A stretch of 64,000 nucleotides of DNA from a virus: IMG/VR virus record IMGVR_UViG_3300011008_000022; one strand, written 5' to 3'. Under the pieces are notes generated by a model. It ran no database searches. It was not told the DNA's origin and saw nothing but the letters and a program-made list of their open reading frames with translations. Below, piece after piece: positions 1 to 64,000 of the stretch. Position 1 is the first letter of the stretch, and every line of letters starts with the position of its first letter. Made by a program: the position numbers and the translations under genes.

Positions 1-1452
1 CGTGGCTTCTGGCATAATATGGATGGTACCAAGAATGCGGTTGCTAACAGCGACGACCGCCGAGGTAACATCAACCGTGCGGGATTCCAGTCTATTTATG
101 CCCGTGCCATTGCCGTGGCCAACGTCATTGAACGTGTGGTGGATGATGTAACCTACTATATCGCTCAGGATAGCGAATATGTGCCACAACAGGGCGACCG
201 CATACTGGAGAATGGTCTTGTTACCGTACAGATGCGTCAGTTCAATACTTCGCCGGCTACTTATTCGCCTGCTCCTGAGAAATGGTCGGTACTCTCTGTA
301 TCTGGTTACTTTGGTACGGATCATCCAGAACGTCAGAAGTTCTTTGTATATACCACGTCCTACATGGCTCGTTTCGAGGGTGTCAATACATGGGAATGGG
401 GCGAACATACCTTTATGGGTGGCTGGGGCGACCTCACGGGCTTCACGATGCTGGAAGACCACGACGGCCAAATCACTCGCAAGGAGTTTACGGGCGAAGG
501 CTTCGTAACCAAGGATGCACACATCTATGGTGTCGTCGATATGTTTACGCGCTTCTCCGACCGTATCGACATCCAACTGTCTCGACCTGATGGCACCATT
601 GCCGATGGTGAACAGCAACGGGCGGACTTCATCTTACGTGACGTGGAGGGTAGCATTATCTCCGGCAACTACACCTTGCAGATCACCCGTCAGTCGGGTA
701 ACGCTGCAGCAGATACAGCATGGAATGCGGCTATCGCTCAGAGATACCCTTCCGGCATACCGTCAGCGTTATATTTCCAGTTCTCTGATGTGCCGGAGAA
801 AGGGGCCGTATTCGTAGTGGCTGCTTCACGTCAGGTGACAACAGACACTACCACTGACACCTATACGACATCGGCATCATTCGTGCTCTCTCGTGCTTAT
901 CCACAAGAAACATTCCTCGGCCCTTGGGACTCTACAACGGAATATGAGCGCACACCACGTCAGTACCCCACCGTCACGCATGGTGGCTGTAAGTGGTATC
1001 TGAAGGTGGCTACAAGCCTGGGCGAAGAGCCACATCCTCTCAGTACATCATGGGGCATGGTATATGGTGCTAACGACCTATCCATTGCTTTCTACAATGA
1101 GAGCGGACAGCGCATCACATCGGCTGTGCAATATCCTGGCAGCGTCAACCTCTTCCTCGATCCGCATCTGCTGTGTGGCAACTTCGATATTACTAACGAA
1201 CTATCGGCTTCTGATTGGGTATGGTCACGCTATACGGGCAACTATGGCGAAGAGATTGATACTCGTACTCCTGCTGACCGTCAGGCTGACCAGGGATGGC
1301 CTAACGCTCACTGGCCGTCAACACCACAGACGCGCACCATCCGCATCAACAACGACGACATGCCGCCGTCATGGGGTAACGGTCCTATCGTCAACTTCAT
1401 CATCACGGCATCCTATAATGGTATCTCCATTCCAAATATAGTCCAGATGTAA
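1..1452 (+). CDS. hypothetical virion-block protein (5' end may lie upstream of window; first ATG at 19)
   Basis: Frame open from base 1 to stop at 1450-1452; 477 aa from ATG 19; no motif recognised; lies in + strand structural block. Confidence 0.6.
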   Translation, partial: RGFWHNMDGTKNAVANSDDRRGNINRAGFQSIYARAIAVANVIERVVDDVTYYIAQDSEYVPQQGDRILENGLVTVQMRQFNTSPATYSPAPEKWSVLSVSGYFGTDHPERQKFFVYTTSYMARFEGVNTWEWGEHTFMGGWGDLTGFTMLEDHDGQITRKEFTGEGFVTKDAHIYGVVDMFTRFSDRIDIQLSRPDGTIADGEQQRADFILRDVEGSIISGNYTLQITRQSGNAAADTAWNAAIAQRYPSGIPSALYFQFSDVPEKGAVFVVAASRQVTTDTTTDTYTTSASFVLSRAYPQETFLGPWDSTTEYERTPRQYPTVTHGGCKWYLKVATSLGEEPHPLSTSWGMVYGANDLSIAFYNESGQRITSAVQYPGSVNLFLDPHLLCGNFDITNELSASDWVWSRYTGNYGEEIDTRTPADRQADQGWPNAHWPSTPQTRTIRINNDDMPPSWGNGPIVNFIITASYNGISIPNIVQM

Positions 1453-1483
1453 CCACCGTGCCCAGCCGTTCTCGGCTGGGTCC
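1453..1483 (+). repeat. family-A hairpin, abuts stop codon
   Basis: ccaccgtgCCCAGCCGttctCGGCTGGGtcc. Confidence 0.9.
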
Positions 1484-1496
1484 TAAACAAAAGAAT

Positions 1497-2267
1497 ATGA
1501 AACAAGACAAATATTTCTTACGCTTTCAGCAGCTCTGCATTGGCATCCTGGCTCAGTCTGACAACTGCATGGAGTCACAACAGCAGTTCAAGTCTGCTCG
1601 CTCCGTTCCTGAACTGGTGACGGCATGGCAGCGATTTTGGGCGGGTGTCCTACACGAAGTACCTGAACAGGTCATCAAGGCTTTTGCTGACCTCTACCCC
1701 GTCTATCGTGATGACATTATTCGTGCCGGTGTCTATTATAACGAGGCTCCGCCTGTCGGCATCTATCCTGAAAACCCTATATCTCCCGTCTCACCCTCCG
1801 ATGCAGCCACCGTGCCCAGCGCTTCTCCGTTGGGTCCTACCACCAACGCCATGATACTCATCGGCGATGCTCCCGCCACCGTTCCCGATGATTCTCCATC
1901 GGGTGAAACAGCTTCTCCATCGGATCTCGTAATTCATGGCCGTAATCGTGTCTATGTCCTCGGCAACCTCCCCGTGACTGTCACCGACAATTCCAGCGTC
2001 CATGTCAACAGCGACCGTGCCGTAGTGACCGTATGTGGTTCTGCTCGTGCTAACATCGAACGGGGAACACTCATCGCTCGTGACCGTGCCGTAGTCAATG
2101 GCAAGGGTCTCATAACCTGCTACGACTCTACGACGATATATGTCTCTGGTGGTGTCCTGCACGATAAAGGACACCTCGATATCATCGCCTATAACGATGC
2201 GGTCATCAACAGCTTCACCAACCGTCGCATCAAACTCAACGACCAGGCAATCCTGAACATCGAATAA
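1497..2267 (+). CDS. hypothetical protein carrying two in-frame family-A hairpins
   Basis: ATG 1497 after A-rich leader; ORF-track start 1458 is a GTG inside the upstream hairpin (MPSRSRLGPK artefact); ATVPSASPLGPT and ATVPDDSPSGET are encoded by hairpins at 1807-1836 and 1876-1905. Confidence 0.7.
   Translation: MKQDKYFLRFQQLCIGILAQSDNCMESQQQFKSARSVPELVTAWQRFWAGVLHEVPEQVIKAFADLYPVYRDDIIRAGVYYNEAPPVGIYPENPISPVSPSDAATVPSASPLGPTTNAMILIGDAPATVPDDSPSGETASPSDLVIHGRNRVYVLGNLPVTVTDNSSVHVNSDRAVVTVCGSARANIERGTLIARDRAVVNGKGLITCYDSTTIYVSGGVLHDKGHLDIIAYNDAVINSFTNRRIKLNDQAILNIE
1807..1836 (+). repeat. family-A hairpin, in frame in CDS 1497..2267
   Basis: ccaccgtgCCCAGCGcttctcCGTTGGGtc (one G-T pair). 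Confidence 0.85.
1876..1905 (+). repeat. family-A hairpin, in frame in CDS 1497..2267
   Basis: ccaccgttCCCGATGattctcCATCGGGtg; a half copy (agcttctccatcgg) follows at 1910-1925. Confidence 0.85.
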
Positions 2268-2275
2268 TAGTCTCT

Positions 2276-2305
2276 CCACCGTGCCCAGTCGTTCTCGGCT
2301 GGGTC
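2276..2305 (+). repeat. family-A hairpin, intergenic
   Basis: ccaccgtgCCCAGTCGttctCGGCTGGGtc (one T-G pair). Confidence 0.9.
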
Positions 2306-2319
2306 CTAAAAGTAAAAGT

Positions 2320-4941
2320 ATGAATAGCCACATTGCCATAACAGCTCAGAAGAACGGCAAGCAGATTCCACTCAATCTGCCGGATGATTTTAGCATCGAC
2401 ATCGACGATCAAAATCCGCTCTTCAACGATAACGAAATGTTCTCATACCCCTGTAGGATGCCTATGGAGGGTAATCGTTTCTTGCTGGGCAATATCGATG
2501 ACCCGCTGAACATCGATCGCCCAGTAGGTCTCGAACATACGAAAATGCGTATCGTGGTGGATAACCAGCCGTTCCGTTCTGGTACGCTCGTCACCGCAGA
2601 GGATGAGGAGATAGACGGTGCGCTGACTATGAATATTTCGGCTTCTGACCATTCTATCGACGATCTGATTGGCGACTTGAAATGTCAGGACATCCCTCTG
2701 AAAGATAAAATCCTGATTGGCGAAAAGATTGGTGCTGTCACAGCTGCTATCAATTACCAGTATCACGTACATATCACATGGGATGGTAAGAAAGCGGACA
2801 CGGACACATGGCCGTCAGCAACGGATTCGTCTGAGGTGGTCTTCACACCACAGGCTTTGGGTTTCTCCTGCCCTGCAGAGTGTAACACCACAGGAAGTAA
2901 GGAGGAAGCGATTGTGGCTTCTGTCATCAACTATGACGATGGCAAGAAACGTAATAAGCCGTCCATCCGTCAGAGCTTTATCAATGTTAGCGAACCGTAC
3001 CCCAACGCGAAGTATTGCAATGCGCGAGTGGCTTACTATCACTATGGACTGGATGAGGAGGGCAAGAAGACCTCTAACAAAATCAATCCGCTCACGAAAA
3101 GGGGTGGACCAGAGAATAAATGGCCATACTGGGTGCTGGATGCTGACCGTCAGCAGTCGGGCATCTGCTTCTATGTCCTGTACTTCCTCGATTGTCTTTT
3201 CTCTTATCTGGGCGTGTCTTTCGATAACAGCGAACTGCTCCAGGTGGAGGATATGCGTCACCTGTGCTTCTTCACAACACACTGCAAGTACGATGAGGAA
3301 TATAAGTACCCGAACCAGGTGCCTTATTTTACCACCATCGAACAGATCAACGCCTGGCTGACATCGCGTGGCACAGGTGCTCACTTCGAGTTCCATGACG
3401 GTGGCAACCGCATGGTCAACAACGTGGACTATATCGACTCTAACGGTACTCGCCACCATGCAGAGGTGGGTAAGGATGGTGTCAACACGATTATGGTGGA
3501 GTCTATCGTCAACAGCCGCTCTGTATCGGGTAATATCATGCGCATGTATGCCAACAGCGAGAACTTCCCTGAAGAGTCGGTAAAAACGGTGCTGGATAGC
3601 CTATGGGCTTCTTTCGGTATTCGTTTTGAATATGACTACGAGAAAAAGCATGTACGTGCTTACTACGTCCGCGAGGTGTTCCGTGATACACAGGATCCTA
3701 TCGACTTCCCTGGACGGGTAATCTCCATGCACAAGATTGCTGAGAAGATTACGGGTGTACGCATGTGCTACTCGGCTGAAAGCAGCAGCAAGGAACAACA
3801 GGGTAATGTGCGCTCCGGCAAAAAGGACTATGATACGTCCTACGATTATATCGACTACCCCCAGAATGCTACCATCACGGATAAGCATTATGAAGAGATA
3901 TTCCGTACTCCTCAGCAGAATAATGCCAGTGGTAACACGAATGTCTATGTGGATAGGGCAACGGGTAACAAGTACCGTATCAAGGTGAATAGCGATGCGG
4001 AAACGGCTATGGACTTGAAGCCGGTGCTCTTTGAGGTAGGACAGTATAAGGGCGTGGAACTGGGCGACTGCTCAGAACTTAACGAGGACTTCATAGAGGA
4101 GATAAAATCGGACTTCGTGCCGATGGTCTTCAATGATGTAAACTATCAGAATGAGGTCAATTCTGCTGCTGGCTCCATGAAGTCGGATGGCTATCAGATC
4201 ATCCTGAATGCTGACCAGGAACAGCCTATCCTTGCGGCTTTCGTCGATGAGGAAATGGAACATGAGTTCCTGGAGCAACGCATCCGTCAGACATTGGCAT
4301 CTAATGTGGCTGAGTTCTATTTCGACGAGGTACTGGATGGCATGATAGAGAACTATGACCCGTCATCCTCTGATGATGGTAATAGTCCGCTGCAGACGGT
4401 CGATTGGGGACTGGCTATCGCTATCATGCGTGGTGGTGGTACGGATGCAACCATACAGACGTATGATCACAACTACGATGGCTTTGGTAACTCGAAATGG
4501 CGCACAGTGGCTGGTCTCTATGCGCTTACGTCTGACAGCCTCGATATGTGGGGCAATGAATACGACTATAACGGTGTATCTCCTGGCATCGGTGGTGGCG
4601 AACGCTTCTCATTGAAGATTCGCTCATGGGTACAGCCGGAATGGGCCAATGCTCCGCTGGTGGATGCTGACGTGGTGGATAGTCAGGGAAACATCGAGAA
4701 GAAAATCAAATCGCGTGGCCTCTTTGACACCTTCATGTCGGAATATGCGAACTTTATCCTAAAACGTCGTAAATACCGCGTCCGCATAGAGTGCTCTGCT
4801 GCTCAGGTGGCAGACGTGCCAAACCATTGGACGCGTCGATTCCGCATCAACGGCATGGTGGGCTTCATTAACAAATTGTCTTATAACGTCTCTGCAAAAG
4901 ATGGTCTTAACGGCCTCGAAGTGGAGTTCTATGTTCTATAA
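2320..4941 (+). CDS. large hypothetical virion-associated protein (873 aa)
   Basis: ATG 2320; track start 2281 is again a GTG inside a hairpin; long uninterrupted ORF; no catalytic motif recognised. Confidence 0.75.
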   Translation: MNSHIAITAQKNGKQIPLNLPDDFSIDIDDQNPLFNDNEMFSYPCRMPMEGNRFLLGNIDDPLNIDRPVGLEHTKMRIVVDNQPFRSGTLVTAEDEEIDGALTMNISASDHSIDDLIGDLKCQDIPLKDKILIGEKIGAVTAAINYQYHVHITWDGKKADTDTWPSATDSSEVVFTPQALGFSCPAECNTTGSKEEAIVASVINYDDGKKRNKPSIRQSFINVSEPYPNAKYCNARVAYYHYGLDEEGKKTSNKINPLTKRGGPENKWPYWVLDADRQQSGICFYVLYFLDCLFSYLGVSFDNSELLQVEDMRHLCFFTTHCKYDEEYKYPNQVPYFTTIEQINAWLTSRGTGAHFEFHDGGNRMVNNVDYIDSNGTRHHAEVGKDGVNTIMVESIVNSRSVSGNIMRMYANSENFPEESVKTVLDSLWASFGIRFEYDYEKKHVRAYYVREVFRDTQDPIDFPGRVISMHKIAEKITGVRMCYSAESSSKEQQGNVRSGKKDYDTSYDYIDYPQNATITDKHYEEIFRTPQQNNASGNTNVYVDRATGNKYRIKVNSDAETAMDLKPVLFEVGQYKGVELGDCSELNEDFIEEIKSDFVPMVFNDVNYQNEVNSAAGSMKSDGYQIILNADQEQPILAAFVDEEMEHEFLEQRIRQTLASNVAEFYFDEVLDGMIENYDPSSSDDGNSPLQTVDWGLAIAIMRGGGTDATIQTYDHNYDGFGNSKWRTVAGLYALTSDSLDMWGNEYDYNGVSPGIGGGERFSLKIRSWVQPEWANAPLVDADVVDSQGNIEKKIKSRGLFDTFMSEYANFILKRRKYRVRIECSAAQVADVPNHWTRRFRINGMVGFINKLSYNVSAKDGLNGLEVEFYVL

Positions 4942-4942
4942 T

Positions 4943-4972
4943 CACAGTGCCCGCTGATTCCGTCAGCGGGTC
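4943..4972 (+). repeat. family-A hairpin variant, 1 nt after the stop codon
   Basis: cacagtgCCCGCTGAttccgTCAGCGGGtc; fully compensated alternative stem. Confidence 0.85.
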
Positions 4973-4989
4973 TCTAAAACGTATAAAAA

Positions 4990-6108
4990 ATGCCTAAAAT
5001 TGAATTGTCCCTTCCCCGCTCCTGGAACCAGTGTACGCTACCTGCGCTCCGTGCTATTGCTGCCGTGCTGACTGACTGCTCGGCACGTATCGATCGCTTC
5101 CATCCTTTTGACATGATGGAGGTAAAGGTGGGGGTATTACTACGTTTAACGAATATCGAAGTGCTGGAACCAATCAACCCGCGAGTAGCGGTCGAAGAGC
5201 AATACTATACCTGCCGCCTACGTCCCTGGACTATCGATGAAGAATATAGTCGTTGGTTCCGTATGCTGCGATACTATCGCAGCTTCTGTGCTTGGTTCCG
5301 TCGCTCTGTCCTCGGACATGATGACACTTTCTCGCTATACGTGTGGCAAATCAATTACTGGCTCACTCCTCACAAAGATCAGGCAACAGGACGCATGGTG
5401 CCTGGTATGCTCGACTGGATGAATAGCGATAGTAAGAGCTTCCTTCAGCGCTTCCCGTTCCCGTCTGTCCGTCGTCGCTCTGGTAAGTGCTCTCGTAAGG
5501 TGACATTCAAGGGACCTAACACGTTTATGGATGGCTTCTCATGGCGACGCTACCGATTCGCTCAGGACTATATGCAGATGTATATCGAACAGCAAAACCA
5601 TTTGCTCGAACTGCAACAGTCTGGCAAGGTGTCGGCAAAGGACTTGCTGAAAGCAACAAAGGCCATGGATCTGTCTAAGGCGCTTTTCCTGGCTACTGTC
5701 TTCAATCGTAAGATAACATTTGTCAACGAGGAAACAGGACAGACTATCACCGATTATCATTACCAGTTTAATCAGCATTCAGATAACAGTCCTTTCTTCC
5801 GTAATTTCGACGATAAGGATTGGCAACTGGTGTGCCTATGGTGGGCGGGCATGATGCACTATTTGCATCAGACTTATCCCAAGGTGTTCAAGGTACAGAA
5901 GGTGAAAGGTAACAAGAAACCTGTCAACCCGCTCATGTTATATGCGCGTACAACGGCAACACTGGAGAAGTACCTCCACTCTACTGCAACGGACATAGAA
6001 AGGGAACCTTACTCCACCATCCTTCAGCAACTCGAAGACATCACACGTCGTAACGAGGAGATAGAAGCTGCAAACCGCAAAATGAGGGCACAATCCCGCC
6101 GTAAGTAG
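4990..6108 (+). CDS. hypothetical protein (372 aa)
   Basis: ATG 4990 after A-rich leader; stop 6106-6108 directly followed by a tandem pair of family-A hairpins. Confidence 0.75.
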   Translation: MPKIELSLPRSWNQCTLPALRAIAAVLTDCSARIDRFHPFDMMEVKVGVLLRLTNIEVLEPINPRVAVEEQYYTCRLRPWTIDEEYSRWFRMLRYYRSFCAWFRRSVLGHDDTFSLYVWQINYWLTPHKDQATGRMVPGMLDWMNSDSKSFLQRFPFPSVRRRSGKCSRKVTFKGPNTFMDGFSWRRYRFAQDYMQMYIEQQNHLLELQQSGKVSAKDLLKATKAMDLSKALFLATVFNRKITFVNEETGQTITDYHYQFNQHSDNSPFFRNFDDKDWQLVCLWWAGMMHYLHQTYPKVFKVQKVKGNKKPVNPLMLYARTTATLEKYLHSTATDIEREPYSTILQQLEDITRRNEEIEAANRKMRAQSRRK

Positions 6109-6175
6109 CCACCGTGCCCAGCGCTTTTTCGCTGGGTTTTCTTCGTCACCGTGCCCAGCCGTTCTCGGCTGGGTC
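6109..6175 (+). repeat. tandem pair of family-A hairpins, first abuts stop codon
   Basis: ccaccgtgCCCAGCGctttttCGCTGGGtt ... tcaccgtgCCCAGCCGttctCGGCTGGGtc. Confidence 0.9.
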
Positions 6176-6214
6176 TTCAAATCACTTTGTCCCGTCCTCG
6201 TCACTCGCATTCTG

Positions 6215-6222
6215 TATCTTTG
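6215..6222 (+). promoter_or_regulatory. Bacteroidota-type -7 promoter box TAnnTTTG
   Basis: tatctttg, about 60 nt upstream of ATG 6284. Confidence 0.6.
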
Positions 6223-6235
6223 CAATATAAAAATA

Positions 6236-6263
6236 GTTCTGTATGTCGCTATGTCTTAGCGAC
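6236..6263 (+). repeat. family-B hairpin in the 5' leader of 6284 gene
   Basis: gttctgtatGTCGCTAtgtctTAGCGAC. Confidence 0.85.
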
Positions 6264-6283
6264 TTTAAAAAGGAAATAAGATT

Positions 6284-8119
6284 ATGGCAAAAAAGACTTC
6301 TGCTCCCGTCACCCGCGTAAAGGCCAGCAACTTCATAAAAAAGGCTGCTGACCTGCATCGCCGTAACTACTCGGTACTCCTGCCAGGCGACCGCTCTTAC
6401 TATAATTTGGATGGCCCCAGCAGCGATATTTCTTGGGGCGACTTCATCGGCTCACAGCTTCGTGCCGGTGCAACCGAAAATGGTAAGTCTCAGCGTAAGT
6501 CTATACCTACGCTCTATTTCTCGTCAGGAAACGAAAGCCAACAGGGAGCTGAGAAGATTGGTACGCCTAACTTGGGATGGATAGAATGGGGCTATGGCAA
6601 CAACCTGCCTAACATCGTGGCATTGCTCACACACATGCTGCCATATACGGCTGCCGGTCTTAAATTCAACACGGATCTCTGTGCTGGACTCGGACCTCAG
6701 CCGATGTACGACTGTACGCAGTATGTGGGTGGTAACATCACACAGAAACTCATCCGCTATAAGGATGCAGGACAATGGCTGCGCGGACGTATCATCGACC
6801 TGCAGACACAGCTGCTGAACCTCGAACAGAAAAACACCACTCCCGATGATTCATCATCGGGCGAAGGCATGGGTGCTGCTGTTGGCTCTGTAACAGGACG
6901 TGGCGCGAAAAAGTCTGAGGTGTACGATGCACTTGTGGATTCTATCAACGAACAGATAAAGGAATTACAAGAGGCACATAAGGTATGGAAGACTACAGAT
7001 GAGGAGGTACAGAAGTTCCTCGATAATAATAATATCGCTCAGACATGGCTTTCGCTGGTGCTCGATCAGGAACTGTTTGGTATCTCGTTCCCAGAACTGT
7101 TGCTGAACCAGCAAGACCTCGACGAGAATGGAAACCCTGTCAAAACGAAGACTTGGACTCCTCGCGTGACGGGTATCGCCCACCGTTCATGCCATACGAC
7201 CCGCATGGAGCGTATGGATGAAATGGGTAAGATTAACTTCGTGTACTGCTCTACAAGATGGCTTGATAAATACTTCATCGAACAGGGTGGAGAGAATAAC
7301 GCGCCTATCAATGCTATACCTGCCCTCCATGTGCCCTCTCCTCTTGCTTCACTGGAGGAGAAGGTACGTGAGGCTCGCCAGAAAAATGTATCTGTCAACA
7401 ACAGACCGACGCACTTTGTTTTGCCGACGGTCTATCCTACCGCTGGTCGCCCATATTACCCGACTCCTGCCTGGTACTCTATCTTTGGTGGTGATATCTA
7501 CGAATACATCACAACGATATTCTCAGACCGCCTCTCTCGTAAGCGTAACAGCAATGTCATCGGACGTGTCATCTATCTGCATAACGATTACATGCAGCAG
7601 TTGTTTGTGGCCAAAAAAGCACAGGCTGATGCTAACAAACAGGCTGAGATACGCGACAAACTCTATACGCAGATCAACCAGTGGCTCGCCAATCGCAACA
7701 ATGCCGGACAGTCATTGCTGGCTTTCACATTCATGGGCACGGATGGTAAGGAGCATAAGAGCTTCGAGATTGTAGAGATCGAAAGCAACAATAAGGATGT
7801 GGTGGCAGCCAACGAGAAAGAGACGGCTGAACTGTCATCAGTGGTATTCATGGCTCTGGGTCTTGATGGTCGTCTGCTGGGTTCTTCGCCGCTGTCTCTC
7901 GTAGGTAGCAACGGTGGTACTGACATCCGCGAACGCTTCCTGCTTCGCTTGATCCTGAAATCACCGCAAATCAACATCATGCTTAAACCGCTGGAAGTGC
8001 TCTCTCGCTTCAACAAGTGGGACCGCCACCTGGTATGGCAGGTGCAAAAGCAGGCAATGACAACACTTGACCGCTCTAAATCGGGCGTGACAACACAATC
8101 TGACGACGAAGGTAAATAG
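6284..8119 (+). CDS. hypothetical virion-block protein (611 aa)
   Basis: Preceded by -7 box 6215-6222 and family-B leader hairpin 6236-6263; long ORF; function not recognisable by eye. Confidence 0.75.
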   Translation: MAKKTSAPVTRVKASNFIKKAADLHRRNYSVLLPGDRSYYNLDGPSSDISWGDFIGSQLRAGATENGKSQRKSIPTLYFSSGNESQQGAEKIGTPNLGWIEWGYGNNLPNIVALLTHMLPYTAAGLKFNTDLCAGLGPQPMYDCTQYVGGNITQKLIRYKDAGQWLRGRIIDLQTQLLNLEQKNTTPDDSSSGEGMGAAVGSVTGRGAKKSEVYDALVDSINEQIKELQEAHKVWKTTDEEVQKFLDNNNIAQTWLSLVLDQELFGISFPELLLNQQDLDENGNPVKTKTWTPRVTGIAHRSCHTTRMERMDEMGKINFVYCSTRWLDKYFIEQGGENNAPINAIPALHVPSPLASLEEKVREARQKNVSVNNRPTHFVLPTVYPTAGRPYYPTPAWYSIFGGDIYEYITTIFSDRLSRKRNSNVIGRVIYLHNDYMQQLFVAKKAQADANKQAEIRDKLYTQINQWLANRNNAGQSLLAFTFMGTDGKEHKSFEIVEIESNNKDVVAANEKETAELSSVVFMALGLDGRLLGSSPLSLVGSNGGTDIRERFLLRLILKSPQINIMLKPLEVLSRFNKWDRHLVWQVQKQAMTTLDRSKSGVTTQSDDEGK

Positions 8120-8146
8120 TTCTGTATGTCGCTATGTCATAGCGAC
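8119..8146 (+). repeat. family-B hairpin between 6284 and 8167 genes
   Basis: gttctgtatGTCGCTATGtCATAGCGAC. Confidence 0.9.
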
Positions 8147-8166
8147 CTCAAAATAAAAGAAAAGAT

Positions 8167-9204
8167 ATGGCACAAGGATTACTCATACAAGGTGCATCAC
8201 CACTCGTAGGCAGCCCTATCACTTATCAGGTGACAGCAGCGGTCATCAGTGGCGATTGCGCTTTTCATCGTGTCAAACTGACGGTATCGGCATTCCTCGA
8301 AGGTGTCGATATCAACTTTGCCGACCTCACGCTGTCCTCTCCGGCTGAGTCGGGAGAAATCCTGAAGTTCGACATCAGCAGCGCACTACGTGCTGTCGCA
8401 GATAAGTATGAGTACACTGTCAACCCGCCTGCCAACTATCCGCGTATCGGATATAGACTGTCTGCCTGCGATGAGTACATGCAGAACGGAGAGGTACACG
8501 ATAACGTGGGCGTGGTGACGATTGACACCATTCAGTATTGCATCATGGGTGCCTACTCGGATATGGAACGTCTGCTATCTGCTGGCAGCAAGTCGGCACA
8601 GCACTTTACACGCAAGCCGAACACGATGCCGGAGGTGGTGGCCGTAGGAGAGAGCATGGTATGCCCTCAGTCCTATGCTCAACCCGTCAGCAGTGGAAAT
8701 ATTACCGTAGGACCTACATCATCGGTGGTAAACATCGTCAACGAGGGATTGCAGACGGTCAATGGCCGTCAGGTGTATGCACTGCCTGCAGGACAGAAAG
8801 ACCGTTACGAGTTCCGCTTTGTCAATGGCCTGGGATGCCTCGAAAGCATCAGCGTAAAGGCTTTGCGTACCTCTGAAACGAACGTTACCCAGGAGTCTTT
8901 CATTCGCTCGGTGCAAGAGACGTTCAACTCATTCTCGCGAGGACTCGTGACTAAGAAAAACGATTACGAGACTTGGAAGATGTGTAGTGGACCGCTCGAC
9001 GAAGCATGGCATTCGTGGTTCATGCACGAGTTCATCATGGCTAAGTTCGCCTGGATAAAAATCAACGGACATTGGATAGGGTGCCACATCGTTCCTGAAG
9101 AAACAGTAGATGGCATCGATCGTACCAGCGGCAACTTCATGCAGGTGGAGTTCTCAGTACAACTTGACATCAATGGCAGCCCACTCGCTGCTTTGGCCAT
9201 ATAG
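8167..9204 (+). CDS. hypothetical virion-block protein (345 aa)
   Basis: Preceded by family-B hairpin 8119-8146; stop abutted by family-A hairpin 9205-9233. Confidence 0.75.
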   Translation: MAQGLLIQGASPLVGSPITYQVTAAVISGDCAFHRVKLTVSAFLEGVDINFADLTLSSPAESGEILKFDISSALRAVADKYEYTVNPPANYPRIGYRLSACDEYMQNGEVHDNVGVVTIDTIQYCIMGAYSDMERLLSAGSKSAQHFTRKPNTMPEVVAVGESMVCPQSYAQPVSSGNITVGPTSSVVNIVNEGLQTVNGRQVYALPAGQKDRYEFRFVNGLGCLESISVKALRTSETNVTQESFIRSVQETFNSFSRGLVTKKNDYETWKMCSGPLDEAWHSWFMHEFIMAKFAWIKINGHWIGCHIVPEETVDGIDRTSGNFMQVEFSVQLDINGSPLAALAI

Positions 9205-9233
9205 CCACCAATCCCAGCCGTTCTCGGCTGGAC
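9205..9233 (+). repeat. family-A hairpin, abuts stop codon
   Basis: ccaccaatCCCAGCCGttctCGGCTGGac. Confidence 0.85.
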
Positions 9234-9266
9234 CTCGAAAAGAAACAACATAATAATAAAATAAAA

Positions 9267-9776
9267 ATGAATAGTATCGTATCATTCTTCCAGAGCTTCT
9301 TCAGCTCAGTACCGCGACAGATTGCTGTCGGACTGGGAATTGTTTGGGCATGGCTGGAGCCAACACTCCCCTATGCCGCTATGTGTTTGTTTGCTGTTGT
9401 CATCGATTGCCTCACGGCATGGCGATTAAATCGGCGTGTGAAGGCTAAATATCCGAACGCAGGAGCCGATGGCAAACTGAAATCCTCACACATGTCGAAG
9501 ATGATATCAGACCTGGCTATCGTTTGGCTCTGCATCCTACTGGCAGACGGTGTGGATGATAATTTGCTCGAACACCTTGGAGGTCTCCACCTCGGCCAGT
9601 ATGTAGCAGCTATCTTTGTCCTCTGCACGGCTGTCTCGATACTCGAAAATGAGTCTTCATGCAATGGCGCTGCATGGGCAAGAGCCGTCCAGAAGATTGT
9701 CACCTCGAAAGTCGCTCGCCATATCGACATCGACGAGAAAGAATTGGAGGAGATCATACACGAGAAAAAAGAATAG
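9267..9776 (+). CDS. holin-like membrane protein (Phage_holin_4_1-like)
   Basis: 169 aa with several hydrophobic helices; VVIDCLTAW...KLKSSHMSK...SILENESSCNG resembles the D..TG / K..SS / SILEN pattern of the holin_4_1 family. Confidence 0.55.
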   Translation: MNSIVSFFQSFFSSVPRQIAVGLGIVWAWLEPTLPYAAMCLFAVVIDCLTAWRLNRRVKAKYPNAGADGKLKSSHMSKMISDLAIVWLCILLADGVDDNLLEHLGGLHLGQYVAAIFVLCTAVSILENESSCNGAAWARAVQKIVTSKVARHIDIDEKELEEIIHEKKE

Positions 9777-9806
9777 TCACCGTGCCCAGCCGCTCTCGGC
9801 TGGGTC
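9777..9806 (+). repeat. family-A hairpin, abuts stop codon
   Basis: tcaccgtgCCCAGCCGctctCGGCTGGGtc. Confidence 0.9.
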
Positions 9807-9820
9807 TCAATCTATAAGGT

Positions 9821-10384
9821 ATGAAAGCAAATATCAGCAAAATCCTCGAAAAATGGGCGGAATTGTACGAGCCTATCAGCCATGACCCCAAGAAAGGGTC
9901 TAAGGATAAGGCATACTATGAGATTCGTACCATCAATGACAATTCTGGCTTCATGCGCAATCAGAATGCGGCTAAGTCACCGTGTATGGCATATTCTATC
10001 CTGATTGATGCTCAGGGCACGAATAACCACGTCGTCAACTATGCTCATGCCATCTACTTCCTCGTCAGGGCTAAATCCTACTCGCTGGCGAAAAATGCAC
10101 GTCAGGATGACGAACTGGGTGCCGACATTCAGATGACGATGGATGATTACGTCCAGGATCTGCTGGCATACCTGCGTGAACTGAAACGGACAGGGATATG
10201 TCCTATCACGGGTGCTACCTACGACCGTCCTACAATGGATGCACTAAGAGGAATGCAACTGGAGAGCGCTGAATGGGCTTCTGCGCCTGTCAAGTACGCT
10301 GAATGGCATGTAATGGGATTGAACATCGAACAAAACGCACCGCGACAACTGTGCGTGAATAAAGAACTCTATAAAAACGAATAG
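9821..10384 (+). CDS. hypothetical protein (187 aa)
   Basis: ORF with ATG in A-rich context; follows holin-like gene. Confidence 0.7.
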   Translation: MKANISKILEKWAELYEPISHDPKKGSKDKAYYEIRTINDNSGFMRNQNAAKSPCMAYSILIDAQGTNNHVVNYAHAIYFLVRAKSYSLAKNARQDDELGADIQMTMDDYVQDLLAYLRELKRTGICPITGATYDRPTMDALRGMQLESAEWASAPVKYAEWHVMGLNIEQNAPRQLCVNKELYKNE

Positions 10385-10388
10385 CATT

Positions 10389-11066
10389 ATGGAAAAATTT
10401 AACTATCAACAACCGTGCTGCATCGAGAGCACACTGCCACAGCTGCTGAAGAAATACGACTGGCTGCCATTCCAGACAAGTGGCGATGTGACAGTAGAGA
10501 AAATCCTGAAGGCTGTAAGCTACCTCGCTGGCAACAACCTCGACATCACTATCTGCCTGCCGGCTATCGACGTAACAATCCTGCGCCTATTCGCTTGGTA
10601 CCATAGACGTGGATGGCTGAAAGCGTTTACCGTCTTAACGGCAACAGACCAAAGCGAACTGATCCGTAACGAATTGCCAAAGGAACTGCCACTAACCATC
10701 GTGGATAGTGCCGACATCCCCGAAAACTATGGTATGTTGGTCATCAAAGGTGAACTGAGCAATGTCATCGTCAATGGTCCGATCTTCTCAGTCGTCACAC
10801 CAGGCATCTGTTCCTATACGGCATACTATGGCAAAGACCCAGAGCGTATCGCTCAACTGACCGACACCATCAATGCCCGCATCCGCGTCGCTGATGCCAA
10901 AAAGAAAAGGGCTGCAAGGAAAACAACCCCAAAGAAAAAAGGCACCACCACTCCCGCCTCCGAAGCTCCTGCTCCCGCTGATGGTTCCACTGTGCTCGGC
11001 GATTCTGTCGTCGAGGAAAAAGACTCCACCTCTCCCGCTGCTTCTCCAGCGGGCACTGATGAATAA
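10389..11066 (+). CDS. hypothetical protein with K/T/P-rich C-terminus
   Basis: 225 aa; 4-nt gap from previous gene; C-terminal low-complexity tail contains two in-frame hairpins (10987-11056). Confidence 0.7.
   Translation: MEKFNYQQPCCIESTLPQLLKKYDWLPFQTSGDVTVEKILKAVSYLAGNNLDITICLPAIDVTILRLFAWYHRRGWLKAFTVLTATDQSELIRNELPKELPLTIVDSADIPENYGMLVIKGELSNVIVNGPIFSVVTPGICSYTAYYGKDPERIAQLTDTINARIRVADAKKKRAARKTTPKKKGTTTPASEAPAPADGSTVLGDSVVEEKDSTSPAASPAGTDE
10987..11056 (+). repeat. two family-A-type hairpins in frame in CDS 10389..11066
   Basis: ccactgtgCTCGGCGAttctgTCGTCGAG and ccacctctCCCGCTGcttctcCAGCGGGcac. Confidence 0.75.
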
Positions 11067-11109
11067 CCATACCGCTGCACCGCAACGGTAAATTCGCGTT
11101 ACTCCTGCA

Positions 11110-11186
11110 CCCAGCCGCCCGTTATCGGCTGGGTGTTTTCTTTTCCAGCGCTTCCGCCACTGTGCCCAGCCGTTCTCGGCTGGGTT
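11110..11186 (+). repeat. two family-A hairpins between convergent genes
   Basis: CCCAGCCGcccgttatCGGCTGGGtgttttctttt and ccactgtgCCCAGCCGttctCGGCTGGGtt. Confidence 0.85.
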
Positions 11187-11753
11187 TTATCCTTCTTTCT
11201 GCTGAATGTTGGCCACGGCATCCTTAACCTCCTCCCATGCCACCATTTCCAATTTGCGAGTATCAGGATCATACTCACCAACAAAGGCAATGGCCTCATG
11301 CAAGGCATCATCGGTGCGGTCGGCAATCACAAAGAACTCGAACGGCTCAATAGGAGGCACCTGAACGGAACCAGGCACAAGACCGGCACGGACAGCACGA
11401 CGGATGCGGTCGGCTTCTGCCTTCGGCAATACAACCACCTGAGCCTTGCGCTCACGGATGGCTGCCTGCTCCAACTCACGGGCATGTTCCTCCCACTTCT
11501 CATTCTGCAACTTCCACACCATATAAAGATAGGCGTTATTCAGGAAATTACGCCAGCGCTCCCACCCTTGACCAATAAACACAACTGCCAAAGGCTCGGC
11601 AATATACAAACGACGCTCACGGGCATTCCACATCAGCATGTTCGACTCAAACAGCTGCTCTAAGTAACCAAACACGCGACTGGTTTTCACCATTTCCTTA
11701 CGCTTCTTCTTTGCGGCTCTCTTCTTACGCCACTCCTTAAAAAATCCAAACAT
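11187..11753 (-). CDS. hypothetical protein (188 aa)
   Basis: Natural-looking basic N-terminus; converges on 10389..11066 with hairpins between them; preferred over overlapping + ORF 11133..11663, which starts inside the hairpins. Confidence 0.7.
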   Translation of the reverse strand: MFGFFKEWRKKRAAKKKRKEMVKTSRVFGYLEQLFESNMLMWNARERRLYIAEPLAVVFIGQGWERWRNFLNNAYLYMVWKLQNEKWEEHARELEQAAIRERKAQVVVLPKAEADRIRRAVRAGLVPGSVQVPPIEPFEFFVIADRTDDALHEAIAFVGEYDPDTRKLEMVAWEEVKDAVANIQQKEG

Positions 11754-11778
11754 ATTCTAAAAGTATTAAGTGAAAAAT

Positions 11779-11905
11779 GTTTCGTCTATTGTTCGGCGAT
11801 TGCATCGCCGCTTTTCGTTCTGTGCCCAGCGCTTTTCCGCTGGTCCTGTATGTCGCTATGTCATAGCGACCTTAGCCATCGTGCCCAGCCGTTCTCGGCT
11901 GGGTC
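11779..11905 (+). repeat. composite C-A-B-A hairpin cluster between two minus-strand genes, all in + orientation
   Basis: gtttcgtctattgttcGGCGATtgcATCGCC; tgtgCCCAGCGcttttcCGCTGGtcc; ctgtatGTCGCTATGtCATAGCGAC; ccatcgtgCCCAGCCGttctCGGCTGGGtc. Confidence 0.9.
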
Positions 11906-12220
11906 TTATCCATAGATCTTCGTCCCGTCTATATCCACAATCAGGAAGTCCCACACATACCTGATAGCCCCAGAGTCCACAAACTGCACCCTGCGCAAAT
12001 GCTTACGACGGTCAACATCCAACGAAATCACCATGCCGCTCTCCAGTCGCCCGCTCTTCGTCACAAAACGGACGAAAAACGGCACTCTGGCCAACTTCTG
12101 TACGCCAGGAGGGGGATTGTACCCTACAGTCATCAGTCCCGTGCGTTTATCCTGCCACGTCCACTTCTCTGCGAACATGCGCACCTTCTGCCAGTGCTCA
12201 CTTGGTTGTCTTTTTGGCAT
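11906..12220 (-). CDS. hypothetical protein (104 aa)
   Basis: ATG 12220 (MPKRQPSEHW) lies about 30 nt downstream of a minus-strand -7 box (TATCTTTG, + coords about 12248-12262); track start 12250 would sit inside the promoter. Confidence 0.6.
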   Translation of the reverse strand: MPKRQPSEHWQKVRMFAEKWTWQDKRTGLMTVGYNPPPGVQKLARVPFFVRFVTKSGRLESGMVISLDVDRRKHLRRVQFVDSGAIRYVWDFLIVDIDGTKIYG

Positions 12221-12279
12221 AATGCTCCTTTTTTGATGATTACTTCGCAAAGATAGTTATTCTCCCCTACTCCACCGTG

Positions 12280-12343
12280 ACAAATTTTTCCCCTATTTTT
12301 GAACCAATTTTAGTCAGAATGAAAAATTTTCCCCCTATTTCTT
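12280..12343. promoter_or_regulatory. two direct repeats AAATTTTTCCCCTATTT in a divergent promoter region (candidate operators)
   Basis: caaatttttcccctatttttg and aaaaattttccccctatttcttg between genes 11906..12220(-) and 12402(+). Confidence 0.55.
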
Positions 12344-12364
12344 GTAAATATCAAAATATATTCG

Positions 12365-12372
12365 TATCTTTG
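12365..12372 (+). promoter_or_regulatory. -7 promoter box
   Basis: attcgTATCTTTGcacc upstream of the XRE gene. Confidence 0.65.
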
Positions 12373-12401
12373 CACCAAAAATAACAAAATAAAATAAGAT
12401 T

Positions 12402-12728
12402 ATGACCTCAAAATTAGACCTTAATCGTGCTTTTAGTGAGCACGGAGTTACTTCTAAGACCGTTGCAGAGCGCATCGGACTGACACCACAGACCATCAGC
12501 GCTTATGTCAACGGCAACCCCACCGTCAAGAGCCTCTATCAGATAGCAGATGCACTTGAATGTGATGTGCGCGACCTGTTCTATCCCGTCGAGGATGCCA
12601 CAGAGGAAACCACCACTCCCGATGCCTCTCCATCGGGCACAAACGGCCCTCGTGCCTCTGCTCTGATTACATGTCCGCATTGCGGCACAGTCCTCTCAGC
12701 ATCCCTTTCGGTCTTCAACAAATCATAA
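12402..12728 (+). CDS. XRE/Cro-CI family HTH transcriptional regulator
   Basis: KTVAERIGLTPQTISAYVNG helix-turn-helix; C-terminal CPHCG; in-frame hairpin 12610-12640 (TTTPDASPSGT). Confidence 0.8.
   Translation: MTSKLDLNRAFSEHGVTSKTVAERIGLTPQTISAYVNGNPTVKSLYQIADALECDVRDLFYPVEDATEETTTPDASPSGTNGPRASALITCPHCGTVLSASLSVFNKS
12610..12640 (+). repeat. family-A hairpin, in frame in the XRE regulator gene
   Basis: ccaccactCCCGATGcctctcCATCGGGcac. Confidence 0.85.
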
Positions 12729-12745
12729 ATTCATAAATTCATCAA
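12722..12745 (+). repeat. TTCATMA heptamer array before a start codon
   Basis: atcataaattcataaattcatcaa, ATG at 12749. Confidence 0.75.
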
Positions 12746-12748
12746 ACA

Positions 12749-13276
12749 ATGAAAAAGCAATTATTTTCTTCCCTCCTGTTTTGTTTGGTGTGTTGCTGTG
12801 TTGCAGCAACTTTCCCCCAGTCTGCTAACGCTCAGGTGGAGTTCTCGAAGTTCAAACTCAGTAAGGATGAGCCTTTCGGTGCTTTCCCTGGACGTAAGAT
12901 GCTCAATACCAAATTCAAGGTGACTGCCGACCGCGACCTGAAATATATCCTCGTGGACTATTACATCGTCAATGCCGTTGGCGATGTTATCTCCGGCTAC
13001 ACACAGGCCATCAAGAATGATACCCTGGAGTTCATCAAACCCAAACGCATGGAATGTACTGGTCCATACAACGCAGGCAAGTCCTACTCCCCTTGGGTCA
13101 GCGGTGTAATCACCTACCCTAACAAAGACATCACCGCCTTCCCGTTCCAAATACAAGTCATGTATATGGGCACCGATGATTGGGTCACAATCCCTATCAC
13201 CAAAGATAACCTCACCACCTATTTTCCCTCCCTCAAATGGATTGAATATAGTCGAAAGAATAAGAAAATCCTATAA
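12749..13276 (+). CDS. secreted hypothetical protein (moron candidate)
   Basis: Signal peptide MKKQLFSSLLFCLVCCCVAATFPQSANA; followed by its own terminator at 13285-13313. Confidence 0.75.
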   Translation: MKKQLFSSLLFCLVCCCVAATFPQSANAQVEFSKFKLSKDEPFGAFPGRKMLNTKFKVTADRDLKYILVDYYIVNAVGDVISGYTQAIKNDTLEFIKPKRMECTGPYNAGKSYSPWVSGVITYPNKDITAFPFQIQVMYMGTDDWVTIPITKDNLTTYFPSLKWIEYSRKNKKIL

Positions 13277-13284
13277 TTATTACT

Positions 13285-13313
13285 CCCCGCCGATTTCGGT
13301 GGGGTTTCTTTTT
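13285..13313 (+). terminator. intrinsic terminator (family-A-like stem plus T-run)
   Basis: CCCCGCCGAttTCGGTGGGGtttcttttt. Confidence 0.8.
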
Positions 13314-13341
13314 GCGATGGCATCGCTACAACAATAACAAC

Positions 13342-14475
13342 ATGAATTACAAATCATATCTACCATTGAGCATGGCACTCGCCATGCTTTTCTCTTGCGA
13401 GAAACCTATATTGAATGAAGAGGATGCCAACGACACCCCCAAAACCATCACCTTTCAACTATTCTCCCCTGCACAGACACGTTCCACGAGATCAGCAGCA
13501 GCTATCACCGACTTCAAGAAAATCTATATCTATGACAGTAAAGGTGGCTATCAAGAGCAGCTGCTGGAGCAGTCTGCAGATGACCCCGATTTCGGCTCAC
13601 CAACCATCACCCTCACGGGTGGCCATCACCAACTGACCTTCGCCGCCATCGATAATGCGGATGCCTACCTCGATGGTAGCGTACTCAGACAGGAAACTAT
13701 GGGCGACACGTTCCTGAAAACCATCGACATCAACACTCAGAATGCACCCGCCAACCAGCGCATCGTGCTCAAACGTGTGGTAGCCGGCATCCTCTATAAG
13801 GGAGAGGGCACCGTGACACTCAGCGGACTGCGCAACGGTCTCTCGCTGTCCTCCGCGAAACCCGCTAAGGCAACAACCACAAAGACACTCTCAACGGGAC
13901 AACAGCTCTATACCCTTGTGCCCGATGACGAGACGGTGGTCATGGATGGTAAACGTAACATCCATATCCTCCAGAATGCCTTTACCGTCATCTACGACAA
14001 CGACGGCACACATACCGACCCAGAAGACCCTACCAACGGCGAATATCTCCTGACAGAAAATGATACCGCACAGATCTATGTCGCACGGATGGAACTTACC
14101 GACATCACACTGGAGAATACACCCGACCCGCAAGCCGCCTATGCAGCACAGATGTACCCCAATCGTATGCCTACCCGACGCGAAGCATACGGCTTCGTCA
14201 AAAAGGAACTGCCGGAAGACTTCTGGACGGGTGCCCGATGCCTCGCCTACGACCGACCCGAAGACAAAGGCTTCCTCGGTGCTACTGGTTGGGGCAGTGG
14301 CGACTACTACACCTTCACATGGGGACCTAACGGCACCTCCAACAAAGCAGGCACCAAAACCGCCTACTCTATCAAACCTATCCGCGTAGTCCCCATAGTC
14401 CCAATCTCCCAGTCCTTCACCCTCGACGGCGACTTCACCTGGTCCACTGACACCACCACCGTCGTCAAATTCTGA
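13342..14475 (+). CDS. lipoprotein, possible fimbrillin-like N-terminus and DUF1566-like C-terminus
   Basis: ATG 13342 (track start 13312 is a TTG inside a hairpin); lipobox AMLFS-C; C-terminal WGSGDYYTF...YSIKPIRVV resembles DUF1566-type endings; own terminator 14687-14714. Confidence 0.7.
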   Translation: MNYKSYLPLSMALAMLFSCEKPILNEEDANDTPKTITFQLFSPAQTRSTRSAAAITDFKKIYIYDSKGGYQEQLLEQSADDPDFGSPTITLTGGHHQLTFAAIDNADAYLDGSVLRQETMGDTFLKTIDINTQNAPANQRIVLKRVVAGILYKGEGTVTLSGLRNGLSLSSAKPAKATTTKTLSTGQQLYTLVPDDETVVMDGKRNIHILQNAFTVIYDNDGTHTDPEDPTNGEYLLTENDTAQIYVARMELTDITLENTPDPQAAYAAQMYPNRMPTRREAYGFVKKELPEDFWTGARCLAYDRPEDKGFLGATGWGSGDYYTFTWGPNGTSNKAGTKTAYSIKPIRVVPIVPISQSFTLDGDFTWSTDTTTVVKF

Positions 14476-14496
14476 CTCCGAGATCTACGACACTCA

Positions 14497-14612
14497 CTAC
14501 AACGTAGTCCCAGCGCTCCAAGTAGCATCTGACCTCTACAACGTAGTATCAGTGCTTCAAAGAGTAATCTGAACTCCTACAACGTAGTAAATAGCGTCGT
14601 AACGTAGTAAAA
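14497..14612 (+). repeat. three tandem ~40-bp units starting CTACAACGTAGT, plus a half unit
   Basis: ctacaacgtagt at 14499, 14537 and 14578; cgtaacgtagt at 14599. Confidence 0.8.
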
Positions 14613-14686
14613 TCAAATTTTAATCTAAAATTTTTAGAAACATTTAGTAAACAACATTAAGTTTAACCCAGCGATGCCACCGCAGC

Positions 14687-14714
14687 CCCACCGAACTCAT
14701 CGGTGGGGTTTTTG
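14687..14714 (+). terminator. intrinsic terminator (family-A-like stem plus T-run)
   Basis: CCCCACCGAactcaTCGGTGGGGttttt. Confidence 0.8.
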
Positions 14715-14745
14715 TTTCGTCATTTGCAAGGCGATTGTATCGCCC
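14715..14745 (+). repeat. family-C motif
   Basis: gtttcgtcatttgcaaGGCGATtgtATCGCC directly after terminator 14687-14714. Confidence 0.85.
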
Positions 14746-14761
14746 TAATCTCCGCCCTGCC

Positions 14762-14908
14762 GCACAAAACATCCGCCATGTCGCACAAAACACCCGCCAT
14801 GTCGCACAAAACACCCGCTCAGTCGAACGAAGTACCCGCTCCATCGAACGAAGTACCCGCTCCATCGAACGAAGTACCCGCCATGTCGAACGAAATCACC
14901 GATCTATA
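14762..14908 (+). repeat. seven tandem 21-bp repeats in two subfamilies
   Basis: 3 x cgcacaaaacacccgccatgt-like, then 4 x cgaacgaagtacccgctccat-like, head to tail without spacers. Confidence 0.9.
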
Positions 14909-15012
14909 CCTTTCTACACCGCATTTCTACACCTTTCTATACCTCTCTATACCATTTTCCTCTAACTACATACAACACTTTTCTCTAACTCCATCATTTT
15001 TCCTCTAACTGT
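14905..15012 (+). repeat. short phased repeats (about 10-11 nt TA(C/T)ACCTTTC x5, then TTTTCCTCTAAC x3)
   Basis: ctatacctttc tacaccgcatttc tacacctttc tatacctctc tataccatttt; ttttcctctaac at about 14956, 14981 and 15000. Confidence 0.75.
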
Positions 15013-15019
15013 TCGCCCA

Positions 15020-15115
15020 GGTTGGTACAAACCTTAGTACAACACAGTACAAACCTCTGATTAGGTTAGTACAAACCTTAGTATAACAAAATACTAACCC
15101 CGCTCAGGTTAGTAT
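15020..15115. repeat. palindromic 16-mers AGGTTnGTACAAACCT (x2) plus hairpin TACTAACC/GGTTAGTA
   Basis: aggttggtacaaacct 15020-15035; aggttagtacaaacct 15064-15079; tactaaccccgctcaggttagta 15093-15115. Confidence 0.8.
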
Positions 15116-15121
15116 TTTCTA

Positions 15122-15156
15122 TTCATAAATCCATTATTTCATCAATTCATAATTCA
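15122..15156 (+). repeat. TTCATMA array, orphan (only a 5-codon ORF follows)
   Basis: attcataaatccattatttcatcaattcataattc. Confidence 0.65.
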
Positions 15157-15339
15157 ATGGGATATACAAAATAATTCTTTTATCTTCTAAAAATGAATTA
15201 TTTTGCACACCCCAAAGTTAGTGTGCAGTGCGTGTCAAAAATTGCCACCGATTTGAGGGGTGCGGTGGTAGAGTGCTGCCCAAAATCGCTTGTAACTTAT
15301 TGAAAATCAGAGTAACCACCTCGAAAAAACAGTCCCATT

Positions 15340-15650
15340 CTCGCCCTCGACCGCCGCCTCACTGGATGGGCACCCCCTCCCCCTTCCCCCTGAATTGCTG
15401 CAAATATGCCGCCGGCCCTCCTGGATGGGTGCCTGATGCCCTCGAAGAGGTGCCGAGGGTGTCCGGCTGGCTCAGATCATCACCCAGAACGCCGCCCAGG
15501 GTGCCTCTCTGCTGCCCGTCATCGGTGGCCGGTGGTGGTGCTCTGCTGACATCCTGAAGAGGTGCCCGCGCTGCTGGTGGTGCTCTGCCGGTGCTCATGG
15601 ATGCCAGAACCGCCGCCCAGGGTGCCGAGGTGGTGCCGGTGGTGGTGTGT
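15340..15650. repeat. GC-rich non-coding block with internal direct repeats and about 7 RGGTGCC motifs
   Basis: gaagaggtgcc x2 (15445, 15557); ccgcccagggtgcc x2 (15492, 15611); ggtggtgctctgc x2 (15535, 15578); ctggatggg x2 (15362, 15422); flanked by AT-rich DNA. Confidence 0.7.
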
Positions 15651-15740
15651 GCTTTTATATATATAATAAGGTAAAACAAAGTATAATTTGTTTATAAGTG
15701 TTAAAAATTCGATTAAATACGAATTTATTTTGTTTTTTGT

Positions 15741-15772
15741 TTGGTGGTATCAAATTTTATTTTTACCTTTGC
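15741..15772 (+). promoter_or_regulatory. -33 TTTG / -7 TACCTTTG promoter
   Basis: tttgg...(20 nt)...tacctttg upstream of the 15826 gene. Confidence 0.6.
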
Positions 15773-15825
15773 AGCAGATTTAAAAAGTTATTCACCGCGC
15801 CACCGGCGCACAAAATTAAAAAATT

Positions 15826-16176
15826 ATGAAAAATTCCGCTTTTGTTCTCGCTTTGATGCAGATTGCAACCGCTAACCCTGAAGGATTCACCGTTAACGCT
15901 CAGACCTTGCAACCAATTACAAAAGGCTACGCCGTAGCCCTGGCAGATACTCAGAACAGCCACGACACCGCCGGCCTTCTCTCTGTTATAGACTACGCCC
16001 AGAACCACGCCGACACCGTGAACGCGATCGGCGGATGGCTCGACACTGAAAGTAACAAATTTTATTTTGATGCTACAGTAATTTGTGACGATCTCGAAGC
16101 CGCGTTAATACTGGGCCGCCGTAATAATCAGATCGCAATTTTTGACCTGGAGAAAATGGAAGAAATCAGGCTTTAA
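15826..16176 (+). CDS. hypothetical protein (116 aa), GC-richer island
   Basis: Preceded by -33/-7 promoter at 15741-15772; GCC-rich codon usage differs from neighbouring genes. Confidence 0.65.
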   Translation: MKNSAFVLALMQIATANPEGFTVNAQTLQPITKGYAVALADTQNSHDTAGLLSVIDYAQNHADTVNAIGGWLDTESNKFYFDATVICDDLEAALILGRRNNQIAIFDLEKMEEIRL

Positions 16177-16223
16177 AGCCTGGTTTCTCTCCTCATGTTA
16201 TAACCGTTTAATATTATTATATT

Positions 16224-16430
16224 ATGACTAATTATGCCCGCATCTATCGCGCCGAACTTCAGGAACTGAAGCCCGCACCCGCTTTTTATCGTTTCGCGCT
16301 GCGTCTCGTCATCGCTGCCGCCCGTATCGCTGACCGCTACCCGCGCACCGTTTCCGCTATCCTCTGGGCCGGCTCTCTCTGGGCTGTCGTTTATATCTTT
16401 TTAAATTATCGTTTTACTACTTATTTATAA
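16224..16430 (+). CDS. small membrane protein (68 aa)
   Basis: Two hydrophobic segments; tightly spaced with flanking genes. Confidence 0.55.
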   Translation: MTNYARIYRAELQELKPAPAFYRFALRLVIAAARIADRYPRTVSAILWAGSLWAVVYIFLNYRFTTYL

Positions 16431-16434
16431 AACT

Positions 16435-16770
16435 ATGAACACCACAAAGAACACCACCACCGCCGCCCCTGTTGCTGATTCTGAGGGCCGCCGCTGTTAT
16501 ACTTATATTATCGCCGTTTCTGGCCGTCTCTGGAGCCTGTGCGCTTCTGAATGGTGGGGAACCCCTGACGAAATGAGAACGAACGCCGCGAGCATGGCAA
16601 CCGCCGCCCGCATTTTCCGACACTCTGCCGCCGTTGCTGTCTATGAGCTGCGAAACGATGACTATTTATATTTTGTGCATGGTTGCGAGCTGCCAGGAAC
16701 CAACGACGCACCGGCCACCTTCCACCGCTACGCCCCGCCAGTGATCCGCCGCCAGTGTGCCAACAAATAA
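16435..16770 (+). CDS. hypothetical protein (111 aa)
   Basis: ATG 4 nt after previous stop. Confidence 0.6.
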   Translation: MNTTKNTTTAAPVADSEGRRCYTYIIAVSGRLWSLCASEWWGTPDEMRTNAASMATAARIFRHSAAVAVYELRNDDYLYFVHGCELPGTNDAPATFHRYAPPVIRRQCANK

Positions 16771-16822
16771 CCCCTATTTATAGTCCGTTTTATTATTCAC
16801 AGATTTTTAAAATTTTCCGATT

Positions 16823-19129
16823 ATGAAATACTTTGTAAATTTCCCCTATACTGCCGAGAGTTTAAAAAATGAGTTCCGCACCCTGTCTTTGAAGTTGCAC
16901 CCAGACACGGGAGGCGATGCCGAGGAGTTCGCCGCCATGATGAACGAATACGAGCAGATCGCCCGCAACCTGTCAGGAACTAAACAACACGCCCAGAGCG
17001 AAGCAGAACGCCAGGCAGAAGAAGCCCGCCGCCGTGAGGAGGAGGAAGAGCGCCGAGAGTGGGAAGCCTACCAGGAGCGCCAGCGCCAGGAACGGGAAGC
17101 AGAGCGCAAAGCAGAGGAAGAGCGCAAAGCTAAGGCCCGCCCCATCTACGAAAAGCGCTGCAAGAAATGGGCGCACCTCATGGAAGATTTAACCCCATTT
17201 ATAGAGGCTGAAAATAATGCCTATAAAAACGAGCGCCAGGCTGCCGAGACTTTCGGCTATCGTTCTGCAGAATATAAGGAGGCAGGCAAAGCCACGAAAG
17301 CCGCCAGAACTGCCACACATGCAGCCCGCCGCCGTAATCTCTTGAAGATGGCGCAAACAGCTTTCAAGGGTGTTAAATTCTCCCTTCGTTACGATAACGG
17401 CTGGGGCGGTGGTTTTATTATCGCATGGACTGACGGCCCAAGCCTGGAAGAGTTCAAGGCTGCAACCGATTACGATCTGTTTGTTTCAGTCTGGGACACC
17501 TTCGACGGTATGACAGACTGTGCCGACTATGAGCGGGCAGATTTTACAGACTTTGCCGATAAGTACAGCGGCCATCATGGAGAGGTGGAATTTGACCGTA
17601 CAATTAGCGACGAGAACAGGCAGAAAATGGCCGACGTTTTAAAGCGTCTTAATCCTGACTTTACAGACCCAGAGGCCCGCGAGCGTTACGACTGCAACAG
17701 CTGGGAAGATATCGCCGTCTTTATAGACGAGGAAAAAATCAGAGAATTTTTCCGTATCTTTGGCGCTGACTTTGACAGCGTGACCGATGAGCAGAAGAGA
17801 GCACAGCGCACAAGCCGCCACAACTTCCGCGACTATATGGACAGCCGCAAGACCTTAGCCGGTTGGATCAACGCCCTGGCCGACTTCATCACATTTAAAA
17901 CGGATGACGAGAAGAAGGCCGAGAAGCCCGCAGAGTTTGCCCCCCGTTATGGTGCCACCCTTCGCGCACTGTTTAAGCTCGTAGGCGGTCAGTCTGCCGC
18001 ATTCTGGCAGCGCGACCCCAAAACCCGCAAGAGTTCCCCGCTGTCATTGTCTGAACTCATCGAGGCCCTGGAACGTGGCGAGGCCGTAGCCTATGGAAAA
18101 AAACATGAGTACACCGACGCAGAAGGTAATATCGAGTCCGTAATTTATTGGGGTGTAAATAATGGCGGATATAAGGTACAAAAAGCCCGTGCCGAGAAGT
18201 TCGCCGCCGCTGGTTATACTCTCAGCAGTTCCGGCCATTCTTCCACCTATGCCGACGTAGAAATTACCGGCATAACTCCAGAGACTGCCGCCGCTCTTCG
18301 TGCTGAACTCGCAGACATCGAGAGACAGCGCCAGCAGTGGGAGACCAAACAGACCGCACAGAAGCCCCAGAACAGCGCCGAGACTGCCGAGCAGTCCAAC
18401 ACACAGCCCACCGACTCCGAGGCCGTCAGCGCTCCGCAAACAGTCGTAGCAGATGCCCCCGCCGATGGCTTGCAGCTCATCGACACCGCCGAGGGTGTGG
18501 CCGTCGTCTCTGAGGACTGGAAAACGACGTATTTTAATAAAAAGCACATCAAGGCCCACGGCTGCCACTGGAACAAGGAGGCGAAACGATGGGAAGCCAC
18601 CGACCCCGACGACGTGGCAAAGGTTCGCGCATGGTTTGCTCTTCGCACAGAAGAGCAGACCACCCCAGAGGCCGACACGTTAGAGGATGCCCAGAATATC
18701 ACAGAAAACGCCCAGGACAGCGCCGAGACTGTCGAGCAGTCCAACACACAGCCCACAGACTCCGAGGCCGTCAGCGAGGACGCACAGCAGCCCGCCAGCG
18801 TTTCCCCACTCTTCGAGGCAGTGGCCGACCTCTTCCGCACCTTTGCCGACATCATCCAGCAGGCCAAACGGTGGGAGGGCGTGACCATTCCAGCCGCCAC
18901 CCTCGAACGATGCGCACAGAACACCGCCGCCCGCCTCTCTGAGGTGTGCGCCTGTCTGGGCAGTCTCACGCCTGACAGCCGCGAACAGTTCGACGCGCTG
19001 GGTGTCATCTTCTGGACGCTCTCCGACAAGATCAAGACTGGCACCGACCCCGACACCCTCCAGAGTGCCACCGACTACGCCCGCGCCCAGCTCTTCGACC
19101 TCATCGAGCGCACACAAACAGAGAACTAG
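16823..19129 (+). CDS. J-domain (DnaJ-like) protein with charged coiled coil and large C-terminal extension
   Basis: N-terminus LKNEFRTLSLKLHPDTGGDAEEFAAMMNEYEQI carries the HPD signature of J domains; E/R/K-rich helix follows; 55-nt in-frame direct repeat (AETAEQSNTQPTDSEAVS twice). Confidence 0.8.
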   Translation: MKYFVNFPYTAESLKNEFRTLSLKLHPDTGGDAEEFAAMMNEYEQIARNLSGTKQHAQSEAERQAEEARRREEEEERREWEAYQERQRQEREAERKAEEERKAKARPIYEKRCKKWAHLMEDLTPFIEAENNAYKNERQAAETFGYRSAEYKEAGKATKAARTATHAARRRNLLKMAQTAFKGVKFSLRYDNGWGGGFIIAWTDGPSLEEFKAATDYDLFVSVWDTFDGMTDCADYERADFTDFADKYSGHHGEVEFDRTISDENRQKMADVLKRLNPDFTDPEARERYDCNSWEDIAVFIDEEKIREFFRIFGADFDSVTDEQKRAQRTSRHNFRDYMDSRKTLAGWINALADFITFKTDDEKKAEKPAEFAPRYGATLRALFKLVGGQSAAFWQRDPKTRKSSPLSLSELIEALERGEAVAYGKKHEYTDAEGNIESVIYWGVNNGGYKVQKARAEKFAAAGYTLSSSGHSSTYADVEITGITPETAAALRAELADIERQRQQWETKQTAQKPQNSAETAEQSNTQPTDSEAVSAPQTVVADAPADGLQLIDTAEGVAVVSEDWKTTYFNKKHIKAHGCHWNKEAKRWEATDPDDVAKVRAWFALRTEEQTTPEADTLEDAQNITENAQDSAETVEQSNTQPTDSEAVSEDAQQPASVSPLFEAVADLFRTFADIIQQAKRWEGVTIPAATLERCAQNTAARLSEVCACLGSLTPDSREQFDALGVIFWTLSDKIKTGTDPDTLQSATDYARAQLFDLIERTQTEN

Positions 19130-19270
19130 GCGCGAGCAGTCCGCGAGGCTGTCAGCTCTGACGACTCCGACCCACTGGAGAAGGCCGCTTGATATAGCGG
19201 CCTCCCCTTCCCCTCTCTTAATGTTATAGCACATCCCAAAAATCAGAAAATTTTAAAAATCTACAAAATC

Positions 19271-19522
19271 ATGGTTACAATTTCACAGAATGCCATCGCC
19301 ACCGTTAAACAGCTTAACGACCAACTTTTTGAAGCTGAGTGTGAACTGGAAGCCCAGCAGCGGGCAGTCTCTAAGTATCGCTATTATCTGGCAGCAGAAG
19401 CCAATCAGGAAACAGTCATGGATCTACGTGGTGCCATAAAGAACCTGCAGGGCTGTCAGCAGCGCGTCGATCATCTGCGCCAGCGTCTCACCGACACCCT
19501 CGAAAATATCTGGTCATTATAG
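19271..19522 (+). CDS. hypothetical protein (83 aa)
   Basis: Helical/coiled-coil-like sequence; ATG in A-rich context. Confidence 0.6.
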   Translation: MVTISQNAIATVKQLNDQLFEAECELEAQQRAVSKYRYYLAAEANQETVMDLRGAIKNLQGCQQRVDHLRQRLTDTLENIWSL

Positions 19523-19542
19523 ACCATCTCAAAAATCCCCGT

Positions 19543-19574
19543 TTTCATCATTTCATCGTTTCATCAATTCATTA
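19543..19574 (+). repeat. TTCATMA array before ATG 19579
   Basis: tttcatcatttcatcgtttcatcaattcatta. Confidence 0.8.
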
Positions 19575-19578
19575 AATT

Positions 19579-19827
19579 ATGGTCATCATCAACGGTCACA
19601 AGTTCTACGAGGTCCCTACCTCTTGCGGCACCTGTCCTTTCCTCCTCACTGGTAACACCTCCACCCCTGGCGTATCTACCGGCTACAGCAAAGGTCTGTG
19701 CGTCCAGTGGAACGAAACCCACCACACCTGGGCCAACATTCCCCGCCGCTGTTCTAAGCTCTTCCGCCGTGCTTTTGACCTCTACAATGACACCGGCGAG
19801 AATTTAGTTATCACTAAAAAAGAGTAA
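19579..19827 (+). CDS. hypothetical Cys-containing protein (82 aa)
   Basis: Start preceded by TTCATCA array 19543-19574. Confidence 0.6.
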   Translation: MVIINGHKFYEVPTSCGTCPFLLTGNTSTPGVSTGYSKGLCVQWNETHHTWANIPRRCSKLFRRAFDLYNDTGENLVITKKE

Positions 19828-19872
19828 AAAACCAACAAATTTCGATTTTATTTTAATTTTCCTGCAAAATTA

Positions 19873-19904
19873 TTTGGCAGTATCAAAATATATTCGTATC
19901 TTTG
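19873..19904 (+). promoter_or_regulatory. early promoter cassette copy 1 (-33 TTTG, -7 TATCTTTG)
   Basis: atatttggcagtatcaaaatatattcgtatctttgcacc. Confidence 0.7.
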
Positions 19905-19923
19905 CACCGACAAATAAAAGTTT

Positions 19924-19946
19924 AACCGAGCCACGAGGCTCACAAA
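19924..19946 (+). promoter_or_regulatory. conserved 5' leader hairpin (L1)
   Basis: aaccGAGCCacgaGGCTCacaaaa. Confidence 0.75.
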
Positions 19947-19959
19947 AAAGTATTTCATC

Positions 19960-20790
19960 ATGTTACAGACAGCAACAACTCAGGCACCATTTGCCGCAAT
20001 CAACATTCAGAACATCGCTAAACAGCGAGAGAACAAACAGGCTACCTTCTCTGCTATCATTCAGAACAACTGGGAAGCATGTAAGAACCGCTTTCGTGTT
20101 ACGTTCACCAATGGCACCACCGAGATCAAGCGCCTCTTTACTAACAGCGGAATGGTCTGCGAGTATGGCAAAGGCCGCCGTACCTATGGCCATTATGCCT
20201 ATATCGACAACTGGCAGAAGGTAGAACCTGTGAAGCCAGCCCCCAAATATAGTTATAGCATGTTCCACCGCAATACCACCAAGGCCGCCGCTCTCCTGGC
20301 TGCCTCTGGCTTGTGGCCCGAAATGCAGAAGCGCATGGCTGTTATGTCCCAGTTCTCCCAGTCTGAATATAACGAGATTATGGATATCTATCAGAAGAGC
20401 TGGGACTGCGACTATCGCGACACAGAGAAGCGTCAGGAACTGGAAAAGTCCTTCAACGACTTCTTCACCTCTCGTGGCACTACTCCCGACTACTACCACT
20501 TCAAGCAACTCAGCGAGAAGTCACAGATCATCAGCATCCCCTTCGGCAAAGATGGGAGTTATGAGCGCCGCATGGTTGCCAACCATTTAGAGCAGGCCCA
20601 GCAGTCCGCTGCCGACTATGACGATGGCTTTGGCGTTCGTTGGTATGGCAGCTATGATTACAGCGTCTCTGTCAGCAAGAAAGATGGTGTACTTCGTGGC
20701 TGGTACTCTGCCGAGTACAAAGGTTGTGGCAATGGCCATTATTACCTCCTACTCGATGCTACTCATGCCATCTATTGCGAAGACGATTGA
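19960..20790 (+). CDS. hypothetical early protein (276 aa)
   Basis: Downstream of promoter cassette (-7 box 19897-19904) and leader hairpin 19924-19946. Confidence 0.75.
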   Translation: MLQTATTQAPFAAINIQNIAKQRENKQATFSAIIQNNWEACKNRFRVTFTNGTTEIKRLFTNSGMVCEYGKGRRTYGHYAYIDNWQKVEPVKPAPKYSYSMFHRNTTKAAALLAASGLWPEMQKRMAVMSQFSQSEYNEIMDIYQKSWDCDYRDTEKRQELEKSFNDFFTSRGTTPDYYHFKQLSEKSQIISIPFGKDGSYERRMVANHLEQAQQSAADYDDGFGVRWYGSYDYSVSVSKKDGVLRGWYSAEYKGCGNGHYYLLLDATHAIYCEDD

Positions 20791-20791
20791 C

Positions 20792-20822
20792 CCACCGTGC
20801 CCAGCCTTTCTCGGCTGGGTCC
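20792..20822 (+). repeat. family-A hairpin, 1 nt after the stop codon
   Basis: ccaccgtgCCCAGCCtttctcGGCTGGGtcc. Confidence 0.9.
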
Positions 20823-20826
20823 CTCT

Positions 20827-20858
20827 TTTCATTCATTCATCAATTCATCAAATCATTA
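20827..20858 (+). repeat. TTCATMA array
   Basis: tttcattcattcatcaattcatcaaatcatta. Confidence 0.8.
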
Positions 20859-20880
20859 ACCGAGCTTTCAGGCTCACGAA
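20858..20880 (+). promoter_or_regulatory. conserved 5' leader hairpin (L2)
   Basis: aaccGAGCtttcagGCTCacgaaaa. Confidence 0.7.
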
Positions 20881-20893
20881 AAAAATCAAACTT

Positions 20894-21139
20894 ATGGATA
20901 TCAAAATCAAGAAAATTGTTTCCTGGATTTTCCCTTATTTCGGGAACGACCACATCATGCCCTATGGCTCTCTTCTCGTTACTGACGGAAAGACTGAGCG
21001 CGTATGCCATACCAAGGGCGACCGCTATCACGATAACGATGGCTATCAGTACATCACCTTCAATCGTCGCCGTTATGAAGTTCTCGCCTCTGGCAATCCA
21101 GCACGAGGCATGAAAATCTCTCTGCGCCCTGTTGCTTAA
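20894..21139 (+). CDS. hypothetical protein (81 aa)
   Basis: ATG 20894 (MDIKIKK) downstream of leader hairpin 20858-20880; the longer track ORF from 20618 overlaps the previous gene. Confidence 0.6.
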   Translation: MDIKIKKIVSWIFPYFGNDHIMPYGSLLVTDGKTERVCHTKGDRYHDNDGYQYITFNRRRYEVLASGNPARGMKISLRPVA

Positions 21140-21170
21140 TTCATCATTTCATCAATTCATCAATTCATCA
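21139..21170 (+). repeat. TTCATMA array before ATG 21175
   Basis: aattcatcatttcatcaattcatcaattcatca. Confidence 0.8.
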
Positions 21171-21174
21171 TATT

Positions 21175-21291
21175 ATGGCAAAGAATTATAAAGTCGAGAA
21201 TGGCAAGCATTTGAAAGCCATTAGAAGCCCTTATGATGGCCGTGTAGTCGGCTGGATAGATATAACTGAAAGTTCAACGAAAAACTCATAA
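21175..21291 (+). CDS. small hypothetical protein (38 aa)
   Basis: MAKNYKVENGKHLKAIRSPYDGRVVGWIDITESSTKNS; below the ORF-track cutoff; start preceded by TTCATCA array as for neighbouring genes. Confidence 0.4.
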   Translation: MAKNYKVENGKHLKAIRSPYDGRVVGWIDITESSTKNS

Positions 21292-21303
21292 ATTCGTCAA
21301 GTT

Positions 21304-21570
21304 ATGAAAGCAATGGAATCCTATCATTCTGGTACTGTCGGCTTCGATATTCTACACACAGATGTTGTCGAGGTAGAACGTCGTACAATTACGATTAAAA
21401 CCTATAATGGTAATATCACCAGACCAGGCAACAGAGTCATGCGCTGCCGTCACTGTGGAAATGAATGGGTGGAGTCTATCACAAGCCCCCAGGTTCTTTC
21501 TCAGGATGTGCTAAACGAACTCCATGAGTATTTCAGCGATTATACAGAATGTAAACAGAAAAAAGCATAA
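21304..21570 (+). CDS. hypothetical protein (88 aa)
   Basis: Contains CRHCG; ATG in A-rich context. Confidence 0.6.
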   Translation: MKAMESYHSGTVGFDILHTDVVEVERRTITIKTYNGNITRPGNRVMRCRHCGNEWVESITSPQVLSQDVLNELHEYFSDYTECKQKKA

Positions 21571-21587
21571 GTAAACCCGCCACAACT

Positions 21588-23096
21588 ATGAACATGTTTT
21601 CTTATAACTCCGATTTCTACCCCACCCCGAAAGAAGTTATTGCCCAGATGATGATGGGCGAAGATATAGTAGGCAAAACCATTCTCGAACCCTCTGCCGG
21701 TTCTGGCAATATCGTTGACTGGCTCAAAGAGAATGGAGTCAAGGAGGTCATCGCCTGCGAGAATGACCCTACCCTACTCCGCATTCTACGCGGAAAGTGT
21801 GACATCCTGGCTGAAGACTTCCTGACAGTCACCTCCGAACAGGTCAGCCACTGCGACTATATCGTAATGAACCCGCCCTTCTCTCATGGTGCCGAGCACA
21901 TTCTTCACGCCTTCGATATTGCCCCCGCTGGCTGCACCGTCGTGGCCCTCTGTAATAGCAGCAACTTTGACTCTTTCTACCGCAACAAGACCAAACAGCG
22001 CCTCGCCGAGACTATCGACCTCTACGGACAGCGCGAGTCGCTGGGTAATGTCTTCCACACTGCCGACCGTCAGACAGATGTCAACATCGAACTTATCAAG
22101 CTATACAAGGAGGGTGCCGGTGCCAGTGAGTTCGACGGTTATATCTTTGAGCAGTACGACTCAGACACTGCTGGCACTCAGGAAGGACTCATGCAATACA
22201 ACTTCGTGCGCGATATTGTGAACCGTTACGTCTCTGCTGTTCGCATGTTCGATGAAGTTATGGCTATGTCAAAGCGCATCAATGAGGTGGCCGACTTCTA
22301 CGACTTCCGCACCGTCACCGACCCTAAGACCGGCGAAACTCGCCAGGAGCCACAATACTATGGCGGACTGCCTATCACCTTTGGCGCTCAGACCAAGGGC
22401 GAACACCCCACCGCTATCAGTCACCAGCGCTATAAGCGAGAACTGCAGAAGCACTACTGGCACATCATTTTCCAGAAGCTCAACATGGAGAAGTATGCCA
22501 CCCGCGAACTCCGTGAGCAGATCAACCGCTTCATCGAGTCCCAGAAGTGCGCACCATTCACCATGAAGAATGTCTATCGCGTCATCGATATGGTCATCCA
22601 GACTAACGGACAGCGAATGCTTACCGCCCTGGAAGAAGCCTTCGACCTCATTTGCTCACTATCTGCCGAGAACTCCACCGCTGGCGAGAAATGGAAGACC
22701 AACGCTAACTATATGGTCAATCGCCGCTTCATCGTTGACTACATCACAGAGGGTTATTTCTATGGCTCCACCCGTCCAACTGTTGACTTCCCTTGTGGTG
22801 GCCGTACCGACCGCATGGAGGATGTCTGCAAGGCACTGTGCTACCTCACTGGACGCAATTACGACGAGATAGGCCGCCTAACTCAGGTAGGCCGTGGCCA
22901 ACAGTGGGGACAGTGGTTTGAGTGGGGCTTCTTCCGCTGCCGTGGCTATAAAAAGGGCACCATGCACTTTGAGTTCCTGGACGAAGACGTGTGGGCACGT
23001 TTCAATTACGAGGTAGCCGTCCAGAAGTCCAAGACAAAAGGCTGGGACCTCCCAAAGGTCACACCTAAAAAGTCGAAAAAAACAAAAGCCGCCTAA
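21588..23096 (+). CDS. N6-adenine DNA methyltransferase with DUF4942-like C-terminal domain
   Basis: FYPTP...ILEPSAGSGNI (SAM motif I) and IVMNPPF (motif IV, NPPF). Confidence 0.8.
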   Translation: MNMFSYNSDFYPTPKEVIAQMMMGEDIVGKTILEPSAGSGNIVDWLKENGVKEVIACENDPTLLRILRGKCDILAEDFLTVTSEQVSHCDYIVMNPPFSHGAEHILHAFDIAPAGCTVVALCNSSNFDSFYRNKTKQRLAETIDLYGQRESLGNVFHTADRQTDVNIELIKLYKEGAGASEFDGYIFEQYDSDTAGTQEGLMQYNFVRDIVNRYVSAVRMFDEVMAMSKRINEVADFYDFRTVTDPKTGETRQEPQYYGGLPITFGAQTKGEHPTAISHQRYKRELQKHYWHIIFQKLNMEKYATRELREQINRFIESQKCAPFTMKNVYRVIDMVIQTNGQRMLTALEEAFDLICSLSAENSTAGEKWKTNANYMVNRRFIVDYITEGYFYGSTRPTVDFPCGGRTDRMEDVCKALCYLTGRNYDEIGRLTQVGRGQQWGQWFEWGFFRCRGYKKGTMHFEFLDEDVWARFNYEVAVQKSKTKGWDLPKVTPKKSKKTKAA

Positions 23097-23107
23097 CCCC
23101 TACCCGC

Positions 23108-23130
23108 CCCCACTGGTTCCCCCAGTGGGG
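23108..23130 (+). repeat. family-A-like hairpin variant after the methyltransferase gene
   Basis: CCCCACTGGttcccCCAGTGGGG. Confidence 0.7.
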
Positions 23131-23136
23131 TGCTCT

Positions 23137-23167
23137 GTTTCGTTTATTGTCAGGCGATTTTATCGCC
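23137..23167 (+). repeat. family-C motif
   Basis: gtttcgtttattgtcaGGCGATtttATCGCC. Confidence 0.85.
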
Positions 23168-23212
23168 AAAACAAAAAAAAATCACTAAAAATCAAAATTT
23201 TATCGAAAAATA

Positions 23213-23244
23213 TTTGGTAATATCAAATTATATTCGTATCTTTG
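23213..23244 (+). promoter_or_regulatory. early promoter cassette copy 2
   Basis: atatttggtaatatcaaattatattcgtatctttgcacc. Confidence 0.7.
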
Positions 23245-23263
23245 CACCGACAAATAAAAGTTT

Positions 23264-23286
23264 AACCGAGGGAATCCCTCACAAAA
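23264..23286 (+). promoter_or_regulatory. conserved 5' leader hairpin (L3)
   Basis: aaccGAGGGaatCCCTCacaaaa. Confidence 0.75.
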
Positions 23287-23300
23287 AACATTTTCAGCGT

Positions 23301-23735
23301 ATGACAATCCAAGAATTTAAGAACGAAGCCGCCCGCCGAGGTCACACCTTCGACAATAGCGACAATGCCTCTCGTGCATGGTCTCGCTCATGGGGCCTTA
23401 CCTGGTGGCGCAATGTATGGTTCTATCGTGAGTACCGTCTGGGTGCTTTCACCTATCGTACTGGTCGCGTCCGCCATCGCCATCACTCTTACACTAACAC
23501 CGAGTATCGTATTAACGACTCTGAGGTTTCACAACGTGAGTTCCTAAAGGCTCTCGACACCTTTCAGGCTCCCGCCCTCTCTGCCGATGAGCAGTCCTAC
23601 ATCCAGCAGCAAGAGCAGCTTGCGCGTCAGGCTGCAGCCCGTCGTGCTGCATGGCACCGCTCCCACCCTTCACGCTCTCGCCGTCAGACCTCTTCCGATC
23701 ATGCCGTGCAACTCACATTCAATTTCGCTGCATGA
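23301..23735 (+). CDS. hypothetical early protein (144 aa)
   Basis: ATG 23301 downstream of promoter cassette (-7 box 23237-23244) and leader hairpin 23264-23286; the track start 23130 would span the promoter. Confidence 0.65.
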   Translation: MTIQEFKNEAARRGHTFDNSDNASRAWSRSWGLTWWRNVWFYREYRLGAFTYRTGRVRHRHHSYTNTEYRINDSEVSQREFLKALDTFQAPALSADEQSYIQQQEQLARQAAARRAAWHRSHPSRSRRQTSSDHAVQLTFNFAA

Positions 23736-23766
23736 TTTCATCAATTCATAAATTCATCTATTCACC
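23736..23766 (+). repeat. TTCATMA array
   Basis: tttcatcaattcataaattcatctattcacc. Confidence 0.8.
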
Positions 23767-23792
23767 GTTTCACTAAAAAACACTAAACAATT

Positions 23793-24359
23793 ATGGATAA
23801 ATTTAATTTTGGAGTTATCAGACCATATATGGTCGAAGAACAGCGCATGATAAATCGTTATGCTAACGAGAATGAGGGCACTCTGCCCATGCTGCATTCA
23901 CCTCATATCAAGTTGGGTCACTATGACACTCAGACTATCGCCTCTGTTGCTATGCGTGGTCTTACCCTGAATGGCTGGACGTGTAAGCAAACCTATAAGT
24001 GGTGGCAGGACTATCGCCGCCACCATTCTGCCCTCTATCCTGGCTCATGCTCTTCTGAGGTCTCTTGTGGTCCTAAGATTTTCGAGCGCGTATGGAACAC
24101 GCTGGCTGAATGGCTGCCATATCATCTGCCTAAGATTACCAACAGCCGGTGGTACTATATGAACATCACCGACTGGGACGGACGCAGACGCAAGTGGTAT
24201 TTCGACCGCCCAGACGATGCCACCGCCGTGCATTATTTCTTGCACCATAAAAAATCAGATCACGATATCAACGAATATCATTCCCTTTATTCTGTCACCT
24301 GGGACGGTCAGAATTTCGTCAACCCGAAACGCCTTTCAGTCTCACACAAAGCTGCATAA
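23793..24359 (+). CDS. hypothetical protein (188 aa)
   Basis: Preceded by TTCATCA array and a conserved leader TTCACCGTTTCACTAAAAAACA..CAATTATG. Confidence 0.7.
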   Translation: MDKFNFGVIRPYMVEEQRMINRYANENEGTLPMLHSPHIKLGHYDTQTIASVAMRGLTLNGWTCKQTYKWWQDYRRHHSALYPGSCSSEVSCGPKIFERVWNTLAEWLPYHLPKITNSRWYYMNITDWDGRRRKWYFDRPDDATAVHYFLHHKKSDHDINEYHSLYSVTWDGQNFVNPKRLSVSHKAA

Positions 24360-24395
24360 ATTCATTCATTCATTATTTCATCAATTCATCAATTC
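24358..24395 (+). repeat. TTCATMA array running into ATG 24396
   Basis: aaattcattcattcattatttcatcaattcatcaattc. Confidence 0.8.
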
Positions 24396-24740
24396 ATGTC
24401 ACACTATCTCTACACATTCACCCTCTCCACAGCCACCGGCGACCATGGCCACCAGTACCCGCTACTCACCGCCAACGAATACCCCTGGATGAACGTCCAG
24501 ATTATCCCCACACCCGACTCTCAGCGCTCCCTCATTCTCGAAGCGCTCAACAAGCGGGGTGGGGGAGTGGCCACCGTCTCAGGGCGCACCGACTTCGTGG
24601 CTATCCAGGCCGGTGGCGGTTCCGAAGAGCACCCCACCATCCCTATCACCCGCCAGAACTACCAACATGTCGCCGCCATTCTCCGCGACTGCCTCCAAGC
24701 AGCTGCCGACCACTGGGCCGCTACTCACCCCGTCGAGTAG
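24396..24740 (+). CDS. hypothetical protein (114 aa)
   Basis: ATG embedded in the last unit of TTCATCA array 24358-24395. Confidence 0.6.
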   Translation: MSHYLYTFTLSTATGDHGHQYPLLTANEYPWMNVQIIPTPDSQRSLILEALNKRGGGVATVSGRTDFVAIQAGGGSEEHPTIPITRQNYQHVAAILRDCLQAAADHWAATHPVE

Positions 24741-24744
24741 AGCG

Positions 24745-24764
24745 CCCAGCGGTTCCCTTGCTGG
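24745..24764 (+). repeat. degenerate family-A hairpin
   Basis: cCCAGCggttcccttGCTGG. Confidence 0.55.
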
Positions 24765-24770
24765 TCCTCT

Positions 24771-24801
24771 GTCCCGTCTCTTTTAGGGCGATTTTATCGC
24801 C
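24771..24801 (+). repeat. family-C motif
   Basis: gtcccgtctcttttagGGCGATtttATCGCC. Confidence 0.8.
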
Positions 24802-24845
24802 AAAACAAAAAAATTAGCCAAAAATCAAATTTTTCTCGAAAAATA

Positions 24846-24877
24846 TTTGGCAGTATCAAAATATATTCGTATCTTTG
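24846..24877 (+). promoter_or_regulatory. early promoter cassette copy 3
   Basis: atatttggcagtatcaaaatatattcgtatctttgcagc. Confidence 0.7.
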
Positions 24878-24903
24878 CAGCGTAAAACAATAAATAATAT
24901 GTT

Positions 24904-24927
24904 TCACCGAGGGTCAGCCCTCACAAA
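24904..24927 (+). promoter_or_regulatory. conserved 5' leader hairpin (L4)
   Basis: caccGAGGGtcagCCCTCacaaa. Confidence 0.75.
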
Positions 24928-24939
24928 TAAACAAAGAAT

Positions 24940-25356
24940 ATGAAAGTAACAATCGACAATTTCAACAACCAACTGGAAGTCACCGTTCAGGGCGACACCA
25001 TGACCGTAGCGTTAGAACGTGGCCACTTCGTGCTATCTGATGCAGTCAATACTGAGTGCTCTTTTGAGACAGAAGAAGACTACGCCAGACTGTTGCACGA
25101 TGCAGCTCTGTCGTTAGTAACGCTGGGTACAGACGTTACCAGTTTCGATGAGTGGGAGAACCTGTTTAGCTCATGGGCCGACGATGAGCCTGGCGACGAT
25201 GCAGATCCCGAAGACCTCGAAGCCTATCACAAGTGCCTGGCGAATGACCGTGCCGACTTTGAGCGCGAACAGGATGCCGCCCGCAACTGGCAGTCACTGA
25301 CTGACCTCGATGCAAAAGCCATCTGGGACTACCTCGAAAACCGCTGGCAAATCTAA
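24940..25356 (+). CDS. highly acidic hypothetical protein (138 aa)
   Basis: Downstream of promoter cassette (-7 box 24870-24877) and leader hairpin 24904-24927; D/E-rich throughout. Confidence 0.7.
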   Translation: MKVTIDNFNNQLEVTVQGDTMTVALERGHFVLSDAVNTECSFETEEDYARLLHDAALSLVTLGTDVTSFDEWENLFSSWADDEPGDDADPEDLEAYHKCLANDRADFEREQDAARNWQSLTDLDAKAIWDYLENRWQI

Positions 25357-25398
25357 TCATTCATCAATTCATACATTCATAAAATCATCAATTCATTA
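25356..25398 (+). repeat. TTCATMA array
   Basis: atcattcatcaattcatacattcataaaatcatcaattcatta. Confidence 0.8.
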
Positions 25399-25417
25399 AA
25401 TATAGGAGAAACAAATT

Positions 25418-25750
25418 ATGAATAAAGAGATTACAATGGAGTTCGTTGCCGGCACCGTTGCCGACTTCCTGAACGCAGTCAATGAGGGTGAACAGTTCGC
25501 CTACGAGAATGCCGTACATACTTTCAAGAATAGCACAGAGCTGAACGATGAGCAGGAAGCTATGTTGAGAAATTCCCTGTACCATTTGGAAATTATGGAA
25601 AACAATATCCCTGATGTTGAAACTATGAAGCCAATCGTAGCATGTGAGTGTCACATCATCTTCTGGACGCTTGCTGCAGACTGGCATTGCATCAATACTC
25701 GCACCCTGGGAGATAGTGACGAGTATATATCACAGAACCCGAAGAACTAA
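25418..25750 (+). CDS. acidic hypothetical protein (110 aa)
   Basis: Preceded by TTCATCA array 25356-25398. Confidence 0.65.
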   Translation: MNKEITMEFVAGTVADFLNAVNEGEQFAYENAVHTFKNSTELNDEQEAMLRNSLYHLEIMENNIPDVETMKPIVACECHIIFWTLAADWHCINTRTLGDSDEYISQNPKN

Positions 25751-25807
25751 CCTCCCGTTATAGCACCCCCAGTTATTCACCGTTTCACTAAAAAACAGAA
25801 AACAATT

Positions 25808-27442
25808 ATGACACATTCAGATTATATCAACGCCGTTGGCCGCGCCAACTACTACTCCCACATGTACTATGTCGCATCCGCTCCCGTTGTGAGCGATGCC
25901 GAGTTTGATGCCCTCGTCGCTCAGATCGAGCAGTACGAACGCCTCAATCCCTCACACATTCTCCCAGACAGTCCCACCCAGCAGGTAGGCTCCGACCTCA
26001 ATGGCAATGGCCGTATCGTCCACCGCACCCCTATGCTCTCCTGTCAGAAGGCTCAGGACATCCAGAAGGTTGCTTCGTGGATCAACAAGACCAACCAGCG
26101 CATGAACGCCCTCACCGGCGACAACCACACTGGCGGTTACAAGCTCGTAGCCATGTGGAAGTACGACGGCATTTCTTGCTCTCTCGTCTATCAGGATGGC
26201 CAACTCATCAGCGCTGCCACTCGTGGCGATGGTAGGGTAGGGCAGGACATCACCGCCCACGCCCTCTGCATCCCCTCCATCCCTCAGCAGCTCCGCGAGA
26301 CGGGTGCCACCTACTCCCTCGCCGGTCGTATTGAGGTCCGTGGCGAAATCGTCTGCAGCAAGCGCAACCTCCACCTACTTTCCACTCGTTACACCGATTG
26401 CCGCACAGCAGCTTCCGCTCTCTGCAACCAGTCAGTGCCCGACGCTATCGATCTCGCCATGCTCGACTTCATCCCCTGGGATGCCTATATCGACGACGCT
26501 ATCAGCAGTCAGATTCAGTTCTCTTGCACCCCGCTCGGCTACCCCTGGCATAAGTTCGACTTCCTCCATCGCCTTTGCTTCATCCACCGTCCTGACGTAT
26601 GGACCGCCCACACTCTCGACGATGTTCAGCAGCTGCTGGCGAAGCGTGAGGCAGAACGTGCCGCTTTCGACTTCCCCGTTGATGGTATCGTCCTCCGCAT
26701 CATGCACGATGACTATTTCCGCGCCCTGGGTGCCACCGCACACCATCCTCATGGCTCTATCGCCTACAAGTTCGCACCCGCTAAGGCCATCACCACATGC
26801 CGCCGTATAGAGGTGACTGTAGGTAAGACTGGCAAGCGCACCCCCGTCGCTTACTTCGACTTTGTGACCCTCCTCGACCGCGAAGTACATTCCGCCTCCC
26901 TCTATTCAGAGAAGACAGCCAACGACCTCGGCATCTATCCAGGTGCCACCATCGAGGTAGGTCTGTCAAACGACATCACCCCAAAGGTCTTTCGCGTTAT
27001 AGCCACTGCCGGCGCTTCTGTTTCCTCCGTAGGCGATGGCTCTGCCGTCGCTCCTTCCCAGCCGCTCTCGGCTGGGGTAGGGGACAATGTTACGGAAAAT
27101 AACCCCTTATCTCCCGCCTCTGACGAAGCTCCCGCCGATTGTCCCGTATGTGGCGACACTATTGCCACCGATGACGAAGAGGAAGAAGTCTGGCTCGCCC
27201 CCTCTCTCTTCTCCGACGAAGCTCCCGCCACCGCTGCCCCTGTCGCCTCTGACAAAGAAGCCGCTCCTACCACAGCGCTCGGTGGTTCTCCCACCGATGA
27301 ACCCGCCACCCCTCACCATAGCACCACCGCCGCAGTTCTCGCCACTGTCGCCTGTGCTGCAGTCCTCTGTTGCTTTGGTGCAGTAGTCCTGGGTGCTGCC
27401 GTCTTCTGTCTGCCCCTCATAGCCGGCACCCTCCGCGTATAG
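25808..27442 (+). CDS. NAD-dependent DNA ligase-like protein lacking HhH/BRCT, with hydrophobic C-terminal tail
   Basis: Domain Ia-like YYSHMYYVASAPVVSDAEFDAL...DSPTQQVGS; adenylation site WKYDGISCSL; ATRGDGRVGQDIT; IEVRGEI; SIAYKFAP; OB-like VGKTGKRTPVAYF. Only a CPVCG remnant of the Zn finger remains. The protein ends in about 35 hydrophobic residues. Confidence 0.8.
   Translation: MTHSDYINAVGRANYYSHMYYVASAPVVSDAEFDALVAQIEQYERLNPSHILPDSPTQQVGSDLNGNGRIVHRTPMLSCQKAQDIQKVASWINKTNQRMNALTGDNHTGGYKLVAMWKYDGISCSLVYQDGQLISAATRGDGRVGQDITAHALCIPSIPQQLRETGATYSLAGRIEVRGEIVCSKRNLHLLSTRYTDCRTAASALCNQSVPDAIDLAMLDFIPWDAYIDDAISSQIQFSCTPLGYPWHKFDFLHRLCFIHRPDVWTAHTLDDVQQLLAKREAERAAFDFPVDGIVLRIMHDDYFRALGATAHHPHGSIAYKFAPAKAITTCRRIEVTVGKTGKRTPVAYFDFVTLLDREVHSASLYSEKTANDLGIYPGATIEVGLSNDITPKVFRVIATAGASVSSVGDGSAVAPSQPLSAGVGDNVTENNPLSPASDEAPADCPVCGDTIATDDEEEEVWLAPSLFSDEAPATAAPVASDKEAAPTTALGGSPTDEPATPHHSTTAAVLATVACAAVLCCFGAVVLGAAVFCLPLIAGTLRV
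27057..27076 (+). repeat. family-A hairpin, in frame in the ligase gene
   Basis: CCCAGCCGctctCGGCTGGG (peptide PSQPLSAG). Confidence 0.85.
27279..27297 (+). repeat. family-A-type hairpin variant, in frame in the ligase gene
   Basis: TCGGTGGttctcCCACCGA (peptide LGGSPTD). Confidence 0.65.
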
Positions 27443-27457
27443 CGGATCTCCCGCTGG
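27441..27457 (+). repeat. short family-A-like hairpin overlapping the ligase stop codon
   Basis: AGCGGatctcCCGCTgg. Confidence 0.5.
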
Positions 27458-27468
27458 TCATCCGGCTC

Positions 27469-27496
27469 GTTCCGCATGTGGCTATGTTATAGCCAT
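27469..27496 (+). repeat. family-B hairpin, stem variant
   Basis: gttccgcatgTGGCTATgttATAGCCAt. Confidence 0.75.
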
Positions 27497-27511
27497 CCTC
27501 CCAAATCACAA

Positions 27512-27540
27512 ATTTCATCAATTCATCAAATCATCATTCA
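27512..27540 (+). repeat. TTCATMA array before ATG 27541
   Basis: atttcatcaattcatcaaatcatcattca. Confidence 0.8.
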
Positions 27541-28359
27541 ATGGAAAATCAATTCAACACCGTTCAGCCCAACCCCATCTGGGATGGCGAACTTTCACAG
27601 TATAGTCAGCACTTCATGTCGGGTATGCAGTTCCACGCACCCTTCATCGTCACCAAGTATCAGCAGCGTTCCGACCTCGGCGACTGCATCATCAGCACCC
27701 GTCCGCCTTATCTCGTTTGCAAGATCCACGGCTTCAAGACAGCAGCTGCTGCCGGACGCACCGACAATCCCAAGCTGGTGGCCATGGCCGAACGTGAGGA
27801 ACAGGCTCGTGTCGAATACCTCCAGCAGCGCCAGCAGGCGTTCCGCAATCGTATTGAAGCCGACCGTCATGGCATCACCATCCGCCAGCTCATTGAACAG
27901 CAGGGACGTGTCTATGACGAAGAACTCGATGAGCCGCGCATCGTCTGCAAGGTGCCTGGTCTTAATGTCTATCTCGAACTCGTAGGCTGCCTCCAGCCGC
28001 TTTCTGATGAAGACCCCGAATGGCTCGGCGACAATGGCATCCTCGCCACGCTCGACTCCATGATGCAGTGGGCACCAAACATCTACGACCGCGCCGATCG
28101 CCGTGCTCGTGCCTCTCAGTTCTCCGACATTCAGCCCCTCGACTCCTGGATTGACCCCTACAATCCTGACCTCCGCCCCTGGATGCCTCGCAAACGTGGC
28201 CTCGGTCATACTTTCATCGACCCCAGCCGCCGCCCTGATCTGCTTTACTCCAAGGCACCGCAAGGCGCTGCCGACTATGGCATGATACGCACCATCAAGG
28301 AGGCCACCGCCCACAATGCCGCCCAGGGCATAGCCCCCGAAGACTATGGCCACCGTTAG
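27541..28359 (+). CDS. hypothetical protein (272 aa)
   Basis: Preceded by TTCATCA array 27512-27540. Confidence 0.7.
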   Translation: MENQFNTVQPNPIWDGELSQYSQHFMSGMQFHAPFIVTKYQQRSDLGDCIISTRPPYLVCKIHGFKTAAAAGRTDNPKLVAMAEREEQARVEYLQQRQQAFRNRIEADRHGITIRQLIEQQGRVYDEELDEPRIVCKVPGLNVYLELVGCLQPLSDEDPEWLGDNGILATLDSMMQWAPNIYDRADRRARASQFSDIQPLDSWIDPYNPDLRPWMPRKRGLGHTFIDPSRRPDLLYSKAPQGAADYGMIRTIKEATAHNAAQGIAPEDYGHR

Positions 28360-28398
28360 CCCCTATATGTCGTTATAGCGCACCTCAAAAATCACAAA

Positions 28399-28449
28399 AT
28401 TTCATCATTTCATCAATTCATACATTCATATATTCATAAATTCATAAAA
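28399..28449 (+). repeat. TTCATMA array (longest, about 6 units) upstream of the parA promoter
   Basis: atttcatcatttcatcaattcatacattcatatattcataaattcataaaa. Confidence 0.8.
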
Positions 28450-28464
28450 TAAACATCATTTTAT

Positions 28465-28495
28465 TTTGTAAAATCAAAATTTATTTTTATCTTTG
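28465..28495 (+). promoter_or_regulatory. parA promoter (-33 TTTG, 19 nt spacer, -7 TATCTTTG)
   Basis: ttttgtaaaatcaaaatttatttttatctttgcacc. Confidence 0.65.
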
Positions 28496-28521
28496 CACCA
28501 AAATTATCAAATTATATCATT

Positions 28522-29385
28522 ATGGCACGTATTAAAGAAATCCTGGCATTCGCCAACAATAAGGGTGGGGTAGCCAAAACCACCACCGTCCAGAACGTCG
28601 CTGCCGGTCTTCTCCGGCGCAACAGTCGTCTGCGCATCCTCTGCATCGATCTCGACCCGCAGGGCAATCTTTCTTCCCTCCTCGGCTGGCGCGATAAGAT
28701 GAAGGAGTACCACGCTAAGAACCTCGCCACTCTCACCGTGGCCGATGCCCTCCGCGATGGCGACAACAACCACCTGCCTGTCTATCAGTCTCGCAAGGGT
28801 CTCTACTATGTCCCCGCCTCTGCCGGACTGTCCGACATCGACCCTGACCTCCATCGTCAGATGCAGTCCAAGCTGGTGCTTTCGTCACTCTTTGGCAATG
28901 ACATCTTCGACATGGACCACCTCTACCTCGGTGCAAAGGCACTCGATGGCGAATACATTGAAGACACCTTCGACTATGTGCTCATCGACTGTGCTCCTGC
29001 CCTCTCCGAACTAACCTTCAACGCGCTCGCTGCCGCCTCTGGTGTCATCATCCCCGTGCAGCTCGGCTCGCTTTCAGTCGATGGCATTGGCCGCATGGTC
29101 GAAGCCTACAAGAATGTCAAGCGCAAACTCAATGCCGACCTCGACATGCGGGGCTTGCTCATTGTCATGGCCGACGAGCGCACCCGACTGGCTCGTGAGA
29201 CTACCGACTACCTCCGCGACCAGTACGACACCACTATCTTTAAGACGCGCATCCGCCAGTGTGTTAAGGTGGGCGAAAGCCAGTTCCAGCATGAGGACAT
29301 CTTCACCTATGCCCCCGAATGCACCGCCTCTCACGACTACCGCGACTTCGTTTCCGAACTCATCAAAACCCAAAATCCTGAATAA
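28522..29385 (+). CDS. parA: ParA/Soj-family partition ATPase
   Basis: Deviant Walker A NNKGGVAKTTT near the N-terminus; DCAP Walker B-like region; own promoter (-33 at 28465-28468, -7 at 28488-28495). Confidence 0.85.
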   Translation: MARIKEILAFANNKGGVAKTTTVQNVAAGLLRRNSRLRILCIDLDPQGNLSSLLGWRDKMKEYHAKNLATLTVADALRDGDNNHLPVYQSRKGLYYVPASAGLSDIDPDLHRQMQSKLVLSSLFGNDIFDMDHLYLGAKALDGEYIEDTFDYVLIDCAPALSELTFNALAAASGVIIPVQLGSLSVDGIGRMVEAYKNVKRKLNADLDMRGLLIVMADERTRLARETTDYLRDQYDTTIFKTRIRQCVKVGESQFQHEDIFTYAPECTASHDYRDFVSELIKTQNPE

Positions 29386-29387
29386 TT

Positions 29388-29732
29388 ATGGCTGTCAAAT
29401 CATTCAAAAAGACTTCCAAAAAGTCCATCGTTGCCGGTTCCCCCGCTATTGAGGAACACGAGCAGATCATGTCCTCCGTCCGTGCTGAGTCTGCCGAACC
29501 TGCTCCAAGCGGTTCTCCCGCTGCCCCCGCTTCCGCTGCGTCAGCATCAGGCACCACCATCGGTGTCTTCTCCACGCTCAACACCGAACCGCTGAAGAAC
29601 GTCCAGACGCGCGTACCGCTCTCTATCTATGAGAAACTGAACCGCATGAAGTATTTTGCCGGACAGCGCACCTCTATCGGCGACATTGTGGCACAGGCCA
29701 TTCAGGAGTATTGCGACCGGCATCCCGTCTGA
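29388..29732 (+). CDS. ParG-like ribbon-helix-helix centromere-binding protein (candidate)
   Basis: Starts 3 nt after parA; disordered N-terminus; C-terminal TRVPLSIYEKLNRMKYFAGQRTSIGDIVAQAIQEY fits a strand-helix-helix pattern. Confidence 0.55.
   Translation: MAVKSFKKTSKKSIVAGSPAIEEHEQIMSSVRAESAEPAPSGSPAAPASAASASGTTIGVFSTLNTEPLKNVQTRVPLSIYEKLNRMKYFAGQRTSIGDIVAQAIQEYCDRHPV
29508..29522 (+). repeat. short family-A-like hairpin, in frame in the ParG-like gene
   Basis: AGCGGttctcCCGCT (peptide PSGSPAA). Confidence 0.55.
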
Positions 29733-29748
29733 TTGGGGTGGGGTATAG

Positions 29749-29809
29749 GTTACGCTTTTTTACCCCTAAATTACGTTCCTTATCCCCATAGGGTTACGCT
29801 TTTTACCCC
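29749..29809 (-). repeat. three inverted Rep iterons
   Basis: GTTACGcttttttACCCC, aTTACGttccttaTCCCC, GTTACGctttttACCCC; these are reverse complements of the GGGGTnnnnnnnCGTAAC units. Confidence 0.8.
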
Positions 29810-29814
29810 CTAAA

Positions 29815-29890
29815 CATGATATATATCTTTATTTATTATATAGTATTGATAAATTTTCTTTTATATGATTATAAGAATATATAATTACCT
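29815..29890. promoter_or_regulatory. AT-rich stretch between iteron sets (candidate DNA unwinding element of the plasmid-type origin)
   Basis: atgatatatatctttatttattatatagtattgataaattttcttttatatgattataagaatatataatt. Confidence 0.6.
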
Positions 29891-29944
29891 GCGCCCTCCA
29901 TTGGCTCACAACCCCCGTAAATACTGGCTTTCTGCCGTTTCGGT

Positions 29945-30190
29945 GGGGTATTTCTCCGTAGCCTTCGGTGGCATTCTCCGTAACCTTTGGGCTGTTCTTG
30001 GTAACGGTGGGGTGCATTTCCGGCCACTCTCTTCGTTAGGGGTCATTTTCCGTAACTCTCTCCCCGTTGTTCTCTATGTTGCTATACCATCGCAACTCTT
30101 CTATAAGGGGTCATTTTCCGTAACTCTCCCCCGTCCGTGCATGTGGCTATGCCATAGCCACCAGTCATTTAAGGGGTAAATCTTCGTAAC
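29945..30190 (+). repeat. seven direct Rep iterons (about 18 nt; first four spaced about 20-23 nt)
   Basis: GGGGTAtttctcCGTAGC 29945; GGTGGCattctcCGTAAC 29967; tGGGCTgttcttGGTAAC 29988; GGGGTGcatttcCGGCCA 30009; GGGGTCattttcCGTAAC 30039 and 30107; GGGGTAaatcttCGTAAC 30173, abutting the rep ATG. Confidence 0.85.
30133..30161 (+). repeat. family-B hairpin, stem variant, inside the iteron region
   Basis: gtccgtgcatGTGGCTATGcCATAGCCAC. Confidence 0.85.
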
Positions 30191-30191
30191 T

Positions 30192-31661
30192 ATGGCAAAG
30201 AAAACTGATAAGATGCAGCAGCTCATCAAGTCTGACAATAGCATCATCCGCGAACTCCGCGACCAGAAGTGGATCTACAATCCAAAAGTCTATGCTCAGG
30301 TGGCAGGCGACTTCTCCCTCATGCACCAGCGCGTCCTCATGGGTGTACTCGAAAAGTTGCAGGACCGCATCGCCTATTCTGCTTCCGAACATCAAAAGAA
30401 CCAGCAACTCTGGCTGCCGCTTTTCGCACCAGAGGAAATGAATACCTCCGTTGACTTCGAGATCGAGGCTCGTGACCTGGGTGTCACTCCTGGCCACTAT
30501 CCCGAACTGGCTCAGGCACTCGGCGACCTCGTAAGCATGAAGATAGGCTATCCGAAGAAAAAGGGCAATAAGACCGTCTATGTCTTCGCCTCGCTCTTCT
30601 CTCGCATTGAAATGCCTACCTCCGATAATGGCTGGCGCACCGGCAAAATCCGTGTCAAGATGGATAAGGAGAATGTCAACGACTTCCTCTCTATGGATCG
30701 TGGTTATACCGACCATATCGCCCGCATAGCCCAGTTCTCAAAGAAACAGCGCACACCGCGCATCTATATCTATCTCTCCACCTTCAAGTACAAAGGACGT
30801 AACGAGGTGGAGTACCCCGAACTCTGCGAATTTCTCGGCATCGACGATGCTACCTACGTCGCTACTCATAAGGCCGAGAAACCCGATGTCAAACCTACCG
30901 ACAATCCCTTCCACAAGTTCTCAAAGGTCAAGAAACTCATCCTCGACCCCTCTAAGGCCGAAATGGATGCTTTCTCTGCTGACCGCAAAATCGACTTCTC
31001 TTTCACCTACGAACCGCTCTATAAGGATGGACGCAAAAAGGGCAATCCTACCCATATCGAGTTTGTCATTGTCCCTGGTGCCCTCGGCATCGAACGCGAA
31101 CAGGAACGCAAGCGCCACAACCAGATACAGGCGCTCATCAATGCCCTCACCCGTCAGTGGTCCGACCTCCATGCCTACGACCTCCTCGAAGTCGCTAAGG
31201 ATGTTGCTGATGATTGGCTCGACGACTTCTGCAACTATGCCTATGATGATGTGCGCCGCCAGGTGGAGAAAACACAGCCCGACCATGTAGCCGAATACGT
31301 CCTCACCCTCCTGCAGACGTGGGTCAAGAATAAGACCAACGAGGCTCGCCGTTTGGAGGTAGAGCGCAAACGTCAGTACGACATCTTCGTCCAGCAGCAG
31401 GCAGAAAGCCGGTGGCGTTCGCTGATGCAGGAACTCGGCGCACAGACCCCTCTCCGTGCCCGTCAGATCAACATCGAGCGCTATGACGAAGAAACTCACA
31501 CCCTCACCATCGCCCTCGCCGGCAAGGATATCTACGACCAGATAGAACCTATCACCGACGACCAGGGCAACACCATCACCAAAGGCATCTATCAGGATAT
31601 CTGGTTTTCTCTTGTGCGCAAATACTTTCCCCGCTCCATAGTCCAGTACCGCATGTCCTGA
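30192..31661 (+). CDS. iteron-type plasmid replication initiator (Rep_3/RepB-like)
   Basis: N-terminal IKSDNSIIREL...DFSLMHQRVLMGVLEKL resembles initiator Rep N-termini; seven upstream iterons with the last abutting the ATG; inverted iterons on both sides. Confidence 0.7.
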   Translation: MAKKTDKMQQLIKSDNSIIRELRDQKWIYNPKVYAQVAGDFSLMHQRVLMGVLEKLQDRIAYSASEHQKNQQLWLPLFAPEEMNTSVDFEIEARDLGVTPGHYPELAQALGDLVSMKIGYPKKKGNKTVYVFASLFSRIEMPTSDNGWRTGKIRVKMDKENVNDFLSMDRGYTDHIARIAQFSKKQRTPRIYIYLSTFKYKGRNEVEYPELCEFLGIDDATYVATHKAEKPDVKPTDNPFHKFSKVKKLILDPSKAEMDAFSADRKIDFSFTYEPLYKDGRKKGNPTHIEFVIVPGALGIEREQERKRHNQIQALINALTRQWSDLHAYDLLEVAKDVADDWLDDFCNYAYDDVRRQVEKTQPDHVAEYVLTLLQTWVKNKTNEARRLEVERKRQYDIFVQQQAESRWRSLMQELGAQTPLRARQINIERYDEETHTLTIALAGKDIYDQIEPITDDQGNTITKGIYQDIWFSLVRKYFPRSIVQYRMS

Positions 31662-31662
31662 A

Positions 31663-31680
31663 GTTACGCTTTTTTACCCC
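31663..31680 (-). repeat. inverted iteron immediately after the rep stop
   Basis: GTTACGcttttttACCCC, identical to the copy at 29749. Confidence 0.8.
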
Positions 31681-31688
31681 TAACCGTT

Positions 31689-31715
31689 CCCAGCCTTTCT
31701 CGGCTGGGCTTTTTT
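31689..31715 (+). terminator. family-A hairpin with T-run after rep
   Basis: CCCAGCCtttctcGGCTGGGctttttt. Confidence 0.8.
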
Positions 31716-31741
31716 GTCCCTTTCCTCTCGCTGGTTCTTCA

Positions 31742-31749
31742 TATCTTTG
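31742..31749 (+). promoter_or_regulatory. -7 promoter box
   Basis: catatctttgcc upstream of the 31776 gene. Confidence 0.55.
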
Positions 31750-31775
31750 CCATTGTAATCAAAGATATTATAGCC

Positions 31776-32393
31776 ATGCAGAAAAAATCACTTATTCCCC
31801 GTTCCGTGTGCTGCTATCTCGTAGCAGCCTTATGTGCTTTCTCTGTGCTCTCTTGCACCACGTCTCGTACCGCCACCTCCACTGTCACCCATAGTGAGGG
31901 CGATAGCCTCCGTGCGCTCTCAGCTCAGTATGCTGCCGTCTCACAGCAGCTGTCTCGTTACGACTCCCTCTTTGCCCAGATGCAGGCTCGCATCACTGCC
32001 CAGCAGTCCACACAAGAGCAAAGCACTGAGCGTATCCAGGAGTCCGTCACCACCTATCTCGACTCCCTGGGGCGTGAGGTACGTCAGGAAAACCGCACCA
32101 TCGACCGCAACCTCTCTCGTCAGACAGAACTACGCTACGAGCAACAGATCTCCTCACTCCAACAGCAGCTGTCACAGGAAACGGCTCGTACCGACTCCCT
32201 CTCAGAAGCCCTCTACATGCTCCAACAGGTCAACTGGCTCGACTCCCTCAATCAGCAATCATATAAAGAACCAGCGCCCTCCCGCATTCAGTCGTGGTGG
32301 GATGGCTTAGTCCTCCATCTGGGCTATATCGCCCTCTTTGGCATCCTCGGTGTCCTCATCTTCCTCGTCGCCCGCTACTTCCTATGCAAATAA
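31776..32393 (+). CDS. lipoprotein with coiled-coil centre and C-terminal TM helix (u-spanin-like architecture)
   Basis: Lipobox FSVLS-C; Q/S/L-rich heptad-like middle; C-terminal LGYIALFGILGVLIFLVARYF; -7 box at 31742-31749. Confidence 0.7.
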   Translation: MQKKSLIPRSVCCYLVAALCAFSVLSCTTSRTATSTVTHSEGDSLRALSAQYAAVSQQLSRYDSLFAQMQARITAQQSTQEQSTERIQESVTTYLDSLGREVRQENRTIDRNLSRQTELRYEQQISSLQQQLSQETARTDSLSEALYMLQQVNWLDSLNQQSYKEPAPSRIQSWWDGLVLHLGYIALFGILGVLIFLVARYFLCK

Positions 32394-32399
32394 CAGAAG

Positions 32400-32419
32400 C
32401 CCAGCCGTTCTCGGCTGGG
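32400..32419 (+). repeat. family-A hairpin between convergent genes
   Basis: CCCAGCCGttctCGGCTGGG. Confidence 0.9.
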
Positions 32420-32429
32420 CCTCTCGTTA

Positions 32430-32460
32430 GTTTCGTCCATTGTCCGGCGATTCCATCGCC
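32430..32460 (+). repeat. family-C motif
   Basis: gtttcgtccattgtccGGCGATtccATCGCC. Confidence 0.85.
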
Positions 32461-32463
32461 GTC

Positions 32464-33078
32464 TTATTTCCTTTTCAGCATTTCCGCCAGCCGTGCCTGT
32501 TGCTCTTTCGTCACAACCATTTCCGCTGCCTGCTGCTTCATGTACTCCTGCATCTGCTTCGTCGTGCGTTCCTCCCATGCCTTGTGCAACTTCTTAAAGT
32601 GGCAGAAAGCCTTATTGACCCACTTCGTGCGCTTATAGCCATGCTTCATGCCCAGATAGCTGCTCATGGTAATCTTCACGTCGTTGGCACCCAGTTCCAC
32701 CTTTGGCTCCATGTCGCGGATAGTCATCTTCCTATATGCCTTCTTCAACTTCCTTGGCAACCGCTCCTTTTTAAAGAACATTCTCTTAATCCTCTTCTTA
32801 TCCGCTTTACTGAAGTAGTGCTTCACATTAACGCTTATGCTAAAAGGCTCCTTGGGCACCTCCACTTTCGGCGCTACCATTTCCGGCTCAATAAAGACAG
32901 AAGGAGTCACCTTGACGTTATGCTGCTCTATCACGTTCGACATCGGCACCGGCTGCCCAGGCACAATAGGGTGGTCTATTGACGGCTTAATCAGATACAC
33001 CTTTGTCGTATCAAATGCCGGCATTCCCGCTAAATCATACGTCAGCATACCAGGCTTTAAGTTCTTCAAATCATCCAT
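32464..33078 (-). CDS. hypothetical protein (204 aa)
   Basis: Lys-rich natural sequence; preferred over overlapping + ORF 32440..32982. Confidence 0.7.
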   Translation of the reverse strand: MDDLKNLKPGMLTYDLAGMPAFDTTKVYLIKPSIDHPIVPGQPVPMSNVIEQHNVKVTPSVFIEPEMVAPKVEVPKEPFSISVNVKHYFSKADKKRIKRMFFKKERLPRKLKKAYRKMTIRDMEPKVELGANDVKITMSSYLGMKHGYKRTKWVNKAFCHFKKLHKAWEERTTKQMQEYMKQQAAEMVVTKEQQARLAEMLKRK

Positions 33079-33093
33079 TGCTTTTCCTATGTT

Positions 33094-33720
33094 TTATTCA
33101 AGTGATTTCCATTGCGCTTGCGTCACATCTTTATCCTCTGCAGCGTCAAGTATCTCCTCTATGGATTTCTCGCCAACCACACCCACATAGATGCCAGCGG
33201 TAATGGTGCCGGTATCATCATCCAGATTGTCGTATCTCAGTTCTATCAACTCCGTTTTTTCAAGAGTCTCTAAAAGTTTCTGACGTGCCTCCAGTTCAAG
33301 ATGGTATTTCCTACGGCTCGTTTCCATTTCGTTATAGCCTTTTAGAAACGATGCCTTGTATCTATAAGTATGCTCAATGCGCTCCATGCGCACATTATGG
33401 GCCACCATGAGCACTTTGTCATAGGAAAACGGGTCGTTAATCTGACGCATGTGTTTCAGCAGGTCGTTATTCTTCTCTGTCAGTTTTGCGTTCTGCTCCA
33501 CCAGGACCTTGCTACCCTCACGCATCACCTCCATTTGCTCCTTCATCACTTCATTCTGTTTCCTGAATAGGATGTTAGAGGTTATCACCAGCATATACAG
33601 CAGATCGAGCACTCCATGAAAAGTGTCCCCCTTCATAAAGAAGTAAAAGGAGAAAAGTATTAGACCACACATCAGCAGCCCGTTAAATGCCCAAAAGCAA
33701 ATTGTCTTCAATGTCTTCAT
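33094..33720 (-). CDS. membrane-anchored coiled-coil protein (208 aa)
   Basis: Two N-terminal hydrophobic helices followed by a charged helical region. Confidence 0.7.
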   Translation of the reverse strand: MKTLKTICFWAFNGLLMCGLILFSFYFFMKGDTFHGVLDLLYMLVITSNILFRKQNEVMKEQMEVMREGSKVLVEQNAKLTEKNNDLLKHMRQINDPFSYDKVLMVAHNVRMERIEHTYRYKASFLKGYNEMETSRRKYHLELEARQKLLETLEKTELIELRYDNLDDDTGTITAGIYVGVVGEKSIEEILDAAEDKDVTQAQWKSLE

Positions 33721-33724
33721 GTCT

Positions 33725-34222
33725 TTATAGCTTTTTGTTCATACTAACTGTAAATCCCTGCTGTCCTTCAGGGTTCTCATCGTATATCTCAAATCCCAAC
33801 TTTCTATACCAGGGAATGAGGAAAGTCCCTTTGCGGGCACTCAGGTATATCTGTTCCAGCCCCTGCTCTCTCGCCACTCTCTCAACGCGCTTCATTAGCT
33901 GGGTACCAACACCCTTCTGTCGCTCTTCCTCCAACACCTGTAACGATGTAATGGCACCGGCATCTGTGCGCTCGTTTTCGATAGACAGCATCACCATTCC
34001 TCGGCCACCATCGACGATGATAGTAAACGATTTACCCCACCACCACAGGTTTTCGTGGATAATCTCTTTACACTGCCTTCTTTCCCATACAGAACCATGA
34101 TGAAAAAACTGCTGTGCCACACGCTTCTCTTCAGGAGAAAAGCGACTACGATATTGCTCTTCCTCTACGATGGCCTCTTGCACAGCCTGTTTCAGTTTCA
34201 TTAGCTTTTTGAAATCTACCAT
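33725..34222 (-). CDS. GNAT-family N-acetyltransferase
   Basis: LQVLEEERQKGVGTQLM (Q/RxxGxG/A acetyl-CoA motif A) and YRKLGFE motif B-like. Confidence 0.75.
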   Translation of the reverse strand: MVDFKKLMKLKQAVQEAIVEEEQYRSRFSPEEKRVAQQFFHHGSVWERRQCKEIIHENLWWWGKSFTIIVDGGRGMVMLSIENERTDAGAITSLQVLEEERQKGVGTQLMKRVERVAREQGLEQIYLSARKGTFLIPWYRKLGFEIYDENPEGQQGFTVSMNKKL

Positions 34223-34225
34223 AAC

Positions 34226-34591
34226 TCAATCTTTTTTTATCAGTTCGTGTGCATCATAACCGCACCAGGTATTGATACCGCTGACAGCCTGCATCAGCTC
34301 GTGCCAATGAGAATACGCCCCCTCTATCCACAGCATCTTTCCGCTGGTATAGATGTATATCTTTTGAATGTTTTTATAGTGGATGCGAAGTCTGTCAACG
34401 ATGGATATCAATTCCTCTCTCAGCAGATAGAACGGGTCGCCACCAGTGAGGCATACCGTATGAGCTTGTTTCAGGTCCTCTACTGTTATCACAGGCAGTT
34501 TGTCTATGTCATAGAGTCTGTTGCAACATAGCGGGCAGTTGTGGCCGCATTTGTGCGTGATGTAAAGATGATATATCTGTTCCATAATCAT
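34226..34591 (-). CDS. small radical-SAM activase-like protein (NrdG/QueE COG0602-like)
   Basis: HKCGHNCPLCCN (CX3CX2C cluster motif), VCLTGGDPF (GGEP-like SAM motif), IYIYTSG; only 121 aa. Confidence 0.6.
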   Translation of the reverse strand: MIMEQIYHLYITHKCGHNCPLCCNRLYDIDKLPVITVEDLKQAHTVCLTGGDPFYLLREELISIVDRLRIHYKNIQKIYIYTSGKMLWIEGAYSHWHELMQAVSGINTWCGYDAHELIKKD

Positions 34592-34605
34592 ATAATTAAA
34601 ATGAT

Positions 34606-34998
34606 TTATTTAACTTCAGTAAATATGGTATGACGTTCCACGAAATATGCCTCACACCTAATCAATTTACCCTTTTTATCCCGCTCGTGGTTACGGTATC
34701 TTATATCCGTGCCGTCGAGGAACAGCTGACAGTTACGCTTCGACGACATAAACAGTCGCCATTCCGCTTCCAGATACACCCACTCTTCACCCTTGGGCTT
34801 AGAGTCAGTCATCAGTCGCTCCATCAACTTCTGCCCCATGTCACGGGCACCCTGGTAGTAGGAGGCATACATGGCCAGTCGTTGCACACTGATTTTTACC
34901 TCGTGCTCAACGGCAAACAGCTTCGCCCGTTCATCCTGCCGACGCTCTAAAATCTGCCTCGCCTGCTCAATGATTTTGTCCTCTTGCTTCGTATTCAT
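34606..34998 (-). CDS. hypothetical protein (130 aa)
   Basis: Start preceded on the minus strand by a TTCATCA-type array (34999-35020). Confidence 0.7.
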   Translation of the reverse strand: MNTKQEDKIIEQARQILERRQDERAKLFAVEHEVKISVQRLAMYASYYQGARDMGQKLMERLMTDSKPKGEEWVYLEAEWRLFMSSKRNCQLFLDGTDIRYRNHERDKKGKLIRCEAYFVERHTIFTEVK

Positions 34999-35020
34999 AA
35001 ATTTATGAATTGATGATTTG
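34999..35020 (-). repeat. TTCATMA array on the minus strand before ATG 34998
   Basis: Minus strand caaatcatcaattcataaatttATG; orientation follows the gene. Confidence 0.7.
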
Positions 35021-35857
35021 TTAGAAAAATAAGTCTATCATTTTCTGGCTCATGTAGTAGGGAGGCTTATGCTTGTGCGCCTTGTTATATTCACGAGCCT
35101 TTGCTATATGCTCCTTAGTATGTTCGCTATCCACAATCCAGAAGTCATCATGCGACTTCCATGCGATAGAGTATTCAATGTTTCCATCTTTATCCAGGAC
35201 ATAGACGGAAATATCTCTGTAAGTGCGACATTCACGCCCAGTAATATGACCATAGAGCGTAGCATAGTCACCTTCCACGATACACGTTTGCCCAGTCTCT
35301 TTGTGACGTATCAGATAACCAGGCATAAAGCGCACGAAGTTCGCATTATACTCCAGCATCTTATTGATGGCCGGAATAAAGTATTGCTCCCATTGCTCAT
35401 CGGTATATACATGCTTCTCTATATACAGTCGTGCATCATCCAACATCTGCTCAGAACTCTTGATGTCGTTGCCGTCGTGAGTCATTTCGTAAGTAAGATA
35501 TTCCACCTCGTCGCCACCCATGGCCATGCGGTTCTGCATCGCACAGATGTTTCCGTGCCACAACTCCATTGTGCGCTCAAACATTTCCACCGTCTCAGGA
35601 TTGATTGGTCTCGCTTTCAACTGTTCAAGTGTTATGGTGTTCTTTTCCTGGGATTTCTCCTTTTTCTTCTCCATCAGTTCCTGTGCTAAACCGATGATAT
35701 AATTACACGTCCCCGTCAGCTCTTCTAAATTCTCAAAATGGAATTTAATACTGTTAGGCTCTCGCATGTTGATGCACTTCAACTCCATAAAGAAGCTGTC
35801 ACCAGTCGCTTCACTCACGGTGCAACAAATCTCCGCTCTTTTAAATACCTTTTCCAT
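35021..35857 (-). CDS. hypothetical protein (278 aa)
   Basis: Long ORF tightly packed in the minus-strand operon. Confidence 0.7.
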   Translation of the reverse strand: MEKVFKRAEICCTVSEATGDSFFMELKCINMREPNSIKFHFENLEELTGTCNYIIGLAQELMEKKKEKSQEKNTITLEQLKARPINPETVEMFERTMELWHGNICAMQNRMAMGGDEVEYLTYEMTHDGNDIKSSEQMLDDARLYIEKHVYTDEQWEQYFIPAINKMLEYNANFVRFMPGYLIRHKETGQTCIVEGDYATLYGHITGRECRTYRDISVYVLDKDGNIEYSIAWKSHDDFWIVDSEHTKEHIAKAREYNKAHKHKPPYYMSQKMIDLFF

Positions 35858-36142
35858 CTATTTATATCTAAAACTTTTACTGATTCTAAATTTGTTGTCA
35901 GCAGCTTTTCTTCCGAAAAATATGGCAAACCTGAATTGAATGCAGAGGAATGAAAGTTCTGTGGCAATATACCATCGTCTGCCCCATCCTTTATAATATT
36001 TCATGTAAGGAAATTGCACGATTAAAGAGGGGATGAGGTGCAAGTAGGCTCCATTGATTCCGTAACCAATGGAGAAACCAAATTGTAGCAATATTATTTT
36101 GAGTCTGATATTTAACTCTTGTCTGTATTCTGGTATCTTCAT
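35858..36142 (-). CDS. hypothetical small protein (94 aa), possibly membrane
   Basis: Abuts the downstream ATG and overlaps the upstream stop by ATGA. Confidence 0.5.
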   Translation of the reverse strand: MKIPEYRQELNIRLKIILLQFGFSIGYGINGAYLHLIPSLIVQFPYMKYYKGWGRRWYIATELSFLCIQFRFAIFFGRKAADNKFRISKSFRYK

Positions 36143-36489
36143 TTCTCTTCAAATAAATTATTCAACTTCCACTCAAAATCTTTATCACTCTTAATCACAT
36201 GGTCAAAGGGCGTTTCTATCTTTTCGATGATGGCGATGTATATCAGACATGCCAAAACGTTAAACCCGTAGTCAGCATCTGTATGGTTCCCTGAGTAGTA
36301 TGCCTGTGCGCGTATGCGTAACATATACCTCACGAAGTCGCTCTGCTCAGTTACTAATGTAATAGCCGTATGAAGAAAACAGGAGTATTTAGGCTTATAC
36401 TGATAGTCCCAAGCCTTGTATATCGCCATTAACTCATCAGGAGTCTTGCGGCTTAATCTGATCAGAGCGAGTATTTCTTCTTTTTTCAT
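36139..36489 (-). CDS. hypothetical protein (116 aa)
   Basis: 4-nt overlaps at both ends (translational coupling). Confidence 0.65.
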   Translation of the reverse strand: MKKEEILALIRLSRKTPDELMAIYKAWDYQYKPKYSCFLHTAITLVTEQSDFVRYMLRIRAQAYYSGNHTDADYGFNVLACLIYIAIIEKIETPFDHVIKSDKDFEWKLNNLFEEK

Positions 36490-37304
36490 CGAGTAGTATA
36501 TGTCATGTTATCACTCTTCACACTCACGCTCACCAGTCTCAGCCGATTGTCACCGTCACTCAGGTTCGCATTCAGCCACTCCTGAACACTCTCTTTCAGG
36601 AACTCTGCAGCATCGTTAGCAGGGTAGTGGTCACACCAAGGGTACGTCAGTTCCACCTCTATCTTCATCGTCTTAGGCATCTTCTGGCGGTCCTCTTTCC
36701 ACAGTTCAATGGCTTGCTGCATCAGATCGTCATCGTTCACCTCCTTTTTAGGATTTGCCATTACCAGGCTCTCCCATCTTCTCATATCCTTTGCCCACTC
36801 TTTCCGCAGAGCTTCCGGCACTTCTATCACCCTGTCGTGAATTTGGCCTAAAGTACCTATTGCCGACGGCCCTGCATACGGATTGCCACTGATACCACTG
36901 CTCAGATAGCCAAAACCATGATGGAAGTCCCACATCCTTCCCCAGAACGGGAAAAACGGCTTATCGTTAGGCTTTGCAGGTCGCCACCAGTCCTCTTCCT
37001 TAAAGGTGATGTCATCGGTAGTCTTTCCCAGCTTCTCAGGATGCTTCTCGAAGTCCTTAAACTTTGTTTTCACGTAGTCTATCTGCTTCTCGATCTCCTC
37101 TTTCGATGGTCCTGTCATGTTGGGCCATATCTTCTTTGTCTGGGCGAAGCTATCCACCGTCAGTTTCTCCACTTTCGGTTTCAGCGTCTCGTATTCCTCC
37201 ACAGTGAGACCCCTGATAGGACCAAAGTCAGACTCCTGGCATAGCAATCTCCATACCAGGCCGTCCACCCACCATAAGTGACAATAAACAAACTCTTCTT
37301 TCAT
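36486..37304 (-). CDS. hypothetical protein (272 aa)
   Basis: Long ORF; family-B hairpin upstream at 37322-37349. Confidence 0.7.
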   Translation of the reverse strand: MKEEFVYCHLWWVDGLVWRLLCQESDFGPIRGLTVEEYETLKPKVEKLTVDSFAQTKKIWPNMTGPSKEEIEKQIDYVKTKFKDFEKHPEKLGKTTDDITFKEEDWWRPAKPNDKPFFPFWGRMWDFHHGFGYLSSGISGNPYAGPSAIGTLGQIHDRVIEVPEALRKEWAKDMRRWESLVMANPKKEVNDDDLMQQAIELWKEDRQKMPKTMKIEVELTYPWCDHYPANDAAEFLKESVQEWLNANLSDGDNRLRLVSVSVKSDNMTYTTR

Positions 37305-37321
37305 GTCTCTTCTATTTTTTT

Positions 37322-37349
37322 GTTCTGTATGTCGCTATGCCATAGCGAC
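37322..37349 (+). repeat. family-B hairpin between minus-strand genes, + orientation
   Basis: gttctgtatGTCGCTATGcCATAGCGAC. Confidence 0.9.
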
Positions 37350-37357
37350 TCATTCTT

Positions 37358-38166
37358 TCACTCCTCAAAGTCCAGCGTCATCTGCCTGCCAGCCTCTTTG
37401 ATGCGTTTCTCGGCGATGGCGAAATACTTGGGGTCTTTCTCGATGCCTATATATTGCCGCTTCTCAATCACAGCAGCCACACAGGTAGTGCCGCTCCCCA
37501 TCGTATTGTCAAGAATTACCCCCCCGAATTGGTATAAGTCCTAATCAGATAGCGAAGCAGATCCACGGGCTTTTGTGTCGGATGGTACACCGTCGTCTCG
37601 TGCTCCTTCTGAATATGGATAATCGACTGAGGGAATTTCTCGTTAGGTCGGGTAGGGGCCACTTTCTTGATCTGCTTATCGTAGTCATACGTCCTGCCCG
37701 TCTTGAACTGTCCGTAACAGTTGTTAGTCCTCGGATGCTCCAACTTCCCTTGCGAGTGGTTCGGCTCACCAATGCCCATCTGAGGGTTATACACTGGCAG
37801 CTGCTTATAGAACACACAGATGTCCTCATGGCAGCGCATTGGCATCCTGTTCGCATTCAGGAACCCTGTTCCACGTCCTTTGTCCCATATCAGGTTATAT
37901 CGCCACAGTTTCCTGTTACTCTGCATCAGGTCGCTGGTAAACATCCCCTGACCAAACAGAGCAATCACACCTCTCGGCTTGATGATGCGCTCATAGTGCG
38001 CCCAAAGAGGCTCAAAGGGTATCATCCTATCCCATTGCGCATTCGGGTTATCCTTATGTAGCACCTGGTATGGCAAATCACAGATAATCGCATCTATGCT
38101 CTTATCTGCTATCCCTGCCATCAGTTCCAGACAGTCGCCCTGGTATATGTGGTTTGCTTCTAACAT
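37358..38166 (-). CDS. N4/N6 DNA methyltransferase (PF01555-like), reading frame broken at a G7 tract
   Basis: N-terminal part 37516..38166 has DAIICDLPY (motif IV) and HPTQKP and ends ..YTNSGG-stop. With one extra G at 37519-37525 it continues [40 protein letters not shown] (motif I) to a stop at 37358-37360. Confidence 0.8.
37519..37525 (-). repeat. homopolymer G7 (minus strand) interrupting methyltransferase 37358..38166
   Basis: Minus strand aattcGGGGGGGtaattc; 8 G would restore the frame. Confidence 0.9.
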
Positions 38167-38178
38167 ATCTCTATCTTT

Positions 38179-38206
38179 GTTCTGTCTGCAGCTATGTCAT
38201 AGCGAC
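38179..38206 (+). repeat. family-B hairpin between minus-strand genes, + orientation
   Basis: gttctgtctgcaGCTATGtCATAGCgac. Confidence 0.8.
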
Positions 38207-38211
38207 TCCAT

Positions 38212-38388
38212 CTATCCCTTTTTCTGATGTATCTCTTTTTGCATAGCCCTGGCTATTTGCTGGTAGCGCACCTTGTGAATGTCGCTCGTGGTTGAAACCA
38301 TCTGCAGGTCCCTCATATATAGCTGTCCTGCCATCGTTGCCAACCTCGCCAGCCGTTTCACCCTCGGCTCATGTATGTTTATACTCAT
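38212..38388 (-). CDS. small hypothetical protein (58 aa)
   Basis: MSINIHEPRVKRLARLATMAGQLYMRDLQM...; below track cutoff; fills the gap between two family-B hairpins. Confidence 0.4.
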   Translation of the reverse strand: MSINIHEPRVKRLARLATMAGQLYMRDLQMVSTTSDIHKVRYQQIARAMQKEIHQKKG

Positions 38389-38396
38389 TCCTTTTC

Positions 38397-38424
38397 GTTC
38401 TGTATGTGGCTATGTCATAGCCAC
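38397..38424 (+). repeat. family-B hairpin, stem variant, + orientation
   Basis: gttctgtatGTGGCTATGtCATAGCCAC. Confidence 0.9.
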
Positions 38425-39553
38425 CCGTCAAATTCCAATTCATACTGGAGGAACTTCTCGGCATACCATTTCTTGTAGGCTTTTCCACTGATCCACCAGT
38501 CGAAGATGTTTCCGGCTATTTCCTGCTCTTGCTCATCAGTCAAGCCGTCAGGCGATGAGCAATCTGAAAACCCGCTTTCCAGTGGTTCGGGTCTGGGTGT
38601 TGGATGAACCCGTAATCGTCGGTCTTTCCCCCAGCGTATCGGCTTCCAGTCTTTTCCAATACCGTACCACAGGGTTTGTTGTGGTAAGCGTTCTTTGCAA
38701 TACCCCCCCCGAACGGATGGCTATGATAGCCTTTATCCAGTTTCTTCTTACGTGAGGCCATCGCTCGTTTTCAACCGTTTTCTGTCTGGGTGGCGACATC
38801 GGACAGCAGATGCAACCTATGCGGGTAAATCCTTGGTCGTAGAGTTCGCAGTGTGGCACCTGTACCACCTTATTCAGAAATTCCCATACATCCCTTTCAG
38901 TCCAGTGGATGATAGGCGATATCAACAGTGTTTCTTTACCACTGATGCAGCCTATGGTCTTCTCTTCTTTGGCATTGGTGATATTCACCTCACCCTTCTT
39001 TCGTGTGCTCGGCGATTTGGTCGCCGATAGCTTTTCTTTCCTGAACTTCTCAAAGGCTTTCAGATCACCGCTGAATGAGTAGTTGCTAATCTCCACCTCA
39101 TTACGTTTGGCCCTGTTCCGACTCTCCTGGTGTCTGATGCCGATGAGTGTCACTTTGCCCGCACCGGCTTTCTCCTTGAACTCTTCGCAGCACCATCTTA
39201 CTTTCTTGGTAGGTAGCAGCTGCTTTCTCAGAGCAACATGGTAGATGCTATCCTTGGGTTTGATGAGTTCCACTTCTGGATATTCCCGTTTCACAAAACG
39301 GATCACCTCTGGCGGGTCCACAGAAGTCAAATTCATGTGTCCCTCGAATTGTACGCCGGCCAACTGTGCAATATGGATGAGCGCCTGACTGTCTTTGCCT
39401 CCGCTGAAAGCAAGGTAATACCCCCCCCCTCGTATCGTAGGCCAGTGCCAACTTCTCAGCCTTACGCAGTAGGCTGATGGAGTATTCCATCTTCCTGCGT
39501 AGCCGTTTGCTGGCTCTTCCATACGCTTGTGCCAATGTCATGTTTATCTTCAT
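38415..39553 (-). CDS. PAPS-reductase/DndC-like PP-loop protein, frame broken at G9 and G8 tracts
   Basis: Core YYLAFSGGKDSQALIHIA (PP-loop SGGKDS) and RIGCICCP. The natural-looking N-terminus MKINMTLAQAYG...LALAYDTRGG is in another frame and joins if tract 39421-39429 has 8 G. After tract 38703-38710 all three frames stay open, and the longest ends at 38415. Confidence 0.7.
38703..38710 (-). repeat. homopolymer G8 (minus strand) in the PAPS-reductase-like gene
   Basis: Minus strand ccgttcGGGGGGGGtattgc; all three frames are open downstream. Confidence 0.9.
39421..39429 (-). repeat. homopolymer G9 (minus strand) in the PAPS-reductase-like gene
   Basis: Minus strand gatacgaGGGGGGGGGtattac; 8 G would join the N-terminus to the PP-loop core. 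Confidence 0.9.
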
Positions 39554-39656
39554 TATATGTCTCTTATTTCCAATATTCCGAAAAAATAAGCCCCTTTTTC
39601 GTGACTTTTTCTCTTATTCTCTATTTAAATGGCAAATTAAGCAGTTTTTGACCGCC

Positions 39657-39848
39657 TTATTTTGTCAAATATAACTCCCGCTCCTCTTCATCGCAGTGGT
39701 CAATAATCGTTGGCTCCTCGCCCTTTGCTCTTTGCGGACAGAATGCTGTCGTCTGCTGGAAGCGCTCACAGCTCTGCTTCAACAGACAGCGCTCCCCATG
39801 ACAGAGTAACATCAAATGTTTTCCCATAGCTCTTAATGTTTCGTTCAT
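39657..39848 (-). CDS. small Cys-rich hypothetical protein (63 aa)
   Basis: Six Cys residues; start codon lies inside the flank of family-C motif 39838-39868. Confidence 0.5.
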   Translation of the reverse strand: MNETLRAMGKHLMLLCHGERCLLKQSCERFQQTTAFCPQRAKGEEPTIIDHCDEEERELYLTK

Positions 39849-39868
39849 TGTAAGGCGATTGCATCGCC
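39838..39868 (+). repeat. family-C motif, + orientation in the minus-strand block
   Basis: gtttcgttcattgtaaGGCGATtgcATCGCC. Confidence 0.85.
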
Positions 39869-39872
39869 GTCC

Positions 39873-40471
39873 TCAGTTAAACCATTTAATCACCGTGTCG
39901 CCCTGATAGCCTTTCACCCACACAAACCAGGCATAGGCCGTCGCGCTCCCGCTGATCTTATCAAACTCACCATTCATGGCACATAGCAGTCTCGATGAAC
40001 TGACCCATACTCGTGCCGGAGGCTGTGTCCTGAACAGGTGCTTTCTCCCTCGCCCTTCCAAAAAGGTAAGTTTGAGAAACATGCACACCTTTTTCCCCTC
40101 TGGAATAATCTGCAGCGCTTTCTCCACAAACTCTTGTGCATAGGCATAAGGCGGGTTTGTAATGATGTCCCCGTCCCATTGTAGATTGTCGATAGCCAGA
40201 AAGTCGGCCACTTCTCCATAACCTCGATCGATGATATCTCGCGAAGTAACGGAATACCCCCCCTAATAAGCACCTTACTGATGTGACCCTCGCCACAGGC
40301 AGGTTCCAGGATGGGACCGTCAAACTTTTCCAGACGTAGCAGCCACTCCGTCGCCTTTGGCTCAGTGGCATAGTAGTCACCCCAAGCCCGCTCATGGTCG
40401 GTATGGTTACTGGCACCCAGCGTCTTAAACACCGATGCCCTGCCTCCTACCCAGTCTTTCTTCTCGCTCAT
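39873..40471 (-). CDS. N6-adenine DNA methyltransferase, reading frame broken at a G7 tract
   Basis: N-terminal part has ILEPACGEGHI (motif I) and ends in frame ..VLIRGG. With one extra G at 40257-40263 it continues YSVTSRDIIDRGYGEVADFLAIDNLQWDGDIITNPPY (motif IV). Probable ATG at 40471 overlaps the upstream stop (TGATG). Confidence 0.8.
40257..40263 (-). repeat. homopolymer G7 (minus strand) interrupting methyltransferase 39873..40471
   Basis: Minus strand cttattaGGGGGGGtattcc; 8 G would restore the frame. Confidence 0.9.
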
Positions 40472-40605
40472 CACATCAAAAGGTTTTTCTCTCTCAATAT
40501 ACTTTTCACTCGTGCCGGCTTCACCTTGGCAATGCTGGCAATGTTCTGTATCTGCCATCCCTCTTGATGCAGAGCGATGATCTGTTGTTCAATAGTCTTA
40601 TTCAT
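40471..40605 (-). CDS. small HTH protein (44 aa, resolvase/Hin-type HTH-like)
   Basis: MNKTIEQQIIALHQEGWQIQNIASIAKVKPARVKSILREKNLLM; below track cutoff; stop overlaps the methyltransferase start. Confidence 0.5.
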   Translation of the reverse strand: MNKTIEQQIIALHQEGWQIQNIASIAKVKPARVKSILREKNLLM

Positions 40606-40607
40606 AG

Positions 40608-41672
40608 TTATAGTGTAATTTTTACTTCTACATTATCGATAGTCAGTACCACGCCGCCTCGCCAGCCACGCCTCTGTATCTCGTCTATCAGCTCCTTATC
40701 CGTGAAGTATTCAAGAGTAGTTGGCACAGCGGTCTTTCCTGGTTGCACTTGGCCATGACCAAAGCCACCGATAAAGTCATCTATGCCTCTTTCTATATGC
40801 TCATTCAGCTCCTCTTCAGCAGGGGCATGGTTGTTTTCCTCTTGCTCCTCTTCTCCCGCCACCGTGCCCTGCCGTTCTTGGCTGGGTTCTTCCACTACTC
40901 CCAGCGTATCTCCGCTGGGTCTCTCCACTGTGTCCGCTGTTTCTCCAACGGGTATTTTAGGCACTAAGCCTTTTCTTCCCTGTCGGCTCTCTCGTGGTTC
41001 AAAAGAGGAAAGATCTTTCTCATCACACCAGTAGAAACCACCAGCCAACCGTTTCTTATCGATGGCCCTGCTGATGTTCTTAATGCCCAGCCCATGTTCG
41101 GCTGCACCCATCGACTCCCACACCCTGACAACCTTCAGCGTCGAGGGGTCTATTTGTGCAACCTTGCGCTTGGCTCGGTTCTTACTTCTTCCCAACGTGT
41201 CCCGTTCACCCTGATAGGGATTTTTCGGCGTCACCCGTGTTTGCTTCCTTTGTTCCATAACTGGCGTATTTTGTTCTGATTTTAACACTTTTCGTTCCAA
41301 TTTCGGCTCTTTCCGTTCCAATTTTAACGCTTTCCGTTCTTTCTGCTCCTTTTCCGCAGGCAGAGGCATCGCCTCTGCACCATCCAGGATGGCTCTGTAG
41401 TCAAACGTCGGCATCGGGCATTCCTCTGGCGCTTCATCATGCGCAAAGTTCAGCACATGCACCATCACACTGGCAGCGCGTGTCTTATCCTCCACGAACA
41501 CAGGGCCACGCTTTTTCATCGCCTCTGTCAACACCGATAGCGTCAGCATTTTGCAGGGCGTGTCAAAGTCTAACTTCCTCCACACCTGCATAAAGGCACT
41601 GCGCGTCTTGATATATAGCGTCTGCCTCTGTTTCTGCTTACCCCATTTTTCGTATGCTTCTTTCAGTGTCAT
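40608..41672 (-). CDS. DNA-binding protein with NUMOD-like motif; no catalytic domain recognised
   Basis: VAQIDPSTLKVVRVWESMGAAEHGLGIKNISRAIDKKRLAGGFYW resembles NUMOD1-type modules of homing endonucleases. Probable start MTLKEAYEKW at 41672. Two + oriented family-A hairpins sit in frame at 40858-40920. Confidence 0.6.
   Translation of the reverse strand: MTLKEAYEKWGKQKQRQTLYIKTRSAFMQVWRKLDFDTPCKMLTLSVLTEAMKKRGPVFVEDKTRAASVMVHVLNFAHDEAPEECPMPTFDYRAILDGAEAMPLPAEKEQKERKALKLERKEPKLERKVLKSEQNTPVMEQRKQTRVTPKNPYQGERDTLGRSKNRAKRKVAQIDPSTLKVVRVWESMGAAEHGLGIKNISRAIDKKRLAGGFYWCDEKDLSSFEPRESRQGRKGLVPKIPVGETADTVERPSGDTLGVVEEPSQERQGTVAGEEEQEENNHAPAEEELNEHIERGIDDFIGGFGHGQVQPGKTAVPTTLEYFTDKELIDEIQRRGWRGGVVLTIDNVEVKITL
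40858..40920 (+). repeat. two family-A hairpins inside minus-strand CDS 40608..41672, still in + orientation
   Basis: ccaccgtgCCCTGCCGttctTGGCTGGGtt and ccactactCCCAGCGtatctcCGCTGGGtc. Confidence 0.85.
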
Positions 41673-41678
41673 CTTTTT

Positions 41679-41709
41679 GCTTCGTTCTTTGTCAGGCGAT
41701 TGCATCGCC
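41679..41709 (+). repeat. family-C motif, + orientation in the minus-strand block
   Basis: gcttcgttctttgtcaGGCGATtgcATCGCC. Confidence 0.85.
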
Positions 41710-41722
41710 GTCCTTATATGCT

Positions 41723-42160
41723 TTATCTATTTCTTTTATACCCCAGCGCCCGCATCATGGCAGCAGTTTCCTTGATGCCAGGCACCATCGAAAATTCGGT
41801 GGTCGATGCAATCACCTTCACCTTGGCCAATGAATAGCGGGTACAACAATATTCCGTTTTCGTGATATGGGGAACTTCATCCAGACTGGTAGGCAATAAG
41901 TCAATCTCCTTATCGCTCTTATGGTCCCGATAGATGGCCTTCGTCTTGCGAAGCATTCCCTCCGGCACCTCCATCGTTACACAGACATCAGTATCTACAT
42001 TGCCACTCAGGTAATGGATGGCCTCTTTCGGATCATCAGTCGTAAAACAAAAACCGCGACTCTCAGAACGAAAGCCTCTATGCTTACTCTCGTTCACCAG
42101 CAGCTGACCGGCTTGCAGCCGCCGCCACTCTTCTGCGCTCATAAATCTGTGTACTACCAT
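41723..42160 (-). CDS. hypothetical protein (145 aa)
   Basis: ORF between a family-C motif and family-A hairpin 42174-42199. Confidence 0.65.
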   Translation of the reverse strand: MVVHRFMSAEEWRRLQAGQLLVNESKHRGFRSESRGFCFTTDDPKEAIHYLSGNVDTDVCVTMEVPEGMLRKTKAIYRDHKSDKEIDLLPTSLDEVPHITKTEYCCTRYSLAKVKVIASTTEFSMVPGIKETAAMMRALGYKRNR

Positions 42161-42173
42161 CTGTCTTCGTTAG

Positions 42174-42199
42174 TGTGCCCAGCCGTTCTCGGCTGGGTC
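42174..42199 (+). repeat. family-A hairpin between two minus-strand genes, + orientation
   Basis: tgtgCCCAGCCGttctCGGCTGGGtc. Confidence 0.9.
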
Positions 42200-42220
42200 T
42201 CTACACCTTATTATTATATA

Positions 42221-42547
42221 TTATATAGAGTCAATGAGTGTCATGCCACCCACAGCTCGCTCCGTCACAAAGATGGCAGGCTCATTCATCATGCCAACCT
42301 TCATCACAAAGCCCTTATCTTCCAGTCTGCTCAGGTATATCGTCAGAGGATCGCCCAACTTCGTGGGATATGCCTTGAAGAATGTGCGCAACTTCGTCTC
42401 GTCGAAAAACAAAGTCGCTGCCGATTCTCCCTCTACTGGTTGGAAGGCATCTACGAACGCATCTATCTTTTGGGGAATAACGAAATCCTCCAGCGACGCG
42501 CCCTCTTCTTTGGCTTCCTCAAAAACGTCTTTCTTTTTATGACCCAT
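42221..42547 (-). CDS. hypothetical protein (108 aa)
   Basis: Minus-strand -7 box (TACCTTTG, + coords 42576-42583) about 30 nt upstream of the ATG. Confidence 0.65.
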   Translation of the reverse strand: MGHKKKDVFEEAKEEGASLEDFVIPQKIDAFVDAFQPVEGESAATLFFDETKLRTFFKAYPTKLGDPLTIYLSRLEDKGFVMKVGMMNEPAIFVTERAVGGMTLIDSI

Positions 42548-42679
42548 GACCGTAAAAATTATAGTTTATCTTTGGCAAAGGTACAAATAATTTTATAATT
42601 ACAAATTAAAACTAAGATTTATTTTGTAATTTTTATGAAAATCCCAAATATAAAATCTGTTTTTCTCAAATATTTTATG

Positions 42680-42687
42680 TAACTTTG
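42680..42687 (+). promoter_or_regulatory. -7 promoter box
   Basis: tgtaactttgcc upstream of the 42757 gene. Confidence 0.55.
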
Positions 42688-42723
42688 CCCCCGAAATCGA
42701 TAAAATAATCTCGTTCCACTCTC

Positions 42724-42741
42724 TCCTGCGATAAATCGCAG
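42724..42741 (+). repeat. C-like hairpin in the 5' leader of 42757 gene
   Basis: CCTGCGATaaATCGCAGG. Confidence 0.7.
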
Positions 42742-42756
42742 GACCTAAAAACTAAG

Positions 42757-43656
42757 ATGATGTCTAAAATCAAACATTACTACCAGTGCGACATGTATAG
42801 CACCATCGGCAAGCAGCTCCAAAAATATTGGGACAGCATTATCCGTGCCGCATCCCGTGCCGATGACTATGCCCGTAAGTATGGCGCTTCCAGCTACGAA
42901 GCCCCAGTACAATACTTCGAGGGTGGGGTAGATTACCTCATTTTCGACCACACTCCCGACCTCAAAGTGTGGCGTAAGAAAATTACGGATGCCGAGGGTA
43001 CCGACCTCTACGAACCTAACTGCATGTATCGTTCTGATGTGCTCGTCATGCCTGATGACCGCTTCCATCCCTCCGACACATGGGATAAGACATACTCCAA
43101 GGAACACCTCGCCTGGAAGGATGCCAAACAGCTGAAGACCTTTGACCAGTGGGCTGCCATTGCCAAACTGAAACGGACTGATGACCGTGAGGCCGACATG
43201 AAGGCGCTCGATCAACTGATGTCTCGCTATACATTCGTCACCTTCCTCCATTTCTATGGCGACGAAGCCACCACCGTGCCTGATGCTTCTCCATCGGGTA
43301 GCCGTTTCCCGCAGGGACGTGCCGCCGGTCGCACAGCAGCTGCTCGTGCTCGTGCTGCTGCCAGTGGCAAGAATGCTCCCGACTGCCCTCAATGGCTCCG
43401 CAAAGCCATCCGTGCCGAGAAAGACCGTCAGGCGCTTCCCGTTGTCGAGATCTATCCGCTCATGGCGATGCTTGATATGCGTCCATCCACCACAGGTCGC
43501 AGCGTCACGCTCAATGTTACGCCGCAGTTCTTCCTTTATGGAGAGACATTTTTCATCGGTACTGAGTACCCATGCCATGCAGAGGGATTGCACCCCACCA
43601 CAGAGGGCAATTTCATCTGCAACATGAATGCCGCCAAACGTCAGCGCAACAATTAG
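42757..43656 (+). CDS. hypothetical protein (299 aa)
   Basis: -7 box at 42680-42687 and leader hairpin at 42724-42741; in-frame hairpin 43271-43300 (TTVPDASPSGS). Confidence 0.7.
   Translation: MMSKIKHYYQCDMYSTIGKQLQKYWDSIIRAASRADDYARKYGASSYEAPVQYFEGGVDYLIFDHTPDLKVWRKKITDAEGTDLYEPNCMYRSDVLVMPDDRFHPSDTWDKTYSKEHLAWKDAKQLKTFDQWAAIAKLKRTDDREADMKALDQLMSRYTFVTFLHFYGDEATTVPDASPSGSRFPQGRAAGRTAAARARAAASGKNAPDCPQWLRKAIRAEKDRQALPVVEIYPLMAMLDMRPSTTGRSVTLNVTPQFFLYGETFFIGTEYPCHAEGLHPTTEGNFICNMNAAKRQRNN
43271..43300 (+). repeat. family-A hairpin, in frame in CDS 42757..43656
   Basis: ccaccgtgCCTGATGcttctcCATCGGGta (one T-G pair). Confidence 0.85.
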
Positions 43657-43835
43657 ACCTCATACGATTAAAAATAGTTATTAAGTAATGATTTGTTTTA
43701 GTAGATTAGTAGTTTGGACCGAAACATAGTCAAGTGTGACTTTGTGACATAAGGTTAAATATCGAATGTAATTCATGGTATTAGATTTTAAGGTTGCCGC
43801 CTGCCCTGTCGCGATGACACAGCAGGCGGTTTTTC

Positions 43836-44621
43836 CTACGTCTCTTCTGGCCCGTCGTCTGCAGCTATTCCTGACATGAACGAACCACGCTGGCTCCGTT
43901 GGTAGAACTTCGTCAACTCGGCATTCTGCCGCTCAATGATATCCATTAGCCGATTGCGCTCCGCATCAAATCCTGCTTGACAGTCTCGCCTGATGTGGTC
44001 CTCGCGCTCATGGTGCTCACGCTCCAGTTTGATAATCTCCTTTGTGTGCTCCAACCGCAATCGCAGTATAGTTTCACTCTCACACTCCCCACCGACTGCC
44101 TCAATGGGTCTGTCCGTGTGCACAGTGGTTTCCCCACTGGGAATGTTGCCACCACTCCCAGCCGTTTTCGGCTGGGTAATATCCCGTTCCTTTGCCGCCG
44201 CTTCCTCCTCGGCATCGCGCATCTTCAATAACTGTTCTTTGCGTTCCAGTCCAGCCGTCACCGCTGCTGCCTGTGCCCTGCTGCTCACCTGGCGCTCCCT
44301 AACCTGTGTCTCGATGATACTCTTTCCGGCACCATTGCCGATGCCGTAACCGTCCGTTGGCATGGTCTGACTGTCTTCAGTGGGTCTTTCGATAGTCAGC
44401 GTACTCTTACCGTCACCGTCGAAGAAGAAACCGCTTATCGGTATGTTATAGTAGTTACACAACCTTAGCATAGCCGTGACATGGATGGGGGTCTTCCCGT
44501 CAAGCCAACGGTTAATGCCAGTATAATCTGAACTCCCTAACGCCTCTAACAGGTCTTTCTTCGATAACTTGTTGGCCTCTTTGAACTCTCGCAGAAAACC
44601 ATAATTGAAACTGTAGTCCAT
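43836..44621 (-). CDS. CI-like repressor candidate (XRE-type HTH N-terminus)
   Basis: LSKKDLLEALGSSDYTGINRWLDGKTPIHVTAMLRLCNYYNIPISGFF; divergent from the 44828 gene; carries a + oriented family-A hairpin at 44149-44178. Confidence 0.65.
   Translation of the reverse strand: MDYSFNYGFLREFKEANKLSKKDLLEALGSSDYTGINRWLDGKTPIHVTAMLRLCNYYNIPISGFFFDGDGKSTLTIERPTEDSQTMPTDGYGIGNGAGKSIIETQVRERQVSSRAQAAAVTAGLERKEQLLKMRDAEEEAAAKERDITQPKTAGSGGNIPSGETTVHTDRPIEAVGGECESETILRLRLEHTKEIIKLEREHHEREDHIRRDCQAGFDAERNRLMDIIERQNAELTKFYQRSQRGSFMSGIAADDGPEET
44149..44178 (+). repeat. family-A hairpin inside the minus-strand repressor gene, + orientation
   Basis: ccaccactCCCAGCCGttttCGGCTGGGta. Confidence 0.85.
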
Positions 44622-44762
44622 AACTAATTATTTATATATATTTAACAATAAAGGTTGTATATCGCATAGTTTCCACCTTATATTATCTTTAATTATTAAA
44701 CGCCAAAATCTGACATTAAATTTTATCTAAATGTTAAATTTCCAACAAAAACTAATATAATC

Positions 44763-44794
44763 TTTGATTTTTCAAATTAAAATTCGTATCTTTG
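44763..44794 (+). promoter_or_regulatory. -33 TTTG / -7 TATCTTTG promoter facing the CI-like repressor gene
   Basis: tctttgatttttcaaattaaaattcgtatctttgcac. Confidence 0.65.
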
Positions 44795-44827
44795 CACAAA
44801 ATTACAAAAATATTTTTATATATCAAC

Positions 44828-45298
44828 ATGATTATTGAGAAGTTACAACAGCCAGAGGTACACTTCCAGTGTGATGATCTGACTCCAAATCAGAAAAAAC
44901 TGTTAGCAGAGGTCATGCTTCGCCACGAAATGAAGTGGGGACTGGCCTACAACCGTTTCTTCCGATTTGGATTCAAAGAATGGGAATTGAAAGGCATCGA
45001 CCAGATCAAACGCGACTTCCTCTCTCAACATCAGGAGGAGATTTTTCCGCCTAACCTGGATATGTCGCAGCCTACACCCGACGACATGGTTAGTGGCAAA
45101 GGCGTGTTCTACCGTATGCTCGGCATGACCATCGGCATGAAAAAACTGTTCATGGAACACATGAACACACTCGGTATGGGTTCCAACTCCGTTATCAATA
45201 AGTTCTCCAACGATGATTGGGCGGACTACGAAAAGGTGGGAATACTCACCATCCTAAAGGAGTTTGAACGTGAGGCTGCAGCTCTAAGCGAAACATAA
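44828..45298 (+). CDS. hypothetical early protein (156 aa)
   Basis: ATG 44828 about 35 nt downstream of the -7 box 44787-44794; track start 44792 lies inside the promoter. Confidence 0.65.
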   Translation: MIIEKLQQPEVHFQCDDLTPNQKKLLAEVMLRHEMKWGLAYNRFFRFGFKEWELKGIDQIKRDFLSQHQEEIFPPNLDMSQPTPDDMVSGKGVFYRMLGMTIGMKKLFMEHMNTLGMGSNSVINKFSNDDWADYEKVGILTILKEFEREAAALSET

Positions 45299-45687
45299 TG
45301 AGACAGCCATGTCGAAGAAAACCAGGAAGACCGCTGAAAGACCGTCGCAGACATCTTCTTATAGCGGCTACAACAGACTTTCGAGGACCCGATGAAGACC
45401 AACTCTTCTTCCTCTTTCGCGGTGCCTCGCATCGTCTGCTATCTGATGTGTTCCGTTTTCTCATCGGCAATGGTAATGGTATCGCTCGTCAGGTGGTCAT
45501 CACCGAAGAGCACGACACCATCAAACGTAATGGTAAGGGGTATTGGCGCATGGCAGTGAAACTCTGTGAACCAAACTACCACTTCTGCAGCCTGGAAGAT
45601 ATGCGCATACTCATCGATGCAGCGTTCCATCGTCATCATCCCTGCTCAGTCCATTGGCTCACCATTGATAAGTTCCTAAACGTATAG
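45298..45687 (+). CDS. hypothetical basic protein (129 aa)
   Basis: TAATG overlap with the previous gene; N-terminal RKPGRPLKDRRR. Confidence 0.5.
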   Translation: MRQPCRRKPGRPLKDRRRHLLIAATTDFRGPDEDQLFFLFRGASHRLLSDVFRFLIGNGNGIARQVVITEEHDTIKRNGKGYWRMAVKLCEPNYHFCSLEDMRILIDAAFHRHHPCSVHWLTIDKFLNV

Positions 45688-45688
45688 C

Positions 45689-45716
45689 AACCGTCCCAGC
45701 CGTTCTCGGCTGGGTA
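45689..45716 (+). repeat. family-A hairpin, intergenic
   Basis: caaccgtCCCAGCCGttctCGGCTGGGta. Confidence 0.9.
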
Positions 45717-45730
45717 CTAAAAGCAAAAAT

Positions 45731-46369
45731 ATGAAACTGATTGATATTACATTCGACCTTGAAAGCCTATCGCTGGCTTCTAATGCTGCCATCGTACAGA
45801 TAGCTGCTGTTGTTTTCAATCGTCATGCGTCCTCTGCTGACGAGTTGTTTCCCATCAATATCCCGCCGTTCGAGTGCAAGGTGGATATCCGATCTTGCGT
45901 AGCCGACGGGTTCGATTTCTCACCATCTACCGTGAAGTGGTGGGCTGAAAAGCCGGAAGAGGTAAAGACCGAAGTGCTCTCTGGCGATTGCTATCCGCTG
46001 CAGGAGGTATTCGCTAACTTCATCGAATGGCTCAACGAGGTAAAAACGGCCACACAGTCTGACATGCTCTGCCTCTGGGCACAAGGCTCTGACTTCGACA
46101 TCAGCGTTTTGCGCACCATACTGCGCACCTACAACCTCGAAGAGCGCTTCCCTGTGCCGTACCATAACTATCGCGATGCTCGTACATTCATTGCCGAGAT
46201 AGGTAGCCATTTCGCTGCCAACGAAGAGGCATTGGCCGACCATGCTAAGATCTACGAGGCCCTGCCTAAATATACGGGCGATGGCAACGTCCATAATGCC
46301 GTTTACGACTGCCTCCGCACCTCCTGGTCTGTATGGCAGTGCTTCTCTCTTCTCCCTGACCCTGCATAA
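45731..46369 (+). CDS. DEDDh 3'-5' exonuclease (DnaQ-like)
   Basis: ITFDLESL (Exo I), LWAQGSDFDISVL (Exo II), HNAVYDC (Exo III). Confidence 0.75.
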   Translation: MKLIDITFDLESLSLASNAAIVQIAAVVFNRHASSADELFPINIPPFECKVDIRSCVADGFDFSPSTVKWWAEKPEEVKTEVLSGDCYPLQEVFANFIEWLNEVKTATQSDMLCLWAQGSDFDISVLRTILRTYNLEERFPVPYHNYRDARTFIAEIGSHFAANEEALADHAKIYEALPKYTGDGNVHNAVYDCLRTSWSVWQCFSLLPDPA

Positions 46370-46377
46370 TATTTGGT

Positions 46378-49300
46378 ATGATCTACGACCCACTCATAGA
46401 CGAACTTGCAGCATTACCGCTGAACCTCCTCATACAACCTGCCGACCAGCAGACAGAAGAGGGACAGACGGCATGTTGGTGTCCGTTCTGTAAGGGTAAT
46501 GCCAGTGCGTCCGCTGGTTCTGCTGGCGGGAAAAGCACTCCGCATTTCATCATCTACCACCGTCGTCGTGGTGGTCTCTATGGCAAACCTGTCGAATATT
46601 GGTTCTGTACCAAGACGCGACGGGGTGGCTATGGAGCCATCGAACTGTATGCGGCAATGATGGGGCTGGGCTATTGGTGGCGTAAGGATGCACACGCTCC
46701 GCAGACATTCATCTGTGTGGGAGAGGATCTGCGACATGCCTGCCTCGGATTGGCCGAGAAGATGGGACATACCCGTGAGGAAATCAAAGAGAAGTGGCCA
46801 CAGCTGCTGGCTCGTGACTACCGAGAGACTGCCGTGCGACCACAAGAGGTGCTGACATTCGAGCCTAAGACGGACTTTACACCGCAGGATCTCGCAGCAC
46901 TCGGATGCACCACATGGCTCTCACGCGATGGCATCGAACAGTATGGCTTCGATACGGCCAACAAAGAGGCTGACTGGCATTTCCACCCGTCCATGATTCA
47001 AAAGGACTTTCACGTTTATGCGGTTGGTAAGGTGACGCTGCCTGCTGTCTCTCGCCAGGGCGAACCTCAGTCTGAGGTGCTGGTATCTACGCCTTGGAAC
47101 CCTATCTTTGTCGCGCTCGCCGATGATGAGAACGAGGATTGTGGCTCTATCTTCCGTCCGGCCATCGAGGAACAGCCCCCTATGGTATTCTCTACAACCG
47201 AGGAGCATACCACTACCAAGGTAAGCCGTTGGCTGGCGGGCGATAAGGTCTTCTTACGCGCTGTCGAACTGCGCACATCCGACACGACGGGTGTACGCAA
47301 GGCCATTCAGGAACTCGACCCAGAGGAACGGGTGACTGAGGTAAAACAGGAATGGCAGGAGTCTTCCGATAAAAACGGCAACCCGAAAATGGAACTGATA
47401 GACGTGCCCATCCGTGATAAGGATATCAAGGCTCGTGCTGTTATCTATTGCACCTCGGCTCAGGATGCCATAGCCACCTACTACCACCTGAAGGCACTGC
47501 GACACACATACCCCAAGCAGTTCGGCAACCGCTGGTATCATGTGTGCTTCCCTTATGGCGATGTGCCTTTCTCGAATATTCATTATAATAAGATGCACCG
47601 CTTTGCGGATAACATCTACACCCTTTTCGCCTCTGACACGAAACAGACACTCCGTGCCCGTGACATCAGCTGCCGCTATCGTGACGTGCTACGTGCCCAA
47701 CTGCCAGAGACAATGACAGACAGGGCACACCTTTATTTCCCACGTCTCTTCTGTCACCCCTCACAGACGGTACGCGACTTCTTCCTGGCTTACCACATGC
47801 TGCCGCGTGAGGCGTTCCAGAACGATGAGGACATCAACCGCCTCTTCTCATCATGTATCACGTCGGCTCTCAGCAGCGACCCCTTCGAGCGAAAAGAGAA
47901 AAGGGATAAGAATGGCATGGTGAAGGAGGTGTATTATACCATCAATCCAGCTACCCTTTGGGAGTTTATGGCCAGTGCGGGCTATGCTCGCGACGTGCGT
48001 CCCGATGAGCCGGATAAGATAGGACGTTATGTGCATATCGATGGCCCTTTTGCCGACGAACTGGAACCGCAGTCTATGGTGCAGGCCACCATCGAACACC
48101 TGAAGGCGTATGCACGTCAACTCAACGACGCTCGCCCTGGCCTTCCCGATGAATATGAGCTGATGGTGCAGTCTGTGCTTCGTGCAAATAAGGAGATCAA
48201 CGAGAAGACGATAGCCTCGCTCCCCGCTGTCAAGATGAACTATAACGAGGGCTATGGTCGCCACATCGAACATTTCTTCTACGAGAATGGTGCGCTTCGT
48301 ATCACCGACAACGAGATAACTTTGCTTCCCTACGATCAGATAGACTTCAACGTGGAACGTGGCGAGAAACTGCATTGGAACATCACGCCGCTAAAAGAAC
48401 TGCCGTTCGAGATTTCCGAAAACCCCGACTATCGTCGTCGTTTGGAGGCTATCAAGGCTAAAGAGGCTGAAAAGGATGACAACGGCAAACCGCTCTATAC
48501 GCTCTCCCAACTGGAACAGGATAAAAACGACCTGGCTCTCTGGGCACAGTCTCATCGCTGGCTCGTCGATTGGAAGGGTAAGCATGAGGATGAAATGTGG
48601 CCCACGCTCCGCGTCATTCGTGGCTTTGCGAATGAGGAGTGGGAACAGGAACAGCGCCTGATTCACGATGGCAAACAGTTTTCTTCTGAGGAACAGATGA
48701 AACTGGATTGTCGTTTTGCTAACCTGATATTCTGTTTGGGACGTATGCTCTGGCGCTACCGTGATAGCAAGTCCAACTGTATCAGTTATCTCATCGAAAA
48801 CGTGGTGTCTGCAGCCAACCGTGCTGAAGGTGGCTCAGGTAAATCTACATTCGTGCGTATCTTTGCCGGCTGTGCAGCGCATATCCTGAACATCAACGGA
48901 CGCGACCTTATTAGTAATAAGGAGTTCTCGGCTAACCTGGCTGAGTATCAGCACCACAAACACCGCATCGTACACTGGGAGGATGTGGATGCCTCACTCG
49001 ATTTCGGTAAGCTCTACAACCTCACCACCGGCGACTTCTCCGTCCGCTATATGTATAAGGACCGTATCACCATTCCTTTGTCTGAGGGTCCTGGTCATGT
49101 GGTCACGTCTAACTATCCGCTTCACGACCTCGACGACTCTACCATGCGTCGTGTCTGTCTGGGTGGTTTCTCTCATCGCTTCTGTGGCCAAAATATAATG
49201 AAGAACAAAGCGGCTCGCTATATTTCGGACATCATGCCCGACTTCAATGCCGTTTCTCCTGAAAAACTCTCCGCCACCTCTCGCAATCAGATTGCTATGA

Positions 49301-50046
49301 TATGCGCCCTCGCTGTGCAGTTTGTCATGCGCTACGATGAGAAGGTGGACGCTCAGAAGAAGTACATGGAACAGCGTACCCTCACACAGTCACTCGGAGA
49401 GGCGTTCCTGCGTTTCGCTCGTGTGTTCTTTGCTCAGGAACATGTCTATGGTGTTCCCGTCGATCTCGACTCTATGCTGGAAGAATATAAGTCCGACTTT
49501 GCCGAGGCATCGAAAAATAAGACTGACTCATTCTCTCCCAAGGCATTCAAACGCCGCATCCTCGATTACTGCGAGACTGCCGGCATTCTGATGAACCCGC
49601 CACAACTCTTCAAGAAAGCGGATGGTAAGGTGCTCAAAAAGGCTGAACAGACCAACTACTTCGCACACCAGGCTTGGTGTACGCGCCGTTACTTCGAGGG
49701 CCGTGAATGGGAGGAGGATGCAACGATTGCACCTAAGCAGATCCGTGAATTGGTACGCACCGAACATGCGGTATATTTCTATCGCTCCGGCAAAGATACC
49801 ATACCCGCTAACAACGATGAACTGATGAAGGCTTACGAGGCATTCCTGGCACAGCCCGATCCAGCACCAATCACTGATGATAATGGTCATATCGTAGCAC
49901 TCACCGAAGAGGAACAGCAACGCTGGCGCTCATACCTCGATGGCCGTCAGCGCAAAAGGGCTTCTGGCGCTGCTCCTGCCACGCCAACAGCAGCAACCGC
50001 CACACCTGCCTCTACTGCACCGCCCGAAGATGACCTCCCCTTCTAA
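46378..50046 (+). CDS. primase-helicase (CHC2-like zinc finger plus P-loop NTPase)
   Basis: CWCPFCKG...TPHFIIY...GGYGAIELYAAMMGL resembles a CHC2 primase finger; Walker A AEGGSGKSTF; 1222 aa; C-terminus ends EDDLPF. Confidence 0.7.
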   Translation: MIYDPLIDELAALPLNLLIQPADQQTEEGQTACWCPFCKGNASASAGSAGGKSTPHFIIYHRRRGGLYGKPVEYWFCTKTRRGGYGAIELYAAMMGLGYWWRKDAHAPQTFICVGEDLRHACLGLAEKMGHTREEIKEKWPQLLARDYRETAVRPQEVLTFEPKTDFTPQDLAALGCTTWLSRDGIEQYGFDTANKEADWHFHPSMIQKDFHVYAVGKVTLPAVSRQGEPQSEVLVSTPWNPIFVALADDENEDCGSIFRPAIEEQPPMVFSTTEEHTTTKVSRWLAGDKVFLRAVELRTSDTTGVRKAIQELDPEERVTEVKQEWQESSDKNGNPKMELIDVPIRDKDIKARAVIYCTSAQDAIATYYHLKALRHTYPKQFGNRWYHVCFPYGDVPFSNIHYNKMHRFADNIYTLFASDTKQTLRARDISCRYRDVLRAQLPETMTDRAHLYFPRLFCHPSQTVRDFFLAYHMLPREAFQNDEDINRLFSSCITSALSSDPFERKEKRDKNGMVKEVYYTINPATLWEFMASAGYARDVRPDEPDKIGRYVHIDGPFADELEPQSMVQATIEHLKAYARQLNDARPGLPDEYELMVQSVLRANKEINEKTIASLPAVKMNYNEGYGRHIEHFFYENGALRITDNEITLLPYDQIDFNVERGEKLHWNITPLKELPFEISENPDYRRRLEAIKAKEAEKDDNGKPLYTLSQLEQDKNDLALWAQSHRWLVDWKGKHEDEMWPTLRVIRGFANEEWEQEQRLIHDGKQFSSEEQMKLDCRFANLIFCLGRMLWRYRDSKSNCISYLIENVVSAANRAEGGSGKSTFVRIFAGCAAHILNINGRDLISNKEFSANLAEYQHHKHRIVHWEDVDASLDFGKLYNLTTGDFSVRYMYKDRITIPLSEGPGHVVTSNYPLHDLDDSTMRRVCLGGFSHRFCGQNIMKNKAARYISDIMPDFNAVSPEKLSATSRNQIAMICALAVQFVMRYDEKVDAQKKYMEQRTLTQSLGEAFLRFARVFFAQEHVYGVPVDLDSMLEEYKSDFAEASKNKTDSFSPKAFKRRILDYCETAGILMNPPQLFKKADGKVLKKAEQTNYFAHQAWCTRRYFEGREWEEDATIAPKQIRELVRTEHAVYFYRSGKDTIPANNDELMKAYEAFLAQPDPAPITDDNGHIVALTEEEQQRWRSYLDGRQRKRASGAAPATPTAATATPASTAPPEDDLPF

Positions 50047-50048
50047 GT

Positions 50049-50077
50049 CCCTGTGTCCAGCCGTTCTCGGCTGGGTC
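50049..50077 (+). repeat. family-A hairpin after the primase-helicase gene
   Basis: ccctgtgtCCAGCCGttctCGGCTGGgtc. Confidence 0.9.
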
Positions 50078-50129
50078 TCACTAAGGAAACAACGTAATAA
50101 CAATAAAAAATTAACTTAAAAGTAAAATT

Positions 50130-50729
50130 ATGGCACGTTACAGATTTTCTATCGACATCGGCACCTTTATCGGTGCCAGGTTCTTAAACCTCACACTCAC
50201 AGAGGGTGGTAAACCCATTCCTGGCATCTTCATCCCTGCTGGCATCAATGGCATAGAGATACAACAGGACACCCGCGATGAGGGTAAGCGCAACGCCTCC
50301 GGCTTCCGTGCATTCCTGAACTTCCTCCAGCGCTCGTGCAATGGTAAGTACATCGATGCAGTGAAACAGTCACTCATGCGCAAAGGCGAAGAAATCACAC
50401 TCTACAACGTCCCTGCCTATCAGGTGGCCTACACGCTGCCCGAAGAGAAACGTAACAAAATCCGTGCGGCTCTCAAAGCGCGTGTCATCGCTGATCATCC
50501 TGAATGGAAAGACCAGTCCGACACACAGGGAACCGACCTCTCACGCGCTATCTCTATGCTGGTTCCCTATCAGATGGGCGACTCCTACCTGGTGGAAGAC
50601 CAGAACACGCAGCAGCCACGTAACAGCTCCGCACCTGTCGCTCAGGGTGTAGCCGGCTATACTCAGCCTGCCTCTTCTGAATACGACCCGTTTGGCGGTG
50701 GCGAAGCCAACGACGACCTCCCATTCTAA
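50130..50729 (+). CDS. SSB-like protein (non-canonical N-terminus, canonical SSB C-terminal tip)
   Basis: Q/P/G/S-rich linker followed by a terminal DPFGGGEANDDLPF, which matches the SSB-Ct tip consensus DDD(I/L)PF; sits between the primase-helicase and the clamp. Confidence 0.45.
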   Translation: MARYRFSIDIGTFIGARFLNLTLTEGGKPIPGIFIPAGINGIEIQQDTRDEGKRNASGFRAFLNFLQRSCNGKYIDAVKQSLMRKGEEITLYNVPAYQVAYTLPEEKRNKIRAALKARVIADHPEWKDQSDTQGTDLSRAISMLVPYQMGDSYLVEDQNTQQPRNSSAPVAQGVAGYTQPASSEYDPFGGGEANDDLPF

Positions 50730-50730
50730 C

Positions 50731-50759
50731 CCCTGTGCCCAGCCGTTCTCGGCTGGGTC
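50731..50759 (+). repeat. family-A hairpin after the SSB-like gene
   Basis: ccctgtgCCCAGCCGttctCGGCTGGGtc. Confidence 0.9.
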
Positions 50760-50777
50760 CCTAAAAAAGCATTAACA

Positions 50778-51929
50778 ATGAAATTCAACGTATCATCCCG
50801 CGAACTGCTCCGTGTTCTGAAGGCCACCGGCGCAGTCATCCAACGCAAATGCAGCCTTCCCATCCTGACCAGCCACCTCTTTACGCAGGTAGGCGATAAG
50901 TTCTTCATCACTGGCTCGTCACTGGAGAACGCCCTCACCATGCCGGTGGGCATCCTCATGGATGCTGGCGACACATTCCAGCCGTTCTGCCTGCCTGCTG
51001 CCGACATCATCCCGCTACTTGGCTCTCTGCCTGAACAGCCAGTGACGTTCGATATCGACATGACCGCACATATCGCTCGTGTCATCTATCAGAGCGGACA
51101 GGTGTCTGTACCTATCGAAGACTCTGCCGAATATCCCAAGGTGGCTGATGTGGCCACACCTAAAACGGCTTTCACCGTTCCTGCCAATATATTCTTCCCT
51201 GCTGTCAAGGCTGCCAACGGCTGTACGGCTGTCGATGACACCCTGCGTCCGCAGATGTCTGCAGTAGCCCTCGACGTGAAAGATGAACAGGTTATCTTTG
51301 TGGGTACCGACGGCCATAGCCTCTATAAGTATGAGTATTTCCATGGTGCGCCGTTCCTGTCAGGCGAAAAGACGGTCATCCTCATTCCTAACACCATCGT
51401 AGGATCACTCCAGACACCATTCCTCGGTGTAGAAGCTATTGAAGTGCTGTACGACGGTAAGCATGTATGCCTCCGTGCTGGTGATATCTCTTTCACCATT
51501 CGTGACATCGAAAAGAAATATCCCAACTACAACAGCGTCATTCCAAAGAGTAACCCTTATCATGTGATACTGCCGGTGGCATCACTCCTCGGTGCCCTCA
51601 AACGTGTGCAGCTGATGGCCTCCGATGCCTCTAATATGGTCAAGCTCTCTAAGGATGGTATGTTTGTCAACCTCTCCGCTGCCGACATCGATTTCTCGAA
51701 GTCTGCCTCTGAGAACCTGACACTCGCCGAGGTGGATAAGCCGCTGACGCTGCCAGACGCTTTCGCCATCGGCTTCAAGGCGGTTACGCTCCTGAAACTG
51801 CTGGATAACATCAGTACCGACAATGTGCGTATCGAACTCTCTGACCCTGCTCATGCTATGCTGATTAAAGAGGATGCGGAAAACTCCGTCCTCACCGAAT
51901 TGTGTATGCCAATGAAACTCGAAGAATAA
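50778..51929 (+). CDS. dnaN: DNA polymerase III beta sliding clamp
   Basis: 383 aa; [46 protein letters not shown] match conserved DnaN blocks. Confidence 0.9.
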
Positions 51930-52363
51930 TGAAAATAGATATCATCAACAACTCCCACCACCCACTCCCTGAATATGCCACAGCTCAGTCTGCAGGCATG
52001 GATCTTCGTGCTAACCTCACAGAGCCTATCGTTCTGCAACCCATGGAGCGTGTATTAGTCCCCACCGGCCTGCATATCGCACTCCCCGCAGGCTACGAGG
52101 CTCAGGTGCGCCCACGCTCAGGACTCGCCCTGAAACATGGTATCACCGTGCTCAATGCACCAGGCACCATCGATGCCGACTACCGTGGCGAAATTGGTGT
52201 GTTGCTCATCAATCTTAGCAACATCCCCTTCGAGATCACCGATGGCGAACGCATCGCCCAACTGGTGATTGCTTCTTACGAACAGGCAGAGTGGAACCCA
52301 GTGACAGTCCTCGACGATACCGAACGTGGCGATGGCGGTTACGGACATACCGGCACAAAGTAA
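51929..52363 (+). CDS. dut: dUTP diphosphatase
   Basis: [40 protein letters not shown] (dUTPase motifs 1-5); TAATG overlap with dnaN. Confidence 0.9.
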
Positions 52364-52779
52364 TGGATAATATGTATAACTGTGATTTTATCGCAAAGTC
52401 ACTTGTTGCTGATGAGGGCTGTGCCACCAACTGTCCTGGTGTTACTCACCGTATAGAGGTGGCCTGCTTCTTCCGGCATGGCCGCACATCCTATTTCATT
52501 GCGAAAGATGGCCGTGTCCTATCAGCTCCTACAGCCACCGTGCTCGATGGTTCTCCATCGAGTCCTGGCGCTCTCTGTAAGGAGATAGCATCTTTCAACG
52601 GCAAGGGCTATCGCCGTGTCCGTCTCGCTGGTAAGAACTTTAAGGTGCATCGCCTCGTGGCAGAAGCCTTTGTCCCTAACCCAGACAACCTTCCCCACGT
52701 CATCCATATCGATGGCAACCGCACCAATAATCATTTCTCTAACCTCAAATGGTCCGCCACCCAGTCTAACCGCGAATGA
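52363..52779 (+). CDS. HNH homing-type endonuclease (HNH_3/NUMOD4-like)
   Basis: VHRLVAEAFVPNPDNLPHVIHIDGNRTNNHFSNLKW; TAATG overlap with dut; in-frame hairpin 52535-52564. Confidence 0.75.
   Translation: MDNMYNCDFIAKSLVADEGCATNCPGVTHRIEVACFFRHGRTSYFIAKDGRVLSAPTATVLDGSPSSPGALCKEIASFNGKGYRRVRLAGKNFKVHRLVAEAFVPNPDNLPHVIHIDGNRTNNHFSNLKWSATQSNRE
52535..52564 (+). repeat. family-A hairpin, in frame in the HNH gene
   Basis: ccaccgtgCTCGATGGttctCCATCGAGtc (both arms changed relative to CCCGATGG/CCATCGGG). Confidence 0.85.
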
Positions 52780-52967
52780 AGCATCAGAAGAAAAAGAACC
52801 ACGACCCACGACGGCTGGAGCGCATCGATCCCTACGATATCAAGCGCCCACTCCCGTCACCATCCAGAACTTCCACAAAGTCCTACATCCGTGGTGACAT
52901 CCGTCCCCGCCGTCGCCCTATCATTACAGCGCTGATAATCGTAATTCTTGTTTTAATTCCTATATGA
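52776..52967 (+). CDS. small basic protein with C-terminal TM helix (63 aa)
   Basis: ATGA overlaps at both ends. Confidence 0.45.
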   Translation: MKHQKKKNHDPRRLERIDPYDIKRPLPSPSRTSTKSYIRGDIRPRRRPIITALIIVILVLIPI

Positions 52968-54580
52968 AAGAGAATATTAAACTACTATATATAGATTTAT
53001 TTTGTGGTGCTGGAGGCACCTCTACTGGAGTGGAATATGCACGAGTGCATGGAGAAAAATGTGCTCGTGTTATTGCCTGTGTAAACCACGATGCTAACGC
53101 TATTCTATCACATCAGGCAAATCATCCTGATACGCTCCACTTTACTGAGGATATTCGTACTTTGGAACTGTCGCCATTGGTAGCACACCTGGAAAAGATG
53201 AAATTGCAATATCCTGATGCTCATGTGGTATTGTGGGCCAGTTTGGAATGCACGAATTTTAGCAGGGCAAAAGGTGGCCAGCCTCGTGACGCTGATTCAC
53301 GAACATTAGCTGAACATTTGTTCCGATATATTGAAGCCTTACGTCCTCATTATATTCAAATTGAGAATGTAGAAGAATTTATGTGCTGGGGCGAACTCGA
53401 TGAGCATGGAAAGCCTGTCAGCAAACATAAAGGCACATCATATCTCCGATGGGTACGTAATGTATGTCACTATGGTTATGATTTTGATTGGCGCATCCTG
53501 AATGCTGCAGATTTTGGCGCATATACTTCAAGAAAGCGTTTCTTTGGTCAGTTTGCTCTTCATGGCCTGCCTATTGTTTTCCCAATTTCAACTCACACAA
53601 AAGTGGTAGATGATAGTGGCATGTTCCATGACTATGAACAATGGAAACCTGTTAAGGAAGTTTTAGATTTGAATGACGAGGGGACCAGTATCTTTGGAAA
53701 GAAAAAGCCTTTATGTGAGCGTACTCTTGAACGTATCTATGCTGGTTTGGTCAAATTCGTTGCTGGTGGTAAAAAACAGCACGAGGCATGGATATTGAAG
53801 TACAACTCCATGAACAAAAACCACTATCATGTAGCGCCATCTATTGATGAGCCGTGTCCTACCGTGACAGTCCAAAACCGTCTTGGACTGGTTAAGTGTA
53901 ATTTTTTGTCAAAACAGTTTGGTGGCAGTCCTGAAGGTAAGAATATTCCTATTGATGGTCCTGCCGGTGCTATTACTACCAGGGATCATCATGCTTTCAT
54001 TACTGCCTATTACGGTAATGGTTTTAATCATTCAATAGAAGAACCTGCTCCGACTATTACAACCTCAGATAGGTTTGGTATTGTTAAAAGTGTCTTTATG
54101 GCGAACGAATATAGTGGTGGCGGCCAGATTTCTGATTTGGAAGCCCCCTGTCCTGCTGTGCTTACTACACCTAAACAGAAAATCGTTTCAGCGCAATATT
54201 TGATGAACCCCCAATACCAGAGTGAGGGAGGAAGTATAGATAGCCCCTGTTTTACTCTGATTGCCAGAATGGATAAGATGCCCCCTTATCTTATTAGTAC
54301 CGAGAAAGGACTGGGGATTGCTATTTATGAAGATGACAGCCCTATGACTAAAAAGGTTAAAGAGTTTATGGCTATGTATGGCATCGTTGATATAAAGATG
54401 CGTATGCTTAAAATTACTGAATTGAAAAAGATTATGGGTTTCCCAGAAGATTACGTGCTTATAGGAACTCAGGCAGAGCAAAAGAAATTTATCGGTAATG
54501 CTGTAGAGGTGAATATGAGCCGAGTGCTTTGTGAGGCATTATGTGCTCGTCTGGCAAAAGAAAATCGTATAGCAGTATAA
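52964..54580 (+). CDS. DNA (cytosine-5) methyltransferase
   Basis: DLFCGAGGTS (motif I), ECTNFS (motif IV variant), IENVEEF (VI), TSRKRFF (VIII), GNAVEV (X); visibly AT-richer than its neighbours. Confidence 0.85.
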   Translation: MKENIKLLYIDLFCGAGGTSTGVEYARVHGEKCARVIACVNHDANAILSHQANHPDTLHFTEDIRTLELSPLVAHLEKMKLQYPDAHVVLWASLECTNFSRAKGGQPRDADSRTLAEHLFRYIEALRPHYIQIENVEEFMCWGELDEHGKPVSKHKGTSYLRWVRNVCHYGYDFDWRILNAADFGAYTSRKRFFGQFALHGLPIVFPISTHTKVVDDSGMFHDYEQWKPVKEVLDLNDEGTSIFGKKKPLCERTLERIYAGLVKFVAGGKKQHEAWILKYNSMNKNHYHVAPSIDEPCPTVTVQNRLGLVKCNFLSKQFGGSPEGKNIPIDGPAGAITTRDHHAFITAYYGNGFNHSIEEPAPTITTSDRFGIVKSVFMANEYSGGGQISDLEAPCPAVLTTPKQKIVSAQYLMNPQYQSEGGSIDSPCFTLIARMDKMPPYLISTEKGLGIAIYEDDSPMTKKVKEFMAMYGIVDIKMRMLKITELKKIMGFPEDYVLIGTQAEQKKFIGNAVEVNMSRVLCEALCARLAKENRIAV

Positions 54581-54594
54581 TATCATTCTTCCCC

Positions 54595-54622
54595 GTTCCG
54601 TCTGTCGCTATGCCATAGCGAC
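54595..54622 (+). repeat. family-B hairpin after the C5-methyltransferase gene
   Basis: gttccgtctGTCGCTATGcCATAGCGAC. Confidence 0.9.
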
Positions 54623-54627
54623 ATTCT

Positions 54628-54695
54628 CCACTACTCCCAGCCGTTCTCGGCTGGGTTTTTCTTTTCCTCCCAGCGCTTCTCCGCTGGGTCTTTTT
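54628..54695 (+). terminator. two family-A hairpins, each with a T-run, after the C5-methyltransferase gene
   Basis: ccactactCCCAGCCGttctCGGCTGGGttttt and CCCAGCGcttctcCGCTGGGtcttttt. Confidence 0.8.
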
Positions 54696-54721
54696 GTCCC
54701 GTCCTCGCTGCCGCTTCTTCG

Positions 54722-54729
54722 TATCTTTG
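54722..54729 (+). promoter_or_regulatory. -7 promoter box for the tail operon
   Basis: cgtatctttgtgc upstream of ATG 54745. Confidence 0.6.
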
Positions 54730-54744
54730 TGCAAAATAAGAACA

Positions 54745-55269
54745 ATGGCAGCACAACTCGAAAAACCAATGCGTCGCCCGAATGTGGTCCTGCGCCGCTT
54801 CGCGATGGATGCCGTGCAAGCACTTCAGGCGAACATGCAGACACAGCATGTGTTCCCGACGGAGATCTACCCAGGCTTCCGTCAGGTCAACGAGTATCGT
54901 CACAGACATGGCTCCTGGTATGCCACTGGTAAAGGTGCCCGCTCTTTTACTTCCCGCATCGATGCCACTCCTGGGCATGAAGCTATCAGCCTCGGTTTCC
55001 GCGACTACCTGCGTTTCGTCGATATGGGTACTGTCGGTGGCCGACCGCTCGACGTGGTGCGCCGTGACCGTAAGGCCCGCCATAACCGCCGCTATGTCCG
55101 CCAGTGGATTGCCGTCATGGGCGAAAGCGCCCGACCATCGATAATGATGGAGGCTCGACATGTAGCCTCTCGTATGCAGCGCTATTACGAAGACTTCTAC
55201 GGACGCGAACTGTCAGTAGAGGTGTTCCGTGATATCGAAGACCTGCCACCACTCGTGTTCCAATTCTAA
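54745..55269 (+). CDS. hypothetical protein upstream of the tape measure (174 aa)
   Basis: ATG 54745 downstream of the -7 box 54722-54729; position typical of a tail assembly chaperone, but no slippery site seen. Confidence 0.6.
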   Translation: MAAQLEKPMRRPNVVLRRFAMDAVQALQANMQTQHVFPTEIYPGFRQVNEYRHRHGSWYATGKGARSFTSRIDATPGHEAISLGFRDYLRFVDMGTVGGRPLDVVRRDRKARHNRRYVRQWIAVMGESARPSIMMEARHVASRMQRYYEDFYGRELSVEVFRDIEDLPPLVFQF

Positions 55270-55281
55270 TATCTACCAATT

Positions 55282-58200
55282 ATGGCCGATAAACAGATAT
55301 ACATCAAAATCAGTGCGGATTCAGCACAACCAGTAGCAGCCGTAAAAGCCATGCGCAACGAACTGTCGCGCTTGCAGAAGGCGTATGATGCCATCAACAC
55401 GTCCACAGCTACTGGCGCTCAACGTGCCCAGAAACTGCAAAAGGAAATGGCCGACCTCCGTGCGCTCATCAAACAGCAGGAGGCTGACATGAATAAAGTG
55501 TCGAAGGTGATTACCAATCTGTCGAATGCGTCTTTGTCTCAGCTCAACCAGGCGCTTCGTCAGGTGAAAAAGGAAATCTCGCGCACCAGTGAGTCCAGCC
55601 CGAAACTGGAAGAGTTACGCCAGAAATACAAGGCTATTACCGACCAGATTAAGGTGATGAATGGCGAAATGATTAACATCAAAAAGCACATGGGCGAACT
55701 CTCCACGCAGACGGATTCCTGGCTGCAACGTGCCATCAATCAGCAGAAACAGCTGGTGGAGTCCACGCAGAAGACGAGTAGCGCTTATCAGGGACAGGTC
55801 AACATCCTACACCAACTCCAAAACGAACAGGCGCGTCGTGCTGTCTCTACCATCAGCGATGGGGGGGCTTCTGCCGATGCACTCCGCACCGCTCGTGCTA
55901 ACCTGGTGTCTTATCGCGACCAACTGGGTAAGGGTGGCATCCTGCCGGCATCGGGCAATGTGGCTACTGAGATCGAGCGCATCAATGCCGAACTGAAAAA
56001 GTGTGATGACCAACTGGACGCTATCGCTGGCAAGGAGAAACAGATTGAATTGACCACCGACCAACTCCAGCAAAAGGCTGATAATATCATCCTCGACCCC
56101 AAGAAATTCTCGCCAAAGGAGATAAAGGCTGCCATCGATGAGATTCAGAAGAAGTTGAACAACCTCGGCACGAATGATACTGCTCGTAAGAAACTCAACG
56201 AACAGATGAAGCAGCTGAAAAACATTCTCGATGGTGTCGATCACGAACTGGTGAATATCGGGGACCTCTTGAAGCCTGGCAACCTCCGCAAAGCACCACT
56301 CGAAACGCTCCAAAAGGCTGCAAAGCAGTTGGAGAATGAAATGGCAAAGCTCAACCGCGACCAACAGCAGTATATCGATAAGCAAAAACAACTCGCCGCT
56401 ATCCGTGGCGAGATAGAACGTACCACCGGCGCTATTAACCGTCAGGGGTCTGCATGGAAAACGACGTTTCGCAATATCTCTATGTACTTCGGTGTCTTCC
56501 AACTGTTTTCTATCGCTCAACAGAAACTGCAGGGGATGTTGCAAAGCAACCTGGCTTATTCTGACCAACTCGCCGACATCCGCAAGGTGACGGGTCTCGC
56601 CACCAAGGAGGTCAACGAACTATCTGACAGCCTGGCAACGCTCAACACGCGCTCTACGGTACAGGATTTGGCCGACCTCGCTTATCAAGGCGGTAAGATG
56701 GGATTCGGAAAGTACGGTGTAGAAGGCATGAGCGCATTCGTCCGCGCTGCCGACCAGGTAAAGGTGGCGCTGTCTGATGACCTCGGCGATGACAGCCTCT
56801 TGCAGATCTCCAAGCTCGTCGATACCATGGGACTGATACCTAAACTGGGTGTCGAACGTTCCATGCTTGCTGTCGGCTCATCCATCAACCAGCTTTCGGC
56901 CACTTCTACGGCATCAGGAACGCATATCGTGGACTTCGCGAAGCGCCTCACAGGTCTCTCGCGTATCACGGGTATCACAACGCCGGAACTACTGGCACTC
57001 GGCTCGGCTGCCGATGCACTTGGGCAGGCTCCTGAAGTCGCGGCCACGGCTTTCGGTAAACTCTTCACGTCGCTGCAAACCAACCACAACCTGATTGAAC
57101 AGCAGCTGAACATGGAAAAGGGCACCATCAACAACCTCTTCTCACAGGGTAAGGCGATGGAGGCTATTCTTCAAATCATGGAGAAGATGCGCGAAAAGGG
57201 TAATATGAATGCCCTCGGCAACATCTGGAAAGACCTCGGTTCTGAGGGACAGCGCCTGATAGGTGTCATGGCTACCATGTCTAAGAATGTCGATACCGTT
57301 CGTGCTCATGTCGAAGAGTCTAACGTCGCCTTTGAGGAAGCTACGTCTCTTACCAATGAGTACGCTCTGAAACAGGACACAGCCAATGCCATTCTCGAAA
57401 AGGGTAACAACCTCTGGGCAAAGGCTTTCACCAACCCTGAAGGGGTGGATATGGTCAAGCAGATGGCTCAGGCATGGTACGACCTCTCGAAGTCGATGAC
57501 TTCCAACGAGGCTTCCATGTGGATAATGAAAAATCTCCTCGGACTGATTGCTGCTGAATTGAAGATACTCCTCGCACTCCTGCCGGCAATCCTCACAGGT
57601 TTGCTCTTCAAGGGTGCCTCTGTCGCTATCATCGGCCTCGCATCGTCTATCGGACTCATGGGTAAGAATGCGGTACTCGCCACCCTGCAGACAAAGGGAT
57701 TGGTGGCTGCATGGCACGCCCTGAATACGGCTCAGAAGATGAACGTCATCGGCCTCTGTATCTCTCTTCTCACGGGTCTCGCTATCGCCATCGCTTCTGT
57801 CATCAAGAAAGGCAACGAGGCTACTACATGGATGCAGGGCTTCAATAGCACCATGTCCGACTTCAACCGTGAGTTTGCTATTGCTGACGACCGCCTGAAG
57901 CGCTTTAAGAAGGCTATCGATGATGCTGCTACTGGCTCACGTCAACGTGCAGCTGCCATCCGTAATTTCAACAAGGAATATGGGCAGTATCTCTCGAAGA
58001 TGCTCACCGAGAAATCTACGGCTGATGATATCGCCAAAGCCTATAAGGAGGTGGTGAAGCAACTCCGTGCGAAGATTGCCCTTCAGATGAAGGAAAAGGA
58101 TATCACCTCACAGGTGGCTCCTCGTGTCGGATGGTCTGCCGACCGCCTCACAGAATACGACAACGTGGCAGGTGGCTCTGCCTACAATGGCACATGGCTG

Positions 58201-61071
58201 AAAGCCTATGTCGATGACATGAGGGCTGCCGGAAAGTCTGTCGAAGATATCAATAAAGACCTGGCAAAGAAACTGGGTGTCGAAGGCAAGGTGGCTCGTG
58301 ATGCTTATAACCGCCGTTCTGATAAGACTTTGCGTACTACTTTCTTCGATCAAGAGAGTTATCGGGCACAGGCGCAATATGATATGGATGGTGGTTTTGC
58401 TGCCGCCAGAAATACGACCCGCGCCCTCACCCAAGCCGAACAGATGTTGTATGCCGCTACTCGTTATGCTACGCAGGCGTACTCCGCATCCAACGCCATG
58501 AACCGCGTCAATAAGAAGTGGAAGCCGTTTGAGGAGGACCTATCGACGGTCACTGATGAGACTCCTGGCACCCTCGACAACGATGCACCCGATAAGGAAG
58601 CCGAGAAGCGCCGCAAGGCTGAGGAAGCGGCTCGACGCAAGGCGCTCCGTGCGGAAATGAAGGAGGAACAGGCTAAGGCTCAGGCTATCGTCGATAATGT
58701 CAAGAACTACTACGAGCGTCAGATTGCTGCCATTACGGAAATGGCTACAAAGACGGGCATGGATTCTGAACTCCAGAAGAAACTCGTCGATGGTATGACC
58801 GTCCGCATGAATAATGCACTGGCTAATGTCCGTCAGGCTATCGCTGGCACTGAGAACGATTGGGCTGACTTCCGCCAGTCGATGATAAATGACCTCTACG
58901 AACCGCTGTCTGAGGATGGTACTAACCAGTCCACACAGTTGCTCGATAACATCATCCATAATGATATCGACAAACTGAAGGAAATGATTACGGTTCTCTC
59001 GAAAGAACTGGGACAGAATGGCTCTGTGCTTCTCGATCAGATATGGCGTAAGGCTACTGAGAATGAACTGAAAAACGCTAACCAACAGAACAAGGCATAC
59101 CAGGAGCGTCAGAGGGTGCTTCTGGAAAAGAACTATACGGGCAAGGTAAACCTCGACTACGAGAACCAGATGGAACAGTTTGGTGTCGCCGAACTGACCT
59201 CTGAACAGATTGCTCAGATGATGGGGTGGTCGCAGAAGGGTAACAACGAGGCTATCCAACAGTTTCTCGATGACCGTACCGAACAGTGGCAAAAGGCGTT
59301 TGCATCGGCCCGTAAGAATGTCGTTGACCTGCTCTCTGTCGATGCCAACAGTGAGGATGCACCTGATAAGGTGCTCACTATCCTCTTCGGTAAGGATTAC
59401 AAGTCTTATCTCGCCGGCACGGGCCTCTCGTCACTGCTCGATATGTCTGCCGACCAGTTCAAGGTGTTCTACCAGAAACTCATCGAATACTCTGATGCCT
59501 ATACTGATGCTCAGAAGAAAGCCTACGACGAGGCAAAACGTCGGGCGGATTTCATCTTTAATAACAATCCTACCATTCAGAGTATCGACCAGTCAACACA
59601 ACAGCTGTCAACCATCAACAGCGACCAGCAACGCTTCGAGTCTGATAAGAACATCGGACAGCAGATGGGTATGTCCTGGAACATCGATTCTGACCCCGAA
59701 ATTCTGCGCTATCGCCTGCTGGCTGAACGTGCCCGTCTCTACTATGAGGATATGGCGCGTCTGCGTGAACAGGATAAGATCTCTGAACAGCAGCTGACGG
59801 ATGCAAAGCGTCAGATGATGGAGGCTCAGTCTAACATGGCCGACCAGGTGGCTCGTAAGTTCCATGAGCGGGTGTCTCTGCTCCAGAACTTCTCCGAACC
59901 GCTGAACACCTTTGCCGAAGGGGTAGGGGAGTCGCTGGGTAACATGATCTACGACACCGAACAGTCGGATGTCAAGATGAAAGACTTGCTGAAAGACATG
60001 CTGAAGTCGTATGTGAAGATGTCGCTGCAACTTATTGCCCAGGACCTCACACGCCGTGTCACTAAGCAACTCTACTACCGTCAGGAGGAAATGGATGAGA
60101 CAATGCACCAGCAGACCATGCTGCAAATACAGCAGCTCTACCAGTCGCTGATGTTGACAGCTCAGACTACTGGCGATGCAGCGCGTCTTACACAACACGC
60201 CACATCGAATGCTACCGAACTGTCAGCAGAGGCGGGTGCTACCACTGGTAAGGTGGGCCTCGGTATTGCCGGTGGTGCAGCTAAGATCATCGGCACCCTG
60301 GGCTTCTGGGGTATTCCGCTGATTGGTGTGATTACGGCACTCTTGATGGGACTGCTCTCTTGGGCTATCGGATTGGCTTTCGGTGGCGATGACAGCGGTG
60401 CCAGTGCATCGGATGCTACGCCTAACGTCAAACTCGCCACAGGTATGTTGACGTATGACAGCGGTAACGTGCAGAGTGTGGGCAACGGTTCTCCCGTTGC
60501 TTCTCCCTCCGGCTATGCGCCCTCCGCCTCTCCTGGTGGTAGTGGTGCGCCCGCTGGTGCTGCCGGCGGGGATAGAACGCCTGTCCTCGGTTCTGATGGC
60601 TATGTCTATCAGGCTCGCCAGGTGCCACAACTGCAGACGGGTCTCGTCACGTCGCCTATCGCCACCATGGTCAACGGACAACCGTCACTGGTTGGCGAAC
60701 GTGGCCCTGAAATGGTGATTGGACGCGAGACAACAGCAGCAATGCAGATGGCACGTCCCGACCTCCTCGCGGCTATCGTGAAGTTTGATAAGAACTACTC
60801 CAATGGCCATGCCTATCGCACCTATGACGAAGGCAACCTCTCCGACTTCGCCACCGTGCCCGATGGATCTCCATCGGGTGAAGGCACTCTCACCAAAGAG
60901 GATATCGACGGACTCCGTTCTACGCTCTCCGAGTTTACAGCGGTCATGCTGGCTATCAAGCGCAACGGCCTCCATGTCAACAAGTACGGACGTGGTGGCA
61001 TCGCTCAGGAGTCGCAGGATGGCGCTAATTTCATGCGTCGTAACTCCGGCGACCGTCTCTGGAAAGGTTAG
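55282..61071 (+). CDS. tail tape measure protein
   Basis: 1929 aa; long coiled-coil regions; TP901-type core (ADLAYQGGKMGFG...SINQLSATSTASGTHIVDFAKRL...LGSAADALGQ); central hydrophobic segments; in-frame hairpin 60851-60880. Confidence 0.85.
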   Translation: MADKQIYIKISADSAQPVAAVKAMRNELSRLQKAYDAINTSTATGAQRAQKLQKEMADLRALIKQQEADMNKVSKVITNLSNASLSQLNQALRQVKKEISRTSESSPKLEELRQKYKAITDQIKVMNGEMINIKKHMGELSTQTDSWLQRAINQQKQLVESTQKTSSAYQGQVNILHQLQNEQARRAVSTISDGGASADALRTARANLVSYRDQLGKGGILPASGNVATEIERINAELKKCDDQLDAIAGKEKQIELTTDQLQQKADNIILDPKKFSPKEIKAAIDEIQKKLNNLGTNDTARKKLNEQMKQLKNILDGVDHELVNIGDLLKPGNLRKAPLETLQKAAKQLENEMAKLNRDQQQYIDKQKQLAAIRGEIERTTGAINRQGSAWKTTFRNISMYFGVFQLFSIAQQKLQGMLQSNLAYSDQLADIRKVTGLATKEVNELSDSLATLNTRSTVQDLADLAYQGGKMGFGKYGVEGMSAFVRAADQVKVALSDDLGDDSLLQISKLVDTMGLIPKLGVERSMLAVGSSINQLSATSTASGTHIVDFAKRLTGLSRITGITTPELLALGSAADALGQAPEVAATAFGKLFTSLQTNHNLIEQQLNMEKGTINNLFSQGKAMEAILQIMEKMREKGNMNALGNIWKDLGSEGQRLIGVMATMSKNVDTVRAHVEESNVAFEEATSLTNEYALKQDTANAILEKGNNLWAKAFTNPEGVDMVKQMAQAWYDLSKSMTSNEASMWIMKNLLGLIAAELKILLALLPAILTGLLFKGASVAIIGLASSIGLMGKNAVLATLQTKGLVAAWHALNTAQKMNVIGLCISLLTGLAIAIASVIKKGNEATTWMQGFNSTMSDFNREFAIADDRLKRFKKAIDDAATGSRQRAAAIRNFNKEYGQYLSKMLTEKSTADDIAKAYKEVVKQLRAKIALQMKEKDITSQVAPRVGWSADRLTEYDNVAGGSAYNGTWLKAYVDDMRAAGKSVEDINKDLAKKLGVEGKVARDAYNRRSDKTLRTTFFDQESYRAQAQYDMDGGFAAARNTTRALTQAEQMLYAATRYATQAYSASNAMNRVNKKWKPFEEDLSTVTDETPGTLDNDAPDKEAEKRRKAEEAARRKALRAEMKEEQAKAQAIVDNVKNYYERQIAAITEMATKTGMDSELQKKLVDGMTVRMNNALANVRQAIAGTENDWADFRQSMINDLYEPLSEDGTNQSTQLLDNIIHNDIDKLKEMITVLSKELGQNGSVLLDQIWRKATENELKNANQQNKAYQERQRVLLEKNYTGKVNLDYENQMEQFGVAELTSEQIAQMMGWSQKGNNEAIQQFLDDRTEQWQKAFASARKNVVDLLSVDANSEDAPDKVLTILFGKDYKSYLAGTGLSSLLDMSADQFKVFYQKLIEYSDAYTDAQKKAYDEAKRRADFIFNNNPTIQSIDQSTQQLSTINSDQQRFESDKNIGQQMGMSWNIDSDPEILRYRLLAERARLYYEDMARLREQDKISEQQLTDAKRQMMEAQSNMADQVARKFHERVSLLQNFSEPLNTFAEGVGESLGNMIYDTEQSDVKMKDLLKDMLKSYVKMSLQLIAQDLTRRVTKQLYYRQEEMDETMHQQTMLQIQQLYQSLMLTAQTTGDAARLTQHATSNATELSAEAGATTGKVGLGIAGGAAKIIGTLGFWGIPLIGVITALLMGLLSWAIGLAFGGDDSGASASDATPNVKLATGMLTYDSGNVQSVGNGSPVASPSGYAPSASPGGSGAPAGAAGGDRTPVLGSDGYVYQARQVPQLQTGLVTSPIATMVNGQPSLVGERGPEMVIGRETTAAMQMARPDLLAAIVKFDKNYSNGHAYRTYDEGNLSDFATVPDGSPSGEGTLTKEDIDGLRSTLSEFTAVMLAIKRNGLHVNKYGRGGIAQESQDGANFMRRNSGDRLWKG
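60851..60880 (+). repeat. family-A hairpin, in frame in the tape-measure gene
   Basis: ccaccgtgCCCGATGGatctCCATCGGGtg (peptide ATVPDGSPSG). Confidence 0.9.
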
Positions 61072-61101
61072 TCACCGTGCCCAGCAGTTTTCGGCTGGGT
61101 T
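61072..61101 (+). repeat. family-A hairpin, abuts the tape-measure stop codon
   Basis: tcaccgtgCCCAGCAGttttCGGCTGGGtt. Confidence 0.85.
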
Positions 61102-61102
61102 C

Positions 61103-61141
61103 TCATAAATTCATAAATTCATTAAATTATCAATTCATCAA
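61103..61141 (+). repeat. TTCATMA array before the ACP gene
   Basis: ctcataaattcataaattcattaaattatcaattcatca. Confidence 0.8.
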
Positions 61142-61144
61142 ATT

Positions 61145-61408
61145 ATGGAAGAAAAACTTTTCGCTCGTATCGTGGCGCTCCTCACCGCCCACTTCGACAA
61201 CATGCCTGCAGCCGAGGACATCCACCTCGACGACAATCTGCATGAAGACCTCAATCTCGATTCTATCGACATTGTGGACTTCATTATGATGTGTGAAACG
61301 AACTTCAACATTAAACTCGACATGACAGATGCGAAGAACACGCACACCCTGCGCGACCTCATCCGTTCTATCATCGAAGTAAAGCCCAGCCTATGCGACG
61401 CACAGTAA
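61145..61408 (+). CDS. acyl carrier protein
   Basis: 87 aa acidic four-helix pattern with the phosphopantetheine-site motif DLNLDSIDIVDFI (DSxD). Confidence 0.75.
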   Translation: MEEKLFARIVALLTAHFDNMPAAEDIHLDDNLHEDLNLDSIDIVDFIMMCETNFNIKLDMTDAKNTHTLRDLIRSIIEVKPSLCDAQ

Positions 61409-62625
61409 TCACGGGCATGGGCATCTGGTCCTGCATCGGTCAGTCCGTTCAGGAGGTGGCTCAGTCTCTCCGTCTTGGAAAGAGTGGCATCGGCATCGAT
61501 CCTGAGCGTACCGCCTACGGCTACCAATCACCCCTTACCGGCATCGTGCCGCGTCCCGACATCAAGGCTCAGGGATTGCGACGCTCTCAGCGCATCACAC
61601 TCTCCGAACCTGGTGAATATGGCTACATGGCCATGAAAGAGGCGCTGACGATGGCTCCTGTCAGCGACCTCTATCGCTGTGGCCTTATCGTCAGCAATGA
61701 CAGCACTGCTGGCGCTCTCGCTGAGACAGAGGCTATCATGGCGGAATACCATGACAGCCGACGACTGGGTGCCGGCATGGTGTTCCGCACCCTCAATAGC
61801 TCGGTATCTATGTCGCTGGCTTCCATCTTTGGCATCGGTGGCCTCACACTCTCCGTCTCTGCTGCCTGTGCCGGTGGTGGCCACGCTATCGGTCTCGCTC
61901 ATTCGCTCATTCAGTCCGGCCAACTGGACTGCTGCATTGTGGTAGGCGCTCAGGAGGTAGGACTACATGCCTATACATCCTTTGATGCACTCGGTCTCTT
62001 CAGCAAGCGTACCGACAACCCAGCAGCTGCCTCACGTCCGTTTGACACAGAGCGTGACGGCCTCGTGCCCTCTGGTGGCGCTGCCTGCGTTATCCTCGAA
62101 ACAGCCGGACATGCCGCTATGGGAAACAGAAAACCCTTGGCCATGGTCGATGGCTATGGCTTCTCCACCAGTCCCGATCTCGTTTCTCCCTCTTCCGATG
62201 CTATTTACCAGTCCATGACCGCCGCCCTATCTGCCGCCACTGTGCCCAGCGGTTCTCCGCTGGGTCCTGGTATCTCCGCTATCATGGCTCACGCTACCTC
62301 CACGCCCGATGGCGACCGTGCCGAGGCAGAAGCTATCCACCGCTTCTGTCTTGATAATGGTCTATCTCATCCTTTCGTCATCAGCACCAAGGCGCTCACA
62401 GGTCACGAGTGCTGGATGTCGGGTGTCTCTCAGATCGTCTATGCACTCATACAGATGCAAGGTGGTTTCATAGCACCAAACATCAACCTCCGCACCATCG
62501 ACCCAGCAGCAGCTACGCTACGCATTCCAACAGCGCCAACCGTCACCACGCTAACCACCGTTCTCTGCAACGCCTTCGGTTTCGGTGGCACCAACAGTAG
62601 CCTGGTAATCTCTCGCGCTGGCTAA
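61393..62625 (+). CDS. beta-ketoacyl-ACP synthase (KAS I/II, FabF/FabB-like)
   Basis: VITGMGIWS, active-site SAACAGGGHAIG (Cys), HATSTPDGDRAE (His), TGHECWMSG (His), NAFGFGGTNSSLVI; overlaps the ACP gene by 16 nt; in-frame hairpin 62237-62266. Confidence 0.85.
   Translation: MRRTVITGMGIWSCIGQSVQEVAQSLRLGKSGIGIDPERTAYGYQSPLTGIVPRPDIKAQGLRRSQRITLSEPGEYGYMAMKEALTMAPVSDLYRCGLIVSNDSTAGALAETEAIMAEYHDSRRLGAGMVFRTLNSSVSMSLASIFGIGGLTLSVSAACAGGGHAIGLAHSLIQSGQLDCCIVVGAQEVGLHAYTSFDALGLFSKRTDNPAAASRPFDTERDGLVPSGGAACVILETAGHAAMGNRKPLAMVDGYGFSTSPDLVSPSSDAIYQSMTAALSAATVPSGSPLGPGISAIMAHATSTPDGDRAEAEAIHRFCLDNGLSHPFVISTKALTGHECWMSGVSQIVYALIQMQGGFIAPNINLRTIDPAAATLRIPTAPTVTTLTTVLCNAFGFGGTNSSLVISRAG
62237..62266 (+). 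repeat. family-A hairpin, in frame in the ketoacyl synthase gene
   Basis: ccactgtgCCCAGCGGttctCCGCTGGGtc (peptide ATVPSGSPLG). Confidence 0.9.
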
Positions 62626-62655
62626 TCACCGTGCCCAGCGCCTCTCCGCTGGGCT
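62626..62655 (+). repeat. family-A hairpin, abuts the KAS stop codon
   Basis: tcaccgtgCCCAGCGcctctcCGCTGGGct. Confidence 0.9.
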
Positions 62656-62773
62656 TCGCTAACTATTCTTGTACTACCGCTCTGTCGGTAATGTCTTCAT
62701 TCGGTGGCTGTGCTGTGAAGCACGGCCACCGCCTTTCTATCATCCTCTCCATCGCTCGTCACTAATCAAAAAG

Positions 62774-62793
62774 CCCAGCCGTTATCGGCTGGG
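62774..62793 (+). repeat. family-A hairpin in a non-coding region
   Basis: CCCAGCCGttatCGGCTGGG. Confidence 0.85.
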
Positions 62794-63061
62794 TCTCTAT
62801 CTGTCTTCGTCTATTGTGTGGGACTGTATCGCCACCTCCGCGCTCATCGGTAATATCCAGCGCCGCAAGGCGCTGTGTCAGCGTCAGTGTCATTGGCTGG
62901 GGCACCTACGGTGGTATCATTCACAGCGGCAACGCCGCTGTCCTCTATATAGCGCAAATAGGCGCATATTACCCCAATTTAATACATGGTGCAAAGGTAA
63001 TCATTTTCCGCGACATCACCAAACTTTTTCGCCACTATTTTCTAATTATTTTCCCGCTCCC

Positions 63062-63089
63062 GTTCTGCATGTCGCTATGTCATAGCGAC
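63062..63089 (+). repeat. family-B hairpin in a non-coding region
   Basis: gttctgcatGTCGCTATGtCATAGCGAC. Confidence 0.9.
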
Positions 63090-63102
63090 CAGGACTCCTC
63101 TT

Positions 63103-63127
63103 CCACTCCCAGCCGTTCTTGGCTGGG
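63103..63127 (+). repeat. family-A hairpin in a non-coding region
   Basis: ccactCCCAGCCGttctTGGCTGGG. Confidence 0.8.
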
Positions 63128-63800
63128 CATATCTATCTACCCCGCGCCCCTCAGTGATGGCAAAAGTAATTTCGAGGATGGCATCTTTCTCCCTCTCTTT
63201 CCCCTATTTACCGCGCCTCTCCCTCATTTTTACCCTCCAAAAAGTAAAAATGACGTTATTTTGGCATACCTCATCCTAATTTTGCGAAAAATTCTTTTGA
63301 AGAAATGATAAAATCCCGTACCCTAAAAGTGATTGAGCAATAAAGCGAAAGCTCCGCTTTCTCCTTTGAGTATCAACGAGTTGTGGGGGAACGGGGTAAG
63401 CAGTTAAGCGGTGCGTTTTGCTACTTTTCAGTGTAATTTCTGAATTTCTATTTTTCTCCTGTATGCGCTAAAGTTTGTAGAGAAATGGGTAAAAATAACT
63501 TTTTACTATGATAATGTAATGAGTATCAACGACTTACACGAAAACAAAAACGTCTTTTTGATAACTTTTTCCAACTCTCCACAACTTTTACCCAGAATTT
63601 TCACCTTGCATGTTCCGATGGATGGGGCTGCAAAAAGTTATTTTGAAAGTTCAAGGAAGAAAATCTCCCCATTCAGGGAAAAATCTCCCTCGAAAGTGTT
63701 AAAACTTATATCAAATTAGAAAATAATTGGTATTTTATTTTGTAAATTCAAAGTTTATCTTTAATTTTACGGCAAAATAACAAATATAATCTCAGTTTAT

Positions 63801-64000
63801 ATGAAAACCTATCTTATTCTACTCAACTGGGTATTCATCGCCGCTATCATAGGCATCTGCCAGTGGCAACACCCGCTCATCGCTGGTTGGGCTTTCTTGG
63901 TCGGCTTCCTCATGGGGGCATTCTTAACAGTTGGTCTTGTTACCGTCCAGTTCGCTAAGGACCCGTCCAACGAGAAGGAATGGCGCTGGCGACATAGCTA
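63801..64000 (+). CDS. membrane protein, 3' end outside window
   Basis: ATG 63801 (MKTYLILLNWVFIAAIIGICQW...) open to the window end; two hydrophobic helices; AT-rich promoter-like region upstream. Confidence 0.45.
   Translation, partial: MKTYLILLNWVFIAAIIGICQWQHPLIAGWAFLVGFLMGAFLTVGLVTVQFAKDPSNEKEWRWRHS

What the first reader, a model, noticed from the sequence alone, without database searches (positions are those of the whole stretch)
61145..62625. Acyl carrier protein plus elongating ketoacyl synthase encoded directly after the tape-measure gene
The ACP has an intact DSID phosphopantetheine site. The KAS has an intact Cys-His-His triad (SAACAGG, HATST, GHE). They overlap by 16 nt and occupy the slot where distal-tail or baseplate genes usually follow a tape measure. 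The pair is bounded by family-A hairpins and preceded by a TTCATCA array like other phage genes, so it appears domesticated rather than a recent host fragment. Possible roles are an auxiliary metabolic function acting on host fatty-acid or lipid synthesis, or synthesis of an acyl/polyketide-like moiety for a virion or lysis component. No partner reductase or dehydratase is present in the window.
Basis: partly seen in the sequence, partly recalled or inferred. Interest (0 to 1): 0.7.

Follow-up and report, generated by a model that had tools for sequence, protein, structure and literature searches.

The report
Phage-borne ketosynthase and carrier-protein cassette
A family of roughly 100-kb phages of rumen and gut Bacteroidales carries a conserved two-gene cassette (an acyl carrier protein and an intact chain-elongating ketosynthase related to the host's pigment-cluster synthase); it has no other lipid enzyme, so it must plug into host metabolism, and what it makes is unknown.

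Summary
The window encodes an 87-aa acyl carrier protein (61145-61408) and a 410-aa Cys-His-His ketosynthase (61393-62625), overlapping by 16 nt, directly after a 1929-aa tape-measure-like gene.

The pair is native phage cargo:
- It recurs, always overlapping, in eight diverged lineages with ketosynthase identity down to 52%.
- dN/dS is 0.07-0.18 for the ketosynthase and 0-0.04 for the carrier protein.
- Codon usage matches the phage, not the host homologue.
- All catalytic residues and the carrier serine are invariant.

The "distal-tail slot" reading is not supported. The neighbours here are replication genes. Relatives place the cassette without a tape measure, upstream of one, or beside head genes, so it moves as a unit.

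The ketosynthase is neither FabB nor FabF. Its clade is sister to the FlxC-position synthase of Bacteroidales flexirubin/aryl-polyene clusters (47-52% identity).

The whole ~100-kb genome has no PPTase, FabD, reductase, dehydratase or acyltransferase. The most likely reading is therefore a host-dependent auxiliary elongation module. Its substrate and product are unknown.

PHROGs has no matching ketosynthase family, and I found no paper describing such a pair. I rate it a new variant of a known kind (a phage auxiliary metabolic gene), of moderate interest.

The parts
55282..61071 (+). 1929-aa tape-measure-like protein. It is the upstream neighbour, not part of the cassette.
   Evidence: PF10145 PhageMin_Tail at 40.6 bits. 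phrog_25337 'tail length tape measure protein' at 1e-28. Its adjacency to the cassette is lineage-specific.
61080..61099 (+). Copy of the 20-nt palindromic hairpin, between the tape-measure stop and the carrier-protein gene.
   Evidence: Pattern found 22 times against 0.06 expected. Best local fold -13.3 kcal/mol.
61100..61144 (+). A/T-rich array of roughly 8-nt period (TTCAT[AC]A-type) directly upstream of the carrier-protein start codon.
   Evidence: Sequence read directly. The motif is enriched (59 against 21.6) and lies before many start codons in the window. L007/L015 carry an ATGAATT-type array at the same position.
61145..61408 (+). Acyl carrier protein, 87 aa, pI 4.4, with the phosphopantetheine Ser in LDSID.
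   Evidence: PF00550 at E 1e-9. The Ser is invariant in all orthologues down to 37% identity. dN/dS is 0-0.04. phrog_5934 'acyl carrier protein' at 6e-7.
61393..62625 (+). Elongating beta-ketoacyl synthase (Cys-His-His type, FabB-like fold, FlxC-related), 410 aa.
   Evidence: PF00109 plus PF02801. Full-length alignment to FabB structures with catalytic residues conserved. Catalytic residues invariant across the phage clade. dN/dS 0.07-0.18. Sister to the Bacteroidales flexirubin-cluster synthase.
62245..62264 (+). Copy of the hairpin repeat inside the ketosynthase ORF. It encodes PSGSPLGP within a lineage-specific 5-residue loop insertion.
   Evidence: The insertion is present only in the window, L004, L005 and L006. 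It is absent in L007, L015, L017, the host synthases and FabB.
62634..62653 (+). Hairpin repeat copy 9 nt after the ketosynthase stop codon; the downstream boundary of the cassette.
62702..62731 (+). Strong 13-bp stem-loop (-26.4 kcal/mol) followed by a pyrimidine-rich tail; terminator-like.
   Evidence: An identical element follows the ketosynthase gene in L006.
63238..63800 (+). Conserved non-coding region upstream of the next operon (128-aa gene, primase-like, ThyX). Probably regulatory and not part of the cassette.
   Evidence: About 71% nucleotide identity to L007/L015, with parts conserved in L018, L100 and L130. No Rfam family reaches threshold.

Best explanation
The pair is a self-contained, phage-adapted auxiliary metabolic cassette: a minimal type II 'condensing enzyme plus carrier' module that can only work by plugging into host enzymes.

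Proposed mechanism (inferred):
1. The two genes are co-translated from overlapping ORFs.
2. The apo-carrier protein is phosphopantetheinylated by the host holo-ACP synthase.
3. It is loaded with malonate by the host FabD.
4. The phage ketosynthase, probably a homodimer, performs decarboxylative Claisen condensation of an acyl (or aryl-polyenoyl) thioester with malonyl-ACP.
5. The beta-ketoacyl product is passed to host reductase and dehydratase enzymes.

The net effect would be a phage-controlled chain-elongation step in the infected Bacteroidales (probably Prevotellaceae) cell. It would act on fatty-acid-derived envelope lipids or on the host's flexirubin/aryl-polyene-type outer-membrane lipid pathway, from whose FlxC-position synthase lineage the phage enzyme is most closely derived.

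Shown:
- Gene integrity, conservation, selection, coupling and phage adaptation.
- Phylogenetic placement.
- Absence of any partner enzyme in the genome.

Inferred: enzymatic activity, dependence on host PPTase, FabD and reductive enzymes, and the pathway affected.

Unknown: substrate, product and benefit to the phage.
For: Integrity and activity:
- The full Cys/His/Lys/His set and the FGFGGTN loop align with FabB. They are invariant in all phage-clade members down to 44% identity.
- The carrier Ser is invariant and all phage carrier proteins are acidic, pI 4.2-5.1.

Selection:
- dN/dS is 0.07-0.18 for the ketosynthase and 0-0.04 for the carrier protein, comparable to the tape-measure gene.

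Coupling:
- The carrier-protein and ketosynthase ORFs overlap by 4-22 nt in all eight lineages examined.

Genuine phage residence:
- More than 100 near-identical variants lie on contigs up to ~107 kb from independent samples.
- The gene order is conserved in IMG/VR contigs of ~101-104 kb.
- RSCU correlation is 0.87 with the phage gene pool and -0.12 with the Segatella homologue.
- Lineage-specific phage punctuation flanks the cassette and has even entered the ORF.

Origin:
- The phage clade (bootstrap 85) is sister to the Bacteroidales cluster synthase (joint bootstrap 91) and shares the TGHECWM[SA]G motif.
- That host synthase sits in the order TAL, KR, KS, FlxJ methyltransferase, ACP, LpxL-like acyltransferase, thioesterase, KS, ACP, KS, LolA2_flexi. 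This matches flxA-flxB-flxC of Chitinophaga (PMC3992019).

Dependence on the host:
- Pfam scans of all ORFs in the window and in the remaining ~36 kb found no PPTase, FabD, KR, DH, ER, thioesterase or acyltransferase.
- Aryl-polyene clusters likewise lack FabD and borrow the fatty-acid-synthase enzyme, and they include a homodimeric stand-alone ketosynthase, ApeR (PMC12624758).
Against: - No functional data exist. The substrate, the product and even the direction of the effect (boosting, diverting or blocking host flux) are unknown.
- The phage carrier protein is not clearly related to either carrier protein of the host cluster (about 34-41% identity over about 40 residues). A direct link to the flexirubin-type pathway is therefore unproven.
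- The phage clade is sister to the host clade, not nested within it. The donor lineage and the ancestral function are uncertain.
- The host is inferred only from MAG binning and phylogeny.
- Condensation is not generally the flux-limiting step of fatty-acid synthesis (textbook knowledge), so the selective benefit of extra ketosynthase capacity is not obvious.
- The recurrent proximity to the tape-measure gene in several arrangements is not explained by a purely metabolic role.
Confidence: 0.55

Rival explanations
1. Virion- or tail-linked function. The pair builds an acyl or polyketide group that is attached to the tape-measure protein or another structural or ejected protein, for example to help membrane insertion during DNA delivery. 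Alternatively the pair is itself packaged.
For: - The cassette is next to a tape-measure gene in the window, L006, L007, L011 and L015.
- It is one gene downstream of the tape measure in L018 and one gene upstream of it in L132.
- In L017, L018 and L102 it lies beside genes whose window homologues sit in the head/packaging block, which contains a distant portal homologue.
Against: - L100, L130 and L017 have no tape measure within about 8-10 kb, and L100's upstream gap holds no tape-measure remnant.
- In the window a hairpin plus a new upstream array separates the tape measure from the carrier-protein gene.
- No acyltransferase or thioesterase that could move an acyl chain onto a protein was found anywhere in the genome.
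- The two small or medium neighbours tested have no enzyme-like fold.
- The linkage can be explained by shared ancestry plus module shuffling.
Confidence: 0.12
2. Housekeeping substitute. The phage enzyme replaces or backs up the host's essential FabF-type synthase and AcpP during infection. This would keep membrane lipid synthesis going after host shut-off, or bypass a host defence or inhibitor that targets fatty-acid synthesis.
For: - The fold and catalytic residues are those of elongating KAS I/II, and FabB is the best solved relative.
- Stand-alone phage carrier proteins are a recognised category of auxiliary gene (phrog_5934; PMC5463345).
Against: - Scores are far below the FabB and FabF equivalog cut-offs (275 against 630; 213 against 494).
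- The closest cellular relatives are secondary-metabolite-cluster synthases, not primary FabF, at 47-52% against 31% or less.
- No PADLOC match.
Confidence: 0.18
3. Metabolic sink or decoy. The pair does not make a useful product. Instead it diverts malonyl groups, or ties up host FabD, AcpS or the reductive enzymes, to arrest host lipid or pigment synthesis.
For: - No downstream processing enzymes are encoded.
- The phage carrier protein is diverged from the host carrier proteins. This could make its acyl adducts poor substrates for host enzymes.
Against: Every catalytic residue is strictly conserved over a deep clade, and selection on the whole ketosynthase is strong. That is more than a binding decoy would need. 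Nothing supports this reading directly.
Confidence: 0.1
4. Passenger host DNA, an assembly chimera or a mis-delimited prophage edge.
For: Many 'phage' database records with FabB or FabF hits are exactly this. H3, for example, is E. coli fabB beside mnmC and flk. The fabG-acpP-fabF set in predicted roseobacter prophages keeps the host operon order (PMC8224337).
Against: - Phage genes flank the cassette on both sides for tens of kb.
- The same arrangement occurs in many independent assemblies.
- The cassette is conserved with 44-87% identity across phage lineages.
- Codon usage is the phage's own.
- Identity to any cellular homologue is only about 50%.
Confidence: 0.02

Closest known systems
FlxC-position beta-ketoacyl synthase of Bacteroidota flexirubin / aryl-polyene-type clusters (flxA TAL, flxB KR, flxC KS in Chitinophaga pinensis; equivalent clusters in Prevotella, Segatella, Muribaculaceae and others)
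   Same: It is the closest cellular relative, at 47-52% identity over the full length, and forms the sister clade with 91% joint bootstrap. Both share the TGHECWM[SA]G signature around the second catalytic His. Both are FabB-like rather than KS-CLF-like.
   Different: The phage gene has none of the cluster partners: TAL, KR, methyltransferase, acyltransferase, thioesterase, the other ketosynthases, LolA2/LolB2. It is fused in an operon with its own diverged carrier protein, whereas in the host a reductase gene precedes the synthase. It forms a separate clade. The host enzyme itself is biochemically uncharacterised.
FabB (KAS I) and FabF (KAS II) of type II fatty-acid synthesis
   Same: Same fold, same length and the same Cys-His-His-Lys active site. 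The best solved-structure matches are FabB proteins, at about 36% identity and E 1e-64.
   Different: It scores well below both NCBIfam equivalog cut-offs. There is no FabA partner. It branches with secondary-metabolite-cluster synthases rather than primary fatty-acid-synthase enzymes.
ApeR, the stand-alone homodimeric ketosynthase of proteobacterial aryl-polyene clusters, working with ApeE/ApeF carrier proteins and borrowed FabD
   Same: It is a working precedent for a non-CLF ketosynthase with a dedicated carrier protein that relies on housekeeping FabD (PMC12624758).
   Different: ApeR sits in a full cluster of about 18 genes. Sequence relatedness to the phage enzyme was not tested here.
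Phage-encoded acyl carrier proteins and other lipid-related auxiliary genes (phrog_5934; Erythrobacter phage vB_EliS-R6L ORF32; fabG-acpP-fabF in predicted roseobacter prophages)
   Same: A carrier protein of cellular type carried on a phage genome, with function unknown in all cases.
   Different: Isolated phages carry the carrier protein alone. The roseobacter cases keep the host operon order inside predicted prophages and may be host DNA. No PHROG family matches the ketosynthase. Here the synthase and carrier protein are translationally coupled, diverged and conserved across a deep clade of free ~100-kb phage genomes.

Membership tests
Acyl carrier protein (PF00550, type II carrier) | Match to the PP-binding domain above the curated threshold | tested here: met
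   39 bits against a cut-off of 20.8, E 1e-9.
Acyl carrier protein (PF00550, type II carrier) | Conserved Ser in the [DE]-S-[LI]-D motif at the start of helix II | tested here: met
   LDSID in the window.
Acyl carrier protein (PF00550, type II carrier) | Small acidic protein | tested here: met
   87 aa, pI 4.39, net charge -11. Orthologues have pI 4.2-5.1.
Acyl carrier protein (PF00550, type II carrier) | Post-translational 4'-phosphopantetheinylation | not testable with these tools
   No PPTase is encoded in the phage genome, so a host enzyme would be required.
Elongating beta-ketoacyl-ACP synthase (KAS I/II type, Cys-His-His) | Ketoacyl-synt N- and C-terminal domains over the full length | tested here: met
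   PF00109 at 83 bits (residues 2-238) and PF02801 at 61 bits (residues 250-366).
Elongating beta-ketoacyl-ACP synthase (KAS I/II type, Cys-His-His) | Catalytic Cys, two His, the Lys and the gating GFGG loop | tested here: met
   All align with FabB and are invariant across the phage clade.
Elongating beta-ketoacyl-ACP synthase (KAS I/II type, Cys-His-His) | Condensing activity with malonyl-ACP | not testable with these tools
   Requires an enzyme assay.
FabB (KAS I) equivalog | Score at or above the NCBIfam NF005935 cut-off | tested here: not met
   274.7 bits against a cut-off of 630.
FabB (KAS I) equivalog | Works with FabA in anaerobic unsaturated fatty-acid synthesis | tested here: not met
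   No FabA or hot-dog dehydratase domain anywhere in the phage genome. Whether the host has one was not tested.
FabF (KAS II) equivalog | Score at or above the TIGR03150 cut-off | tested here: not met
   213.3 bits against a cut-off of 493.75. Identity to the two FabF-type sequences compared (S. aureus and a human-gut fragment) is 27-29%.
FlxC-type synthase of flexirubin/aryl-polyene clusters | Falls inside the clade of cluster-borne synthases | tested here: inconclusive
   Sister clade, not nested: phage clade bootstrap 85, joint bootstrap 91. The tree is neighbour-joining only.
FlxC-type synthase of flexirubin/aryl-polyene clusters | Cluster context (TAL, KR, FlxJ methyltransferase, further KS and ACP genes, LolA2/LolB2) | tested here: not met
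   None of these is in the phage genome. All are present around the host homologues.
Type II PKS KS-CLF pair | Adjacent chain-length-factor paralogue lacking the active-site Cys | tested here: not met
   There is only one ketosynthase gene in the genome.
Phage auxiliary metabolic gene | Metabolic gene of cellular type inside a bona fide phage genome, with phage genes on both sides | tested here: met
   Tape measure, portal homologue, S49 protease, clamp, primase-like gene and ThyX surround it. Contigs recur at ~101-107 kb.
Phage auxiliary metabolic gene | Conserved in related phages under purifying selection | tested here: met
Phage auxiliary metabolic gene | Expressed during infection and alters host metabolism | not testable with these tools
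   There is no cultured host-phage pair.

The most novel reading that the evidence does not exclude
The cassette is a dedicated phage biosynthetic device, not a metabolic booster. Using host malonyl units, it would build a specific acyl or polyketide-like product. That product would either be attached to a phage protein such as the tape measure or another ejected protein, or released as a small molecule acting in phage-host or phage-phage interaction. This would be the first ketosynthase-based natural-product or lipidation step encoded by a virus of bacteria.
Probability: 0.12. Interest if true: 0.85.

Novelty: new variant of a known kind. Interest (0 to 1): 0.55.

Why it matters
Phage auxiliary genes are known for photosynthesis, nucleotide, sulfur and some lipid steps (desaturases, lone carrier proteins). 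A conserved, catalytically intact ketosynthase coupled to its own carrier protein has not been catalogued: no PHROG family matches it and I found no paper describing one.

These phages appear widespread in rumen and gut metagenomes. Hundreds of variants were found, many on near-complete ~100-kb contigs, and they are binned with Prevotellaceae.

If the module rewires envelope lipid or aryl-polyene pigment synthesis during infection, it would be a new route by which phages alter the surface chemistry and stress tolerance of dominant gut and rumen bacteria.

It would also supply a minimal, portable ketosynthase/carrier pair for enzymology. Finally, it gives a handle on the uncharacterised FlxC-type synthase of Bacteroidota pigment clusters.

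Tried and rejected
1. Cryptic partner enzyme next to the cassette.
   - The ~188-aa protein that abuts the carrier-protein gene in L017 and L132 (window homologue 11187-11753, minus strand) gave a confident model (pLDDT 86). It has no PDB fold match (best TM 0.19) and no PDB sequence-profile hit. It is not a PPTase, hot-dog or SDR enzyme.
   - The 372-aa neighbour family (window 4990-6108) gave pLDDT 88. It has no PDB match and matches only uncharacterised siphovirus proteins in BFVD.
2. Other lipid genes elsewhere in the genome. I reconstructed the ~36 kb outside the window from IMG/VR loci and scanned all ORFs there and in the window against Pfam. None was found.
3. Decayed tape-measure gene in L100's 1.6-kb ORF-free stretch. 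tblastn found nothing.
4. Non-coding RNA in the flanking intergenic DNA. Nothing reached the Rfam threshold; RAGATH-25 scored 24.8 against 49.
5. Defence or anti-defence role. No PADLOC match.
6. Annotated phage relatives. Megablast of 9 kb found none, and the putative 345-aa head protein found none. Only a distant portal hit was obtained.
7. Phage-database hits to FabB or FabF. The top annotated hit I inspected (H3) is E. coli chromosomal fabB flanked by host genes. Most other hits are unannotated records with 27-37% identity, and MT837464 groups with the host cluster synthases in the tree. None shows a phage ketosynthase.
8. The first bootstrapped tree with Biopython's distance calculator timed out. 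I redid it with numpy.
Full report
**1. Observation**

- ORF 61145-61408 encodes an 87-aa protein. It matches the phosphopantetheine-binding domain PF00550 (E 1e-9, 39 bits, cut-off 20.8) and carries LDSIDIV.
- ORF 61393-62625 encodes a 410-aa protein with both beta-ketoacyl-synthase domains (PF00109 E 3e-23; PF02801 E 1e-16).
- Against solved structures the ketosynthase aligns end to end with FabB of Vibrio and Yersinia (4xox, 3oyt; E about 1e-64). The active-site Cys (SAACAGG), first His (HATSTP), Lys and second His (STKALTGHE) and the FGFGGTN gating loop are all matched.
- The N-terminal MRRTVITG aligns with the FabB N-terminus, so the upstream ATG is the true start and the 16-nt overlap is real.
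- The upstream 1929-aa gene is tape-measure-like (PF10145 at 40.6 bits; phrog_25337 at 1e-28).
- The hairpin family and the TTCAT-type arrays are far above chance: 22 against 0.06 expected, and 59 against 21.6 expected. One hairpin lies on each side of the cassette.

**2. What the element is**

The window is part of a phage genome of about 100 kb.
- The ketosynthase occurs as more than 100 variants of at least 93% identity in ENA, JGI and Logan assemblies. Contigs repeatedly end at about 101-107 kb.
- IMG/VR holds several ~101-104-kb contigs with the same gene order.
- The window encodes a distant portal homologue and a holin-like protein. A closely related contig (ketosynthase 99% identical) carries an S49 protease in the ~36 kb outside the window.
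- It also encodes many replication and modification genes.
- No annotated GenBank phage is a close relative. Most putative structural proteins have no PHROG match.
- Related contigs are binned into rumen Prevotellaceae and Bacteroidaceae MAGs. This is the only host evidence, and it is indirect.

**3. The cassette is native and mobile within the phage lineage**

The carrier-protein and ketosynthase pair is present and overlapping (4-22 nt) in all eight carrier-first lineages examined.

| Lineage (ketosynthase identity to the window) | Arrangement around the cassette |
|---|---|
| Window, L006 (87%), L007/L011/L015 (68%) | tape measure immediately upstream |
| L018 (59%) | tape measure, 369-aa gene, then the cassette |
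| L132 (60%) | cassette, 105-aa gene, then tape measure |
| L017/L009 (68%) | a ~188-aa gene upstream and a 375-aa gene downstream; no tape measure |
| L100 (52%), L130 (55%) | among replication genes; no tape measure nearby |

- L100's ORF-free upstream stretch holds no tape-measure remnant.
- Two deeper members differ. L102 (48%) has the ketosynthase after a homologue of the window's 886-aa gene, with no carrier-protein gene upstream.
- L103 (44%), on a phage-like 55-kb contig, has a FabG-like reductase, then the ketosynthase, then the carrier protein.
- Selection is strongly purifying: ketosynthase dN/dS 0.07-0.18 and carrier protein 0-0.04 in unsaturated comparisons, similar to the tape-measure gene.
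- Codon usage is the phage's own: RSCU r = 0.87 against a mean of 0.68 for other long phage genes, and r = -0.12 against the Segatella homologue.
- The CCCAGC...GCTGGG hairpin is specific to the window's own lineage. One copy has entered the ketosynthase ORF as an in-frame loop insertion. L007/L015 carry a different A/T-rich array before the carrier-protein gene.

Together these results refute passenger DNA. They also show that tape-measure adjacency is a lineage-specific arrangement, not a defining feature.

In the window the tape-measure gene is itself flanked upstream by a sliding clamp, dUTPase, HNH and Dcm genes. The cassette is followed by 1.17 kb of non-coding DNA, then a primase-like gene and ThyX. 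The "distal-tail slot" argument therefore does not hold.

**4. What kind of ketosynthase**

- It scores far below the equivalog cut-offs for FabB (275 against 630) and FabF (213 against 494).
- A scan of one genome per GTDB species found 303 relatives. After four phage-like contigs (59-69%), the best are Bacteroidales chromosomal genes at 47-52% identity.
- In those genomes the gene lies in a conserved cluster with this order: aromatic ammonia-lyase, SDR ketoreductase, this synthase, FlxJ-family methyltransferase, carrier protein, LpxL-like acyltransferase, 4HBT thioesterase, two further ketosynthases, a second carrier protein, LolA2_flexi, LolB2 and a GT2 glycosyltransferase.
- FlxJ scores 604 bits against a cut-off of 560, and LolA2_flexi scores 197 bits against a cut-off of 125.
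- This is a flexirubin/aryl-polyene-type cluster. The lyase, reductase, synthase order equals flxA, flxB, flxC of Chitinophaga pinensis (PMC3992019).
- In a bootstrapped neighbour-joining tree the phage clade (85%) is sister to this Bacteroidales clade (joint 91%). Both lie inside a FabB-like super-clade, away from FabF and from the clusters' other ketosynthases.
- Both clades share TGHECWM[SA]G where FabB has TGHSLGAAG.
- The phage carrier protein is not clearly related to either cluster carrier protein.
- L103's reductase is 42% identical to the Segatella FlxB-position reductase. This is compatible with an ancestral capture of a reductase-synthase pair. The evidence is weak, however, because SDR reductases are commonly about that similar to one another (my own knowledge).

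**5. No partners**

- I rebuilt the ~36 kb outside the window from IMG/VR loci of a contig whose ketosynthase is 99% identical.
- I scanned all 36 ORFs there, and 62 ORFs of the window, against Pfam.
- None has a PPTase, malonyl transacylase, ketoreductase, dehydratase, enoyl reductase, thioesterase, AMP-ligase or lipid acyltransferase domain.
- Two conserved neighbours that might have hidden such an activity gave confident models with no enzyme-like structural match.
- One caveat: only 25 of the 31 Pfam families hit in the window scan were displayed. The six hidden ones are single weak hits.

**6. Mechanism**

The best-supported reading is a host-dependent auxiliary elongation module.
- The coupled carrier protein is made holo by the host PPTase and malonylated by host FabD.
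- The phage ketosynthase condenses an acyl or aryl-polyenoyl thioester with that malonyl unit.
- Host reductive enzymes finish the cycle.

Aryl-polyene clusters give a precedent for each dependency. They use a stand-alone homodimeric ketosynthase (ApeR) and borrow FabD from primary metabolism (PMC12624758). By phylogeny, the pathway touched is more likely the flexirubin/aryl-polyene-type outer-membrane lipid route than bulk fatty-acid synthesis. This point is inference only.

The rivals are a tail- or virion-linked acylation, a housekeeping KAS/ACP substitute, and a metabolic sink. They are set out with their evidence in the rival-explanations section.

**7. Novelty**

- Lone phage carrier proteins are known but unexplained (phrog_5934; PMC5463345).
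- fabG-acpP-fabF in host operon order has been reported only in predicted roseobacter prophages (PMC8224337).
- No PHROG family matches this ketosynthase.
- Full-text searches found no description of a phage ketosynthase/carrier pair or of flexirubin-type synthases in phages.
- I rate it a new variant of a known kind (a phage auxiliary metabolic gene). Interest is moderate: the evidence of function-under-selection is solid, the phage group appears widespread in rumen and gut metagenomes, and the role is unknown.

Noticed in passing
window, 22 sites, e.g. 1461, 6117, 6154, 9785, 11165, 54636, 54669, 61080, 62634, 62774, 63108: A 20-nt palindromic hairpin (consensus CCCAGCCGTTCTCGGCTGGG) occurs 22 times against 0.06 expected, almost always just after a gene. 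It is present in the window and in L006 but absent from the 68%-identity relatives (L007, L015, L017) and deeper lineages. It is therefore a young, lineage-specific punctuation element.
   Followed up: partly
window 62245-62264: One copy of that hairpin lies inside the ketosynthase ORF. It encodes PSGSPLGP and coincides with a 5-residue surface-loop insertion found only in this lineage. This suggests the repeat can insert into, or arise within, coding DNA and be tolerated in frame.
   Followed up: partly
window, e.g. 12730-12744, 21140-21170, 23737-23751, 24377-24391, 27514-27528, 28401-28447, 61100-61144: Arrays of TTCAT[CA]A with an 8-nt period sit directly upstream of many start codons (59 motif copies against 21.6 expected). 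L007/L015 show the reverse-complement motif (ATGAATT) at the equivalent place. They may be a leader or translation-initiation signal, or a promoter-proximal element.
   Followed up: partly
window 63238-63800: The distal half of the 1.17-kb gap after the ketosynthase gene is conserved at about 71% nucleotide identity in lineages whose ketosynthase protein is 68% identical. It contains a conserved GGTAAAAA-TAAC-TTTTTACC hairpin and AACTTTT repeats. The 66-aa ORF called there (63519-63719) is not conserved in L007. It is probably a regulatory region, or an origin, for the downstream primase-like/ThyX operon. No Rfam match.
   Followed up: partly
window 55282-61071: The 1929-aa tape-measure-like gene lies among replication and nucleotide-metabolism genes, about 46 kb from the portal-containing block at the start of the window. 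In relatives it occupies different positions, so it also behaves as a movable unit.
   Followed up: partly
window 4990-6108 and 11187-11753 (minus strand): Two conserved phage protein families (372 aa and 188 aa) gave confident AlphaFold models (pLDDT 88 and 86). Neither has a structural relative in the PDB. One 372-aa-family member (P0396) is fused to GH108 lysozyme and PG-binding domains.
   Followed up: yes
L103 9318-11423: A phage-like 55-kb contig carries a FabG-like ketoreductase, a ketosynthase (44% identical to the window's) and a carrier protein in a row. They sit next to a glucosaminidase and an OmpA-like gene. This is a three-gene version of the module.
   Followed up: partly
L106/L123/L108 (the ~36 kb of the genome outside the window): The remainder of the genome encodes a Tad2-like (anti-Thoeris) domain protein, a reverse transcriptase, Dam and N6/N4 methylases, ThyX, an S49/NfeD-type protease and a weak radical-SAM hit.
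   Followed up: no
phage database hit H3 (NC_049343.1); also H10 (AGRM01000005.1, a Salmonella WGS contig): One 'phage' record that matches FabB is bacterial chromosomal DNA: 'Escherichia phage 500465-2' contains E. coli fabB flanked by mnmC and flk. H10 is itself a Salmonella whole-genome shotgun contig held in the phage collection. The other hits (Listeria, Enterococcus, Staphylococcus records) are unannotated and were not inspected. This is a caution for surveys of auxiliary metabolic genes.
   Followed up: partly
window 33725-34222 (minus strand): A GNAT-family acetyltransferase (165 aa) is the only other acyl-transfer-type enzyme in the genome. Nothing links it to the cassette.
   Followed up: no
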